In this document: positions 1-34,636 of the stretch, piece by piece
Position numbering within the stretch: position 1 is the first letter of the stretch
How the letters are laid out: every line of letters begins with the position of its first letter
The notes under the pieces: generated by a model
The model's input: the letters and a program-made list of their open reading frames with translations, nothing else
Told to the model about the DNA's origin: nothing
The model's database searches: none
NCBI GenBank assembly: GCA_003557645.1
Contig: PWNV01000015.1
Location: 1-34,636 of the forward strand
Reading direction: 5' to 3'
DNA from: Candidatus Nealsonbacteria bacterium
GTDB taxonomy: Bacteria; Patescibacteriota; Minisyncoccia; Minisyncoccales; PWPS01
Length of the DNA: 34,636 nt
Made by a program: the position numbers and the translations under genes

Positions 1-519
1 CCTGAAGGGAAAGTGCCAAGTGAGTTTCAATTTAGAGGGATGCCTCTTAGTGTTGGTGTAAGTAGTTGCCATGAACAGCCTGGTGGCAGCGAGTATGTTT
101 GCCGGGTTAATGATTTTCGTGTTGAAGATGGAATTGATTACGGCATTTCCTATCAGTTCGAAGTTCGAGCCAGAAACGAGGCAGGAGGGTGGTCAGACTG
201 GGTAGAGAGTAATGAAATTACAACTCCCGGACAACCTCCTGATGCCAGATTTAGCTGGAGCCCTGAAAGACCTTTTGCAGAAACGGAAGTTAACTTCTCT
301 AGCTCTGATGATACAATCATTACTTCTCGAAGTTGGAATTTTGAGGGAGGAAGTCCTGGAACCTCTACTCTTAAAGATCCGAAAGTATTTTTTAGTACGG
401 ATGGAGGGATGGAAGTGACACTGGAGGTTTCAAGTGCAACTGAATCCTGCGAAAACACACAGACAGTTAGTGTTCGCCCACCACCTCCCGATGACTGGAG
501 GGAAGTGGATCCTTTCTAG
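1..519 (+). CDS. C-terminal fragment of a secreted/surface protein with FN3-like and PKD-like modules (5' end lies outside the window)
   Basis: Frame 1 is open from nt 1 (PEGKVPSEF...), so the tracked Met at 13 is internal. YQFEVRARNEAGGWSDW looks like the end of an FN3 module. FSWSP..VNFSSS..WNFEGG..VTLEVS looks like a PKD repeat. Stop at 517-519. Confidence 0.6.
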   Translation, partial: PEGKVPSEFQFRGMPLSVGVSSCHEQPGGSEYVCRVNDFRVEDGIDYGISYQFEVRARNEAGGWSDWVESNEITTPGQPPDARFSWSPERPFAETEVNFSSSDDTIITSRSWNFEGGSPGTSTLKDPKVFFSTDGGMEVTLEVSSATESCENTQTVSVRPPPPDDWREVDPF

Positions 520-530
520 TTCTAACTTTC

Positions 531-559
531 TTGACAAATATTAAAATTAAGTTTATCCT
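531..559 (+). promoter_or_regulatory. sigma70-like promoter for the cold-shock gene (TTGACA-17-TATCCT)
   Basis: TTGACA at 531-536, a 17-nt spacer, TATCCT at 554-559. This leaves a leader of about 55-60 nt before the ATG at 623. Confidence 0.5.
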
Positions 560-622
560 TAGGGGCGAAGTGGAAATAGAGTCGGGTTTCTGCAAATTTA
601 AAAAATTAGCGTTTGTAATTTA

Positions 623-817
623 ATGGAAGGCACAATCAAAACGCTTACTGAAAGAGGTTTTGGTTTCATCGAGAGAGAAGGAGAGGAAGATCTTTTCTTC
701 CACTCTAACGATCTGGTCGATGTAAACTTTGACGATCTTAAGGTAGGAGACAAAGTGAGTTTTGAAGTTGCATCTTCGGACAAAGGTCCAAAGGCAGCTG
801 ATGTAACTCGCGTTTAA
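623..817 (+). CDS. cold-shock domain protein (CspA family)
   Basis: 64 aa. RNP1-like RGFGFI and RNP2-like LFFHS motifs. Size and layout are typical of CSD proteins. Confidence 0.9.
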   Translation: MEGTIKTLTERGFGFIEREGEEDLFFHSNDLVDVNFDDLKVGDKVSFEVASSDKGPKAADVTRV

Positions 818-820
818 AAA

Positions 821-852
821 AGAACACCCCCAGAAACGGGGGGTTTTCTTTT
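821..852 (+). terminator. intrinsic terminator after csp
   Basis: CCCCC (827-831) pairs with GGGGG (838-842) across loop AGAAAC, followed by TTTTCTTTT. Confidence 0.75.
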
Positions 853-914
853 ACGAGGTCTTGTATTATACTGCGGAATGATAATGCTGAGAGGGTTGCT
901 CCTTTCTTTTTTTA

Positions 915-2786
915 ATGGCAAAAACAATCAGAGGAAAAATTAGAATAACCTCTAGAGGGACGGGATATGTGGAAAGCGAGGAAACGGAAAGAGATGTAAA
1001 AATTGATCCCTCTTTCTTGGGTACAGCACTTCATGAGGATGAAGTTCTTGTTGTTCTTTTTCCAAGCAAAAAAGGAGAGTTATTACAGGGAGAAGTAATA
1101 GAAATTTTGAAAAGGAAAAAGACAAGATTTGTGGGGACCATTGAAAAGAAGAAAGGAAGATCATTTTGTTTTCTTCGACCTGACGATGAAAAGATGTATG
1201 TTGATATTTTTCTTCCCGATGCATGTAAAGTAAATAACAAAGAGAAGGTGTTAGTAGAAGTTGTAAAATGGGAAGACCCTAAAAAAAACCCGGAAGGAAA
1301 GATCTTAAGTGTTATCGGGGAAAAGGGAGATAATGATGCGGAACTCTTTTCTATCGTCTTGGAAAAAGGGCTTTCAATTGATTTTCCGAAAGAAGTAAAA
1401 AAAGAGGCAAGAGAGGTTCAAAAAAAGAAGATCTCTAAAGAAGAAAGGAAAGACTTTACCAAAACTCCTACCTTTACCATTGATCCAGAGGATGCGAAAG
1501 ATTTTGATGATGCGCTTTCAGTAAAAAAGATCGATGAAGATACCTATGAAGTAGGGATACATATTGCTGATGTTTCCTATTATGTAGAAGAAGGCGGTGC
1601 TCTTGACAAGGAGGCACGAAAAAGAGCGTTTTCTATCTATTTAGTTGATCGCACTATTCCCATGCTTCCCGATGTTCTCTCTAACGATGTTTGTAGTCTT
1701 CGTCCGGAAGAAGAGCGTGCTGCTTTTTCTGCGATATTTAAAATCGATAAAGAAGGAAGGATTAAAGAAAGTTGGTTTGGGGAAACGGTAATAGTGTCCG
1801 ATAAAAGATTTACTTACAAGGAAGCACAAGAAATACTTGATAAAGGGGCGGGACTTTTTTACTCTGAGCTATCTTTTCTTTCTTCTGTAGCTAAAAAATT
1901 ACGTAAAAAAAGAATTGATAGCGGGGCACTGGATATTGAAGAGGATGAGTTGTATTTTCATCTGGATCATGACGGAAGACCGCTTTCTATCCACTGCAAA
2001 GAACATCTTTTTACACATAAACTTGTGGAAGAGTTTATGATCTTTGCAAACAGGGAAGTTGCTTCTAGTTTTAATACGCTTTATCGTGTTCACGAACCTC
2101 CTAAGAAAAAAACAATTGATAATCTTTGTACCTTCTTAGCTAATTTTGGGCATCGTTTAGAGGGGAAAGGAAAAGAGATAACATCACATGAGATAAACAA
2201 TATCTTTAAGCAAATAAAGGGAAAAGATGAAGAGTTTTTAGTAAGGTCGGTGGTTTTACAATCTATGTCTAAAGCGGTTTACTCTACGAAGAATAAAAAG
2301 CACTTCGGATTAGCTATGGAAAAGTATACTCACTTTACTTCTCCTATAAGGAGATATGCGGATCTTTTGATGCACAGGATTGTCAAAAAGAGATTAAAGA
2401 AAGAGAAGGTAAATTCGGCAAACTATGAAGAGGTGGCAAGAGAGATATCTTTTGTAGAGCTTGATGTGCTTGACGCTGAAAGAAGTTCTATTGCATACAA
2501 GCAAGTTCAATATATGGCAGAAAGAACAGGGGAAACTTTCCAAGGAATTATTTCAGGAATTACTAAATTTGGTATTTTTGTTCGAGAAGTTGAGACAAAA
2601 GCGGAAGGATTAATTTCTATTCGCGACATGGAGGATGATTACTATGTTTTAGACGAGGAAACCTATTCTCTCATTGGAATGCGCAGAAAAAAGCGCTACT
2701 CCTTGGGTGACAAAGTAAAAATTAAGCTTATGGGGGCAAACCTAGAAGCAAGAAGACTGGAGTTTGCACTACAAAAGAAGGCTTGA
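915..2786 (+). CDS. rnr: ribonuclease R (RNB-family 3'-5' exoribonuclease with C-terminal S1 domain)
   Basis: 623 aa. RNB-domain signatures (DPEDAKDFDDALSV, HFGL..YTHFTSPIRRYADL) and an S1-like C-terminus (FQGIISGITKFGIFVRE). Confidence 0.9.
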   Translation: MAKTIRGKIRITSRGTGYVESEETERDVKIDPSFLGTALHEDEVLVVLFPSKKGELLQGEVIEILKRKKTRFVGTIEKKKGRSFCFLRPDDEKMYVDIFLPDACKVNNKEKVLVEVVKWEDPKKNPEGKILSVIGEKGDNDAELFSIVLEKGLSIDFPKEVKKEAREVQKKKISKEERKDFTKTPTFTIDPEDAKDFDDALSVKKIDEDTYEVGIHIADVSYYVEEGGALDKEARKRAFSIYLVDRTIPMLPDVLSNDVCSLRPEEERAAFSAIFKIDKEGRIKESWFGETVIVSDKRFTYKEAQEILDKGAGLFYSELSFLSSVAKKLRKKRIDSGALDIEEDELYFHLDHDGRPLSIHCKEHLFTHKLVEEFMIFANREVASSFNTLYRVHEPPKKKTIDNLCTFLANFGHRLEGKGKEITSHEINNIFKQIKGKDEEFLVRSVVLQSMSKAVYSTKNKKHFGLAMEKYTHFTSPIRRYADLLMHRIVKKRLKKEKVNSANYEEVAREISFVELDVLDAERSSIAYKQVQYMAERTGETFQGIISGITKFGIFVREVETKAEGLISIRDMEDDYYVLDEETYSLIGMRRKKRYSLGDKVKIKLMGANLEARRLEFALQKKA

Positions 2787-2810
2787 ATTTTATTTTTTTG
2801 GTGTTATAAT
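2783..2810 (+). promoter_or_regulatory. promoter of the ATPase operon (TTGAAT-16-TGtTATAAT, extended -10)
   Basis: TTGAAT at 2783-2788, a 16-nt spacer, TG at 2802-2803, TATAAT at 2805-2810. Confidence 0.55.
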
Positions 2811-2865
2811 ATCCGCTGGGGCTTTGCCATGCAGAGCTTTCTTTTATGCAATAGAGTTTAAAAAC

Positions 2866-3168
2866 ATGAACCCACTAGAAGAAATTAGAAAAGAAGAAGA
2901 AAAAAGCGAAAAAGAGATAGAGCGCTTGAGAGAAGAGCTTAGAGCTGATTATAATGAGAGAATGAACTCTTTAAAATCTGAAGAGGAGTCTATGGAAAGA
3001 AGATATCAAATGAAGCTCAGTAAACTTAAAGAAGAAGTTGAGTCTATTTGTAAGGAGATTGATAGGGATGTTGAAGTGCAGTTGCAAGAAGAACTAGAAA
3101 AAATAGAAAATTTAAAGAAAAAAAATACTTCTCTTTTTAAAGAGGAATTGTTAAAGAGAATAAAATGA
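2866..3168 (+). CDS. small coiled-coil protein, probable A/V-ATPase peripheral-stalk subunit (G/H-like)
   Basis: 100 aa from the ATG at 2866. Highly charged heptad-like sequence. First gene of the operon, with its stop overlapping the subunit I start (ATGA at 3165-3168). Same position as Thermus atpG and archaeal atpH. The tracked start at 2764 lies upstream of the promoter and overlaps rnr, so it is unlikely. Confidence 0.5.
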   Translation: MNPLEEIRKEEEKSEKEIERLREELRADYNERMNSLKSEEESMERRYQMKLSKLKEEVESICKEIDRDVEVQLQEELEKIENLKKKNTSLFKEELLKRIK

Positions 3169-5051
3169 ACCTTTCAACTACCAAGATAGAGATTATTGCT
3201 CCGCAAGAAGAGTCAGAGAGACTTATAGAAGAACTGCAAAAAGCAGGGATTATGGAGATTACACACACTTCCCATGAAGAGGTTGAAGACGAAAAGGTGC
3301 GCAAATGGGAGGCAAGGCGAGCAAAAGTAGATTTTGTTCGTTCTTTTCTTTCCAGAAACCTCCCCAAAGAAAGTTTTGTAAAAAACTTAATTAACAGCTT
3401 CATCTTTCATCCGTACAACTTTTCTTATAAGGAAATTCAAGAAATGGCTGGCTCTTCGGAGATTGATGCAGTGATTAGAGAGTGTGCAAGCACGGAAGAA
3501 AGGATGAATAAGCTTGCAGGGGAGAGAATGAAACTAAGAGAAGAGTTGCATATTCTGGAAAAATTTAAGAATATTCCGGTTACAAAAGAAAGCAAGAACT
3601 CTTTACAAAATTTTTCTGTTTTTGTTGGCGTTATCAAGAAAGGGAAAAGAGAAGATCTCATCTCTGAACTAGGAAATGAGGTTTTTTCTTTTTCCTGCGG
3701 TGAAAAGGAAAAAGTTTTCTCTTTGATTTATCCCAAAGGAAAAGAAGAGTTTTTTCAAGAAAAAATACAAAAATATGAAGCAAAGCAAGAAGAAGTTTTT
3801 TGGAACGATCTTCCAGAAAGAGAGATTGAAAAAACACAAGAAAAAATAGAAAAAGTAGTAAGAGAAGAAGAAAAAGAGAAGAAGAGGGTTGAAGATTTGA
3901 TCTCTTACCTTCCTAAGGTGGCAGCACTTGTTGACTTTTATGAATGGGAAATTGATAAATCTCGAAGACTAGAAAGGTTCGAAAAGACAAGAAAATTTTT
4001 TCGTGTTACAGGTTGGATTGGAGAAAATGATATCAAGTTACTTCGAAGAGTAATAAAAAGAGTTACGAATGTATTTCTTTTACAGAAAACCAACTCGGAA
4101 GAAGGAGAAAATCCTCCGGTATTATTAAAAAATAACGGAATTATGAAAAGCTTTGGGATTGTAAGCGGAGTTTATGGTGCCCCCAAAAGTGATGAGCCAG
4201 ATCCAGCACCCCTTCTTGCTCCCTTTTTTGTTTTCGCTTTTGGCGTTGCTTTGTCTGATATTGGGTATGGAATTATGCTGATCGGGATTTCGCTTCTTAT
4301 GAAAAAACTATACAAGGGAGTAGATAATTTCTTTAATCTTTTTATCGTTGGAGGTATTTTTACTCTTTTTGCGGGGTTAACGATGGGAACCTTCTTTGGA
4401 ACAGACCTTAATGCTCCGTTTCGTCTTTTTGACCCTTCCGCTAATCCCATGGAGGTACTTATTTTAGTCTCTATTTTCGGTGCAATTCAGATTTTTTGTG
4501 GCCTTCTTATTGGCGCTGCTTGGGATATAAAGCAGGGAGACAAAAGAAGAGCGTTCGGAGAAAAAGGAGGATTTATGGTGTTTCTTTTAAGTATGGCAGT
4601 GTTTCTTATTAGTGGAATGCAGATTTTTCTTTTTGTGGCACTAGGAGGACTGGTCCTTCTTAATGTAATATTTTCCAAAGAAAAGAAGCCGCTCTTACGA
4701 ATTTCCAGCGGAGCTGGAGCTCTTTATAATATTGTTGGTTATTTTAGTGATGTTCTTTCATATTCTAGGCTCCTAGCCCTTGGTCTTGCTACTGGAATTA
4801 TTGCCATGGTGGTAAATGTTGTTGCGGGAATTGCCATGGAGATGGTTCCTGTGGCCGGAATAGGGATTTTAATTGCCGGAGTAGTGCTTGTTGTGGGTCA
4901 TACATTTAATTTAATGATTAGCACTCTTGGCTCTTTTATTCATAGTGCTAGGTTACAGTTCGTGGAGTTTTTCTCCAAATTTATGGAAGGAGGAGGGAAG
5001 ACAATGAAACCCTTTTCCAAACAAGGTCGTTTTGTAGAGATTATTCATTAA
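3165..5051 (+). CDS. ntpI: A/V-type ATPase subunit I (a-subunit, membrane stator)
   Basis: 628 aa. Soluble charged N-terminal half plus a polytopic C-terminal half containing the conserved stator-arginine motif (DVLSYSRLLALGLATG). Confidence 0.85.
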   Translation: MNLSTTKIEIIAPQEESERLIEELQKAGIMEITHTSHEEVEDEKVRKWEARRAKVDFVRSFLSRNLPKESFVKNLINSFIFHPYNFSYKEIQEMAGSSEIDAVIRECASTEERMNKLAGERMKLREELHILEKFKNIPVTKESKNSLQNFSVFVGVIKKGKREDLISELGNEVFSFSCGEKEKVFSLIYPKGKEEFFQEKIQKYEAKQEEVFWNDLPEREIEKTQEKIEKVVREEEKEKKRVEDLISYLPKVAALVDFYEWEIDKSRRLERFEKTRKFFRVTGWIGENDIKLLRRVIKRVTNVFLLQKTNSEEGENPPVLLKNNGIMKSFGIVSGVYGAPKSDEPDPAPLLAPFFVFAFGVALSDIGYGIMLIGISLLMKKLYKGVDNFFNLFIVGGIFTLFAGLTMGTFFGTDLNAPFRLFDPSANPMEVLILVSIFGAIQIFCGLLIGAAWDIKQGDKRRAFGEKGGFMVFLLSMAVFLISGMQIFLFVALGGLVLLNVIFSKEKKPLLRISSGAGALYNIVGYFSDVLSYSRLLALGLATGIIAMVVNVVAGIAMEMVPVAGIGILIAGVVLVVGHTFNLMISTLGSFIHSARLQFVEFFSKFMEGGGKTMKPFSKQGRFVEIIH

Positions 5052-5064
5052 AAGTATAAAAAAT

Positions 5065-5538
5065 ATGGAGTTAGGTATAATTTTAGCAATTGCCGGAGCA
5101 GTTATCGCTCTATCTTTACCGTGCATTGGTTCTGCTTTCGCTCTTAGTGGAGCTGGGCAGGCAGCAACTGGACTTGTCTCTGAAGAACCGGAGAAGTTCG
5201 GTAAAGCACTTCTTTTACAAGTTCTTCCAGGAACTCAAGGTATTTACGGTTTTTTAACCGCAATATTAATTATGCAGGAGATAGGGATGTTTGGGGGTCA
5301 AATTGCAAATGTTTCCACTAGCACGGGTTGGCAGATTCTTTTAGCGGCACTTCCTATTGCATTAGTAGGGCTTATGTCCAGCATCTTTCAGGGAAGAGTG
5401 AGTGTTACGGGAATAGCGATGCTTGGCAGAAGAGCGGAAGAAGCTGGAAAAGCGATTATTCTTTCAGCAATGGTTGAGACTTATGCTGTAATTGCACTTC
5501 TTCTTACTATTTTGCTTCTTAATATAATTGAGGTTTAG
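5065..5538 (+). CDS. ntpK: A/V-type ATPase proteolipid subunit K (duplicated 4-helix c subunit)
   Basis: 157 aa with four hydrophobic helices. Close motif match to Enterococcus hirae NtpK as recalled from memory (PEKFG, LPGTQGIYGF, FQGRV, AMVETYA). Confidence 0.9.
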   Translation: MELGIILAIAGAVIALSLPCIGSAFALSGAGQAATGLVSEEPEKFGKALLLQVLPGTQGIYGFLTAILIMQEIGMFGGQIANVSTSTGWQILLAALPIALVGLMSSIFQGRVSVTGIAMLGRRAEEAGKAIILSAMVETYAVIALLLTILLLNIIEV

Positions 5539-5540
5539 TT

Positions 5541-6122
5541 ATGTCAGTAGATACTCTCATTTCCACGGTTAAAGAAAAGACCGAAGAGGAAAAAAACAAA
5601 ATACGAGAAGAGCACGAAAGGAAAACGGCAGAAGAAGAGAGAAAGAGAAGAGAAGAAATTGCAAGAAAGGAAAAAGATTTTGCAGAGAAGATTTCTCAAG
5701 AAAGAGAAAAAATGATCGAAGAGTATAGAAAGGAGAAAGAGTTTGCTTTGCGTATGAGGATCTTAAAAGAAGAAAAGAAAGCAATGGAAGAAGTCAAAAA
5801 AATTGCTACTCAGGAAGTTCTTCAACTTCCTTTAGAAAAAAGGAAGCAGATTATCCTTGAAGCGCTTAAAACGTTTACTGATCTTTTAAGAAAAGAGGAT
5901 GTTTTTGTTTTTTCCCCAATAGGGAAGAAGCAAGAAGTACAGGAGATCGTTCAAGATGTTGAAATTAAAAAGGAGGTAGAGGAAAAAGAAATGGGTTTTA
6001 AGGAAGGAGTTGTTATAAAGGGAAAGGATTTTACGGTTTGCGTTTCTCTTGAAGACTTAGCCCACAAGACAATTGAAGAAGATAAGAATCATTTTCTTAA
6101 ACTACTTTTTTCAGAAAAATGA
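5541..6122 (+). CDS. ntpE: A/V-type ATPase subunit E (peripheral stalk)
   Basis: 193 aa. Long charged N-terminal helix plus a globular C-terminus. Operon position after K matches I-K-E-C-F-A-B-D. Confidence 0.6.
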   Translation: MSVDTLISTVKEKTEEEKNKIREEHERKTAEEERKRREEIARKEKDFAEKISQEREKMIEEYRKEKEFALRMRILKEEKKAMEEVKKIATQEVLQLPLEKRKQIILEALKTFTDLLRKEDVFVFSPIGKKQEVQEIVQDVEIKKEVEEKEMGFKEGVVIKGKDFTVCVSLEDLAHKTIEEDKNHFLKLLFSEK

Positions 6123-6838
6123 AATATCTGTACTACGTATCAAACATGATAAGCAAAGAAAAGTATATCGCTGATGAGAACGATTTTCAGCGAATGATAA
6201 GCAGTGTTACACTTGGTGGAGCACTTAAAGTTTTGCATGATACAGATTACGGATCTTATTTTTCCGCAGAGAGCACACTTGAAGAGATTATGGAGAGAGA
6301 AAAAGAAGGAAATTATAAAATGCTAACGAAAATGGGGCTTGAAAAGAAAGTAATTGATTTTCTTTTTCTTCCGGTAGATATGCTTAATCTACGCTTCGCT
6401 CTTAAGCGTGACTTCTTCGGAATAGAGGGAAGGAACTATAGTTTTGGCAAAAAAGAAGAAAAATTAAAGGAAGAGTACAGGGAAGAGATAGAAGAAGCGA
6501 AACAGAAAAAAACTCCCGCTGAGCTTGATGATTTTCTGACAAAAATTTTCATAGAAAAAATGAAAAAGAGCGCAAAACAAGACCAGCTTCTTTTTGATTT
6601 TCTCGAAAAATATGAAAAAGAACTTTTTTCTGAAAACAAAAAAGATAATCTTGTTCTTATAGAGAATGAGTTTTTAGAAGAGGCGAGAAGAAAAAGTGAA
6701 GGACTTGCTCCTATTTTTGCTTACTTTATGAGAAAGTGGAGAGCAGAAAAAACTGTTCGTGCTATTTATGAGGCAAAAAAAATGGAGATTCCTCAAGAAA
6801 AAATTTACAAATTACTTAAAGAGATTCGCGCCTTATGA
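6119..6838 (+). CDS. ntpC: A/V-type ATPase subunit C (d-type rotor-socket subunit), short version
   Basis: 239 aa. Called mainly from its position between E and F and its helical character. Shorter than the usual ~320 aa. 4-nt overlaps with both neighbours. Confidence 0.55.
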   Translation: MKYLYYVSNMISKEKYIADENDFQRMISSVTLGGALKVLHDTDYGSYFSAESTLEEIMEREKEGNYKMLTKMGLEKKVIDFLFLPVDMLNLRFALKRDFFGIEGRNYSFGKKEEKLKEEYREEIEEAKQKKTPAELDDFLTKIFIEKMKKSAKQDQLLFDFLEKYEKELFSENKKDNLVLIENEFLEEARRKSEGLAPIFAYFMRKWRAEKTVRAIYEAKKMEIPQEKIYKLLKEIRAL

Positions 6839-7116
6839 AAAAAATAGCATTTGTTGGGCCAAAAGCATACTATTTCTCTTTCTCTTTTTTAGGAGCATCT
6901 TGCTTTTCTTCTACTAAAGAAGATATATTTTCTACGATAGAGCACCTAAAAAAGGAAGAGTTTTCTTTAATATTTACGACAGAAGATCTACTCTCAGAAG
7001 GGCAAGATGGAGTTGTTATTTTGCCAGGGATAACAAGAAAATCACGAGGAAATGCCATTAAAAATGAAATACAACGCGCTGTAGGAAGCGACATATCTTC
7101 ACTCATAAAAGAATAA
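6835..7116 (+). CDS. ntpF: A/V-type ATPase subunit F
   Basis: 93 aa. MKKIAFVG... start and a Rossmann-like small-subunit pattern. Positioned directly before A. Confidence 0.65.
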
Positions 7117-7124
7117 ATAGAATC

Positions 7125-8825
7125 ATGGAAAAAACACAAAAAGGAGTTATTGTCAAAGTTTCTGGACCACTTGTTATTGCGGAGAACATGGAGGGGTCTG
7201 AATTTTACGAAGTGGTACGTGTAGGAGACGAGGGACTAGTAGGAGAGGTTATTGAAATTAGAAGAGAAAAGGTCTATATACAGGTTTATGAAGAAACGGC
7301 AGGAGTGGGACCTGGAGAACCAGTAGTAAGAACAAAAAAGCAACTTTCTGTAACGCTTGGTCCCGGCCTTATCGGATCTATTTTTGACGGAATAGAGAGG
7401 CCTTTGCAAAAAATTGAAGAAAAATCAGGACACCTCATTACACGCGGAATAGAGGTTCCTTCTCTTGACGCTGAAAAGAAGTGGCGTTTTATTCCTTTAA
7501 TGAAAGAAGGAGATGATGTTTCTGGTGGAGACATAGTGGGAGAAGTAAAGGAAACGGAGATTTTATCGCATAAGATAATGATTCCTCCCTCTGTAGAAGA
7601 AGGCAAGATTACCTCTATCAAAGAAGGGGAGTTTACAATTAAAGATATAGTGTTTGAGGTTGACAAAAAAGGTTATAACATGACACAAAGTTGGCCGATA
7701 AGAACTCCTCGACCAACAAATAAGAAACTCTTACCATTCGTCCCACTTACGACAGGGCAGCGCGTGATTGATACTTTCTTCCCTATAGCGAAAGGAGGAA
7801 CGGCTTGTGTTCCAGGACCTTTTGGAGCTGGAAAGACGGTTGTTCAGCATCAAATAGCTAAATGGTCTGATGCTGATATAGTAGTTTTTGTCGGATGTGG
7901 AGAAAGAGGGAATGAAATGACAGACGTGCTTAAAGAGTTTCCAGAACTAAAAGATCCTCGCACAGGAAGACCACTAATGGAAAGAACAGTGCTTATCGCT
8001 AACACTTCAAACATGCCGGTAGCGGCTCGTGAAGCTTCTGTTTATACCGGAATCACTATTGCTGAGTATTTCCGCGACATGGGATACAGTGTAGCACTTA
8101 TGGCTGACTCAACTTCAAGATGGGCAGAAGCTCTCCGAGAGATGTCTGCAAGACTAGAGGAGATGCCCGGAGAAGAGGGTTACCCAGCATATTTAGGATC
8201 AAGAACAGCGAGTTTTTACGAAAGAGCTGGTTATGTAAAGTGCTTCTCCTCTAAAGATAGAGAAGGATCTCTTACGGTTGTTGGTTCTGTTTCTCCTCCT
8301 GGAGGAGATCTTTCCGAACCAGTAACTCAAAACACTCTTCGTACGACAAAGATTTTTTGGAGTCTGGAAGATAGCTTAGCGAATGCTCGTCACTTCCCTG
8401 CCATAAACTGGCTTAGCAGTTATTCTCTTTATGTTGATGAGCTTGAACATTACTTTGACAAAGAAGTGGGAGTAGAATTTAAGGAAAACCGAAAGGAAGC
8501 AATGCGTATTCTTTCCGAAGAGGAAAAGTTGGAGGAAATAGTACGCCTTGTTGGATTTGAAGCTTTATCGGATAAAGACAAACTTATTATGGATACGGCT
8601 CGGATTATTAGAGAAGATTTTCTGATGCAAAATGCATTTGATGAAATTGACACATACTCTTCGTTTAAAAAGCAGAACTTTATGATGGGTAAAATCGTGG
8701 AATACTATCATGACGGAATACACAGTATTGAAGAAGGAAAGAGCATGGATGAAATTTTGCAAACTCCGGAAATAAAAGAGCTTTCTAGGTTAAAATTTTT
8801 AAGCGAAAAAGAAATTAAAAGCTAA
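7125..8825 (+). CDS. ntpA: A/V-type ATPase catalytic subunit A
   Basis: 566 aa. Walker A GPFGAGKT, a Walker B region, and the A-subunit-specific insertion between the N-terminal barrel and the nucleotide-binding domain. Colinear, no intein. Confidence 0.95.
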
Positions 8826-8830
8826 ATATT

Positions 8831-10204
8831 ATGTCAGTAAAATTTAAAGGAATAAAAGAGATTGCCGGATCATTAGTTCTCGTAGAGGGAAATTTTAGAC
8901 CAAAATACGAAGAGCTAGTAGAAATAGAGCTTCCCGGAGGAGAGATAAGAAGGGGAAGAGTACTTGAAGCAGAAGAGAAAAGAGTGCTTGTGCAGATGTT
9001 TGAAGAAACAAGAGGAATGGATGCAAGTGAAGGAGAGGTTCGTTTTTTAGGAAAAACAATGACTTTGGGAGTAAGCGAGGAGATGCTTGGACGAGTTTTT
9101 GACGGAGCGGCAAATCCGATGGACGGTCATCCGATGCCAGTTGCAAAGAAAGAGATGGACATTAATGGAAACCCGATTAACCCTTATTCCCGAGAATTTC
9201 CTGATGATTTCTTGCAGACAGGAATATCTTCTATTGACGGATTAAATACTTTGGTTCGTGGTCAAAAGCTTCCGATTTTTTCTGCTTCTGGTCTTCCCCA
9301 CTCGAAGATAGCTACTCAGATTGCTCGTCAAGCAAAAATAGACGGTAATTTTAGTGTTGTTTTTGGAGCAATGGGAATTACTTTTGAAGAGTCTCAGTAT
9401 TTTATAAATGAACTGCGTGAAACAGGAGCTCTGCAACGCTCTATTCTTTTTATAAATACCGCTGATGACCCTGTAATTGAGAGGGTAACGTTACCTCGTC
9501 TTGCCCTTACTGCTGCAGAATATCTTGCTTTTGAAAAAGATCAGCACGTGCTGGTTATTCTTATTGACATGACCAATTACTGCGAAGCTTTACGTGAAAT
9601 TTCAGCAGCGAGAAAGGAGGTTCCAGGAAGAAGGGGGTACCCAGGGTATCTTTATACTGATCTGGCAAGTATTTATGAAAGAGCGGGGATTATAAGGGGA
9701 AAAGAAGGATCTGTAACTCAAATCCCTATTCTTACTATGCCCGAAGATGATAAAACTCATCCGATCCCTGACCTTACAGGGTATATTACTGAAGGACAGA
9801 TCATTGTATCCCGTAGCCTTCAGCAATCTGGGATATCTCCGCCCATTGATGTTTTAAACAGCCTTTCTCGTCTTAAAAACAAAGGGGTGGGAGAGGGTAA
9901 AACGCGCCATGATCACTCTGGAATATCCAATCAGCTTTTTGCTGCTTATGCAAAAGGTCAAGAGGTTCGAGAGTTGGCAGTTATCTTAGGAGAGGGGGCG
10001 CTTTCGGAGATAGATAGAAAGTATCTTCAGTTTGCCGAAGATTTTGAGAAGCGTTTTATAAATCAAGGGGAAAAGGAGAATAGAGATATCAAAAAAACAC
10101 TCGATATTGGGTGGGACTTAGTAAAAACCCTTCCCCGGGAAGAGCTAAAAAGAGTAAAAGAAGAAGAAATTAAAGAGTTTTTAGGAGATGGATCTCAAAA
10201 TTAG
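8831..10204 (+). CDS. ntpB: A/V-type ATPase non-catalytic subunit B
   Basis: 457 aa. Typical B-subunit motifs ([27 protein letters not shown]). Confidence 0.95.
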
Positions 10205-10814
10205 CCCTACAAGACAAGAACTTTTACGTCTTAAAAAAAGGCTTTCACTTGCACGCTCAGGTCACAAGCTTTTAAAGCACAAGATGGAAAGTCTTCTTCG
10301 AGAATTTCTAAGTCATGTGGAAGAAATCCAAAAACTACAAAAGCGGCTAGATGAAAAACTGCCGGAAGTTTTCTTTTCTTTTTTTGAAGGCCAGATACAG
10401 CTTGGAGAAAAAGAAACGGAGAACATTCTTTCTCACATTGAAAAAGGAGAATTAGCAGAGAAGGAGGCAAATATTATGGGAGTAAAGGTAAAAGAGTACT
10501 CCATATTAAACGAAGAGGCGATTAAGAATACTCCTGTTAGTGCCAAATCTTCCAACGAAAAACTTTCTTTTGTTAAAAAAGAGTTTTCTTCTTACCTTTA
10601 TAATGATATTATTAAATATGCTACTTTGGAGAGGAAAATAAGAAAGCTGGCAGAGGAGATAGAGAGCACACGAAGAAGAGTGAACTCCTTAGAGCATGTG
10701 TATATTCCGGCGATGGAATCTTCACGAAAGTATATTTATAATAAGCTGGAGGAGAACGAACGCTTTGAGCGCACCGTACTTATGAAGCTTAAAGATTTTT
10801 CTTCGAAAACTTAA
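10188..10814 (+). CDS. ntpD: A/V-type ATPase central-stalk subunit D
   Basis: 208 aa. N-terminal [22 protein letters not shown] and a C-terminal RRVN.LE helix typical of subunit D. Overlaps ntpB by 17 nt. Confidence 0.85.
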
Positions 10815-10817
10815 AAA

Positions 10818-11780
10818 ATGAATCTGAGACTTATCACAATTTTTGTTTTTGCAAGTGAAAAAGCAAAAATAGAGCAGATCTTGAAAGATCATTCGATCAA
10901 TGAGCTTTGGCATGACAGCATTGGAGATAAGAAAGTAATTACGAGAGCACTGGTTCCAGCACAGTCTAGCGAAAAAATTCTTGATTCTCTCGAAGAAAAT
11001 TTTGGCGGAAAGGAAGGGTTCCGGGTCATTATTTTACCAGTAGAAGGCTCTGTCCCAAGATTAGAAGAGAAAGATAGCAATGAGAAGGTTTCTCGCATAA
11101 GCAGAGAAGAGCTTTATACGGGGATTACAAAAAATGTTGAGTTTAATTGGGTCTACGTTGCACTTGTTATTTTCTCTGTTCTTGTTGCTTCGGCTGGTGT
11201 TATTTATGAAAACGTACCAATGATAGTTGGATCAATGGTGATAGCGCCCTTTCTTGGCCCTAGTGTAGCTTTTTCTTTTGCTACAATTCTTGGGGATTTA
11301 AGGCTTCTGGCAAAATCACTTTTTATTCTTTTTGTAGGGGTGTTGATTGCGCTTGCCTTTTCTTCGTTAATGGGAACAGTTTTCCCTTTTGAAATTTCTT
11401 CGGAGATTAAAATGCGAACAGATGTTCATCTTTTTGATGTTATAGTTTCTCTTGTCTCTGGAAGCGTCGGAGTTCTTTCTTACACAACAGCTACTCTTAC
11501 CTCTCTGGCAGGAGTTATGGTTGCTGTAGCACTGCTTCCACCCCTTGTTGTCACTGGACTATTGATAGGGATAGGAGAGTTTTCATTGGCGACGGGAGCA
11601 TTTTTTCTTTTTTTGGTTAATCTTATCGGAATCAATTTGGCGGGTGTAATTACTTTTCTTTTTCAAAAGATACATCCTCGGACCTTTATGGAGAAAGAGA
11701 AAGCAAGACTTATTACACTTCTTGCTATTATTCTTTTGCTTACGATTCTCGCCTTTACTATTATTGTTGTTTTTATTTAA
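10818..11780 (+). CDS. DUF389 / TIGR00341-like membrane protein (soluble N-domain plus hydrophobic C-domain)
   Basis: 320 aa. About 100 aa soluble N-terminus, then about 6 TM segments with an IAPFLGP-type motif. Family assignment is from memory of DUF389. Starts 3 nt after the ntpD stop. Confidence 0.55.
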   Translation: MNLRLITIFVFASEKAKIEQILKDHSINELWHDSIGDKKVITRALVPAQSSEKILDSLEENFGGKEGFRVIILPVEGSVPRLEEKDSNEKVSRISREELYTGITKNVEFNWVYVALVIFSVLVASAGVIYENVPMIVGSMVIAPFLGPSVAFSFATILGDLRLLAKSLFILFVGVLIALAFSSLMGTVFPFEISSEIKMRTDVHLFDVIVSLVSGSVGVLSYTTATLTSLAGVMVAVALLPPLVVTGLLIGIGEFSLATGAFFLFLVNLIGINLAGVITFLFQKIHPRTFMEKEKARLITLLAIILLLTILAFTIIVVFI

Positions 11781-11804
11781 AAAAAGAGATAAATTGATTT
11801 TTGG

Positions 11805-11830
11805 AGACACTTCGATTGTGTCTTTTTTGC
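11805..11830 (+). terminator. intrinsic terminator closing the ATPase-DUF389 operon
   Basis: AGACAC (11805-11810) pairs with GTGTCT (11818-11823) across loop TTCGATT, followed by TTTTT. Confidence 0.7.
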
Positions 11831-11844
11831 TTTTAAAGCATAAT
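11816..11844 (+). promoter_or_regulatory. possible promoter giving a leaderless tgt mRNA (TTGTGT-17-CATAAT)
   Basis: CATAAT at 11839-11844 ends 7 nt before the A of the ATG at 11852. TTGTGT at 11816-11821. Overlaps the preceding terminator. Confidence 0.3.
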
Positions 11845-11851
11845 TAGAATA

Positions 11852-13039
11852 ATGTTTAATTTTGAAATTAAAAAAACGGTGGGGAAAGCTCGCAAGGGTG
11901 TTTTAAAAACACCGCACGGGGAGATAAAGACTCCTGCGTTTGTGCCAGTGGCAACTCGTGGAGCATTGAAGGGATTAAGCTTTGAAGATTGTAGTGTCTT
12001 GGGATCTAGCATCTTTATGATAAACACGTTTCATTTTTACTGCAGAAAAGAGTATGAAACGGTGGAAAGGGCTGGTGGTTTACATGATTTTTTGGGCATA
12101 GAATATCCGCTTATGACCGATAGCGGGGGTTTTCAGGTGTTTAGCTTGGGAGCTGGAAGGGATCAGAAGACAGGAAAGATATTGAGCGATGCGGTAATAA
12201 AGAATGAAGGAAAAAGGAAGGGGAATGTACAAATAAAGGAAGAAGGAGTTCTTTTCCGGTCTCCTTTTGATGGAAGCAAAGTAGAGATTACTCCTGAAAA
12301 ATCTATAGAAGCACAAAGAAAGTTGGGAGCAGATCTTATTTTTGCTTTCGATGAGTGCACATCTCCTCTCGCATCTTATAACTATCAAAAAGAATCTCTT
12401 CAAAGAACTCATCTTTGGGCGGAAAGGTCCTTGGAAGCTTTCAAGGATGAGAAGAAGCAAGCAATGTTTGGCATCGTTCAGGGGGGGAAGTTTCCTGACT
12501 TAAGAGAAGAAGGGGCACGTTTTATTTCTTCTTTGCCTTTTTTTGGGTTTGGGATAGGTGGTTCTTTCGGAGAATCTTACGGAGATTCTAAGAAAAATAT
12601 GTACTCTATACTTGAGCTTCTTTCCAAAAACCTCCCGCCAGAGAAGCCAAGGCACCTTTTAGGGATAGGAGAGCCGGAAGACGTTGTAGAAAGCGTTTTT
12701 CGAGGAATGGATCTTTTTGATTGCGTGATACCTACAAGATTTGCTCGCCACGGGACAGCACTAACCTCTAAAGGAAGAATAAATATAACAGGAGCTGCTT
12801 ATAAAGAAGATTCGTCTCCACTTGACAAAAGCTGCTCTTGTCAGGTTTGTTTGGGATATAAAAGAAGTTATCTTCATCATCTTGCTCGAAAAAAAGAGAT
12901 ATACGGAATTATATTGCTATCTCATCACAATCTTTTTTTTATGCTAAACTTGATGGAAGAGATAAGGGAAGCCATAGAGAATGATAATTTAAAAGATCTT
13001 AAAAGAGATTTTATAAATAAATATCGAGAAAATAATTGA
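11852..13039 (+). CDS. tgt: tRNA-guanine transglycosylase (queuine tRNA-ribosyltransferase family)
   Basis: 395 aa. TDSGGFQ, FAFDEC, GIVQGG and GFGIGG motifs, plus the Zn site CSCQVC...H. Contains an insertion of about 20 aa after SLGAG relative to E. coli Tgt as I recall it. Confidence 0.9.
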   Translation: MFNFEIKKTVGKARKGVLKTPHGEIKTPAFVPVATRGALKGLSFEDCSVLGSSIFMINTFHFYCRKEYETVERAGGLHDFLGIEYPLMTDSGGFQVFSLGAGRDQKTGKILSDAVIKNEGKRKGNVQIKEEGVLFRSPFDGSKVEITPEKSIEAQRKLGADLIFAFDECTSPLASYNYQKESLQRTHLWAERSLEAFKDEKKQAMFGIVQGGKFPDLREEGARFISSLPFFGFGIGGSFGESYGDSKKNMYSILELLSKNLPPEKPRHLLGIGEPEDVVESVFRGMDLFDCVIPTRFARHGTALTSKGRINITGAAYKEDSSPLDKSCSCQVCLGYKRSYLHHLARKKEIYGIILLSHHNLFFMLNLMEEIREAIENDNLKDLKRDFINKYRENN

Positions 13040-13040
13040 T

Positions 13041-13069
13041 TTGTCTTCTTTTTGTTGTTCTGATAGAAT
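13041..13069 (+). promoter_or_regulatory. possible promoter (TTGTCT-17-TAGAAT)
   Basis: TTGTCT at 13041-13046, a 17-nt spacer, TAGAAT at 13064-13069, upstream of the 13090/13096 start. Confidence 0.35.
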
Positions 13070-13089
13070 AGAAAAAAAGAAGGATTTAA

Positions 13090-13413
13090 GTGAAAATGAT
13101 GCAAAATAAAAAAAATCTCATTGCAATTTTTATCATAGCAGTACTGATTATCGTTACTCTTGTATTTTTCTTGCAAAGAGAAGAGGAGAAAGAAGAGATT
13201 ATTGAAAAAGAAGGAGAAAAGGACGTTACTATCGAAGAAACAATGAAAGAGATTCTTGAAGAGTTATCATCAGAAGAAACAAAACCATTAACTGAAGAAG
13301 ATCGGGAAAAAGAGAAAGAGGTTTTGGAGGAAATTTCTCCAACTCAGCCGGGACGAATGACTGAGGAAGAAAGAAAAGAGCAAGAAGAACTATTAGAACA
13401 ACTTTTACAATAG
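13090..13413 (+). CDS. hypothetical single-pass membrane protein with an extremely Glu-rich tail
   Basis: 107 aa. One N-terminal hydrophobic helix (LIAIFIIAVLIIVTLVFFL), then an acidic low-complexity region. The start could be GTG 13090 or ATG 13096. Confidence 0.5.
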   Translation: MKMMQNKKNLIAIFIIAVLIIVTLVFFLQREEEKEEIIEKEGEKDVTIEETMKEILEELSSEETKPLTEEDREKEKEVLEEISPTQPGRMTEEERKEQEELLEQLLQ

Positions 13414-13430
13414 AAGTAATATAAAAAAAT

Positions 13431-14375
13431 ATGCTAAAAGAAAACAAAATAACTCTAGTCTTATTAGTATTAATAATGAGCCTTGGTATAAGTTATTTAG
13501 TGGTGGCTTGGGAGGGTCCTCCTGGTGAACCTACGTACTGCCCTTCTGGGTATCCGGGATGTGATGCTCCTCTTGATGTTGGGCCTACACACCAAGCAAA
13601 AGAAGGAGGAGTGTCGGTCAATTCTTTTGTTGCCAGGGCTGGAGCAATCTTAGCTCAAAGCAGTGGTAACGTTGGCATAGGAAGATCACCTAGTTATAAG
13701 TTGGATGTTCAAGGAGACGTTCGCTGGTCTGGTATTTTAAGGGGAGGAACAGTTCCTTGGGCGAGGCTTTCTGGACACCCTTCTATTAATGCAGGAACTG
13801 GTCTTACGGGTGGAGGAACTTTATCTAGTAGTCGGACAATTAATGTTGATACAAACTATCTTCAGAGGAGAGTTTCTAGTACATGTAGCGGTGATCAGGC
13901 TATTCGAGCAATCGGCTCTACGGGATCGGTTACGTGTGTTGATGTTGGTGGCGGTGGCGGAATAACTAGTTTAAGTGAATTAAACATTGATACTAATAAA
14001 AATTGGGCAGGGCGCAGAATTACTAATCTAGGCTCTCCTTCGGCTTCTTCTGACGCAGCAACGAAGGGTTATGTTGATGCACAAGCGGGAGGAGGTATTT
14101 CAGACTGTGTTTATGAGGCGAGATTTGGCTCGTGTCCTATGGATGAGAATTGTATAGAATACTCTCCCACTTGCCCTTCTGGCTATCATTTAACGGGTGG
14201 TGGACATTTTGTAAGTAGCACGATAGGGGGAGTAACAGATGTTTACGCTAGTGGAAGTTTTCCAACTGGTGACTATGGTCAACCCAGGGACAGGTGGCGG
14301 TGTCATTTTTACAGAGAAAGAACTGGCGCCCTCGTTAATTACCTTACTTTTTGTTATGCCATTTGTTGTAGATAA
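13431..14375 (+). CDS. secreted/anchored Gly- and Cys-rich protein with tail-fibre-like motifs
   Basis: 314 aa. N-terminal signal anchor. Motifs NVGIGRSPSYKLDVQGDV, RVSSTCSGDQAIRAIGSTGSVTCV and ITNLGSPSASSDAATKGYVD resemble motifs seen in phage tail-fibre and bacterial tail-fibre-domain proteins. Cys-rich C-terminus. Visibly higher G+C than its neighbours. Confidence 0.6.
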   Translation: MLKENKITLVLLVLIMSLGISYLVVAWEGPPGEPTYCPSGYPGCDAPLDVGPTHQAKEGGVSVNSFVARAGAILAQSSGNVGIGRSPSYKLDVQGDVRWSGILRGGTVPWARLSGHPSINAGTGLTGGGTLSSSRTINVDTNYLQRRVSSTCSGDQAIRAIGSTGSVTCVDVGGGGGITSLSELNIDTNKNWAGRRITNLGSPSASSDAATKGYVDAQAGGGISDCVYEARFGSCPMDENCIEYSPTCPSGYHLTGGGHFVSSTIGGVTDVYASGSFPTGDYGQPRDRWRCHFYRERTGALVNYLTFCYAICCR

Positions 14376-14399
14376 AAGAATAATTTCAAATCACTTCTC

Positions 14400-14903
14400 A
14401 TGAATAAAAAAAATATTATATTATTACTCTTCGCTTGCTCAGTATCTTTTCTGGCGGGGTTTTTAATTGATAGAGGCGAGGAGAAGATAGTGAAAACGGA
14501 TAGTGATGTTGAAGAAGAGCTTGCTTGGCACATATCTCAGCTAGAGGCACTTTATCCTCCTCTCGAGGAAGAGATTTATCTTGTTGGAGGGGAAGTTATT
14601 GAAATAGGGAGTGATTATTTAATAATAGAAAGAGAGGTTCGAACAAGGCAAGTTCCTTCTATTGAAGAAGGACTGTTTGAGACGTGGAATATTAGAATTA
14701 ACATAACCGAAGAAACAGAAATCTTTAAAAGTAGCGTAATAACAGATCTAGGGCAAGGAGCGGTGATAGATGATCCTTTTCAAAGAGAGATTGTGAGCAT
14801 TGAAGATATCAAAGAAGGGAGCTTAGTAGGGGTGAAATCTGACAAAAATATAAAAGGAGAGAAGGAAGTTTTGGCTGCTCAAATCGAAGTTTATGATTTC
14901 TAG
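14400..14903 (+). CDS. hypothetical membrane-anchored/secreted protein
   Basis: 167 aa. N-terminal hydrophobic segment, then a beta-rich acidic domain. No family recognised. Confidence 0.5.
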   Translation: MNKKNIILLLFACSVSFLAGFLIDRGEEKIVKTDSDVEEELAWHISQLEALYPPLEEEIYLVGGEVIEIGSDYLIIEREVRTRQVPSIEEGLFETWNIRINITEETEIFKSSVITDLGQGAVIDDPFQREIVSIEDIKEGSLVGVKSDKNIKGEKEVLAAQIEVYDF

Positions 14904-14923
14904 CTGAAAAAAGACTGCAGAAC

Positions 14924-14956
14924 AAAAAAACAAGCAGAAAGACTGCTTGTTTTTTT
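14924..14956. terminator. bidirectional intrinsic terminator between convergent genes
   Basis: AAAAAAACAAGCAG (14924-14937) pairs with CTGCTTGTTTTTTT (14943-14956) across loop AAAGA. A/T runs on both sides serve the plus gene ending at 14903 and minus-strand topA ending at 14972. Confidence 0.8.
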
Positions 14957-14971
14957 GATAAAATTTTATTA

Positions 14972-17026
14972 TTACGCTTTTTCAGGGGAAGGTTTCTGGT
15001 TAGAGGTAAAGGTGCATTCTGGATATTGGTCACAAGCATAAAAGGCCCCCCTCTTTGATTTTTTTTGCACTACTTTTCCTTTTTTACAGTTAGGACAAGT
15101 TATATTGAGATCTTCTTCTCCTACTCCTTTTATGTTCTTACATTCTGGATAGTTGCTGCATCCGTAAAACTGACCAAATCTGCTTTTCTTTAACTGCATC
15201 TTTGCGTTGCACTTATCACATGTTTTTTCCTCTTCCTCCTCCTCTCCCTCTAGTGGTTTTGTGTTTTTACATTCAGGAAAGTTAGTACAAGCAAGAAATT
15301 TACCATACTTCCCTAACTTAATTGCCATATTGGCACCACACTTGTCACATTTTTCTTCTGTTTTTTCTTCCATAATATCTTCTTTTTTAATTTCTTTTTC
15401 TTTATTTTTTAATTTTTCTGCAAAGTCGTCATAAAAATACTCTATTAATTTTTTCCACTCTTTATTCCCGCTCGCTATTTCATCCAAATTCTCTTCCATC
15501 TTTGCGGTAAAGTCAAGGTCTGTAATAAAAGGGAAGTGCTCTGCTAGAAACTTACTTACGATGGTTCCGACCTCGGTTGGCTTCAAGTATTTTTTATCTA
15601 CTTTTTCGATGTAATTTCTATTAAAAAGAGTAGAAAGTGTAGGGGCATAAGTTGAGGGCCTTCCGATGCCGTGCTTCTCCATTTTCTTAATAAGCGTACC
15701 CTCGGTAAAGCGAGCTGGAGGTTTTGTAAAGTGTTGTTCGGGGTTTATTCTATCCAGCTTTGGCTTTTCTCCCTTTTCTACTTTTACTAATTCCTTTTCT
15801 TCAAATTTCATCGGATATATTTTTGTAAAGCCAGGAAATTTGAGAGTGGATCCGGAGGCAGAAAGAAGATAATTATTTTCACTTTTTGCCTCAACGCTTA
15901 CAGTTGTACTGTAGAAAACAGCTTCTTTCATCTGTGTGGCAAGAAAACGGCGCCAGATAAGATCGTAGAGACGAGCTTCTTCTTTCTTTAAAGAGGAAGG
16001 CTCGCGTAGTGGGTCGGAAGGTCTTATGGCTTCGTGTGCTTCTTGAGTTCTTCCCTTTGCAGAAAAATTTCTTTCTTTGTGATAATCTTTTCCAATCTTT
16101 TCTTCAATATATTTTTGTGCTTGTTTTTTCGCCTGAGAAGAGAGGTGCAAAGAGTCGGTACGGTGATAAGTAATAAGTCCCTTTTCGTAGAGTTTTTGCG
16201 CGATGCTCATTGTAAAGCGAGATGGGTAGTTCATTCTTTTGAACGCCTCTTGTTGCATCGTGCTTGTGGTAAAAGGAGGAAGAGGATGGCGTTTTTTCTC
16301 TTTTTTCTCTACAAAGATTATTTGAAAACTCGCTTTTTGAAGATCTTCTTCAATCTTGACCTTCTCGACTTCCTTTAATCCTGGTTTTTCAATTGTTTTA
16401 TCGTTTTTTTTCTTTAGAACAACTTCCATCTCTCCCTCTTTACAGAGAAGATTTACGTTTATAGTCCAGTACTCTTCTGACTTAAAGGCGCTTATCTCTT
16501 CCTCTCTACTTGTAATGATGTGTAGAGCAGCGGACTGCACTCTTCCCGCAGAAAGACCTTTTGCTATCTTTTTCCAGAGAAGAGGAGAGAGTTTGTAACC
16601 AACAAGGCGATCAAGTACCCTTCGTGCTTGCTGGGCATCTACTAGAGCCATGTCGATGGAGTGAGGGTTTTGCAAAGATTCTTTAATAGACTCTTCTGTT
16701 ATTTCGTGAAAAGTTATTCGTTTGTACTCTTTCAAGTCTAAAGCTTCTAACAAGTGGTAGGAGATGGCTTCACCTTCTCGATCCGGGTCGGTTCCAAGAT
16801 ACACGAGATCGGCTTTTTTAACTTCTTTTTTAAGAGAGTTTACATTTTTTCTTGCTTTTGTCGGGATAATGTAATTTGGTTCAAAGTTTTTTTCGATGTC
16901 AATTCCTAGCTTGTTTTTTGGTAGATCACGAATGTGCCCCATAGAGGCAAGAACTTTGTACTCCTTTCCAAGAAACTTTTCCAATGTTTTTATTTTTGTT
17001 GGACTTTCCACTAAAATTAATTTCAT
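14972..17026 (-). CDS. topA: DNA topoisomerase I (type IA) with three C-terminal C4 zinc ribbons
   Basis: TOPRIM N-terminus (MKLILVESPTK). Active-site region and topo IA core. Three CxxC..CxxC ribbons at the C-terminus. The likely start is the ATG at 17026 (MKLILVESP). The tracked 16-aa extension from 17074 is hydrophobic junk. Confidence 0.9.
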   Translation of the reverse strand: MKLILVESPTKIKTLEKFLGKEYKVLASMGHIRDLPKNKLGIDIEKNFEPNYIIPTKARKNVNSLKKEVKKADLVYLGTDPDREGEAISYHLLEALDLKEYKRITFHEITEESIKESLQNPHSIDMALVDAQQARRVLDRLVGYKLSPLLWKKIAKGLSAGRVQSAALHIITSREEEISAFKSEEYWTINVNLLCKEGEMEVVLKKKNDKTIEKPGLKEVEKVKIEEDLQKASFQIIFVEKKEKKRHPLPPFTTSTMQQEAFKRMNYPSRFTMSIAQKLYEKGLITYHRTDSLHLSSQAKKQAQKYIEEKIGKDYHKERNFSAKGRTQEAHEAIRPSDPLREPSSLKKEEARLYDLIWRRFLATQMKEAVFYSTTVSVEAKSENNYLLSASGSTLKFPGFTKIYPMKFEEKELVKVEKGEKPKLDRINPEQHFTKPPARFTEGTLIKKMEKHGIGRPSTYAPTLSTLFNRNYIEKVDKKYLKPTEVGTIVSKFLAEHFPFITDLDFTAKMEENLDEIASGNKEWKKLIEYFYDDFAEKLKNKEKEIKKEDIMEEKTEEKCDKCGANMAIKLGKYGKFLACTNFPECKNTKPLEGEEEEEEKTCDKCNAKMQLKKSRFGQFYGCSNYPECKNIKGVGEEDLNITCPNCKKGKVVQKKSKRGAFYACDQYPECTFTSNQKPSPEKA

Positions 17027-17067
17027 GGTAAAAAAGAATAACACAAAAAAGAGAAAGAAAGAAGTAC

Positions 17068-17095
17068 TTGACAAATTAAGAAATTATAATATAAT
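17068..17095 (+). promoter_or_regulatory. near-consensus sigma70 promoter (TTGACA-16-TATAAT) firing into the pth-topA spacer
   Basis: TTGACA at 17068-17073, a 16-nt spacer, TATAAT at 17090-17095. The predicted start is near G17102. There is no plus-strand protein gene downstream. Confidence 0.6.
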
Positions 17096-17101
17096 ATGGA
17101 T

Positions 17102-17280
17102 GGTTCCCTAGATTTGCTCGCAAGCGGCTCCTTTCTGTAAAGTTTCTCTTTGAGAGCTCGCAGAAAGAAAAAAATAAAATCCCTCCTTTTTTTATTATGA
17201 GTCGGTGTTCGAAAGAACGCTTCCTGTTTTTGAGCCGTTATCGGTCGCGAAGACGGGGTTTGCGGGCAGCTCTAAGGAAC
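17102..17280 (+). ncRNA. candidate orphan structured small RNA, family not recognised
   Basis: G+C-rich island in an AT-rich spacer (44 of 80 G+C by hand count for 17201-17280). The ends pair (17103-17112 with 17271-17280, 9 of 10 bp). A 7-bp helix joins 17131-17137 and 17161-17167. A GAAA-tetraloop hairpin spans 17204-17221. An A/U hairpin presents loop UCCCUCC (17180-17186). Confidence 0.45.
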
Positions 17281-17853
17281 TTAATTTAAATGTATAGTGG
17301 AAGAACTTATCTCTGAAGGGATAAGTTTTTTTAATTCCTCAGCTGCTCTTTTTTCTATCTCTCTTCTTTCAGGAGAGAGCTCTTTTAGTACGATCTCTCT
17401 TGCTTTTTCTTCTTTTCTTCTTATTCCAACTCGTAAGCGAGCAAAGTCTTTACTGCGAAGGTGATCAATAATTGATTGCACTCCTTTGTGTCCAGCTGAT
17501 CCACGAGAAGTGGAAAAGCGTAGCGTGCCGAAAGGAAGATCAGAATCATCGTGAACTACTATTAATTTTTCAGGGGAAAATCTATCAAACGCTTTTTTTA
17601 CCGCAAGACCGGAACGATTCATAAAGGTTAAAGGGAGAATTATTATTGCTTCTTTTCCTTCAATTTCTCCTTTTGATTTAAGGGAGTTTAAAGTGTTGTC
17701 TTTTTCAAACCAGGGGAAGTTTTCGTTGTTTCTAAGATGAGAAACAACACGGAAACCGCAGTTATGTGCGGTTTTTGCGTATTTTTCTCCAGGATTACCA
17801 AGCCCAACGATAAGACAATAAATTTGTTTTGTTTTTCTTTTTTTCCACCACAT
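17281..17853 (-). CDS. pth: peptidyl-tRNA hydrolase
   Basis: LIVGLGNPG..Y..T.HN.GF, the HDD.D region and GHNG-type GHKG motifs. The likely start is the ATG at 17853 (MWWKKRK...), because a TATAAT box lies inside the tracked longer ORF. Confidence 0.9.
   Translation of the reverse strand: MWWKKRKTKQIYCLIVGLGNPGEKYAKTAHNCGFRVVSHLRNNENFPWFEKDNTLNSLKSKGEIEGKEAIIILPLTFMNRSGLAVKKAFDRFSPEKLIVVHDDSDLPFGTLRFSTSRGSAGHKGVQSIIDHLRSKDFARLRVGIRRKEEKAREIVLKELSPERREIEKRAAEELKKLIPSEISSSTIHLN
17304..17332 (+). terminator. possible plus-strand terminator for the candidate sRNA (antisense to the pth 3' end)
   Basis: AACTTATC (17304-17311) pairs with GATAAGTT (17320-17327), followed by TTTTT. The stem is AU-rich and lies inside pth coding sequence, so it may be coincidental. 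Confidence 0.3.
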
Positions 17854-17859
17854 AATTTT

Positions 17860-17865
17860 ATTATA
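17860..17865 (-). promoter_or_regulatory. -10 box (TATAAT) placed for a leaderless pth transcript
   Basis: Minus-strand TATAAT at 17865-17860. Six nt separate it from the ATG at 17853. No good -35 was seen. Confidence 0.35.
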
Positions 17866-17872
17866 CCCTGTC

Positions 17873-17901
17873 TTGATAATTTTAGGAAATTTTGTTATCA
17901 T
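17873..17901 (+). promoter_or_regulatory. promoter (TTGATA-17-TATCAT) placed for a leaderless or near-leaderless lepB transcript
   Basis: TTGATA at 17873-17878, a 17-nt spacer, TATCAT at 17896-17901. The ATG at 17910 lies 8 nt after the -10. Confidence 0.45.
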
Positions 17902-17909
17902 TACGCGTG

Positions 17910-18452
17910 ATGAAGAATAAATATAGCTTTTTAATAGAAACTGCAAAGATAATTCTTATTGCACTACTTATCGTGTTGCCGGTGAGGCATTTTCTGTTTC
18001 AGCCCTTCGTTGTAAGAGGAGCTTCTATGGAGCCGAGCTTTCAAGAGGGCGATTATCTTCTTATTGATCAGCTTTCTTATCGTTTTTCCAGCCCGGAAAG
18101 GGGAGATACTATTGTTTTTCGATATCCCAGAGATCCAAGCAGAAGATATATTAAACGTATTATTGGTCTTCCAGGAGAGACTTTAGTTATAGAAGATGGA
18201 AACATTTACGTTACAAACGATGATAAAAAAGAAAAACTGGAAGAAGACTATATTTTAGAATCGGAAACTTTTTTAGGGATGAGCGTCTCTCTCGAAGAGG
18301 ATGAATTTTTTGTGATTGGTGATAATCGCGGAGCTTCTTTTGACTCCAGAGAGTGGGGTTCTCTTTCTAGTGATTATATTATTGGAAAAGTTTTTTTTAG
18401 AGTAGCTCCATTTGAAAAGGTTTTTGCACGCGTAGAAGCCCCATCTTATTAA
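17910..18452 (+). CDS. lepB: signal peptidase I
   Basis: N-terminal TM segment. Catalytic Ser box GASMEPS, Lys box KRIIGLPGE, and GDNRGASFDSREWG. ATG 17910 is preferred over the tracked TTG at 17892. Confidence 0.9.
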   Translation: MKNKYSFLIETAKIILIALLIVLPVRHFLFQPFVVRGASMEPSFQEGDYLLIDQLSYRFSSPERGDTIVFRYPRDPSRRYIKRIIGLPGETLVIEDGNIYVTNDDKKEKLEEDYILESETFLGMSVSLEEDEFFVIGDNRGASFDSREWGSLSSDYIIGKVFFRVAPFEKVFARVEAPSY

Positions 18453-18453
18453 T

Positions 18454-19713
18454 ATGTCCAAAAGTTTTCAAAGCCCAAGTGGAATGCACGATGTTTTTGG
18501 AGAGCAGTATGACTATTTTGAGAAAATAAGAGAGGTTTTTTCTAGGATGGCTACAACTTACGGATTCGAAGGGATCGAGATTCCGATAATGGAAAATGCA
18601 AAAGTTTTCAGCAGAGGAGTAGGAGAGCACACTGACATTATAGAAAAAGAGATGTATGCATTTAAAACAAAGGGAGGAGATCAGGTTGCTCTACGACCAG
18701 AAGGAACTGCGGGAATAGTACGAGCTTATATCGAACATAATCTTTATACAAAAAGTCAACCGATCAAGTTTTTTTATTTTGCTCCTTTTTTTCGTTATGA
18801 AAGACCACAAGCAGGGCGATATCGACAATTTTGGCAGTTTGGATTAGAGACAATCGGGAAAGGAGGACCGGTAGTTGATGCTCAGATTATTGCAGTGATG
18901 TATAATGTTCTCCGGGAGCTTGGTATCAAGGATTTAATGATAGAGATAAACAGCATGGGAGAGTCAAAGTGCCGAGAAGATTTCGAAAAAGTGCTAAAAA
19001 AGTACCTTCGAAAAGAAAGTTCTTCTCTCTGTGCGGACTGTAAAAGAAGGATGAAAAAGAACCCTCTTCGTGTTTTGGACTGTAAAAGGTGCATAAAAGT
19101 AAAAGAGAGCGCACCGCAAATCGTAGATCATATTTGTCCAAAGTGCCGCGAAGATTTTAAAAAGGTCCTTGAGTATCTGGAAGAACTTAAAATTCCTTAT
19201 GATTTGAATTCTTTTTTAGTTCGTGGTCTAGACTATTACACAAATACGGTGTATGAATTTTTTGCTCCAGGAGAAGAAGGAAGACTTGCACTTGGTGGCG
19301 GTGGACGTTACGATGGACTGGCCAAACTTTTAGGAGGAGAGGAAACTCCTGCTACGGGAGCAGCAATGGGAGTAGAGAGAACAGTTCTTTTAATGAAAAA
19401 TGATGGAATAAAAGTAGAAAAGGAAAAACCGAAGATTTTTATTGCACAACTCAGCGACCTGGCAAAAAGAAAGTGCTTAAAACTGTTTGAGGAGTTTAGA
19501 GAGGCTAAAATTCCTGTTTCTGAGTCTTTTGGACAAGACTCCTTAAAGGGGCAGATGAGCAAGGCAAATAAAATGAAAGTAGATTACACGCTTATTATAG
19601 GAGAAGAAGAAGCGGCAGAAGACAGGGTCATTGTTCGTGATATGGAATCAGGGCAGCAGGAGAGTTTAAGTACAAAGGAAGTAGTCAAAGAGATTAAGAA
19701 AAAATTAAAGTAA
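18454..19713 (+). CDS. hisS: histidine--tRNA ligase
   Basis: 419 aa. Class II motifs (LRPEGT, FRYERPQAGRYRQF, GGGRYD) and a C-terminal anticodon-binding domain. Confidence 0.95.
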   Translation: MSKSFQSPSGMHDVFGEQYDYFEKIREVFSRMATTYGFEGIEIPIMENAKVFSRGVGEHTDIIEKEMYAFKTKGGDQVALRPEGTAGIVRAYIEHNLYTKSQPIKFFYFAPFFRYERPQAGRYRQFWQFGLETIGKGGPVVDAQIIAVMYNVLRELGIKDLMIEINSMGESKCREDFEKVLKKYLRKESSSLCADCKRRMKKNPLRVLDCKRCIKVKESAPQIVDHICPKCREDFKKVLEYLEELKIPYDLNSFLVRGLDYYTNTVYEFFAPGEEGRLALGGGGRYDGLAKLLGGEETPATGAAMGVERTVLLMKNDGIKVEKEKPKIFIAQLSDLAKRKCLKLFEEFREAKIPVSESFGQDSLKGQMSKANKMKVDYTLIIGEEEAAEDRVIVRDMESGQQESLSTKEVVKEIKKKLK

Positions 19714-19715
19714 TC

Positions 19716-20054
19716 ATGGAAAACTGCATTTTTTGTAAAATAGCTCAAAAAGAGGTCCCTTCTGAGATTATTTACGAAGATGAAAAAGTGATTGTTTTTA
19801 AGGACCTTAATCCAAAAGCTCCTGTTCATCTTCTTGTTGTTCCTCGAGAACATATAGCTTCTGTTAGAGAGCTCGAAGAAAAGGATAAGGAGATTATAGG
19901 AGAGCTTTTTCTTGTAGCAAAAAAAGTAGCAGAAAAGGAGGGGATTGGAGAGAGTGGTTATAAATTAGCAGTAAACGTAGGAGAAGGAGGAGGACAGGAG
20001 GTATTCCACCTGCACATTCATTTGCTTGGAGGATGGAAAAATGGTAAAAGATAG
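19716..20054 (+). CDS. HIT-family (histidine triad) nucleotide hydrolase
   Basis: 112 aa. CIFCKI N-terminus and the HLHIHLLGG triad. Confidence 0.9.
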   Translation: MENCIFCKIAQKEVPSEIIYEDEKVIVFKDLNPKAPVHLLVVPREHIASVRELEEKDKEIIGELFLVAKKVAEKEGIGESGYKLAVNVGEGGGQEVFHLHIHLLGGWKNGKR

Positions 20055-20082
20055 TATAAGTTTATAAGATTAAAATAATTTT

Positions 20083-20301
20083 ATGGCGTTAGAAGTGCAT
20101 AGAAAAGACAAAGAAAATAATAGTAGTTTGGTACATCGTTTTACTCGTTCTGTAATGCAAAGTGGGATTATAAAAGAAGCGAGATCAAGAAGATTTCGCC
20201 AACGTCCCTTAAGTGATGCAGCAAAAAAACGTGCTGCTCTCAAGAAAGAGCGAGGGAAGGCGGAGTACGAGAAGATGAGGAAAATGGGGAAAATAAAGTA
20301 A
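20083..20301 (+). CDS. rpsU: 30S ribosomal protein S21
   Basis: 72 aa, very basic. L.RF.R......I..E.R.R..F..P S21 pattern. Confidence 0.8.
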   Translation: MALEVHRKDKENNSSLVHRFTRSVMQSGIIKEARSRRFRQRPLSDAAKKRAALKKERGKAEYEKMRKMGKIK

Positions 20302-20711
20302 TGGAAATAAACAATCTTACGGCATTTTCTTTTGATAAAGACAAGCTCCGCGAAGTAGCGGAGTTTGTGTTTAAAAAAGAGAAAGTGAAAGGGGAAATAT
20401 CTATTGCTTTTGTTAGTCTTGATGAAATAAGGAAGATTAATAGAGATTATCGAGGGAGGGATTACGCAACAGATGTTCTTTCTTTCTCATTTGGAGAAGA
20501 AAAGCATGATTTTCGGGGGGAGATAGTGATTTCTCCGGAAAAAATAGAGGAAAAAGGAAGTGATTTTTCAAAAGATATTTTGCGTGCTATTATACATGGA
20601 GTTCTCCATATTTTAGGATACGACCACATCAGAGAAGAAGAGGAGAGAAAAATGAAAGAGAAGGAAGAGCTTTATCTTTCCTTGGTTGAAAATAATTCAT
20701 TAAAAAGATAG
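20301..20711 (+). CDS. ybeY: rRNA maturation endoribonuclease YbeY
   Basis: 136 aa. Metal-binding HGVLHILGYDH motif. Its start overlaps the rpsU stop (TAATG). Confidence 0.9.
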   Translation: MEINNLTAFSFDKDKLREVAEFVFKKEKVKGEISIAFVSLDEIRKINRDYRGRDYATDVLSFSFGEEKHDFRGEIVISPEKIEEKGSDFSKDILRAIIHGVLHILGYDHIREEEERKMKEKEELYLSLVENNSLKR

Positions 20712-20721
20712 AATAAAAATA

Positions 20722-21936
20722 ATGAGTAAGTCTCCCACAATCGCCGCCCTTGATATCGGAACAGGAACTATAAAAGCAATAATAGTTCAGAGATCAGCTG
20801 AAGAGTCCGGCTTTAAAGTCATGGGAAAATCAGAAAACATCTCTTCTGGGATTAGAAAAGGAGTAATAGTTGATCCGGAGAGAGTAGGAAGAATTATCTA
20901 TACTACTATTTCGGAAGCGATGCAGGAAGCAGGATCTTCGGTAGAAGAGATTTATGCTAATATAAATGGGAGTCACATTTTCTCTATTTTTTCCAAAGGC
21001 TTAGTTTCTGTTTCAAGAGCGGATCAAAAGATATCACAAGAAGATATTGACCGAGTGATCGAGGCAGCGAAAGCGTTTTCTCTTCCCTCCAACAAGGAGA
21101 TTTTAGAGATAATTCCTCGCGAGTTTACAGTAGACAAGGAGGGAGGAATCAAGAATCCACTTGGATTGCAAGGAATAAGACTAGAAACAGAGATTTTGGC
21201 TATCGGAGGATTTGTTCCCTACTCCAAAAATTTGAATCAGGCAATCTCAAACGCTAAACTACAGACAAATGAACTTATTCTAAATCCCATAGCAAGCGCA
21301 AAGGCGGTTCTTACTACGGAAGAAAAGGAGCTTGGAGTTGTGGTCGTTGATATCGGTGCGGGAACCACTGGAATCTCTGTCTATGAAGAGGAAGAGCTCT
21401 TACATATTTCTGTTTTACCGATAGGGACAAATAATATTAGAAATGACATTGCTATTGGACTAAAAATTAACATAGAAACCGCAGAATTTGTAAAAAATAA
21501 ATTTGGTGCTTCTATTTTAGGAGAAAAAAGCAGCAAGAAGGAAAAACTGAAGATTCCTGAAGGAGAAGAGGTCTTTTTCCAAAGAAGTGATCTTAAAAAA
21601 ATAGCAGAACCTCGCATTAAAGAAATTTTTGACGAAATAGAGAAGGAGCTGAAAAAGATATCACGGAACGGATCACTTCCTGCAGGTCTGGTATTAACCG
21701 GGGGAGGAGCGAAAATACCTCATTTGGTTGATTTTGCTCGAAAGAGACTTGGTTTGTCTTGCCGAATAGGAGCCCCTCGCAGGTTTTTCTCACTAGAAGA
21801 GGATCCTTCTTTCTCTGTTCTTTGTGGTCTTGTTCTTGAAGGGGCAGAGGAAGAAGAGGATGAAAAGATGGGATTTGCATTTTCTAAAGGTCTTGGTGAA
21901 AAGATCAAGAAAGCGTTTAAAGTTTTTATACCATGA
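20722..21936 (+). CDS. ftsA: cell division protein FtsA
   Basis: 404 aa. Actin-fold phosphate motifs (ALDIGTGTIK, VVDIGAGTT, LTGGGA) and a C-terminal amphipathic tail (KIKKAFKVFIP). Confidence 0.9.
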   Translation: MSKSPTIAALDIGTGTIKAIIVQRSAEESGFKVMGKSENISSGIRKGVIVDPERVGRIIYTTISEAMQEAGSSVEEIYANINGSHIFSIFSKGLVSVSRADQKISQEDIDRVIEAAKAFSLPSNKEILEIIPREFTVDKEGGIKNPLGLQGIRLETEILAIGGFVPYSKNLNQAISNAKLQTNELILNPIASAKAVLTTEEKELGVVVVDIGAGTTGISVYEEEELLHISVLPIGTNNIRNDIAIGLKINIETAEFVKNKFGASILGEKSSKKEKLKIPEGEEVFFQRSDLKKIAEPRIKEIFDEIEKELKKISRNGSLPAGLVLTGGGAKIPHLVDFARKRLGLSCRIGAPRRFFSLEEDPSFSVLCGLVLEGAEEEEDEKMGFAFSKGLGEKIKKAFKVFIP

Positions 21937-22862
21937 AAAGTTTACCAAAAATTAAAGTGGTTGGTATCGGAGGAGCTGGAGGAAATGTTATTTCTAGAAT
22001 GGAGAGTTGCAATATAAAAGGAGTAGAGCTCATTGCCATAAATAGTGATTTTCAGGATCTAAAAAAAGTTAAAGGAAATGAGAGGATTCGAATAGGAAAA
22101 AAACTAACACAAGGCCTTGGAACGGGAATGAACGCGGAAGTAGGAAGAAAGGCTGCTGAAGAGAATAAGGAGGACATCGCTGAAGCACTCAAGGATTCCG
22201 ACATGGTTTTTCTTACTTGTGGACTTGGAGGAGGTACTGGCACAGGAGCTCTTCCTGTAGTTGCGGAGATTGCAAAAAAGAGCGGAGCCCTTACTATTGC
22301 TGTAGTTACGACACCTTTTTCTTTTGAAGGTAAAGAAAGGAGCCGTGTTGCTAAAAAGGGACTTAAAAAAGTACAAGACAAAGTAGACACCTTAATTCCT
22401 ATATCCAACAATAAACTTCTTTCTACGTTTGACTCAAGCATATCTCTTTCCGACGCCTTTTGGGCTTGTGATGAAGTTTTAAGGCAAGCGGTTCAAGGCA
22501 TTTCAGACCTTATTGTTCTTCCGGGGATTATTAATATTGATTTTGCGGACGTAAGAGCGATTATGAAGGACTCCGGTCCTGCCCTTTTTGGAAAGGGTGA
22601 GGCGAAGGGGAAGCGTCGTGCAAGCGAAGCAGCGTTGCGCGCTCTAAATCTTCCTTTAGTTGATTTATCGTGCAAGGATGCAAAAGGGGTTCTTTTTAAC
22701 GTGAACGGAGGAAGTGATTTAAGTCTTTCGGAGATTAACGAAATTGCGGAGGTTATCAAAGAGAAGGTTTCTCCAGGAGCAAATGTTGTTTTTGGGGCGG
22801 TGGAAGACAAAAGTTTAGGAGAAGGAGAAATTAAAGTCACTGTGATTGCCACTGGTTTTTGA
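21933..22862 (+). CDS. ftsZ: cell division GTPase FtsZ, core domains only
   Basis: 309 aa. GIGGAGGN and the tubulin signature GGGTGTG. Ends at ...KVTVIATGF. 4-nt overlap with ftsA. Confidence 0.9.
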   Translation: MKSLPKIKVVGIGGAGGNVISRMESCNIKGVELIAINSDFQDLKKVKGNERIRIGKKLTQGLGTGMNAEVGRKAAEENKEDIAEALKDSDMVFLTCGLGGGTGTGALPVVAEIAKKSGALTIAVVTTPFSFEGKERSRVAKKGLKKVQDKVDTLIPISNNKLLSTFDSSISLSDAFWACDEVLRQAVQGISDLIVLPGIINIDFADVRAIMKDSGPALFGKGEAKGKRRASEAALRALNLPLVDLSCKDAKGVLFNVNGGSDLSLSEINEIAEVIKEKVSPGANVVFGAVEDKSLGEGEIKVTVIATGF

Positions 22863-22948
22863 GAATAGTCTTTGGCGTTGTAAAAAGTGATTATATGTTT
22901 GATTGTCAAGCATATTATTTTTTTGAAGGTTTAATTTATTAAGAATAC

Positions 22949-25915
22949 ATGATTTCCCAAGTCGAAAAAAGAAACGGAGAAAAGGTAGATTTTGACAAGA
23001 CAAAAATAGAAAAAGCTATCTACAAAGCACTTACTTTTACCAAAGAGGGAGATGAAGCAAAGGCAAGCGAAGTTTCTGACAAGGTTTTTGATCTTTTGCT
23101 TAGAAGATTTAGCAAAGAAGAAGTTCCTCACGTGGAACAGGTCCAAGACATTGTAGAGGAGGTGCTTATTATGGAGGATCTTAAGGAGACAGCGAAAGCT
23201 TATATTATCTATCGGGAAAAACGAAGAGAGATAAGGGAGACCATGATAGAGCTTGACGATTCTTCAGAAATAGTAAGGCAGTACATTGACGAGCTTGATT
23301 GGCAAGTGAAAGAAAATGCTAACATGACTTACTCCCTCCAGGGATTGAATCAATACTCAACTTCTCATATTTCGAAAAAATACTGGCTCAACAAGATATA
23401 TCCAGCGAAAATAAGGGAAGCCGCTAAAAATCAGGATTTTCATATTCATGATTTAAACCTGCTTGCCACCTATTGTAATGGTTGGGACTTGCACGATCTT
23501 TTAATGAGAGGATTTGGAGGTGTTCCTTCTAAGGTAGAATCAGCTCCTCCCAAACACTTAAGACCTGCTCTTGGACAGATTGTGAACTTCTTTTTCACTC
23601 TTCAAGGAGAGAGTGCAGGAGCAACTGCAATGAGTAATCTTGACACGCTGCTTGCTCCTTTTATTAGAGAGGACAATTTAGATTATAAGGGAGTTAAACA
23701 GGCACTACAGGAGTTCTTTTTTAATTGCATGGTCCCCACTCGCGTAGGTTTTCAATGCCTTTCTGAAGATACGGAAATTTTAACTAAAGAAGGATGGAAA
23801 AAATATAACGAAATTGACAAGGGGGAAATAATAAAAACCTTTAACACAAATAAAGCAATTATAGAGGAAAAAGAGGTTAAAAAAGTGTTTAGAAAAGAGT
23901 ATAACGGCAAGATGTATAATGTCTTAAACAGAATTCAAGATCAACTTATATCTCCTGGTCATAGAATGGTAAGAAAAAAGTTTAACAGTAACAGTTATTG
24001 CCTTGAGGAAGTAGAAGAAGTTTTAAAATTGAAGTCCCCGCAAGCAATTCCTATCGCTGCGCACAATAATAATAAAAAAGTAGACTTAAGTGACGAAGAG
24101 ATAAGATTGATTGCTTGGATAGTATCCGAAGGAAGCATGGAAAGCAAGGGCAACTGGAAAAGAATAATAATCTACCAATCAAAAAAGAAGAATAAAGAGA
24201 AGTACGAAGAGATTTTATCTCTTTTAGAAGTGCTTGGAATAGATTACTCTTTACAGGAGGGTGCAAAATCGTTAGGAGAAACTGTAATGCAGATTAGGTT
24301 TAATTCAGACAATACAAAAAGAATTCTTAGTTGGTTTGATGAAAAAAGTAGCGTTAAAGTTATTCCACAAAAATTACTGGAGATGGACCAGGAACAAAGC
24401 AAGCTATTTTTAGAAACTTACATCAAGGGAGATGGGCACGAAGGATCAAAAATTACAATATCAGAAAAAAAGATATTGGAAGATTTGCAAAGAATTGTGG
24501 TTAATGCTGGATATGGATTTACTACAGCAAAAAGAAAGTCTTCTGGGGTAGGTAATAAATTGCTGTATATTTTAAGAATTATCAGACATCAAGAAACTTA
24601 TATCAGAGAAATCAAAGAAGTTAACTATAAAGGAGTTATTTGGTCGGTTAACACAGAAAACGAAACTGTTATTGCGAAAAGAAAAGGAAAGGTCTTTATT
24701 ACTGGAAATACTCCATTTATAAATACTTCTCTTGATGTGACGGTTCCCCAGCATATGAAAAATCAGCCAGTGGTGATCGGAGGAAAATTAAGAAAAGAGA
24801 CATATGGAGAGTATCAGGAAGAAATGGATCTCTTCAATAGAGCTTTTTATGAAGTTTTAATGGAAGGAGATGCCAAAGGAAGGCCTTTTACGTTCCCCAT
24901 TCCTACTATCTCTGTAACAAAAGATTTTGATTGGGATAATAAAGCTCTAGATAAGATGTGGGAAGCTACTGCTAAGTACGGAATTAATTATTTCTCTAAC
25001 TTTGTTCAGTCAGACATGAACCCAGAGGATTTTCGGAGCATGTGTTGCCGTTTGCGCCTTGACAATAAAGAGCTTGTAAAGCGTGGTGGAGGGCTTTTTG
25101 GAAGCCAACCACTTACCGGTTCTATTGGAGTTGTCACAATAAATATGCCGCGAATCGGATACCTTTCAAAGACAAGAAAAGATTTCTTTTCTCGACTTGC
25201 AGACATTATGGACTTAGCCAAGGAAAGTTTGGAAATAAAGAGGAAAGTGATTGATGATTTTGCGGAGAAGGGTCTTTATCCTTACAGCACCCATTATTTA
25301 TCTTCTGTTAAAGAGATGAGGGGAACTTATTTTGGAAATCACTTTTCTACTATTGGACTTCTTGGAATGAACGAGGCTTTAATGAATTTTCTTGGCAAAG
25401 ACATTACAACAAAAGAAGGGAAAGATTTTGCTCTGGAGGTCCTCGAATTTATGAGAGAAAGACTTGTTTTTTACCAAGAAGAAACAGGCAATCTTTACAA
25501 TCTGGAAGCAACTCCCGGAGAAGGAGCTTCTTTCAGACAGGCAAAAATAGATAAAGAAAAATATCCGGACATTATCACTGCAGGAACAGAGGAGAAACCT
25601 TATTACACCAACTCTATACACCTTCCTGTTGGCTACAGTAACGATCCTTTTGAAATTCTTGACATGCAAGATGATCTGCAGTGCGCTTTCACGGGAGGAA
25701 CAGTGGTGCATTTGTTTTTAGGAGAGCAAGTTTCTAGCCCGGAAGCAGCGAAGAGATTAATCAAGAAGATATTTGAAAATTATCATCTTCCTTACGTTAC
25801 CATCACCCCCACCTTTTCAATTTGCCAAAATTGTGGTTATCTTAAAGGAGAGCAGTACTACTGCCCTCATTGTAACATTAAAGGTCCTAAAGAAGTTATT
25901 AAAAAAATAAAATAA
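22949..25915 (+). CDS. nrdD: anaerobic (class III) ribonucleoside-triphosphate reductase large chain, intein-containing and lacking the glycyl-radical loop
   Basis: N-terminal ATP-cone. CCRLRLD finger-loop motif. NLEATPGE. C-terminal Zn ribbon TPTFSICQNCGY..CPHC. A 318-aa insertion with intein hallmarks. No R-x-x-G-Y motif before the stop. Confidence 0.9.
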   Translation: MISQVEKRNGEKVDFDKTKIEKAIYKALTFTKEGDEAKASEVSDKVFDLLLRRFSKEEVPHVEQVQDIVEEVLIMEDLKETAKAYIIYREKRREIRETMIELDDSSEIVRQYIDELDWQVKENANMTYSLQGLNQYSTSHISKKYWLNKIYPAKIREAAKNQDFHIHDLNLLATYCNGWDLHDLLMRGFGGVPSKVESAPPKHLRPALGQIVNFFFTLQGESAGATAMSNLDTLLAPFIREDNLDYKGVKQALQEFFFNCMVPTRVGFQCLSEDTEILTKEGWKKYNEIDKGEIIKTFNTNKAIIEEKEVKKVFRKEYNGKMYNVLNRIQDQLISPGHRMVRKKFNSNSYCLEEVEEVLKLKSPQAIPIAAHNNNKKVDLSDEEIRLIAWIVSEGSMESKGNWKRIIIYQSKKKNKEKYEEILSLLEVLGIDYSLQEGAKSLGETVMQIRFNSDNTKRILSWFDEKSSVKVIPQKLLEMDQEQSKLFLETYIKGDGHEGSKITISEKKILEDLQRIVVNAGYGFTTAKRKSSGVGNKLLYILRIIRHQETYIREIKEVNYKGVIWSVNTENETVIAKRKGKVFITGNTPFINTSLDVTVPQHMKNQPVVIGGKLRKETYGEYQEEMDLFNRAFYEVLMEGDAKGRPFTFPIPTISVTKDFDWDNKALDKMWEATAKYGINYFSNFVQSDMNPEDFRSMCCRLRLDNKELVKRGGGLFGSQPLTGSIGVVTINMPRIGYLSKTRKDFFSRLADIMDLAKESLEIKRKVIDDFAEKGLYPYSTHYLSSVKEMRGTYFGNHFSTIGLLGMNEALMNFLGKDITTKEGKDFALEVLEFMRERLVFYQEETGNLYNLEATPGEGASFRQAKIDKEKYPDIITAGTEEKPYYTNSIHLPVGYSNDPFEILDMQDDLQCAFTGGTVVHLFLGEQVSSPEAAKRLIKKIFENYHLPYVTITPTFSICQNCGYLKGEQYYCPHCNIKGPKEVIKKIK
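23756..24709 (+). mobile_element. intein with LAGLIDADG homing-endonuclease domain inside nrdD (Cys270 to Asn587, +1 Thr588)
   Basis: Starts CLSEDTEILT (block A). SPGH looks like a block B variant. LAGLIDADG-like LIAWIVSEGS and FLETYIKGDGH. Ends VIWSVNTENETVIAKRKGKVFITGN, followed by T. Removing it restores RVGFQ-TPFINTS, matching the conserved NrdD G-x-Q-x-P-F region. Confidence 0.85.
25901..25907 (+). other. A7 homopolymer 6 nt upstream of the nrdD stop; a possible slippage or error site linking nrdD to the next ORF
   Basis: Sequence is att aaa aaa ata aaa taa. One extra A, or a -1 ribosomal slip here, reads ...VIKKNKINMKKPIF..., which is in frame with 25918-26220. Confidence 0.4.
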
Positions 25916-25917
25916 AT

Positions 25918-26220
25918 ATGAAAAAACCAATTTTCAAAACCATCGAAAAGGCACTGGATACAAGGCAGTGTTTTGATTGTGCTACTAAAATAGAAATAGA
26001 AGGAGATGATCTAAAGAATGGCTCCATTCTTCTTTATGAGGACAATAAGGAGAAGTTTTTTGTTATAAAATGTGACGATTGTTACTCTAAAAATCCAGGA
26101 ATTTCTGGTTACAAAGAGTGTGAGGTTTATTCTCGTATTGTCGGGTACCTTCGACCAGTTCAAAACTGGAACGACGGAAAAAAGAGAGAGTACGAAGAAA
26201 GAGCTACCTTTAACTACTAA
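25918..26220 (+). CDS. stand-alone glycyl-radical module of NrdD with its own CxxC..CxxC motif
   Basis: 100 aa. The C-terminal EVYSRIVGYLRPVQNWNDGKKREYEERATF is the canonical NrdD glycyl-radical tail (Gly76, nt 26143-26145). The N-terminal part carries CFDC-x30-CDDC. Confidence 0.8.
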   Translation: MKKPIFKTIEKALDTRQCFDCATKIEIEGDDLKNGSILLYEDNKEKFFVIKCDDCYSKNPGISGYKECEVYSRIVGYLRPVQNWNDGKKREYEERATFNY

Positions 26221-26910
26221 ATGACAATTGGAGGATTGCAGAAGTTTACTCTTATCGATTACCCGGAAAAGACGGCTTGTATTGTTTTTCTTTCCGGGTG
26301 TAACTTTCGTTGTCCTTGGTGCTACTCTCCCGAACTTGTTCTTCCCGAAAGAATAGAAAATCATCCCAAAATCAGAGAAGAGGAGTTTTTTGATTTTCTC
26401 GGTAAAAGAAAAGACAAGCTTGACGGGGTAGTGATTTGTGGAGGAGAGCCTACTTTACATCAGGAAGTGACCCCTTTTTCTCGGAAAATAAAGAAGATGG
26501 GGTTTTTAGTTAAGCTTGACACTAACGGATCTAACCCTGAAAGAATAAGGGAGCTAATGAAGGAAAAATTAATCGATTATGTTGCTATGGATGTGAAGCT
26601 TCCTCTCTCTCGTTATTCTGAAATTAGCAATATAAATTCGAAAAAAATTAAAGAAAGTATAGATCTTCTCAAAAGATCCTCTTTAGATTATGAGTTTCGT
26701 ACTACGGTGGTTCCGGGAGTTCATACAGGGAAAGACATAGAGCAGATTGCTGCCGAGATCAAAGGGGCAAAAAGGTATTTTTTGCAGAATTTTTTTCCTG
26801 ACAAAACACTCGATGAGAGTTTTTTAAAGAAAGAGCCTTTCTCTAAGGAAGACCTTCATAAATTAAAAGAAAAAGCAACTACTCTTGTAGAGATGTGTCA
26901 AATAAGATAA
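26221..26910 (+). CDS. nrdG: anaerobic ribonucleotide reductase activating protein (radical SAM, NrdG2-type)
   Basis: 229 aa. CNFRCPWC radical-SAM cluster motif and a GGEPTL SAM-binding motif. The ATG directly abuts the preceding TAA. Confidence 0.9.
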   Translation: MTIGGLQKFTLIDYPEKTACIVFLSGCNFRCPWCYSPELVLPERIENHPKIREEEFFDFLGKRKDKLDGVVICGGEPTLHQEVTPFSRKIKKMGFLVKLDTNGSNPERIRELMKEKLIDYVAMDVKLPLSRYSEISNINSKKIKESIDLLKRSSLDYEFRTTVVPGVHTGKDIEQIAAEIKGAKRYFLQNFFPDKTLDESFLKKEPFSKEDLHKLKEKATTLVEMCQIR

Positions 26911-28253
26911 CTCTTTCCAAAAAGATTTTCTATTTTTGCTTGGCCTTTATCGCCGGCATCTTTTTTGCTCCCATCAGCATTTTACTTGGCCTTTTGATTG
27001 TTGGGAGCTTTTATTTTCTTTTAAGAGACCTTCTTCTTTCTGTTTTTGCTATTCTTTTCTTTTTTGTCGGGGCTTTTTGTTTTCATTTTGCTCTTTACAA
27101 TATTCCAGAAATATTAGAAGTACCTTTTCAGGGAAAAGTAGTGGAAGAGCCTTTAATAACGGGAAACTTGCAAAGAGTTACCGTTGAGCACGAAGAAGGA
27201 AGAGCGTTTTTATATGTGAGTCGTTATGATAATTACAAGTACGGAGATATCTTGGAAGTGAATGGTGAGCTTGAAGCGCCTTCTTCTGATTACGGAAATT
27301 ATCTAAAGAAAGAAGGGGTTTATCACACTTCTTTTTATCCTGAAGTAGAGAAAATAGGGGAAAAGCCTACTTTGTTGCGAGAAATTTCTTTTAGTTTGAG
27401 AGAAAAGATGAAAAATAACCTAAGAAAGAGTGTTCCCGCTCCACAAGTTTATTTTCTGGAAGCTATGATTTTGGGAGATAGAAATTCTTTTACACCGGAG
27501 TTTCGAGAAAAACTTAGTATTTCTGGAACATATCACGTTACCGCCATCTCGGGGATGCACATCGTAATAATATCTTCTATTCTTTTTTATATCTTCACTC
27601 ATTTTAAAATATCAAGAAGATGGTCCGCGTTACTTGCTTTTTTGGGTGTTATCTTTTTTGTTTTCTTTGTAGGGGCTCCTACTTCTGCTCTGCGAGCCGG
27701 AATTATGGCTGGCTTCCTTCTTTTATCTTATGTTTTTTATAGAAAAGCGAGATCGTTTCGGACAATCTGTTTTGCTGCTACGATAATGCTTATTGCAAAC
27801 CCTCTTCTTCTTTCCTTTGATCTGGGGTTTCAGCTTTCTTTTCTTGCTGTGCTTGGTATTATTTATTTTCAACCAAAAATCAAGGAGGTCCTTATAGAGA
27901 AGGGGCTAAGAGGAAAAGCTCTTTGTGATCTTCTTTCAGTTACGCTCGCTGCGCAAATACTGGTCTTTCCACTTATTCTATACAATTTTGGGCATATTCC
28001 TCTTTTCTCTGTTTTTGCCAATCTGCTTATCGTTCCACTACTCCCGTTTATTATGATTTTTGGACTTTTAACCGCTTTTATTGGTGGTTTTGCTTTTCCG
28101 GCCTATCTAATGCTTTCTTTTATTTCTTTTGTAATTAATTTTATTTCTTCATTGCCTTTTGCTGCTCTCGTTTTGCGTGGTTTTCCTTCCTACTTCCCTT
28201 TAATTCTATATCTTCCAATAATATACTGGGGAAGAAAATCCTCGCTTGATTAG
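26895..28253 (+). CDS. comEC: ComEC/Rec2-family DNA-uptake channel protein, short form (OB-fold plus competence domain, no metallo-beta-lactamase domain)
   Basis: 452 aa. N-terminal TM segments plus an OB-like segment (VEEPLITGNLQRVTVE...GDILEV). Competence-domain motif HVTAISGMHIVI. Polytopic C-terminus. Overlaps nrdG by 16 nt. Confidence 0.8.
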   Translation: MSNKITLSKKIFYFCLAFIAGIFFAPISILLGLLIVGSFYFLLRDLLLSVFAILFFFVGAFCFHFALYNIPEILEVPFQGKVVEEPLITGNLQRVTVEHEEGRAFLYVSRYDNYKYGDILEVNGELEAPSSDYGNYLKKEGVYHTSFYPEVEKIGEKPTLLREISFSLREKMKNNLRKSVPAPQVYFLEAMILGDRNSFTPEFREKLSISGTYHVTAISGMHIVIISSILFYIFTHFKISRRWSALLAFLGVIFFVFFVGAPTSALRAGIMAGFLLLSYVFYRKARSFRTICFAATIMLIANPLLLSFDLGFQLSFLAVLGIIYFQPKIKEVLIEKGLRGKALCDLLSVTLAAQILVFPLILYNFGHIPLFSVFANLLIVPLLPFIMIFGLLTAFIGGFAFPAYLMLSFISFVINFISSLPFAALVLRGFPSYFPLILYLPIIYWGRKSSLD

Positions 28254-28273
28254 TGAGTGCTTTATGGTAAAAT
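28246..28273 (+). promoter_or_regulatory. promoter of the exporter operon (TTGATT-16-TGgTAAAAT, extended -10)
   Basis: TTGATT at 28246-28251, TG at 28265-28266, TAAAAT at 28268-28273. Confidence 0.45.
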
Positions 28274-28297
28274 AAAGGGAAAATAAAGTTAAAAAAC

Positions 28298-29893
28298 ATG
28301 AAAAAAATATATATAATTATCGCTCTTGCCGCCTTAATTTTTTTTGGCTTTCTCTTTTTGGGCAATAATCAAAGAGAAGGATCTTTTATTGAGGTAGTAA
28401 GAGGAGATGTAGTAAGAGAGGTTTTTGAATCGGGAACAATTAAGAGAGGAGATGTTTTGAGTGTAGGATTTAAAGAAGCGGGGAGAATTGAGAATATTTT
28501 TAAAGAAGAGGGTGATATTGTGAAGAAAGGAGATATTATTGCTTCCCAGGAAAAGGATGACTTGGAGATATCTTTGAGAGATGCGAAAGCAGGGCTTTCT
28601 TCTGCAGAATCTGCTCTGGAGATGCTTTTTTTTGGTGCATCTGAAGAAGAAAGAGAGATCGCAAGGTCTGCGGTAAGAAGCGCCAAAACAGCTCTTTCTG
28701 CAGCAGAAGATAACCTTGAAAAGCAAAAGAAAGTAACAGAAGAAACAAAGGAGAGTGTATACAAGGAAATTCCCTCCCTGCTTGGAGAGGTTTATCTAGA
28801 CGCAAAAGAGACCAAAGAGCTCGTAGATGATTTGGCAAATGAACACTTTGGAGGATTTGTGGTTTCGGAGACGGTTTCAGGAAGAAGAAGTAGGGATAAA
28901 ATAAGGAGCAGTGCAAGAGAGATTGAAAAATACAGAGAACTGGCAAGGAGTGAAGCAGAATATGAAGAACTGGATATGGCTCTGGAAGAGACGAAAAGGC
29001 ATCTGCGTATAATAGTGGCAGAAATGGACAACATACTTGATGTTGCAGAGTCTGACTTTTACGAAAATAAATTCACGGATAATCAAGTTGAAAGCTTAAG
29101 GACGTATCGTCGTCTAACGAACACCAATTTAAGCAAAACAGATTCTACACAGAAAACAATATCTTCCGTGAAAGCAGAGATTAGTTCTTTGCTTTCTTCT
29201 GCAAGATCACAAGTTGACTCTGCAGAAAGTAGTCTTGATCAAGCGGAAAGAGAGCTTTCTCGTGTAGAGGCTGATCCGAGAGATACGGATATTCGCATTA
29301 AAGAAGCAGCAGTAGAGCAAGCAAAGGCGAGAGTTGAACTGCTGGAAAAGAGAATTGCCGATACAACGCTGCAGAGCCCTGTTTCTGGTAAGATTTCTAC
29401 TATCTCAAGCAGAGCGGGTGAGATTGTTGCCGCTGGAAGTCCGATAATGAACTTGGTACCTGATGAGAAATTTTATATAGAAATAGACATTTATGAAGGA
29501 GATGTGGTGGAGGTAGAAGTAGGAGACTCCGCCTCAGTCTCTTTTCTTGCTTTTGAAGATGAAGAGTTTTCGGGAGAAGTAGTTTTTATTAATCCAACAG
29601 GGAAGGTGGTAGATGGCATTATTTATTACTCCGCAAGAGTTATGTTGGAAGAGTATCCGGAGGAAGTAAGAACAGAAATGACGGTAGATGTAACTATTAG
29701 AACTGAAGAAAGAAATGATGTTATCTTTCTACCAGAAAGGAATATACAGAGAAGAGAGGGGAGAAACTTTGTAATTGTTTTGGAAAACGGAGAGCAAGTT
29801 GAAAAAGAGGTAGAGTTGGGTATTAGAGGAGAAGGAAGGGTAGTGGAAATTCTTTCTGGACTAGAGGAAGGAGAAAAAGTTCTTACCGAATAG
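28298..29893 (+). CDS. HlyD/MacA-family membrane-fusion (periplasmic adaptor) protein with a very long coiled-coil hairpin
   Basis: 531 aa. N-terminal TM anchor. Lipoyl-like halves (GDIVKKGDIIA ... LQSPVSGKISTI). About 270 aa of heptad-rich sequence between them. C-terminal beta-barrel and membrane-proximal domains. Confidence 0.85.
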   Translation: MKKIYIIIALAALIFFGFLFLGNNQREGSFIEVVRGDVVREVFESGTIKRGDVLSVGFKEAGRIENIFKEEGDIVKKGDIIASQEKDDLEISLRDAKAGLSSAESALEMLFFGASEEEREIARSAVRSAKTALSAAEDNLEKQKKVTEETKESVYKEIPSLLGEVYLDAKETKELVDDLANEHFGGFVVSETVSGRRSRDKIRSSAREIEKYRELARSEAEYEELDMALEETKRHLRIIVAEMDNILDVAESDFYENKFTDNQVESLRTYRRLTNTNLSKTDSTQKTISSVKAEISSLLSSARSQVDSAESSLDQAERELSRVEADPRDTDIRIKEAAVEQAKARVELLEKRIADTTLQSPVSGKISTISSRAGEIVAAGSPIMNLVPDEKFYIEIDIYEGDVVEVEVGDSASVSFLAFEDEEFSGEVVFINPTGKVVDGIIYYSARVMLEEYPEEVRTEMTVDVTIRTEERNDVIFLPERNIQRREGRNFVIVLENGEQVEKEVELGIRGEGRVVEILSGLEEGEKVLTE

Positions 29894-29896
29894 AAA

Positions 29897-30568
29897 ATGG
29901 AAAAAATTATAGAATTAAAAGATGTTTGCAAGACCTATTTTTTAGGAGAGATTAAGTTAGAAGTTTTAAAAGGTATTACTTTAGAGATAAAGAAGCAAGA
30001 TTTTGCCCTTATTCTAGGTCCTAGTGGTTCGGGGAAGTCCACCTTGCTTAATATGGTAAGTTGTTTGGATGTTCCCACTACGGGAGAAATCATACTAGAA
30101 GGAAAAGACGTTTCTCGGTTTACGGAGGATGAGCTTGCCTCTGTAAGAGGAAAAAAAATAGGATTTGTTTTTCAGCAGTTTAATCTTTTAACCCATCTTA
30201 CAGCACTAGAAAATGTTATCATTCCTACTATTTTTCAAGAAACCTCAAAAGAGAAGAGGGAAAAAAGAGCAAAACAGCTTTTATCTTCTGTAGGGCTTGA
30301 AAAAAGAATGCATCATCGTCCAGCAGAGCTTTCCGGGGGAGAAAAGCAGAGGGTTGCTATTGCTAGAAGCTTAGTCAATAATCCGGAAATAATTGTAGCT
30401 GATGAGCCGACGGGAAACGTAGATTCGAAAACGGGAGAAATTATTATGAAAATCTTAAAAGATCTTAATAAAGAAGGAAGAACTGTGATTGTGGTAACTC
30501 ATGATATTGACCTTCAAAGGTTTGCCAGTAAAGTTTTAAAAATTAAAGATGGAGAGTTAGATGAGTAG
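29897..30568 (+). CDS. ABC transporter ATP-binding protein (MacB/LolD/YknY type)
   Basis: 223 aa. Walker A GPSGSGKST, signature LSGGEKQR, Walker B IIVADEPT, H-loop VTHD. Confidence 0.95.
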   Translation: MEKIIELKDVCKTYFLGEIKLEVLKGITLEIKKQDFALILGPSGSGKSTLLNMVSCLDVPTTGEIILEGKDVSRFTEDELASVRGKKIGFVFQQFNLLTHLTALENVIIPTIFQETSKEKREKRAKQLLSSVGLEKRMHHRPAELSGGEKQRVAIARSLVNNPEIIVADEPTGNVDSKTGEIIMKILKDLNKEGRTVIVVTHDIDLQRFASKVLKIKDGELDE

Positions 30569-31775
30569 TGAATATTTCAAAATGGCAATCAAAAATCTGA
30601 AAGCTCGTTCTTTGAGGAGTTGGCTTACGATTTTAGGTATTGTTATCGGTATATTTTTAGTAATATCACTTCTTTCTTTGAGTGAAGGGTTAAAAGAATC
30701 CATAATGGGAGAGTTGCAGATGATGGGAGGAGAGTTGATTGTGGTTATGCCAGGGGATATTTCTGACATGATGACAACAATGATGGGAGGAATTGAGTTG
30801 GATAATCGAGACATTGAAGCAATAAGGAGAGCTAGTGGAGTAGAAACGGTGATTGAAATGCCTTTTTCAGCCGCGATTGTAAGGCATTTTCAAGAAACAA
30901 AAACAACCTTTATTTACGGAGTTGATTTTAACGAAGGGCTTCCTGTTTTACGAGATGATATGGGGTGGGACGTTGTTGACGGAGAGTTCCCAATGCCAGG
31001 AAGGAGAGAAGTGATGGTGGGAAATCTGATTCCAGAAGATGTTTTCCCGGATTTACTTCCTGGAGACAGTATTGTTGTAAAAGGGAAAGAGTTTAAAGTT
31101 GCTGGAATTTTGCGATCTCTTGGGAATAGAGAGGATGATTTATCGATTGCACTAGATTTACAAGATTTCAGAGAAGTCACAGGGAAAAGAGAGGGCTCTC
31201 CGGTTGCACTTGCAAGGATCATAGATGGATATGACCCGAATGTTGTTGTAGAAAATATTGAAAGAGAGCTTGAAGATTCAGGGAGAAGAAGAAGGGATGA
31301 GGATAGGCCCTCCTTTACAGTGATGACCAGCGAAACGGTGACAGACATGGTAGAAAGCATTATGGGGGTGTTACAAGCGGCCGTTATCGCTTTTGCCAGC
31401 ATTGCTATTATTGTCGGTGGAATAGGGATAATGAATACAATGTATACTTCCGTGAAAGAAAGAACAAAAGAAATAGGAATACTCAAGGCAGTGGGAGCAA
31501 GGAGAAAAAATATAATTTCTATTTTTCTTTTCGAAGCGGGGATAATCGGTCTTATCGGAGGGGTGGGAGGTGTTATCTTGGGAGTTCTTTTAGCGATTTT
31601 AGCGGAAACAGTTCTTAGTGGTTCGGGGGCAATGTTTTACCTGGAAGCACATATCTCGGTTTGGCTTATTCTTTTTGGTCTGACGTTTTCTTTTGTTGTT
31701 GGTTGTCTTTCTGGGTTTTTCCCTGCAAGGCAAGCCGCAAGAATGGAGCCGGTTGATGCTTTAAGGTATGAATAA
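30561..31775 (+). CDS. ABC transporter permease, FtsX/MacB type with a large extracytoplasmic domain
   Basis: 404 aa. TM1, then an external domain of about 220 aa, then three TM segments with an FtsX-domain pattern (KEIGILKAVGA). 8-nt overlap with the ATPase gene. Confidence 0.9.
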   Translation: MSSEYFKMAIKNLKARSLRSWLTILGIVIGIFLVISLLSLSEGLKESIMGELQMMGGELIVVMPGDISDMMTTMMGGIELDNRDIEAIRRASGVETVIEMPFSAAIVRHFQETKTTFIYGVDFNEGLPVLRDDMGWDVVDGEFPMPGRREVMVGNLIPEDVFPDLLPGDSIVVKGKEFKVAGILRSLGNREDDLSIALDLQDFREVTGKREGSPVALARIIDGYDPNVVVENIERELEDSGRRRRDEDRPSFTVMTSETVTDMVESIMGVLQAAVIAFASIAIIVGGIGIMNTMYTSVKERTKEIGILKAVGARRKNIISIFLFEAGIIGLIGGVGGVILGVLLAILAETVLSGSGAMFYLEAHISVWLILFGLTFSFVVGCLSGFFPARQAARMEPVDALRYE

Positions 31776-32141
31776 ATGATTAGTATCAATAAATTAATAA
31801 GAAGTTTTTCCAACGCTTTTTCCGGTATCGGGGTTGCTTTTACGGAAAACACTTTCCGCGTTCTCTTTATTATTGCTATTGTAGTTTCTTTTTGCATTGG
31901 CTACTTCCCCTTTGAGCCGACGGAGAGAGCAGTTCTTATCTTGGTAGTAGCAGTAGTATTGTCTTTGGAGCTTATTAATTCTCAGATTGAACGTCTTTTA
32001 GATATTTTAAAACCCGACTACAGTACAGAAGTTCGCAAAATAAAAGATATTTCTGCTGGAGCGGTTCTTGTTGCAAGTATTGGCGCAATCGTTGTTGGCG
32101 CTTTACTTACTCTTCCCTATATAATTGAGCGATTCTTATGA
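31776..32141 (+). CDS. dgkA: diacylglycerol/undecaprenol kinase (DgkA family)
   Basis: 121 aa, three TM segments. E.INS.IE and KD..AGAVL motifs. Confidence 0.85.
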   Translation: MISINKLIRSFSNAFSGIGVAFTENTFRVLFIIAIVVSFCIGYFPFEPTERAVLILVVAVVLSLELINSQIERLLDILKPDYSTEVRKIKDISAGAVLVASIGAIVVGALLTLPYIIERFL

Positions 32142-33253
32142 AAAAAAAGAACACAATTGTCAACTTATTTCTCTTCCTCCTTGGCGTTATCTTGGGAATT
32201 TTCTTTTTTAGTCTCGTTTCCCTTGAGATGGAAGAAAGCAAAGAAAATGAAGCTTCTTTGATCGAGCACGAAGAAGCAGTGATAGGGGCGGTAGAAAAGG
32301 CTCTTCCTTCGGTGGTCTCTATCGTTTTACAGAAGGAGGTGGGATATGGGATGAGAGACCACTTTGAGTACTTTAGGCATTACGAAGATATTCCTGAAGA
32401 AGAGTTCGGAGTGGGTACGGGATTTTTTGTTTCCACTGACGGGATTATTATAACCAACAAACATGTGGTAATAGAAGAAGATTTTGAGTATATTGTCATT
32501 ACAGGAGAAGGAGAAAGGCTTAAAGCAGAAGTATTAGCCCTTGACCCGATGCAAGATATTGCTTTTTTAAAAGTTGAAGGAGAGGGTTATCCGAAAGCAA
32601 ATTTAGGTGATTCTTCAGAGATAAGAGTTGGGCAAACGGCGATCGCCATAGGATACGCATTAGCGGAACTGCAAAACACGGTTTCTGTGGGGGTTATTTC
32701 AGGGACAGGAAGACGCGTAGAGGCTACGGACGGAAGGATGGTAGAGATTCTTGATGATGTTATTCAGACTGATGCAGGCATTAATAGAGGTAACTCTGGA
32801 GGTCCCCTTTTGAATCTAAATGGAGAAGTTATTGGAATAAACACCGCTAAAGGAGTTCGAGCACAAAATATTGGTTTTGCTATTCCTATTAATAAGGCAG
32901 AAAGGGCAATTAGAGGAGCAATAGAAGAAGGAAGAATAGTCTATCCCTTTTTAGGGGTGCGATATATCCTGGTTGATAGTAATATTAAAGAGGCGAGAGA
33001 TCTTCCCGTTGATTACGGTGCACTTATTGTAGGGGGCGATTATCCTTATTTCGCTATCGAACCTGGGTCGGGAGCAGAAGAAGCTGGTTTACTTGAAGGA
33101 GATATTATTTTAGAGTTTGAGGGAGAGAAAATAACTACAGAAAATTCTTTAGCTAAGATTATTGTGTGCTACGAGCCAGGGGATAAAGTAAATTTAAAGA
33201 TAATGCGAGATGGAGAAAAGGAAGTAATTGAAGCAACGCTAGGGGAAAGATAG
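32138..33253 (+). CDS. htrA: HtrA/DegP-family serine protease with one PDZ domain
   Basis: 371 aa. N-terminal anchor. Triad contexts TNKHVV, DIAFLKV and GNSGGPLLN. C-terminal PDZ (GLLEGDIILEFEG). Confidence 0.9.
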   Translation: MKKKNTIVNLFLFLLGVILGIFFFSLVSLEMEESKENEASLIEHEEAVIGAVEKALPSVVSIVLQKEVGYGMRDHFEYFRHYEDIPEEEFGVGTGFFVSTDGIIITNKHVVIEEDFEYIVITGEGERLKAEVLALDPMQDIAFLKVEGEGYPKANLGDSSEIRVGQTAIAIGYALAELQNTVSVGVISGTGRRVEATDGRMVEILDDVIQTDAGINRGNSGGPLLNLNGEVIGINTAKGVRAQNIGFAIPINKAERAIRGAIEEGRIVYPFLGVRYILVDSNIKEARDLPVDYGALIVGGDYPYFAIEPGSGAEEAGLLEGDIILEFEGEKITTENSLAKIIVCYEPGDKVNLKIMRDGEKEVIEATLGER

Positions 33254-33278
33254 AAAAAAGAGAAGAAATTTAAAGAAG

Positions 33279-33303
33279 ATGGGGGAGTTTCCCCATTTTT
33301 TTG
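33279..33303 (+). terminator. intrinsic terminator after htrA
   Basis: ATGGGG (33279-33284) pairs with CCCCAT (33291-33296), followed by a T run. Confidence 0.8.
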
Positions 33304-33310
33304 ATTAAGA

Positions 33311-33339
33311 TTGACAAAGAAGAAGAAAAAGGGCATAAT
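33311..33339 (+). promoter_or_regulatory. promoter (TTGACA-17-CATAAT)
   Basis: TTGACA at 33311-33316, a 17-nt spacer, CATAAT at 33334-33339, about 20 nt before the ATG at 33360. Confidence 0.55.
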
Positions 33340-33359
33340 GAAGCAATAGAATTTTGAAC

Positions 33360-34178
33360 ATGACTGACGACAGAAGAAAAACAATCACAATAGTTTTGGC
33401 CTTTTTAGGTCTTTTTTCTGTTCTTTTTCATTTTTTAATGGATCGTAGTAGTTATATTGAAGAAAAAGAAGTTTTGCAAAGTGTGGTTGCTAAATACATA
33501 GAAGAAACGGGCTGTTATCCTGCCATGAGAAAGGTTTCTTACGGGAATCCTTCTCCCTTAGAGTTTCAAAATATATATCCTTACTTACCTGATAATTTTA
33601 ACTTTTCTGAAGACTTAAAGTACTGGATAAGTGTGGACGGAAAGGTTTGGATAGCAAGAGAAGAAGCCCCCTCTTTGGATTTAAAGGAAGAACATCTTTT
33701 TTTTGAAAGAGAGATGGGATTTAATTATTATTCTTATTTAAAAGAAGGGAAAAAAGAAAGAATTAGAGTTAATAAAATAAAAGAAGGTGAGCTTCTGGTG
33801 AAAGGAGAGGGAAGAGGCCTTGAAACTGCTCCTGTAGATAATACTTATGAAGGCTATGAGAAACAGGGGCCTGTAGTAGATGTTAAAGACAAGAGTGATG
33901 GTATTCTTATTCTTTCTTCTATAGAAGAAAGAGACTCTCCTTTTTTTCCTTCTCTTATGGCTAGAATAGGAATTGGTTATAAGCCTGAGGAGTGGTATAA
34001 AAGGCACGGATTTGATTTTTATGGAGAAGAAATAATAGGAGGAGAGTATAAAAAGGGAGAAAATTCTTCTGTTTTGGAGAGTGTACGAATTTTATCTTCA
34101 GATAATAGATGGTCAAGATGGGTTAATGTCTATGATCCCTTGAAGCCCGAAACTTGTTATGAGGTAATTGATAAATAA
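33360..34178 (+). CDS. hypothetical membrane-anchored protein
   Basis: About 272 aa from ATG 33360 (the tracked TTG at 33354 is also possible). One N-terminal TM segment (ITIVLAFLGLFSVLFHFL). No family recognised. Confidence 0.5.
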   Translation: MTDDRRKTITIVLAFLGLFSVLFHFLMDRSSYIEEKEVLQSVVAKYIEETGCYPAMRKVSYGNPSPLEFQNIYPYLPDNFNFSEDLKYWISVDGKVWIAREEAPSLDLKEEHLFFEREMGFNYYSYLKEGKKERIRVNKIKEGELLVKGEGRGLETAPVDNTYEGYEKQGPVVDVKDKSDGILILSSIEERDSPFFPSLMARIGIGYKPEEWYKRHGFDFYGEEIIGGEYKKGENSSVLESVRILSSDNRWSRWVNVYDPLKPETCYEVIDK

Positions 34179-34183
34179 TAAAG

Positions 34184-34214
34184 AAAAAAGCCGATCTTAA
34201 TAAGATCGGCCTTT
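34184..34214. terminator. bidirectional intrinsic terminator
   Basis: Perfect palindrome GCCGATCTTA-A-TAAGATCGGC (34190-34210), flanked by an A run upstream and CTTT downstream. It sits between convergent genes. Confidence 0.8.
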
Positions 34215-34256
34215 AATTTACTTAATGTGCAAATGTGCTGTTTTTTTTTATTTATT

Positions 34257-34636
34257 CTATTTACATTCCGCTCCGCTTATAGTAAGTAGGGCTGGGTTCC
34301 ACACCCAGTGCCATGTGGCTTGATTGCAGCTACTCATATCAGCATGTTCACTGCCGTGACCATCCCATGTGATGGTCTTTTTGTTGCTGGCAGTTGCTGA
34401 TTCTACAACTGCTCCGTGATGAGTAACGTAGAAATGGATTGTTCCATTTTTTTTCTCACCACAGGTTACGGTTTGACTACCATCTTCGTAGTTAACAGTT
34501 ATTTCATAGCATTTCTCTACAGGATCTTTTTCAAAGTGTGCTACTAAGTGACGGTCTTCGGTAACGGTGAAACTGTAGTTTCTGTTAGTTGAGACCGTTG
34601 AGCCACCTTCCGTCCACTTGACAAAGCTCCATCCAC
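34257..34636 (-). CDS. C-terminal fragment of a secreted repeat protein (InlB-B-repeat-like unit plus Cys-containing terminal domain); start lies beyond the window
   Basis: My hand translation of the minus strand gives an open frame from the window edge to TAG at 34259-34257: GWSFVKWTEGGSTVSTNRNYSFTVTEDRHLVAHFEKD...TWHWVWNPALLTISGAECK. It is absent from the ORF track because it has no in-window Met start. Confidence 0.6.
   Translation of the reverse strand, partial: GWSFVKWTEGGSTVSTNRNYSFTVTEDRHLVAHFEKDPVEKCYEITVNYEDGSQTVTCGEKKNGTIHFYVTHHGAVVESATASNKKTITWDGHGSEHADMSSCNQATWHWVWNPALLTISGAECK

Follow-up and report, generated by a model that had tools for sequence, protein, structure and literature searches.

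A conserved structured RNA with an anti-Shine-Dalgarno-like loop in an order of Paceibacteria/Parcubacteria-like bacteria

The spacer between topA and pth of a Candidatus Nealsonbacteria bacterium contains an RNA with a body of ~180 nt (17102-17282, plus strand), which is a member of a previously undescribed structured RNA family. Positions refer to the window, i.e. the whole 34,636-nt stretch of contig PWNV01000015.1 analysed in the present study. Within the scope of the searches, the RNA family is restricted to a single order of Paceibacteria/Parcubacteria-like bacteria. Its members display an anti-SD-like element in a hairpin loop, and the RNA probably controls a few genes by pairing. In CPR bacteria, with their tiny genomes, few regulators are recognised and descriptions of regulatory RNAs are nearly absent. 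Support for the present RNA family is good, in that the promoter is strong, covariation is extensive and each genome with the RNA carries a single copy, and its only invariant element reads like an anti-SD in a lineage whose ribosomes have dropped the anti-SD. This raises a testable question, namely which meaning GGAGG boxes ahead of start codons have for a ribosome unable to read them. Masking of these boxes by the RNA would constitute a compact post-transcriptional switch with an apparent link to c-di-GMP synthesis; passing them on to the ribosome would represent a new way of translation initiation. Either way, it provides a new model for annotation pipelines in a group where Rfam finds little.

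A first-pass annotation of the window, made by a model from the sequence alone, had predicted at this locus a separate structured sRNA, equipped with a promoter and a terminator, and most of its description holds. The promoter, which it called near-perfect, reached 12/12 in a consensus scan, and the same form (TTGACA...TAATATAAT) was found upstream of the RNA in relatives, with a predicted transcription start near G17102 in the window. Behind the promoter lies the G+C-rich island that the annotation had pointed out, with a G+C content of 0.425 (17100-17299) compared to ~0.30 in the flanks. The suspected terminator (17304-17332), antisense to the end of pth, was recovered as a hairpin with the stem CUUAUCUC/GGGAUAAG (17306-17325) and a U7 tract (17326-17332), placed within the final codons of the antisense pth ORF (17281-17946, minus strand; stop codon 17281-17283). 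Both the CUUAUCUC...GAGAUAAG hairpin and U7 are kept in a same-genus relative, and other genera of the window's family carry hairpins and U-runs of unrelated sequence at the same position. The arrangement with the RNA between topA and pth and opposite in direction to both (topA<-, RNA->, <-pth) is retained within that family, and in the window the RNA stands alone with no downstream gene. The claim that this is the only long non-coding gap of the window needs qualification, as a second ORF-poor gap occurs at 520-914; it is true in practice because that gap contains a 64-aa ORF (623-817).

The plus strand of 17102-17282 folds with a minimum free energy (MFE) of -75.5 kcal/mol (z -6.81), a value as good being found in 0 of 200 shuffles, while the minus strand of the same segment gave z -2.94. 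The features of the locus are listed in Table 1. Each helix in the first-pass annotation that belongs to the main fold was recovered: the pairing of the 5' end with 17271-17280, here extended to the full closing stem P1; the GAAA-capped hairpin P3; and the A/U stem displaying UCCCUCC. Its CUUUCUG/CAGAAAG pairing is likewise present in the MFE structure (17131-17138 with 17160-17167), whereas the alternative partner proposed for CAGAAAG, CUUCCUG, lies outside the conserved structure.

Table 1 Promoter, helices and terminator-like hairpin of the window RNA
Feature	Position	Strand	Description and basis
Promoter, sigma-70-type	17068-17095	+	TTGACA 17068-17073, 16-nt spacer, TATAAT 17090-17095; consensus scan
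P1, 5' strand	17102-17125	+	Long closing stem; pairs with 17258-17281, 22 bp; MFE
P2, 5' strand	17126-17130	+	GGCUC; pairs with 17199-17203 GAGUC; MFE
P2a	17131-17167	+	Variable hairpin, 8 + 7 bp; MFE
P2b	17173-17196	+	Weak A/U stem, 17173-17179 with 17190-17196; loop displays AUCCCUCCUU 17179-17188
P3	17204-17221	+	7-bp hairpin, GAAA loop; restricted to the window's own family; MFE
P4	17223-17257	+	Long hairpin, internal loops, UUAU tip 17238-17241; MFE
P1, 3' strand	17258-17281	+	End adjoins pth stop codon (17281-17283, minus strand); MFE
Intrinsic-terminator-like hairpin and U7	17306-17332	+	8-bp core, UGAA loop; fold of 17102-17335

Comparison of the spacer among relatives, a check that the annotation had suggested, supports the structure. 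Based on RNAalifold analysis of 12 members from the window's family, 40 of 49 pairs keep pairing through double changes, and in an alignment of 40 members this applies to 32 of the 33 modelled pairs. Pairing was retained in 95.1% of the 1220 cells of the larger alignment, a level reached by none of 500 shuffles, with slid controls at 38-48%; the helices thus exceed chance. Double changes affect 11 of 12 modelled pairs in P1, the sequence of which is wholly different in the same-genus relative with pairing retained, and 13 of 13 in P4, which has a UWAU or UUUU tip in most members. P2 alternates between GGCUC/GAGCC, GGUUC/GAACC and GGCCC/GGGCC. P3 comprises seven covarying pairs inside the window's family and is missing or reduced in other families, and the P2a position, the pairs of which lie outside those of the covariance model, holds a hairpin of differing sequence in every member.

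Two covariance models, R1 (with the outer part of P1 trimmed) and R2, were built in the present study. The window RNA scored 132.1 bits with R1 and 111.2 bits with R2, its sequence being among those from which both models were built, and members left out of the building of R2 scored 50-89 bits with that model. The element had been described as an orphan, which it is not: among 151 genomes from the same order, 33 contain the RNA at E<=0.001, with one copy each (30 at E<1e-8), spanning about 20 of 80 families, and the other orders of the class yielded a single weak match among 145 genomes. P1, P2, P4 and the AUCCCUCCUU loop, present as one copy per genome, define membership, and all are found for the window RNA. 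A scan of genome contigs for the loop-plus-P1 pattern returned at least 120 stretches, the majority of which were fortuitous SD sites from unrelated phyla. R1 was applied to nine of these with CPR-like or unclassified titles and identified four as real members, recorded as Candidatus Paceibacteria, Candidatus Nealsonbacteria, 'uncultured Candidatus Saccharibacteria' and an unclassified bacterium.

The view that the element fits no known family is upheld by the Rfam searches. No family matched in the window at gathering score, including riboswitch classes such as c-di-GMP-I and -II (0 matches, Rfam 15). The spacer region (16950-17450), for which the annotation had proposed such a search (17090-17340), gave only chance-level Rfam 15 matches at E<=10, and no confident hit by which the element would be reclassified. 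Among 16 relatives searched at E<=0.05 no relevant match appeared, the sole two being plant microRNA models. Searches of article texts on RNAs and the SD or anti-SD in Patescibacteria, Parcubacteria and the candidate phyla radiation yielded no description of such an RNA.

Of the 40 members, 38 share an identical 10-mer, AUCCCUCCUU, which is the sole invariant single-stranded stretch of the RNA family, other unpaired bases being hardly conserved; its closing stem covaries (CUAAG/CUUAG, CAGGC/GCCUG, AUAGG/CCUAU), and one genus has two CCUCC motifs in the loop. The suggestion that a C-rich, anti-SD-like loop is the working part is therefore borne out in that this loop is the RNA family's only invariant single-stranded element, and the best reading of the scaffold's conserved job is presentation of AUCCCUCCUU in a hairpin loop. 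The loop is complementary to GGAGG(G) boxes. The 3' ends of 16S genes carry no CCUCC after h45 in 21 of 21 genomes from 11 families of the order, including the window genome, in which the 16S gene lies on another contig; the usual 16S-tail 13-mer matched in one same-order genome (G094), at a position other than the 16S end. The absence of the 16S anti-SD is in line with Tsurumaki 2022 (PMC9297842). For 545 ORFs of the window genome, the first ATG is preceded by GGAGG in 1.5% of cases, compared to 1.9% for 2362 internal ATGs; SD use is not a general feature of this genome. Since the 16S lacks the anti-SD and genes are generally without SD, the GGAGG boxes are not ordinary ribosome-binding sites here.

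Outside the window's family, a same-strand ORF with a GGAG-type box lies 24-65 nt downstream of the RNA in 18 of 27 members (an automated count gave 19, one of which proved to be the P1 extension itself), and in most of these other lineages the RNA serves as 5' leader to the downstream ORF. A GGDEF gene is directly downstream in 6 of 40 members (Pfam-confirmed in five), and the remaining downstream genes are diverse, encoding small membrane peptides, Cys-rich proteins and other small ORFs. Within the window's family, a GGDEF gene occurs at most about 2.5 kb from the RNA in five genomes, and 8 of 9 GGDEF genes have a GGAGG-type box <=20 nt from the start, the exception being that of G012. The only GGDEF gene of the window genome (C3:117822-118349) has in its 5' UTR a 12-nt perfect complement to RNA positions 17174-17185. 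Complements of this length occur at seven sites genome-wide, four of them just upstream of an ORF start. Ranking by duplex energy is unselective, placing the GGDEF leader 15th of 2762 G-rich windows with many coding sites better.

Based on these observations we tentatively favour a scaffolded base-pairing regulator, the loop of which masks GGAGG boxes in trans in the window genome and in cis in most families. The covarying scaffold (P1, P2 with two sub-hairpins, P3 and P4) would present the AUCCCUCCUU loop to GGAGG(G) boxes just upstream of start codons in a small set of mRNAs, and pairing would close an otherwise open A/U-rich initiation region and lower translation. Action in cis would be expected for most families, where the RNA makes up the 5' leader of the ORF that it would regulate. 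The RNA of the window's family, with a separate promoter and terminator, would therefore act in trans, the best candidate target in the window genome being the single GGDEF diguanylate-cyclase gene with its HD-domain neighbour. The promoter and terminator motifs, the covarying structure, the invariant loop, the distribution, the gene contexts and the complementarity were observed; transcription, pairing, the direction of the effect and the list of targets are inferred. A search for sequencing runs covering 14000-21000 of the window listed two DNA runs and no RNA run. Counting against masking, an elaborate scaffold kept across the order exceeds what a seed-pairing sRNA usually needs. The boxes are moreover positioned 7-9 nt from the start in 30 of 68 cases, often followed by weak TTG or GTG starts, and such narrow, SD-like spacing is not required by simple occlusion. 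The unselective duplex-energy ranking, the box-free GGDEF gene of G012 and the excess of positioned boxes in genomes with and without the RNA alike (see below) likewise speak against this reading.

A rather unlikely alternative is that the RNA family is a ligand-sensing leader, i.e. a new riboswitch-like class possibly tied to c-di-GMP, with the stand-alone form in the window being a detached trans aptamer. Ligand binding at the junction would then set the pairing partner of the 3' GGAGGG box, the options being the 5' CCUUCC strand (extending P1), the loop and a terminator arm further downstream. The architecture, a junction closed by P1, is consistent with this, as is the finding that in 23 of 27 members outside the window's family P1 is immediately followed by GGAGG/GAGGG, which extends it with covariation. 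In seven members (L060, L062, L063, L065, L068, L208 and L216) the box can, as judged by eye, form an alternative GAGGGC...GCUCUU hairpin followed by a U-rich tract, and the position of 6 of 40 members directly upstream of GGDEF genes would also fit this reading. Known aptamers, however, retain many invariant junction bases, whereas beyond the loop the 40 members have almost no conserved unpaired positions. No Rfam riboswitch family matches, the downstream genes are diverse, and members of the window's family have their own terminator with GGAGG following P1 in 0 of 13.

It is also conceivable, if improbable, that the loop mimics the lost 16S 3' tail after h45 and serves as a decoy that binds or titrates a protein such as a KH-domain assembly factor or a platform ribosomal protein. 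AUCCCUCCUU shares AUC and CCUCC with the tail motif GAUCACCUCC, which the Era literature names (in a title among the references of PMC10582724). The near-absolute invariance of the 10-mer over about 20 families would fit a partner that does not covary, and a G or A often precedes AUC at the loop stem in other families. The loop would, however, be equally constrained by many mRNA targets, and none of the gene contexts seen links the RNA with a candidate protein. The KH_2 domain (PF07650) has one strong match (237-aa frame) and one weak match (380-aa) in the window genome, and most CPR bacteria are without Era according to the review PMC10582724.

We regard as very improbable that the RNA supplies an outsourced anti-SD, whereby an SD-like helix between the loop and GGAGG-box mRNAs, formed in cis or trans, would dock on the 30S platform, replacing the lost 16S tail, positioning the start codon and creating a private, regulatable translation regulon. 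The SD-like spacing of the boxes, often before TTG/GTG starts, would suit such a role in an order without the 16S anti-SD, and h26, which contacts the SD helix, is conserved in Parcubacteria for no known reason, as noted by Tsurumaki 2022 (PMC9297842). On the other hand, the RNA was found in only 33 of the 151 genomes, although every genome of the order that was checked lacks the anti-SD. The excess of positioned boxes over a reversed control was not significantly larger in the 33 genomes with the RNA (ratio 1.35) than in the 118 without it (1.23), with Mann-Whitney p of 0.15-0.5 across the 151 genomes, and since the excess is also present in the latter, the boxes are independent of the RNA. 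Complementarity to the 16S tail is not conserved either: pairing with the 16S trailer was considered and rejected, as the 9-nt match in the window genome falls in P2a, which is variable in relatives.

That the locus is a divergent housekeeping RNA (6S, SRP RNA, tmRNA or RNase P RNA) or a small protein gene (17197-17289) is hardly credible, its size of ~180 nt, strong promoter and long closing stem giving it a superficial resemblance to 6S or SRP RNA. The first-pass annotation had found no tRNA, tmRNA, RNase P or SRP identity, in agreement with ARAGORN, which found nothing in the window, and with Rfam at the locus. The tmRNA (C5:10597-10948, 116.6 bits) and RNase P RNA (C3:131102-131431, 137.5 bits) genes of this genome are on other contigs, both above cut-off, which speaks against these two identities. 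A 6S-like nature, which had been left possible, is contradicted by the covarying multi-branch junction; 6S RNA is defined by a rod-like fold with a large central bubble between closing and terminal stems. The 6S model (RF00013) has no match at 16950-17450 even at E<=10, and its best match elsewhere in the genome reached 16.3 bits against a cut-off of 46.4. A weak 6S-like rod was noted separately at C8:26996-27135 of the window genome (G000). SRP RNA was considered because none was found in the window genome (RF00169 and RF01854, E<=10), and abandoned once Ffh and FtsY were not found either: the Ffh M domain (PF02978) and SRP54 GTPase domain (PF00448) were not found in this 98.5% complete genome. 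Among 41 genomes of the order, RF00169 matched in none and PF00448 strongly in one. The 30-aa ORF at 17197-17289 was dismissed as a small protein gene, its ATG not being kept in the same-genus relative.

Several known systems share features with the window RNA. Like 6S RNA (RF00013), it is ~180 nt long, has a strong sigma-70 promoter and joins its 5' and 3' ends in a long stem; unlike 6S RNA, the locus has no match to the model and forms a branched covarying junction rather than a rod with a bubble. With C-rich-loop base-pairing sRNAs of low-G+C bacteria (RsaE/RoxS type) it shares, in silico, a stand-alone gene with promoter and intrinsic terminator motifs of its own, an unpaired C-rich loop motif and predicted pairing to the G-rich start regions of several mRNAs. 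It differs from them in its far greater size, with a four-way scaffold that covaries and is closed by a 22-bp stem, in matching no Rfam sRNA by sequence or model, and in belonging to an RNA family that is a cis leader in most lineages. Because the host ribosome has no anti-SD, the G-rich boxes are also not ribosome-binding sites in the ordinary sense.

Leaders that sequester the start region in cis through an anti-SD element include translational riboswitch platforms, RNA thermometers and the leaders of type I toxin mRNAs. As in these, a CCUCC-type element is part of the 5' leader in the present RNA family, where it precedes the GGAGG box and start codon by 30-65 nt, and alternative pairings of G-rich and C-rich boxes are possible. 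In the present case, by contrast, the anti-SD element is held in the conserved loop of a large independent fold present as one copy per genome, a single fold serves unrelated downstream genes with no conserved ligand-pocket-like core visible, and the window RNA is without a downstream gene. A final likeness is to the ordinary 16S 3' tail, GAUCACCUCC, as given in PMC10582724: the loop has AUC and CCUCC, then U's, single-stranded beside a helix. It differs from that tail in lying outside the 16S gene, internal to a hairpin loop instead of at a free 3' end, with one residue fewer between AUC and CCUCC.

The plus-strand promoter proposed for the topA-pth spacer in the first-pass annotation (TTGACA-16-TATAAT, 17068-17095) scores 12/12 against the sigma-70-type consensus, and the predicted transcript starting at G17102 folds across 17102-17282 at -75.5 kcal/mol (z -6.81), a value equalled by none of 200 dinucleotide shuffles; the minus strand of the element gives z -2.94. 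All of the helices listed in that annotation are contained in the minimum free energy (MFE) structure, its G+C-rich island is reflected in a G+C content of 0.425 across the element versus ~0.30 in the flanks, and its possible terminator is present as a hairpin plus U7 at 17306-17332 (plus strand), antisense to the last pth codons. One further ORF-poor gap occurs in the window, at 520-914, and contains a 64-aa ORF (623-817, plus strand) preceded by a TTGACA-type promoter and followed by a hairpin and U-run, presumably encoding a cold-shock-like protein, judging by motif.

Genes flanking the RNA element and helices of its predicted structure
Feature	Position	Strand	Evidence
topA	14975-17026	minus	Pfam Topoisom_bac 409 bits, plus Toprim and Zn ribbons
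P1	17102-17125 with 17258-17281	plus	22 bp, MFE
P2	17126-17130 with 17199-17203	plus	MFE
P2a, variable hairpin	17131-17167	plus	MFE
P2b, A/U stem displaying UCCCUCC	17173-17179 with 17190-17196	plus	MFE
P3, GAAA hairpin	17204-17221	plus	MFE
P4, long hairpin	17223-17257	plus	MFE
pth	17284-17850	minus	Pfam Pept_tRNA_hydro 163 bits

The element had earlier resisted assignment to a known family, and a search of the whole window against Rfam 15 at the gathering score likewise returned no matches, with chance-level matches only between 16950 and 17450 at E<=10. Scanning 16 members of the RNA family at E<=0.05 yielded two plant microRNA chance matches and nothing else. In the window, no tRNA or tmRNA was detected by ARAGORN. 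The RNase P RNA and tmRNA of the host genome (596 kb in 22 contigs, the window being contig C10) are encoded at other loci (C3:131102-131431, 137.5 bits and C5:10597-10948, 116.6 bits, respectively), as is its best 6S match, at 16.3 bits versus a cut-off of 46.4. The latter, intergenic at C8:26996-27135 (plus strand), has a long rod-like fold interrupted by internal loops (z -3.3) and is possibly a divergent 6S RNA falling below the cut-off. Neither SRP RNA model (RF00169, RF01854) matched anywhere in the genome, and the element was rejected as the missing SRP RNA because neither PF02978 (Ffh M domain) nor PF00448 (SRP54 GTPase domain) could be found in this 98.5%-complete assembly. RF00169 matched none of 41 genomes of the order, and PF00448 (Ffh/FtsY GTPase domain) matched strongly in only one of them, which is 68% complete. 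The SRP pathway was not found in the host and 40 order relatives which, if real, would mean a whole bacterial order without SRP.

A DNA search of 40 relatives recovered the element at full length and 75% identity in a same-genus genome, together with partial matches comprising the promoter and core in further genomes of the same taxonomic family, within which the arrangement topA<-, RNA->, <-pth is preserved. When 12 family members were aligned, 49 consensus pairs resulted, of which 40 showed compensatory double changes. Covariance models were built from 12 (R1) and 19 (R2) sequences, and the description of the element as an orphan does not stand, R2 matching 33 of the 151 sampled genomes of the order at E<=0.001 (30 at E<1e-8), as a single copy in each and spanning ~20 of the 80 families sampled. 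Outside the order, R2 gave a single weak match among 145 genomes of the class sample (31 bits, E 1.8e-4). Among the matches listed, member-bearing public records are titled Candidatus Paceibacteria or Candidatus Nealsonbacteria, others being 'uncultured Candidatus Saccharibacteria' or unclassified bacterium. Covariation, suggested as a check at first pass, was seen in 40 members aligned to R2, in which 32 of 33 pairs carried double changes, 95.1% of 1220 cells were standard pairs, none of 500 shuffles reached the observed values, and pairing fell to 38-48% when partners were slid by 1-3 columns, with the caveat that this alignment is fitted to the model.

The P2b hairpin loop carries the C-rich 10-mer AUCCCUCCUU (17179-17188), identical in 38 of the 40 members and borne on a covarying stem (e.g. 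CUAAG/CUUAG, CAGGC/GCCUG, AUAGG/CCUAU, CUAGAC/GUCUAG); one genus of the window's family has an enlarged loop with two CCUCC motifs. Almost no other unpaired positions are conserved in the 40-member profile, and the loop appears to be the working part of the RNA, the remainder behaving as a scaffold. Of the two exceptions, L223 (G107:C17:3036-3176, minus strand) alone has no CCUCC left in its loop. Three of its elements have changed together in a compensating way, namely the loop, the G-rich box that follows P1 and the 5' partner of that box. This single case hints that the loop may also be able to pair with the box after P1.

The 16S rRNA gene of the host (C12:28089-29595) has an A/U-rich tail without CCUCC after h45, as do all readable 16S 3' ends of the order (21 out of 21 genomes from 11 families, the host and 20 relatives), in agreement with the loss of the anti-Shine-Dalgarno (anti-SD) motif in a Parcubacteria subgroup described by Tsurumaki et al. 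2022 (PMC9297842). The usual 16S-tail 13-mer occurs in 36 of 151 genomes of the class sample (reversed control 0); its position relative to the 16S end was inspected for the one same-order match, which does not lie at a 16S end and was discarded as an anti-SD. The host makes no general use of SD sequences, GGAGG being found 4-18 nt before the first ATG in 1.5% of 545 ORFs versus 1.9% of 2362 internal ATGs, and its leaders are A/U-rich and G-poor. Nevertheless, of 68 GGAGG sites preceding the 5'-most start of an ORF, 30 are spaced at 7-9 nt, every other spacing accounting for 1 to 6. ORFs with such boxes often begin at TTG or GTG, and the boxes cluster at C3:101.9-171 kb and C15:2.2-4.1 kb. These regions (C3:101900-171100 and C15:2200-4140), which may be mobile or recently acquired DNA, hold mostly small hypothetical ORFs with A-rich GGAGG boxes 7-9 nt upstream, as well as an HD-domain gene beside a GGDEF gene, two GreA-like ORFs and an HNH-like ORF (the GreA and HNH names from motifs seen by eye). 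In a lineage that initiates on open leaders rich in A/U, with ribosomes unable to read SD sequences, such a box is best explained as a putative docking site for the loop.

Members outside the window's family are without P3, and their P1 is extended by CCUUCCRG paired with CYGGAGGG. Directly after P1, 23 of these 27 members have a GGAGG or GAGGG box, and in 18 of 27, after removal of one false count, the RNA is followed 24-65 nt downstream by a same-strand ORF whose GGAG-type box has SD-like spacing. The downstream ORFs are diverse. Five members precede an ORF for a GGDEF protein (Pfam 66-126 bits), as does a sixth (genome G007) that belongs to the window's family; other ORFs are small, among them ones for membrane-like peptides and Cys-rich products. 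A 40-82-aa ORF type, with a single hydrophobic helix and then a strongly charged R/K/E-rich tail, recurs just downstream of five members from these other families (L064, L067, L068, L209 and L219). Within the window's family none of 13 members has a G-rich box after P1, and in the window's genus and one other the RNA ends in a terminator with no downstream gene. A GGDEF gene is found <= about 2.5 kb from the RNA in five genomes of this family, and of its nine GGDEF genes, eight have a GGAGG-type box no more than 20 nt from the start. This recurrent association suggests that the RNA may control c-di-GMP synthesis.

The sole GGDEF gene of the host (C3:117822-118349, minus strand, 111.8 bits, GGDEF motif intact) has its own promoter-like TATAAT, and its leader contains a G-rich box ahead of the ATG as well as 12 nt perfectly complementary to 17174-17185. 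Perfect complementarity over 12 nt including the core occurs at only seven sites genome-wide, and at four of these an ORF begins just downstream. The adjoining HD-domain gene, also a candidate target, has AAAGGAGGGA 8 nt ahead of its TTG start. Ranking by duplex energy was not selective and placed the GGDEF leader 15th among 2762 windows, since high scores also go to purine-rich coding sites.

With motifs, structure, covariation, invariance, distribution, contexts and complementarity as observed, the RNA is possibly, just short of probably, a scaffolded base-pairing regulator. We infer a transcript whose stable multi-helix body would present the one invariant C-rich loop for pairing with GGAGG(G) boxes beside start codons, closing the start region and repressing the gene. 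In most families it would act in cis on whichever ORF follows, and in the window's family, detached and with its own promoter and terminator, in trans. Against this reading, the boxes keep a narrow SD-like spacing that occlusion would not need. Furthermore, the excess of positioned boxes over the reversed control is similar with and without the RNA (ratio 1.35 in 33 RNA-bearing versus 1.23 in 118 RNA-lacking order genomes; mean excess 12.4 versus 7.5, Mann-Whitney p 0.15), which counts against this reading and also against an outsourced anti-SD. A riboswitch-like sensor is possible given the link to GGDEF genes and the alternative pairings around the P1 extension, where, judged by eye in seven members, GAGGGC could alternatively form a helix with GCUCUU further downstream, ahead of a U-rich tract, but the 40-member profile lacks a conserved unpaired core. 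The invariance of the loop and its resemblance to the GAUCACCUCC motif in a review (PMC10582724) suggest a protein decoy mimicking the lost 16S tail; however, no partner protein is in sight, and Era is lacking in most CPR bacteria according to that review. The boldest reading, an outsourced anti-SD in which the RNA would dock on the 30S subunit, is further opposed by its patchy distribution (33/151) in an order without an anti-SD wherever checked.

A literature search excluding supplements found no description of such an RNA. Regulatory RNAs with an anti-SD-like element are of a kind already known; new in comparison are this RNA family with its scaffold, and its occurrence where ribosomes have no anti-SD.

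Follow-up and report, generated by a model that had tools for sequence, protein, structure and literature searches.

A class III ribonucleotide reductase probably made of two chains, with the glycyl-radical loop on a second gene, in a Candidatus Nealsonbacteria bacterium

The DNA analyzed here is a 34,636-nt stretch of contig PWNV01000015.1 (assembly GCA_003557645.1), hereafter the window. Its nrdD gene, encoding a class III ribonucleotide reductase (RNR), stops before the glycyl-radical site, and an NrdD-type radical loop is found at the end of a 100-aa protein encoded by the following gene, immediately upstream of nrdG. We consider it probable (about 0.8) that the locus encodes a two-chain class III RNR in which a member of a spare-part family has turned into an obligate subunit carrying the radical. 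The split is a real and conserved gene fission, neither an assembly error nor programmed slippage. A preliminary description of this DNA had left these three readings side by side, the fission being likened to GrcA; only the fission with a GrcA-like part is retained here. Its view that neither fission nor slippage had been described in this RNR class is in line with the literature that we searched, in which we found no split or slippage-made class III RNR and no detachable radical subunit. The features of the locus are:

22949..25915, + strand: nrdD large subunit (NF006126, 974 bits; matches to TIGR02487, PF13597 and PF03477)
23756..24709, + strand: intein within nrdD (aa 270-587, 318 aa; matches to PF14528 and TIGR01445)
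25823..25873, + strand: metal-site ribbon CQNC-x9-CPHC (aa 959-975), retained in the large subunit
25901..25907, + strand: A7 run, not conserved as a recoding signal, made of the Lys codons AAA AAA and the first A of ATA
25913..25917, + strand: junction, stop TAA (25913-25915) and 2-nt spacer AT, followed by the small-gene ATG
25918..26220, + strand: small, putatively radical-carrying subunit, 100 aa (family homologues; dN/dS 0.043)
25918..26118, + strand: N-terminal four-Cys domain, aa 1-67 (C18, C21, C52 and C55; Cys invariant in 61 sequences)
26119..26217, + strand: NrdD-type glycyl-radical tail CEVYSRIVGYLRPVQNWNDGKKREYEERATFNY, aa 68-100, with Gly76 (NF006126, TIGR02487)
26221..26910, + strand: nrdG, radical-SAM activase (TIGR02495 (NrdG2), PF04055 and PF13353)

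The nrdD ORF encodes 988 aa, or ~670 aa once the intein is removed. The intein, which starts with CLSEDTEIL, finishes with ...VFITGN followed by Thr at position +1 and contains a LAGLIDADG homing-endonuclease domain, appears as a single clean 318-aa insertion in a global alignment to an intein-less relative (P0121). The large chain comprises the ATP-cone, the catalytic barrel and the zinc ribbon, without the glycyl-radical loop; its C-terminus, ...CQNCGYLKGEQYYCPHCNIKGPKEVIKKIK, lies ~8 residues short of the position of the radical glycine in canonical NrdD. The ribbon aligns with the CxxC...CxxC of the solved NrdDs 8P23 and 1H78, this pattern being found in the split patescibacterial NrdDs, whereas full-length relatives display CxxH...CxxC at the same place. 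Aligning both ORFs to the profile models, as had been proposed, gives a clean break: the large ORF (974 bits for a cut-off of 548) reaches position 650 of the 684 in NF006126 and the small ORF takes over at 648, covering positions 648-682 of this model and 539-579 of TIGR02487. Judged from its sequence, the large chain resembles an oxygen-cleaved NrdD, but one that would be produced so from the outset.

The preliminary description correctly placed both ORFs, the A7 run and the radical glycine (Gly76, codon 26143-26145), and saw that nrdD keeps its Zn ribbon and stops before the radical site. It took the small ORF for the glycyl-radical tail, which is right for the C-terminus, ...CEVYSRIVGYLRPVQNWNDGKKREYEERATFNY, but leaves out the 67-residue domain with its own CxxC...CxxC that precedes the tail and that full-length NrdDs do not have. 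The 33-residue tail aligns with residues 601-641 of the T. maritima NrdD (4COI) and carries the radical motif RIVGY common to canonical NrdD; it is of the PF13597 type, with no match of the small protein to the PFL-type model PF01228. We retrieved 61 homologues of the same architecture (type A, 79-123 aa) among the best 120 matches, none of which departs from C18, D20, C21, C52, C55, G76 or the tail motif. AlphaFold2 predicts the N-domain with a pLDDT of 81-90 and β-hairpins at residues 35-42 and 45-52. A fold search of the PDB with this four-Cys domain returned no significant relative, and hhalign detected no homology between it and NrdD's own ribbon. We read the small subunit as an autonomous NrdD-type glycyl-radical protein; because the large subunit retains its zinc ribbon, a complex of the two would bear two metal sites.

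We then compared the 120 closest homologues of the C-terminal half of NrdD. Truncated forms account for 39 of them, at 72-83% identity, and occupy the first 35 ranks; they end with ...CPxCKIKxPKKxIKxI, with no variation in the residue at which they stop. In the remaining 81, which are full length, the sequence is ...CPKCTIKQP|CEVYSRIVGYLRPV; the window NrdD ends exactly where these run on with ...CEVYSRIVGYLRP, the glycyl-radical loop. Syntenic full-length relatives lack the small gene: their order, ftsZ-...-nrdD (704 aa)-nrdG-comEC, is that of the window minus the insert. Both ORFs are under purifying selection, the large one displaying a dN/dS of 0.046 between the window and its closest relative (L001), from which the value given above for the small ORF also derives.

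This conservation bears on the possibility that the truncated nrdD encodes an inactive product or is decaying and that the small protein serves a full-length NrdD elsewhere, or another function. Most members of the small family do lie away from a truncated nrdD, and the visible portion of the genome amounts to 34.6 kb. However, strong purifying selection on the large ORF, a score far above the NrdD equivalog cut-off and the persistence of the same truncation in 39 protein clusters (defined at 90% identity) all argue against decay. The gene order nrdD, small gene, nrdG is kept in the directly fetched relatives (L001-L013), and 17 of the 21 nrdD-linked GTDB loci have nrdG after the small gene; nrdG itself is well recognized by TIGR02495 (201.9 bits, cut-off 131). 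In the window, the nrdG ATG abuts the small-ORF stop, and the 2-nt and 0-nt spacing of the three genes suggests co-translation. Patescibacteria have small genomes and, in general, seldom carry duplicate RNRs. We therefore regard this reading as very unlikely.

The junction itself could suggest that the two ORFs are fused by recoding, through a -1 ribosomal frameshift or transcriptional slippage on the A7 run, into an NrdD of ~1090 aa made beside or instead of the two products. The arithmetic fits in this genome: the small ORF lies in frame +2 (= -1) relative to nrdD, a -1 shift or an extra A inside 25901-25907 bypasses the small-frame TAA at 25900-25902, and reading then continues as ...VIKKNKINMKKPIF. 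Runs of A are known slippage sites. The preliminary description had this product right, along with the frame, the 2-nt spacer and the gapless nrdG, and we followed its proposal to inspect the junction in related genomes: the split is conserved, but neither the frame offset nor the A-run length is. The directly fetched relatives have gaps of 2, 12, 10, 34 and -4 nt; in 13 GTDB species, the range is 2 to 54 nt, with a frame offset of 0 in four, 1 in three and 2 in six. All three stop codons (TAA, TGA, TAG) are used. Because the in-frame cases would require stop-codon read-through, no single recoding mechanism suits the clade. The A-run, simply composed of Lys codons, varies from 4 to 8 nt in these 13 species, and its length changes by synonymous-type substitution at constant frame, as in the closest relative, which has A8 where the window has A7 (ATT to ATA) with frame and stop unchanged. 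Moreover, A7 read in the nrdD frame does not fit the canonical X_XXY_YYZ heptamer, the fusion would place the 67-aa domain between ribbon and loop, an arrangement seen in none of the 150 best family representatives, and members of the small gene family are also encoded at a distance from any nrdD. Programmed slippage is thus highly improbable.

The same data dispose of a sequencing or assembly error splitting one real gene. Homopolymer miscalls are frequent, and the split occurs 6 nt after the A7 run; nevertheless, dozens of independent assemblies (50-82% identity) share this break while differing in spacer and frame, and two of them (L001 and L002) carry A8 but keep the reading frame and stop of the window. 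In addition, the "repaired" fusion would retain the 67-aa domain, which none of the 81 full-length relatives has. We give this explanation almost no weight. Equally negligible is protein trans-splicing, in which a split intein spanning the junction would join the two products after translation. The same nrdD already carries a classical intein, and the conserved C68 before EVYSR could in principle serve as the +1 residue, but neither the small ORF nor the large-ORF end matches any intein model, and C68 is preceded by ...GYKE rather than by an HN/N-type intein C-terminus. The equivalent Cys is also found in unsplit relatives (...QPCEVYSR); the homology of the large ORF to NrdD reaches its final residues, leaving no room for an N-intein; and the leader of the corresponding tail protein in Anaerolineae is unconserved.

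The small protein belongs to a large, uncurated family that spans several phyla. A profile search (E<=1e-10) returned 706 representatives of 50%-identity clusters, the best 150 of which are all 42-159 aa long. By scanning species genomes with a DNA pattern, we found at least 120 loci in Patescibacteria, Desulfobacterota-like bacteria, MAGs labeled "Bdellovibrionales" and one Methanophagales archaeon; among the matches listed, 107 of 120 are short stand-alone ORFs. The patescibacterial loci adjoin nrdD in 17 of 60 cases, 15 of them with nrdG in the examined block, and about half (at least 31/60) are flanked by a Fur-family gene, an Fe/Mn superoxide dismutase (SOD) or rubrerythrin. The best NCBIfam matches of the Fur-family neighbors are PerR models, and desulfoferrodoxin is also recurrent (seven loci). 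At ~50 Desulfobacterota-like loci, neither nrdD nor stress genes occur within the 8-kb blocks. In five loci, the small gene comes after an nrdD that is full length, tail included, and the small-protein tail is most similar to that of the neighboring NrdD, with amino acid identities of 1.00 (L039), 0.86 (L054), 0.82 (L088), 1.00 (L108) and 0.91 (L121). In L054, 14 of 35 codons differ synonymously between the two tails, while those of L108 are 100% identical in nucleotides, which may reflect assembly rather than gene conversion.

The gene neighborhoods, the full-length-plus-small arrangement and the co-variation of the tails point, by inference, to a GrcA-like spare-part role for the family. We propose that widespread autonomous NrdD-type glycyl-radical proteins, comparable to GrcA/YfiD, accompany full-length NrdD in most genomes, encoded either beside nrdD-nrdG or with a PerR-like regulator and superoxide dismutase, rubrerythrin or desulfoferrodoxin. 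In the lineage of the window, the small gene would have settled between nrdD and nrdG, the nrdD tail then being lost and the spare part becoming an obligate radical subunit. The replaceable radical subunit put forward in the preliminary description is supported by conservation, purifying selection and the breadth of the family, but there is no spare in the window: because NrdD lacks its own tail, the small protein would be the sole radical carrier.

An alternative order of events is a plain fission in place, with the four-Cys domain gained later and the stand-alone copies derived from the split piece. Anaerolineae/Chloroflexota do show such a plain split, a truncated nrdD being followed by a tail protein of 55-90 aa without Cys domain. 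A neighbor-joining tree rooted on the Anaerolineae enzyme, with full-length NrdDs monophyletic and truncated ones in three basal groups on very short branches, leaves the ancestral state undecided. Against an in-place fission, the four-Cys protein is far more common than truncated nrdD, is spread over several phyla, lies in most cases apart from nrdD, and stands beside full-length nrdD with matching tails in the five loci above, while syntenic full-length relatives have no small gene between nrdD and nrdG. Furthermore, nrdD is truncated in L128, a relative of the full-length-plus-small loci L054 and L108, apparently a second, independent tail loss. We consider in-place fission unlikely, though the least so of the alternatives, and favor recruitment of a pre-existing small gene.

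In the two-chain enzyme that we propose, NrdG and S-adenosylmethionine would remove a hydrogen from the small protein at Gly76. The tail of this protein would enter the large-chain barrel where an ordinary NrdD has its covalent loop, and the catalytic cysteine would receive the radical from it. The radical glycine is the site at which oxygen cleaves glycyl-radical enzymes, and YfiD/GrcA rescues cleaved pyruvate formate-lyase (PFL) (PMC8683613; PMC12288474). Cleavage at the glycyl radical in the two-chain enzyme may cost only the 100-aa subunit, which would then be resynthesized.

The PFL "spare parts" GrcA/YfiD (E. coli) and Y06I (vs.6, phage T4) are autonomous glycyl-radical cofactors; like them, the small protein is a stand-alone polypeptide that reproduces at its C-terminus the radical loop of a large glycyl-radical enzyme. 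As with GrcA/YfiD, some family members coexist with a full-length enzyme whose tail they mirror, and there is a link to oxygen stress, here through the PerR-like, SOD and rubrerythrin neighbors. It differs in its tail, NrdD-type instead of PFL-type; in its N-terminal part, a predicted folded domain, whereas that of YfiD is disordered (PMC13450708); and in its partner, which in the window has no tail at all, so that the small protein would be obligate and not a spare. According to the literature, spare parts are known only for PFL.

With the canonical NrdD and NrdG set (E. coli; T4, 1H78/1H79; T. maritima, 4COI; P. copri, 8P23), the locus shares the sequence family, ATP-cone, barrel, zinc ribbon, RIVGY motif and adjacent activase, but its radical loop lies on a separate chain with an extra putative metal-binding domain. 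A catalytic subunit made from two adjacent genes is also found in the split class II RNR NrdJa/NrdJb of Pseudomonas aeruginosa, where the C-terminal piece bears a zinc-finger-type domain required for turnover (Crona et al. 2015, via PMC9669993). That enzyme belongs to another RNR class, uses adenosylcobalamin and has no glycyl radical; its split-off part supplies reducing equivalents and no radical cofactor, whereas the small part in the window bears the radical loop. We know of no free-standing spare-part relatives of NrdJa/NrdJb. Finally, an RNR large subunit encoded in two pieces occurs in phage Aeh1, whose NrdA gene is reportedly split by the homing-endonuclease gene mobE, the pieces reassembling non-covalently. 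Unlike these halves, separated by a mobile endonuclease gene, those of the window lie 2 nt apart, and the second belongs to an independent small-protein family.

The preliminary description had read the nrdD gene of this locus as a large ORF without a radical site, followed 2 nt further on by a 100-aa ORF carrying Gly76 and then, with no gap, by nrdG. We confirm this arrangement, the features concerned being:

22949-25915, + strand: nrdD large ORF, 988 aa, ending ...FSICQNCGYLKGEQYYCPHCNIKGPKEVIKKIK, with its TAA stop at 25913-25915
25901-25907, + strand: A7 run near the nrdD stop, seen in the sequence
25918-26220, + strand: small ORF, 100 aa by ORF reading, starting 2 nt past the nrdD stop and ending ...YKECEVYSRIVGYLRPVQNWNDGKKREYEERATFNY
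26221-26910, + strand: nrdG, a 229-aa ORF opening with ATG at 26221 (TIGR02495, 201.9 bits, cut-off 131)

Relative to nrdD, the small ORF is in the -1 frame; a single additional A in the A7 run would fuse the two exactly as had been written. The large ORF encodes an anaerobic ribonucleoside-triphosphate reductase with an ATP-cone, which scores above the equivalog cut-offs of both NF006126 (974 bits, cut-off 548) and TIGR02487 (488 bits, cut-off 326) and whose metal site CQNC...CPHC (25823-25873) aligns with the 8P23 and 1H78 ribbons. Alignment to the NrdD HMM, a check suggested at the outset, bears out the split: on the 684 positions of NF006126 the large ORF reaches position 650 at most, and the small ORF corresponds to positions 648-682, the glycyl-radical tail. 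The RxxGY motif that class III NrdD carries on the same chain is absent from the large ORF and encoded by the next ORF instead; besides the small ORF, no second RxxGY tail is found in the 34.6-kb window. The radical-SAM activase NrdG is encoded alongside nrdD.

Three readings had been offered for this junction, namely a true fission yielding a replaceable radical subunit, programmed slippage, and an assembly error. In the patescibacterial relatives that we fetched, the order nrdD, small gene, nrdG is found in five out of five, with spacers between nrdD and the small gene of 2, 12, 10, 34 and -4 nt and frame offsets of 2, 0, 1, 1 and 2, respectively. Thirteen GTDB species genomes with this arrangement display gaps of 2-54 nt, offsets of 0 (four genomes), 1 (three) and 2 (six), stop codons of all three kinds and a longest A-run near the stop of 4-8 nt. 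The split is thus conserved among related genomes, and the frame offset and A-run length, whose conservation had been proposed as a check, vary. The closest relative, 'Candidatus Nealsonbacteria' B1Sed10_223R2 (L001/L072; small protein 82% and C-terminal half of NrdD 91% identical to those of the window), reads GTT ATA AAA AAA ATA AAA TAA, an A8 run, against GTT ATT AAA AAA ATA AAA TAA in the window, with frame and stop unchanged. An assembly error is therefore ruled out, by the same break in independent assemblies, by the variable spacers and frames, and by the A8 run of L001 with the same frame and stop. Programmed -1 frameshifting or transcriptional slippage, suggested by the A7 run, is without comparative support and is rejected, given offsets of 0, 1 or 2, gaps from -4 to 54 nt and A-runs of 4-8; the A-run is simply made of Lys and Ile codons of an AT-rich genome. 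Stop-codon read-through was also considered and rejected, as was a split intein acting by trans-splicing, since no intein model matches either side of the junction and GYKE precedes C68.

The position of the break is itself well defined. Among the 120 closest homologues of the C-terminal half of NrdD, 39, including all of the top 35, are truncated (72-83% identity, 665-680 aa if complete) and stop at ...CPxCKIKxPKKxIKxI, whereas the other 81, mostly 699-704 aa, read on as ...CPKCTIKQP|CEVYSRIVGYLRPV..., which places the break directly before CEVYSR. Comparison of the window with L001 gives a dN/dS of 0.043 in the small ORF and of 0.046 in nrdD. Overall, the split nrdD is a conserved gene fission, neither an error nor a recoding site. 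Of the original readings, it is the true fission that the conserved break and the low dN/dS of the small ORF support, and it extends to a whole family of small proteins; the replaceability of the radical subunit we infer.

A point missed by the preliminary description is that NrdD sequence does not extend over the first 67 residues of the small ORF, which form an extra domain with a CxxC-x30-CxxC of its own. The only Pfam match of the small ORF is PF13597 (NRDD), residues 18-98 aligning to model positions 511-562 in a match driven by the tail; at E<=0.01 there is no match to the PFL-type Gly_radical family (PF01228). Neither Pfam nor NCBIfam holds a model for the small-protein family, which gives only sub-threshold matches to NrdD models, and a sequence search against the PDB yields nothing beyond a weak match between the tail and T. 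maritima NrdD (E = 0.9). From an alignment of 61 sequences, AlphaFold2 predicts the N-domain confidently (pLDDT 81-90) as two beta-hairpins, and the loop region at lower pLDDT (59-80), as would fit a segment that takes up its fold only once inside a partner. A fold search of this model against the PDB gave nothing significant for the four-Cys, beta-hairpin-rich N-domain (best E = 1.2). An origin of the N-domain by duplication of NrdD's own ribbon is unsupported: hhalign detects no homology between the two regions, the only match being one of 11 CxxC columns at a probability of 0.8%.

Searching with the small ORF returned 290 proteins, and the best 120 of these 290 are all stand-alone, 55-123 aa long, and come from many independent assemblies. 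Two architectures are present among these best 120. Type A (n=61, 79-123 aa), the kind found in the window, consists of the four-Cys N-domain followed by the tail, with C18, D20, C21, C52, C55, G76 and most of the tail invariant in the 61 sequences. Type B (n=56, 55-110 aa), from entries labelled Anaerolineae/Chloroflexota, has an unconserved leader, then VPCEVYSRIVGYLRPVQNWN, and nothing else. A type A profile run against 1.84 billion cluster representatives matched 4338 of them at E<=1e-3 and 706 at E<=1e-10, and the best 150 matches are all 42-159 aa long. In four fetched Anaerolineae/Chloroflexota loci (L010-L013, on contigs up to 802 kb), a 57-aa type B protein made of leader and glycyl tail is encoded at 4001-4174, 22 nt downstream of a truncated nrdD in the gene examined and with a good Shine-Dalgarno sequence; the truncated nrdD has a degenerate metal site, CPVHGY...CPYDH. 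Here NrdD is split in a second and simpler way.

We then scanned one genome per GTDB species with the degenerate DNA pattern C-x2-C-x12-CEVYSRxVGY, which gave at least 120 loci. Among the matches listed, 107 are short stand-alone ORFs, and the taxon labels are Patescibacteria-like (60), Desulfobacterota-like (50), 'Bdellovibrionales' (3), Methanophagales archaeon (1) and unclassified (6). The Patescibacteria-like labels comprise Nealson-, Staskawicz-, Portnoy- and Wolfebacteria, Paceibacterota, Minisyncoccia and many 'Saccharibacteria' MAGs, a label that is doubtful; the Desulfobacterota-like ones are Desulfobacterales, Desulfatibacillum, Syntrophales and Smithellaceae. At only 21 loci among the matches listed does nrdD adjoin the small gene. 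Among the 60 patescibacterial loci in these matches, 17 are linked to nrdD and at least 31 lie in an oxidative-stress neighbourhood: a Fur-family regulator stands immediately upstream of the small gene at 25, and Fe/Mn superoxide dismutase or rubrerythrin downstream at 14 and 10, respectively. Desulfoferrodoxin (7 loci) and a small rubrerythrin-like protein (3 loci) are further neighbours, outside this count. The Fur-family neighbour best matches PerR models (E = 7.7e-27, versus ~1e-12 for Fur models), below the curated cut-offs. The approximately 50 Desulfobacterota-like loci among the matches listed have neither nrdD nor stress genes within 8-kb blocks, their neighbours including an S1-domain protein and AsmA. 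Their type A genes have a longer conserved N-terminus (M..RLHELFDENP...CHDCG...GG.VYEP...KCD.CF) and are carried by large free-living sulfate-reducer genomes, e.g. the 6.8-Mb chromosome CP070697.1 (L063). One MAG, JBFYWX01, has two copies of the small gene (L056 and L117). Type A genes are also found in archaea-labelled MAGs (L033, Methanophagales; L049 and L097, labelled Pacearchaeota), which means either cross-domain spread or mis-binning; in L049, rubrerythrin is encoded directly downstream.

At five of the scanned loci (L039, L054, L088, L108 and L121), the small gene comes after an nrdD that is full length and has a ...CEVYSRIVGY... tail of its own; nrdG comes next in four of them, none being detected in L054. 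The tail of each small protein is closest to that of its own neighbour, with amino acid identities of 1.00 (L039), 0.86 (L054), 0.82 (L088), 1.00 (L108) and 0.91 (L121), compared with mostly 0.61-0.79 for non-cognate pairs, the closely related L039/L121 excepted. DNA identity of the cognate pairs ranges from 75% to 100%, and in L054 14 of 35 codons differ synonymously; the tails being alike despite such synonymous differences, it is at the protein level that the match is kept up, and some pairs have probably undergone gene conversion. In L108, the full-length nrdD and the small gene next to it share 100% identity over the last 105 nt that encode the glycyl tail. This points to gene conversion or duplication of recent date, although an artefact of assembly is possible. 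By analogy with GrcA and pyruvate formate-lyase, matched tails would be expected of a small protein that has to enter the barrel into which the enzyme's own loop fits. In L128, which is related to L054 and L108, the small gene follows a truncated nrdD ending ...CPKCVADAKRVKVKKAVLQTKA*; here the tail has been lost a second time, independently.

To polarise split versus fused forms, 122 NrdD cores were placed in a neighbour-joining tree; rooted on the Anaerolineae enzyme, it recovers the full-length forms as monophyletic and the truncated forms as not (monophyletic in 6 of 95 bootstraps), with internal branches, of 0.009-0.03, too short to show a direction. The full-length patescibacterial relatives P0184 and P0187 have the synteny of the window without the small gene, ftsZ-...-nrdD (704 aa)-nrdG-comEC, and come from assemblies other than those with stress-cluster copies. 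The order of events that we favour is that the spare part came first and the loss of the tail second, because the family is much wider than truncated nrdD, because full-length-plus-small loci are found, and because L128 was truncated independently.

Oxygen destroys glycyl-radical enzymes by cleaving the backbone at the radical glycine and, to our knowledge, the sole known repair of enzymes so cleaved is GrcA/YfiD, for pyruvate formate-lyase. Class III RNR is the sole source of DNA precursors in many anaerobes, including ultra-small Patescibacteria often living near oxic interfaces. The best-supported reading of our data is that there is a family of autonomous NrdD-type glycyl-radical proteins whose usual role, judged from gene context and tail co-variation, is probably the spare-part repair of oxygen-cleaved NrdD. 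For the window's lineage, the position of the small gene between nrdD and nrdG, together with an nrdD without its own loop, best supports an obligate two-chain RNR with the radical on the 100-aa subunit, as far as sequence can tell. The truncated large chain resembles an oxygen-cleaved NrdD built that way from the start. Following the established NrdD mechanism, NrdG would activate Gly76 of the small protein, the activated tail would dock in the barrel of the large chain, and the radical would pass from there to the catalytic cysteine. We give a probability of roughly 55% to the full proposal that class III RNRs own a spare-part family (four-Cys domain plus NrdD tail), often encoded in PerR-like/superoxide/peroxide-defence clusters and the first beyond pyruvate formate-lyase, and that several lineages, the window's included, have discarded their own loop and depend wholly on the detachable subunit. 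If so, an essential enzyme has as its radical cofactor a disposable cartridge encoded by a gene of its own.

The small protein may work like the GrcA/YfiD family without being a member of it. It is likewise a stand-alone protein, of 100 aa, whose tail matches the C-terminus of full-length relatives, cognate tails being 82-100% identical at the five loci. However, it falls outside the PFL-type Gly_radical family (PF01228, IPR011140), its tail being of NrdD type and joined to an N-domain predicted to fold and to bind metal. GrcA/YfiD coexist with a full-length partner, which is also the case at the five full-length-plus-small loci but not in the window, where the adjacent nrdD is truncated. The only spare parts validated so far, GrcA/YfiD and T4 Y06I/vs.6, are both for PFL (PMC8683613, PMC1524935), and a June 2026 review gives formate lyases as the sole glycyl-radical enzyme class with such proteins (PMC13450708). 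Split RNRs are known in class II, as NrdJa/NrdJb (PMC9669993), where the detached part is without the radical, unlike what is proposed for the small subunit of the window. A split or spare-part NrdD is not described in the open-access papers and bioRxiv preprints that we searched, in agreement with the earlier statement that neither split nor slippage had been described for class III RNR, though a report elsewhere is possible. The field asks explicitly whether other glycyl-radical enzymes have spare parts; the locus and its family offer a concrete, clonable class III RNR candidate and turn this open question into a three-gene experiment. In its obligately split form, the enzyme also offers a natural minimal system for activase recognition of the glycyl-radical domain and for domain docking into the barrel, with a substrate of 100 residues instead of 700. 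Current annotation calls these small ORFs hypothetical or 'partial' NrdD, and metabolic reconstructions may wrongly score truncated nrdD as a pseudogene.

The metal site is CxxC...CxxC in the 39 truncated homologues and CxxH...CxxC in the 81 full-length relatives and the full-length-plus-small loci, this CxxH to CxxC ligand switch paralleling tail loss in the window's clade, with L128 as the exception. The window's nrdD contains a 318-aa intein with a LAGLIDADG endonuclease domain (23756-24709, + strand), located between ...RVGFQ and TPF..., its first residue being Cys, its C-terminus GN instead of the usual HN, and the +1 residue Thr. Intein content differs between relatives: L009 (665 aa) has none, L005 (1023 aa) has one, and several must be present in L007 (1601 aa). 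The genes between ftsA and the ABC transporter, these two included, are tightly packed on one strand throughout, in the same order as in L001, ftsZ and ftsA overlapping by 4 nt and the 3' end of nrdG overlapping a comEC-like ORF (GTG at 26895) by 16 nt (26895-26910).
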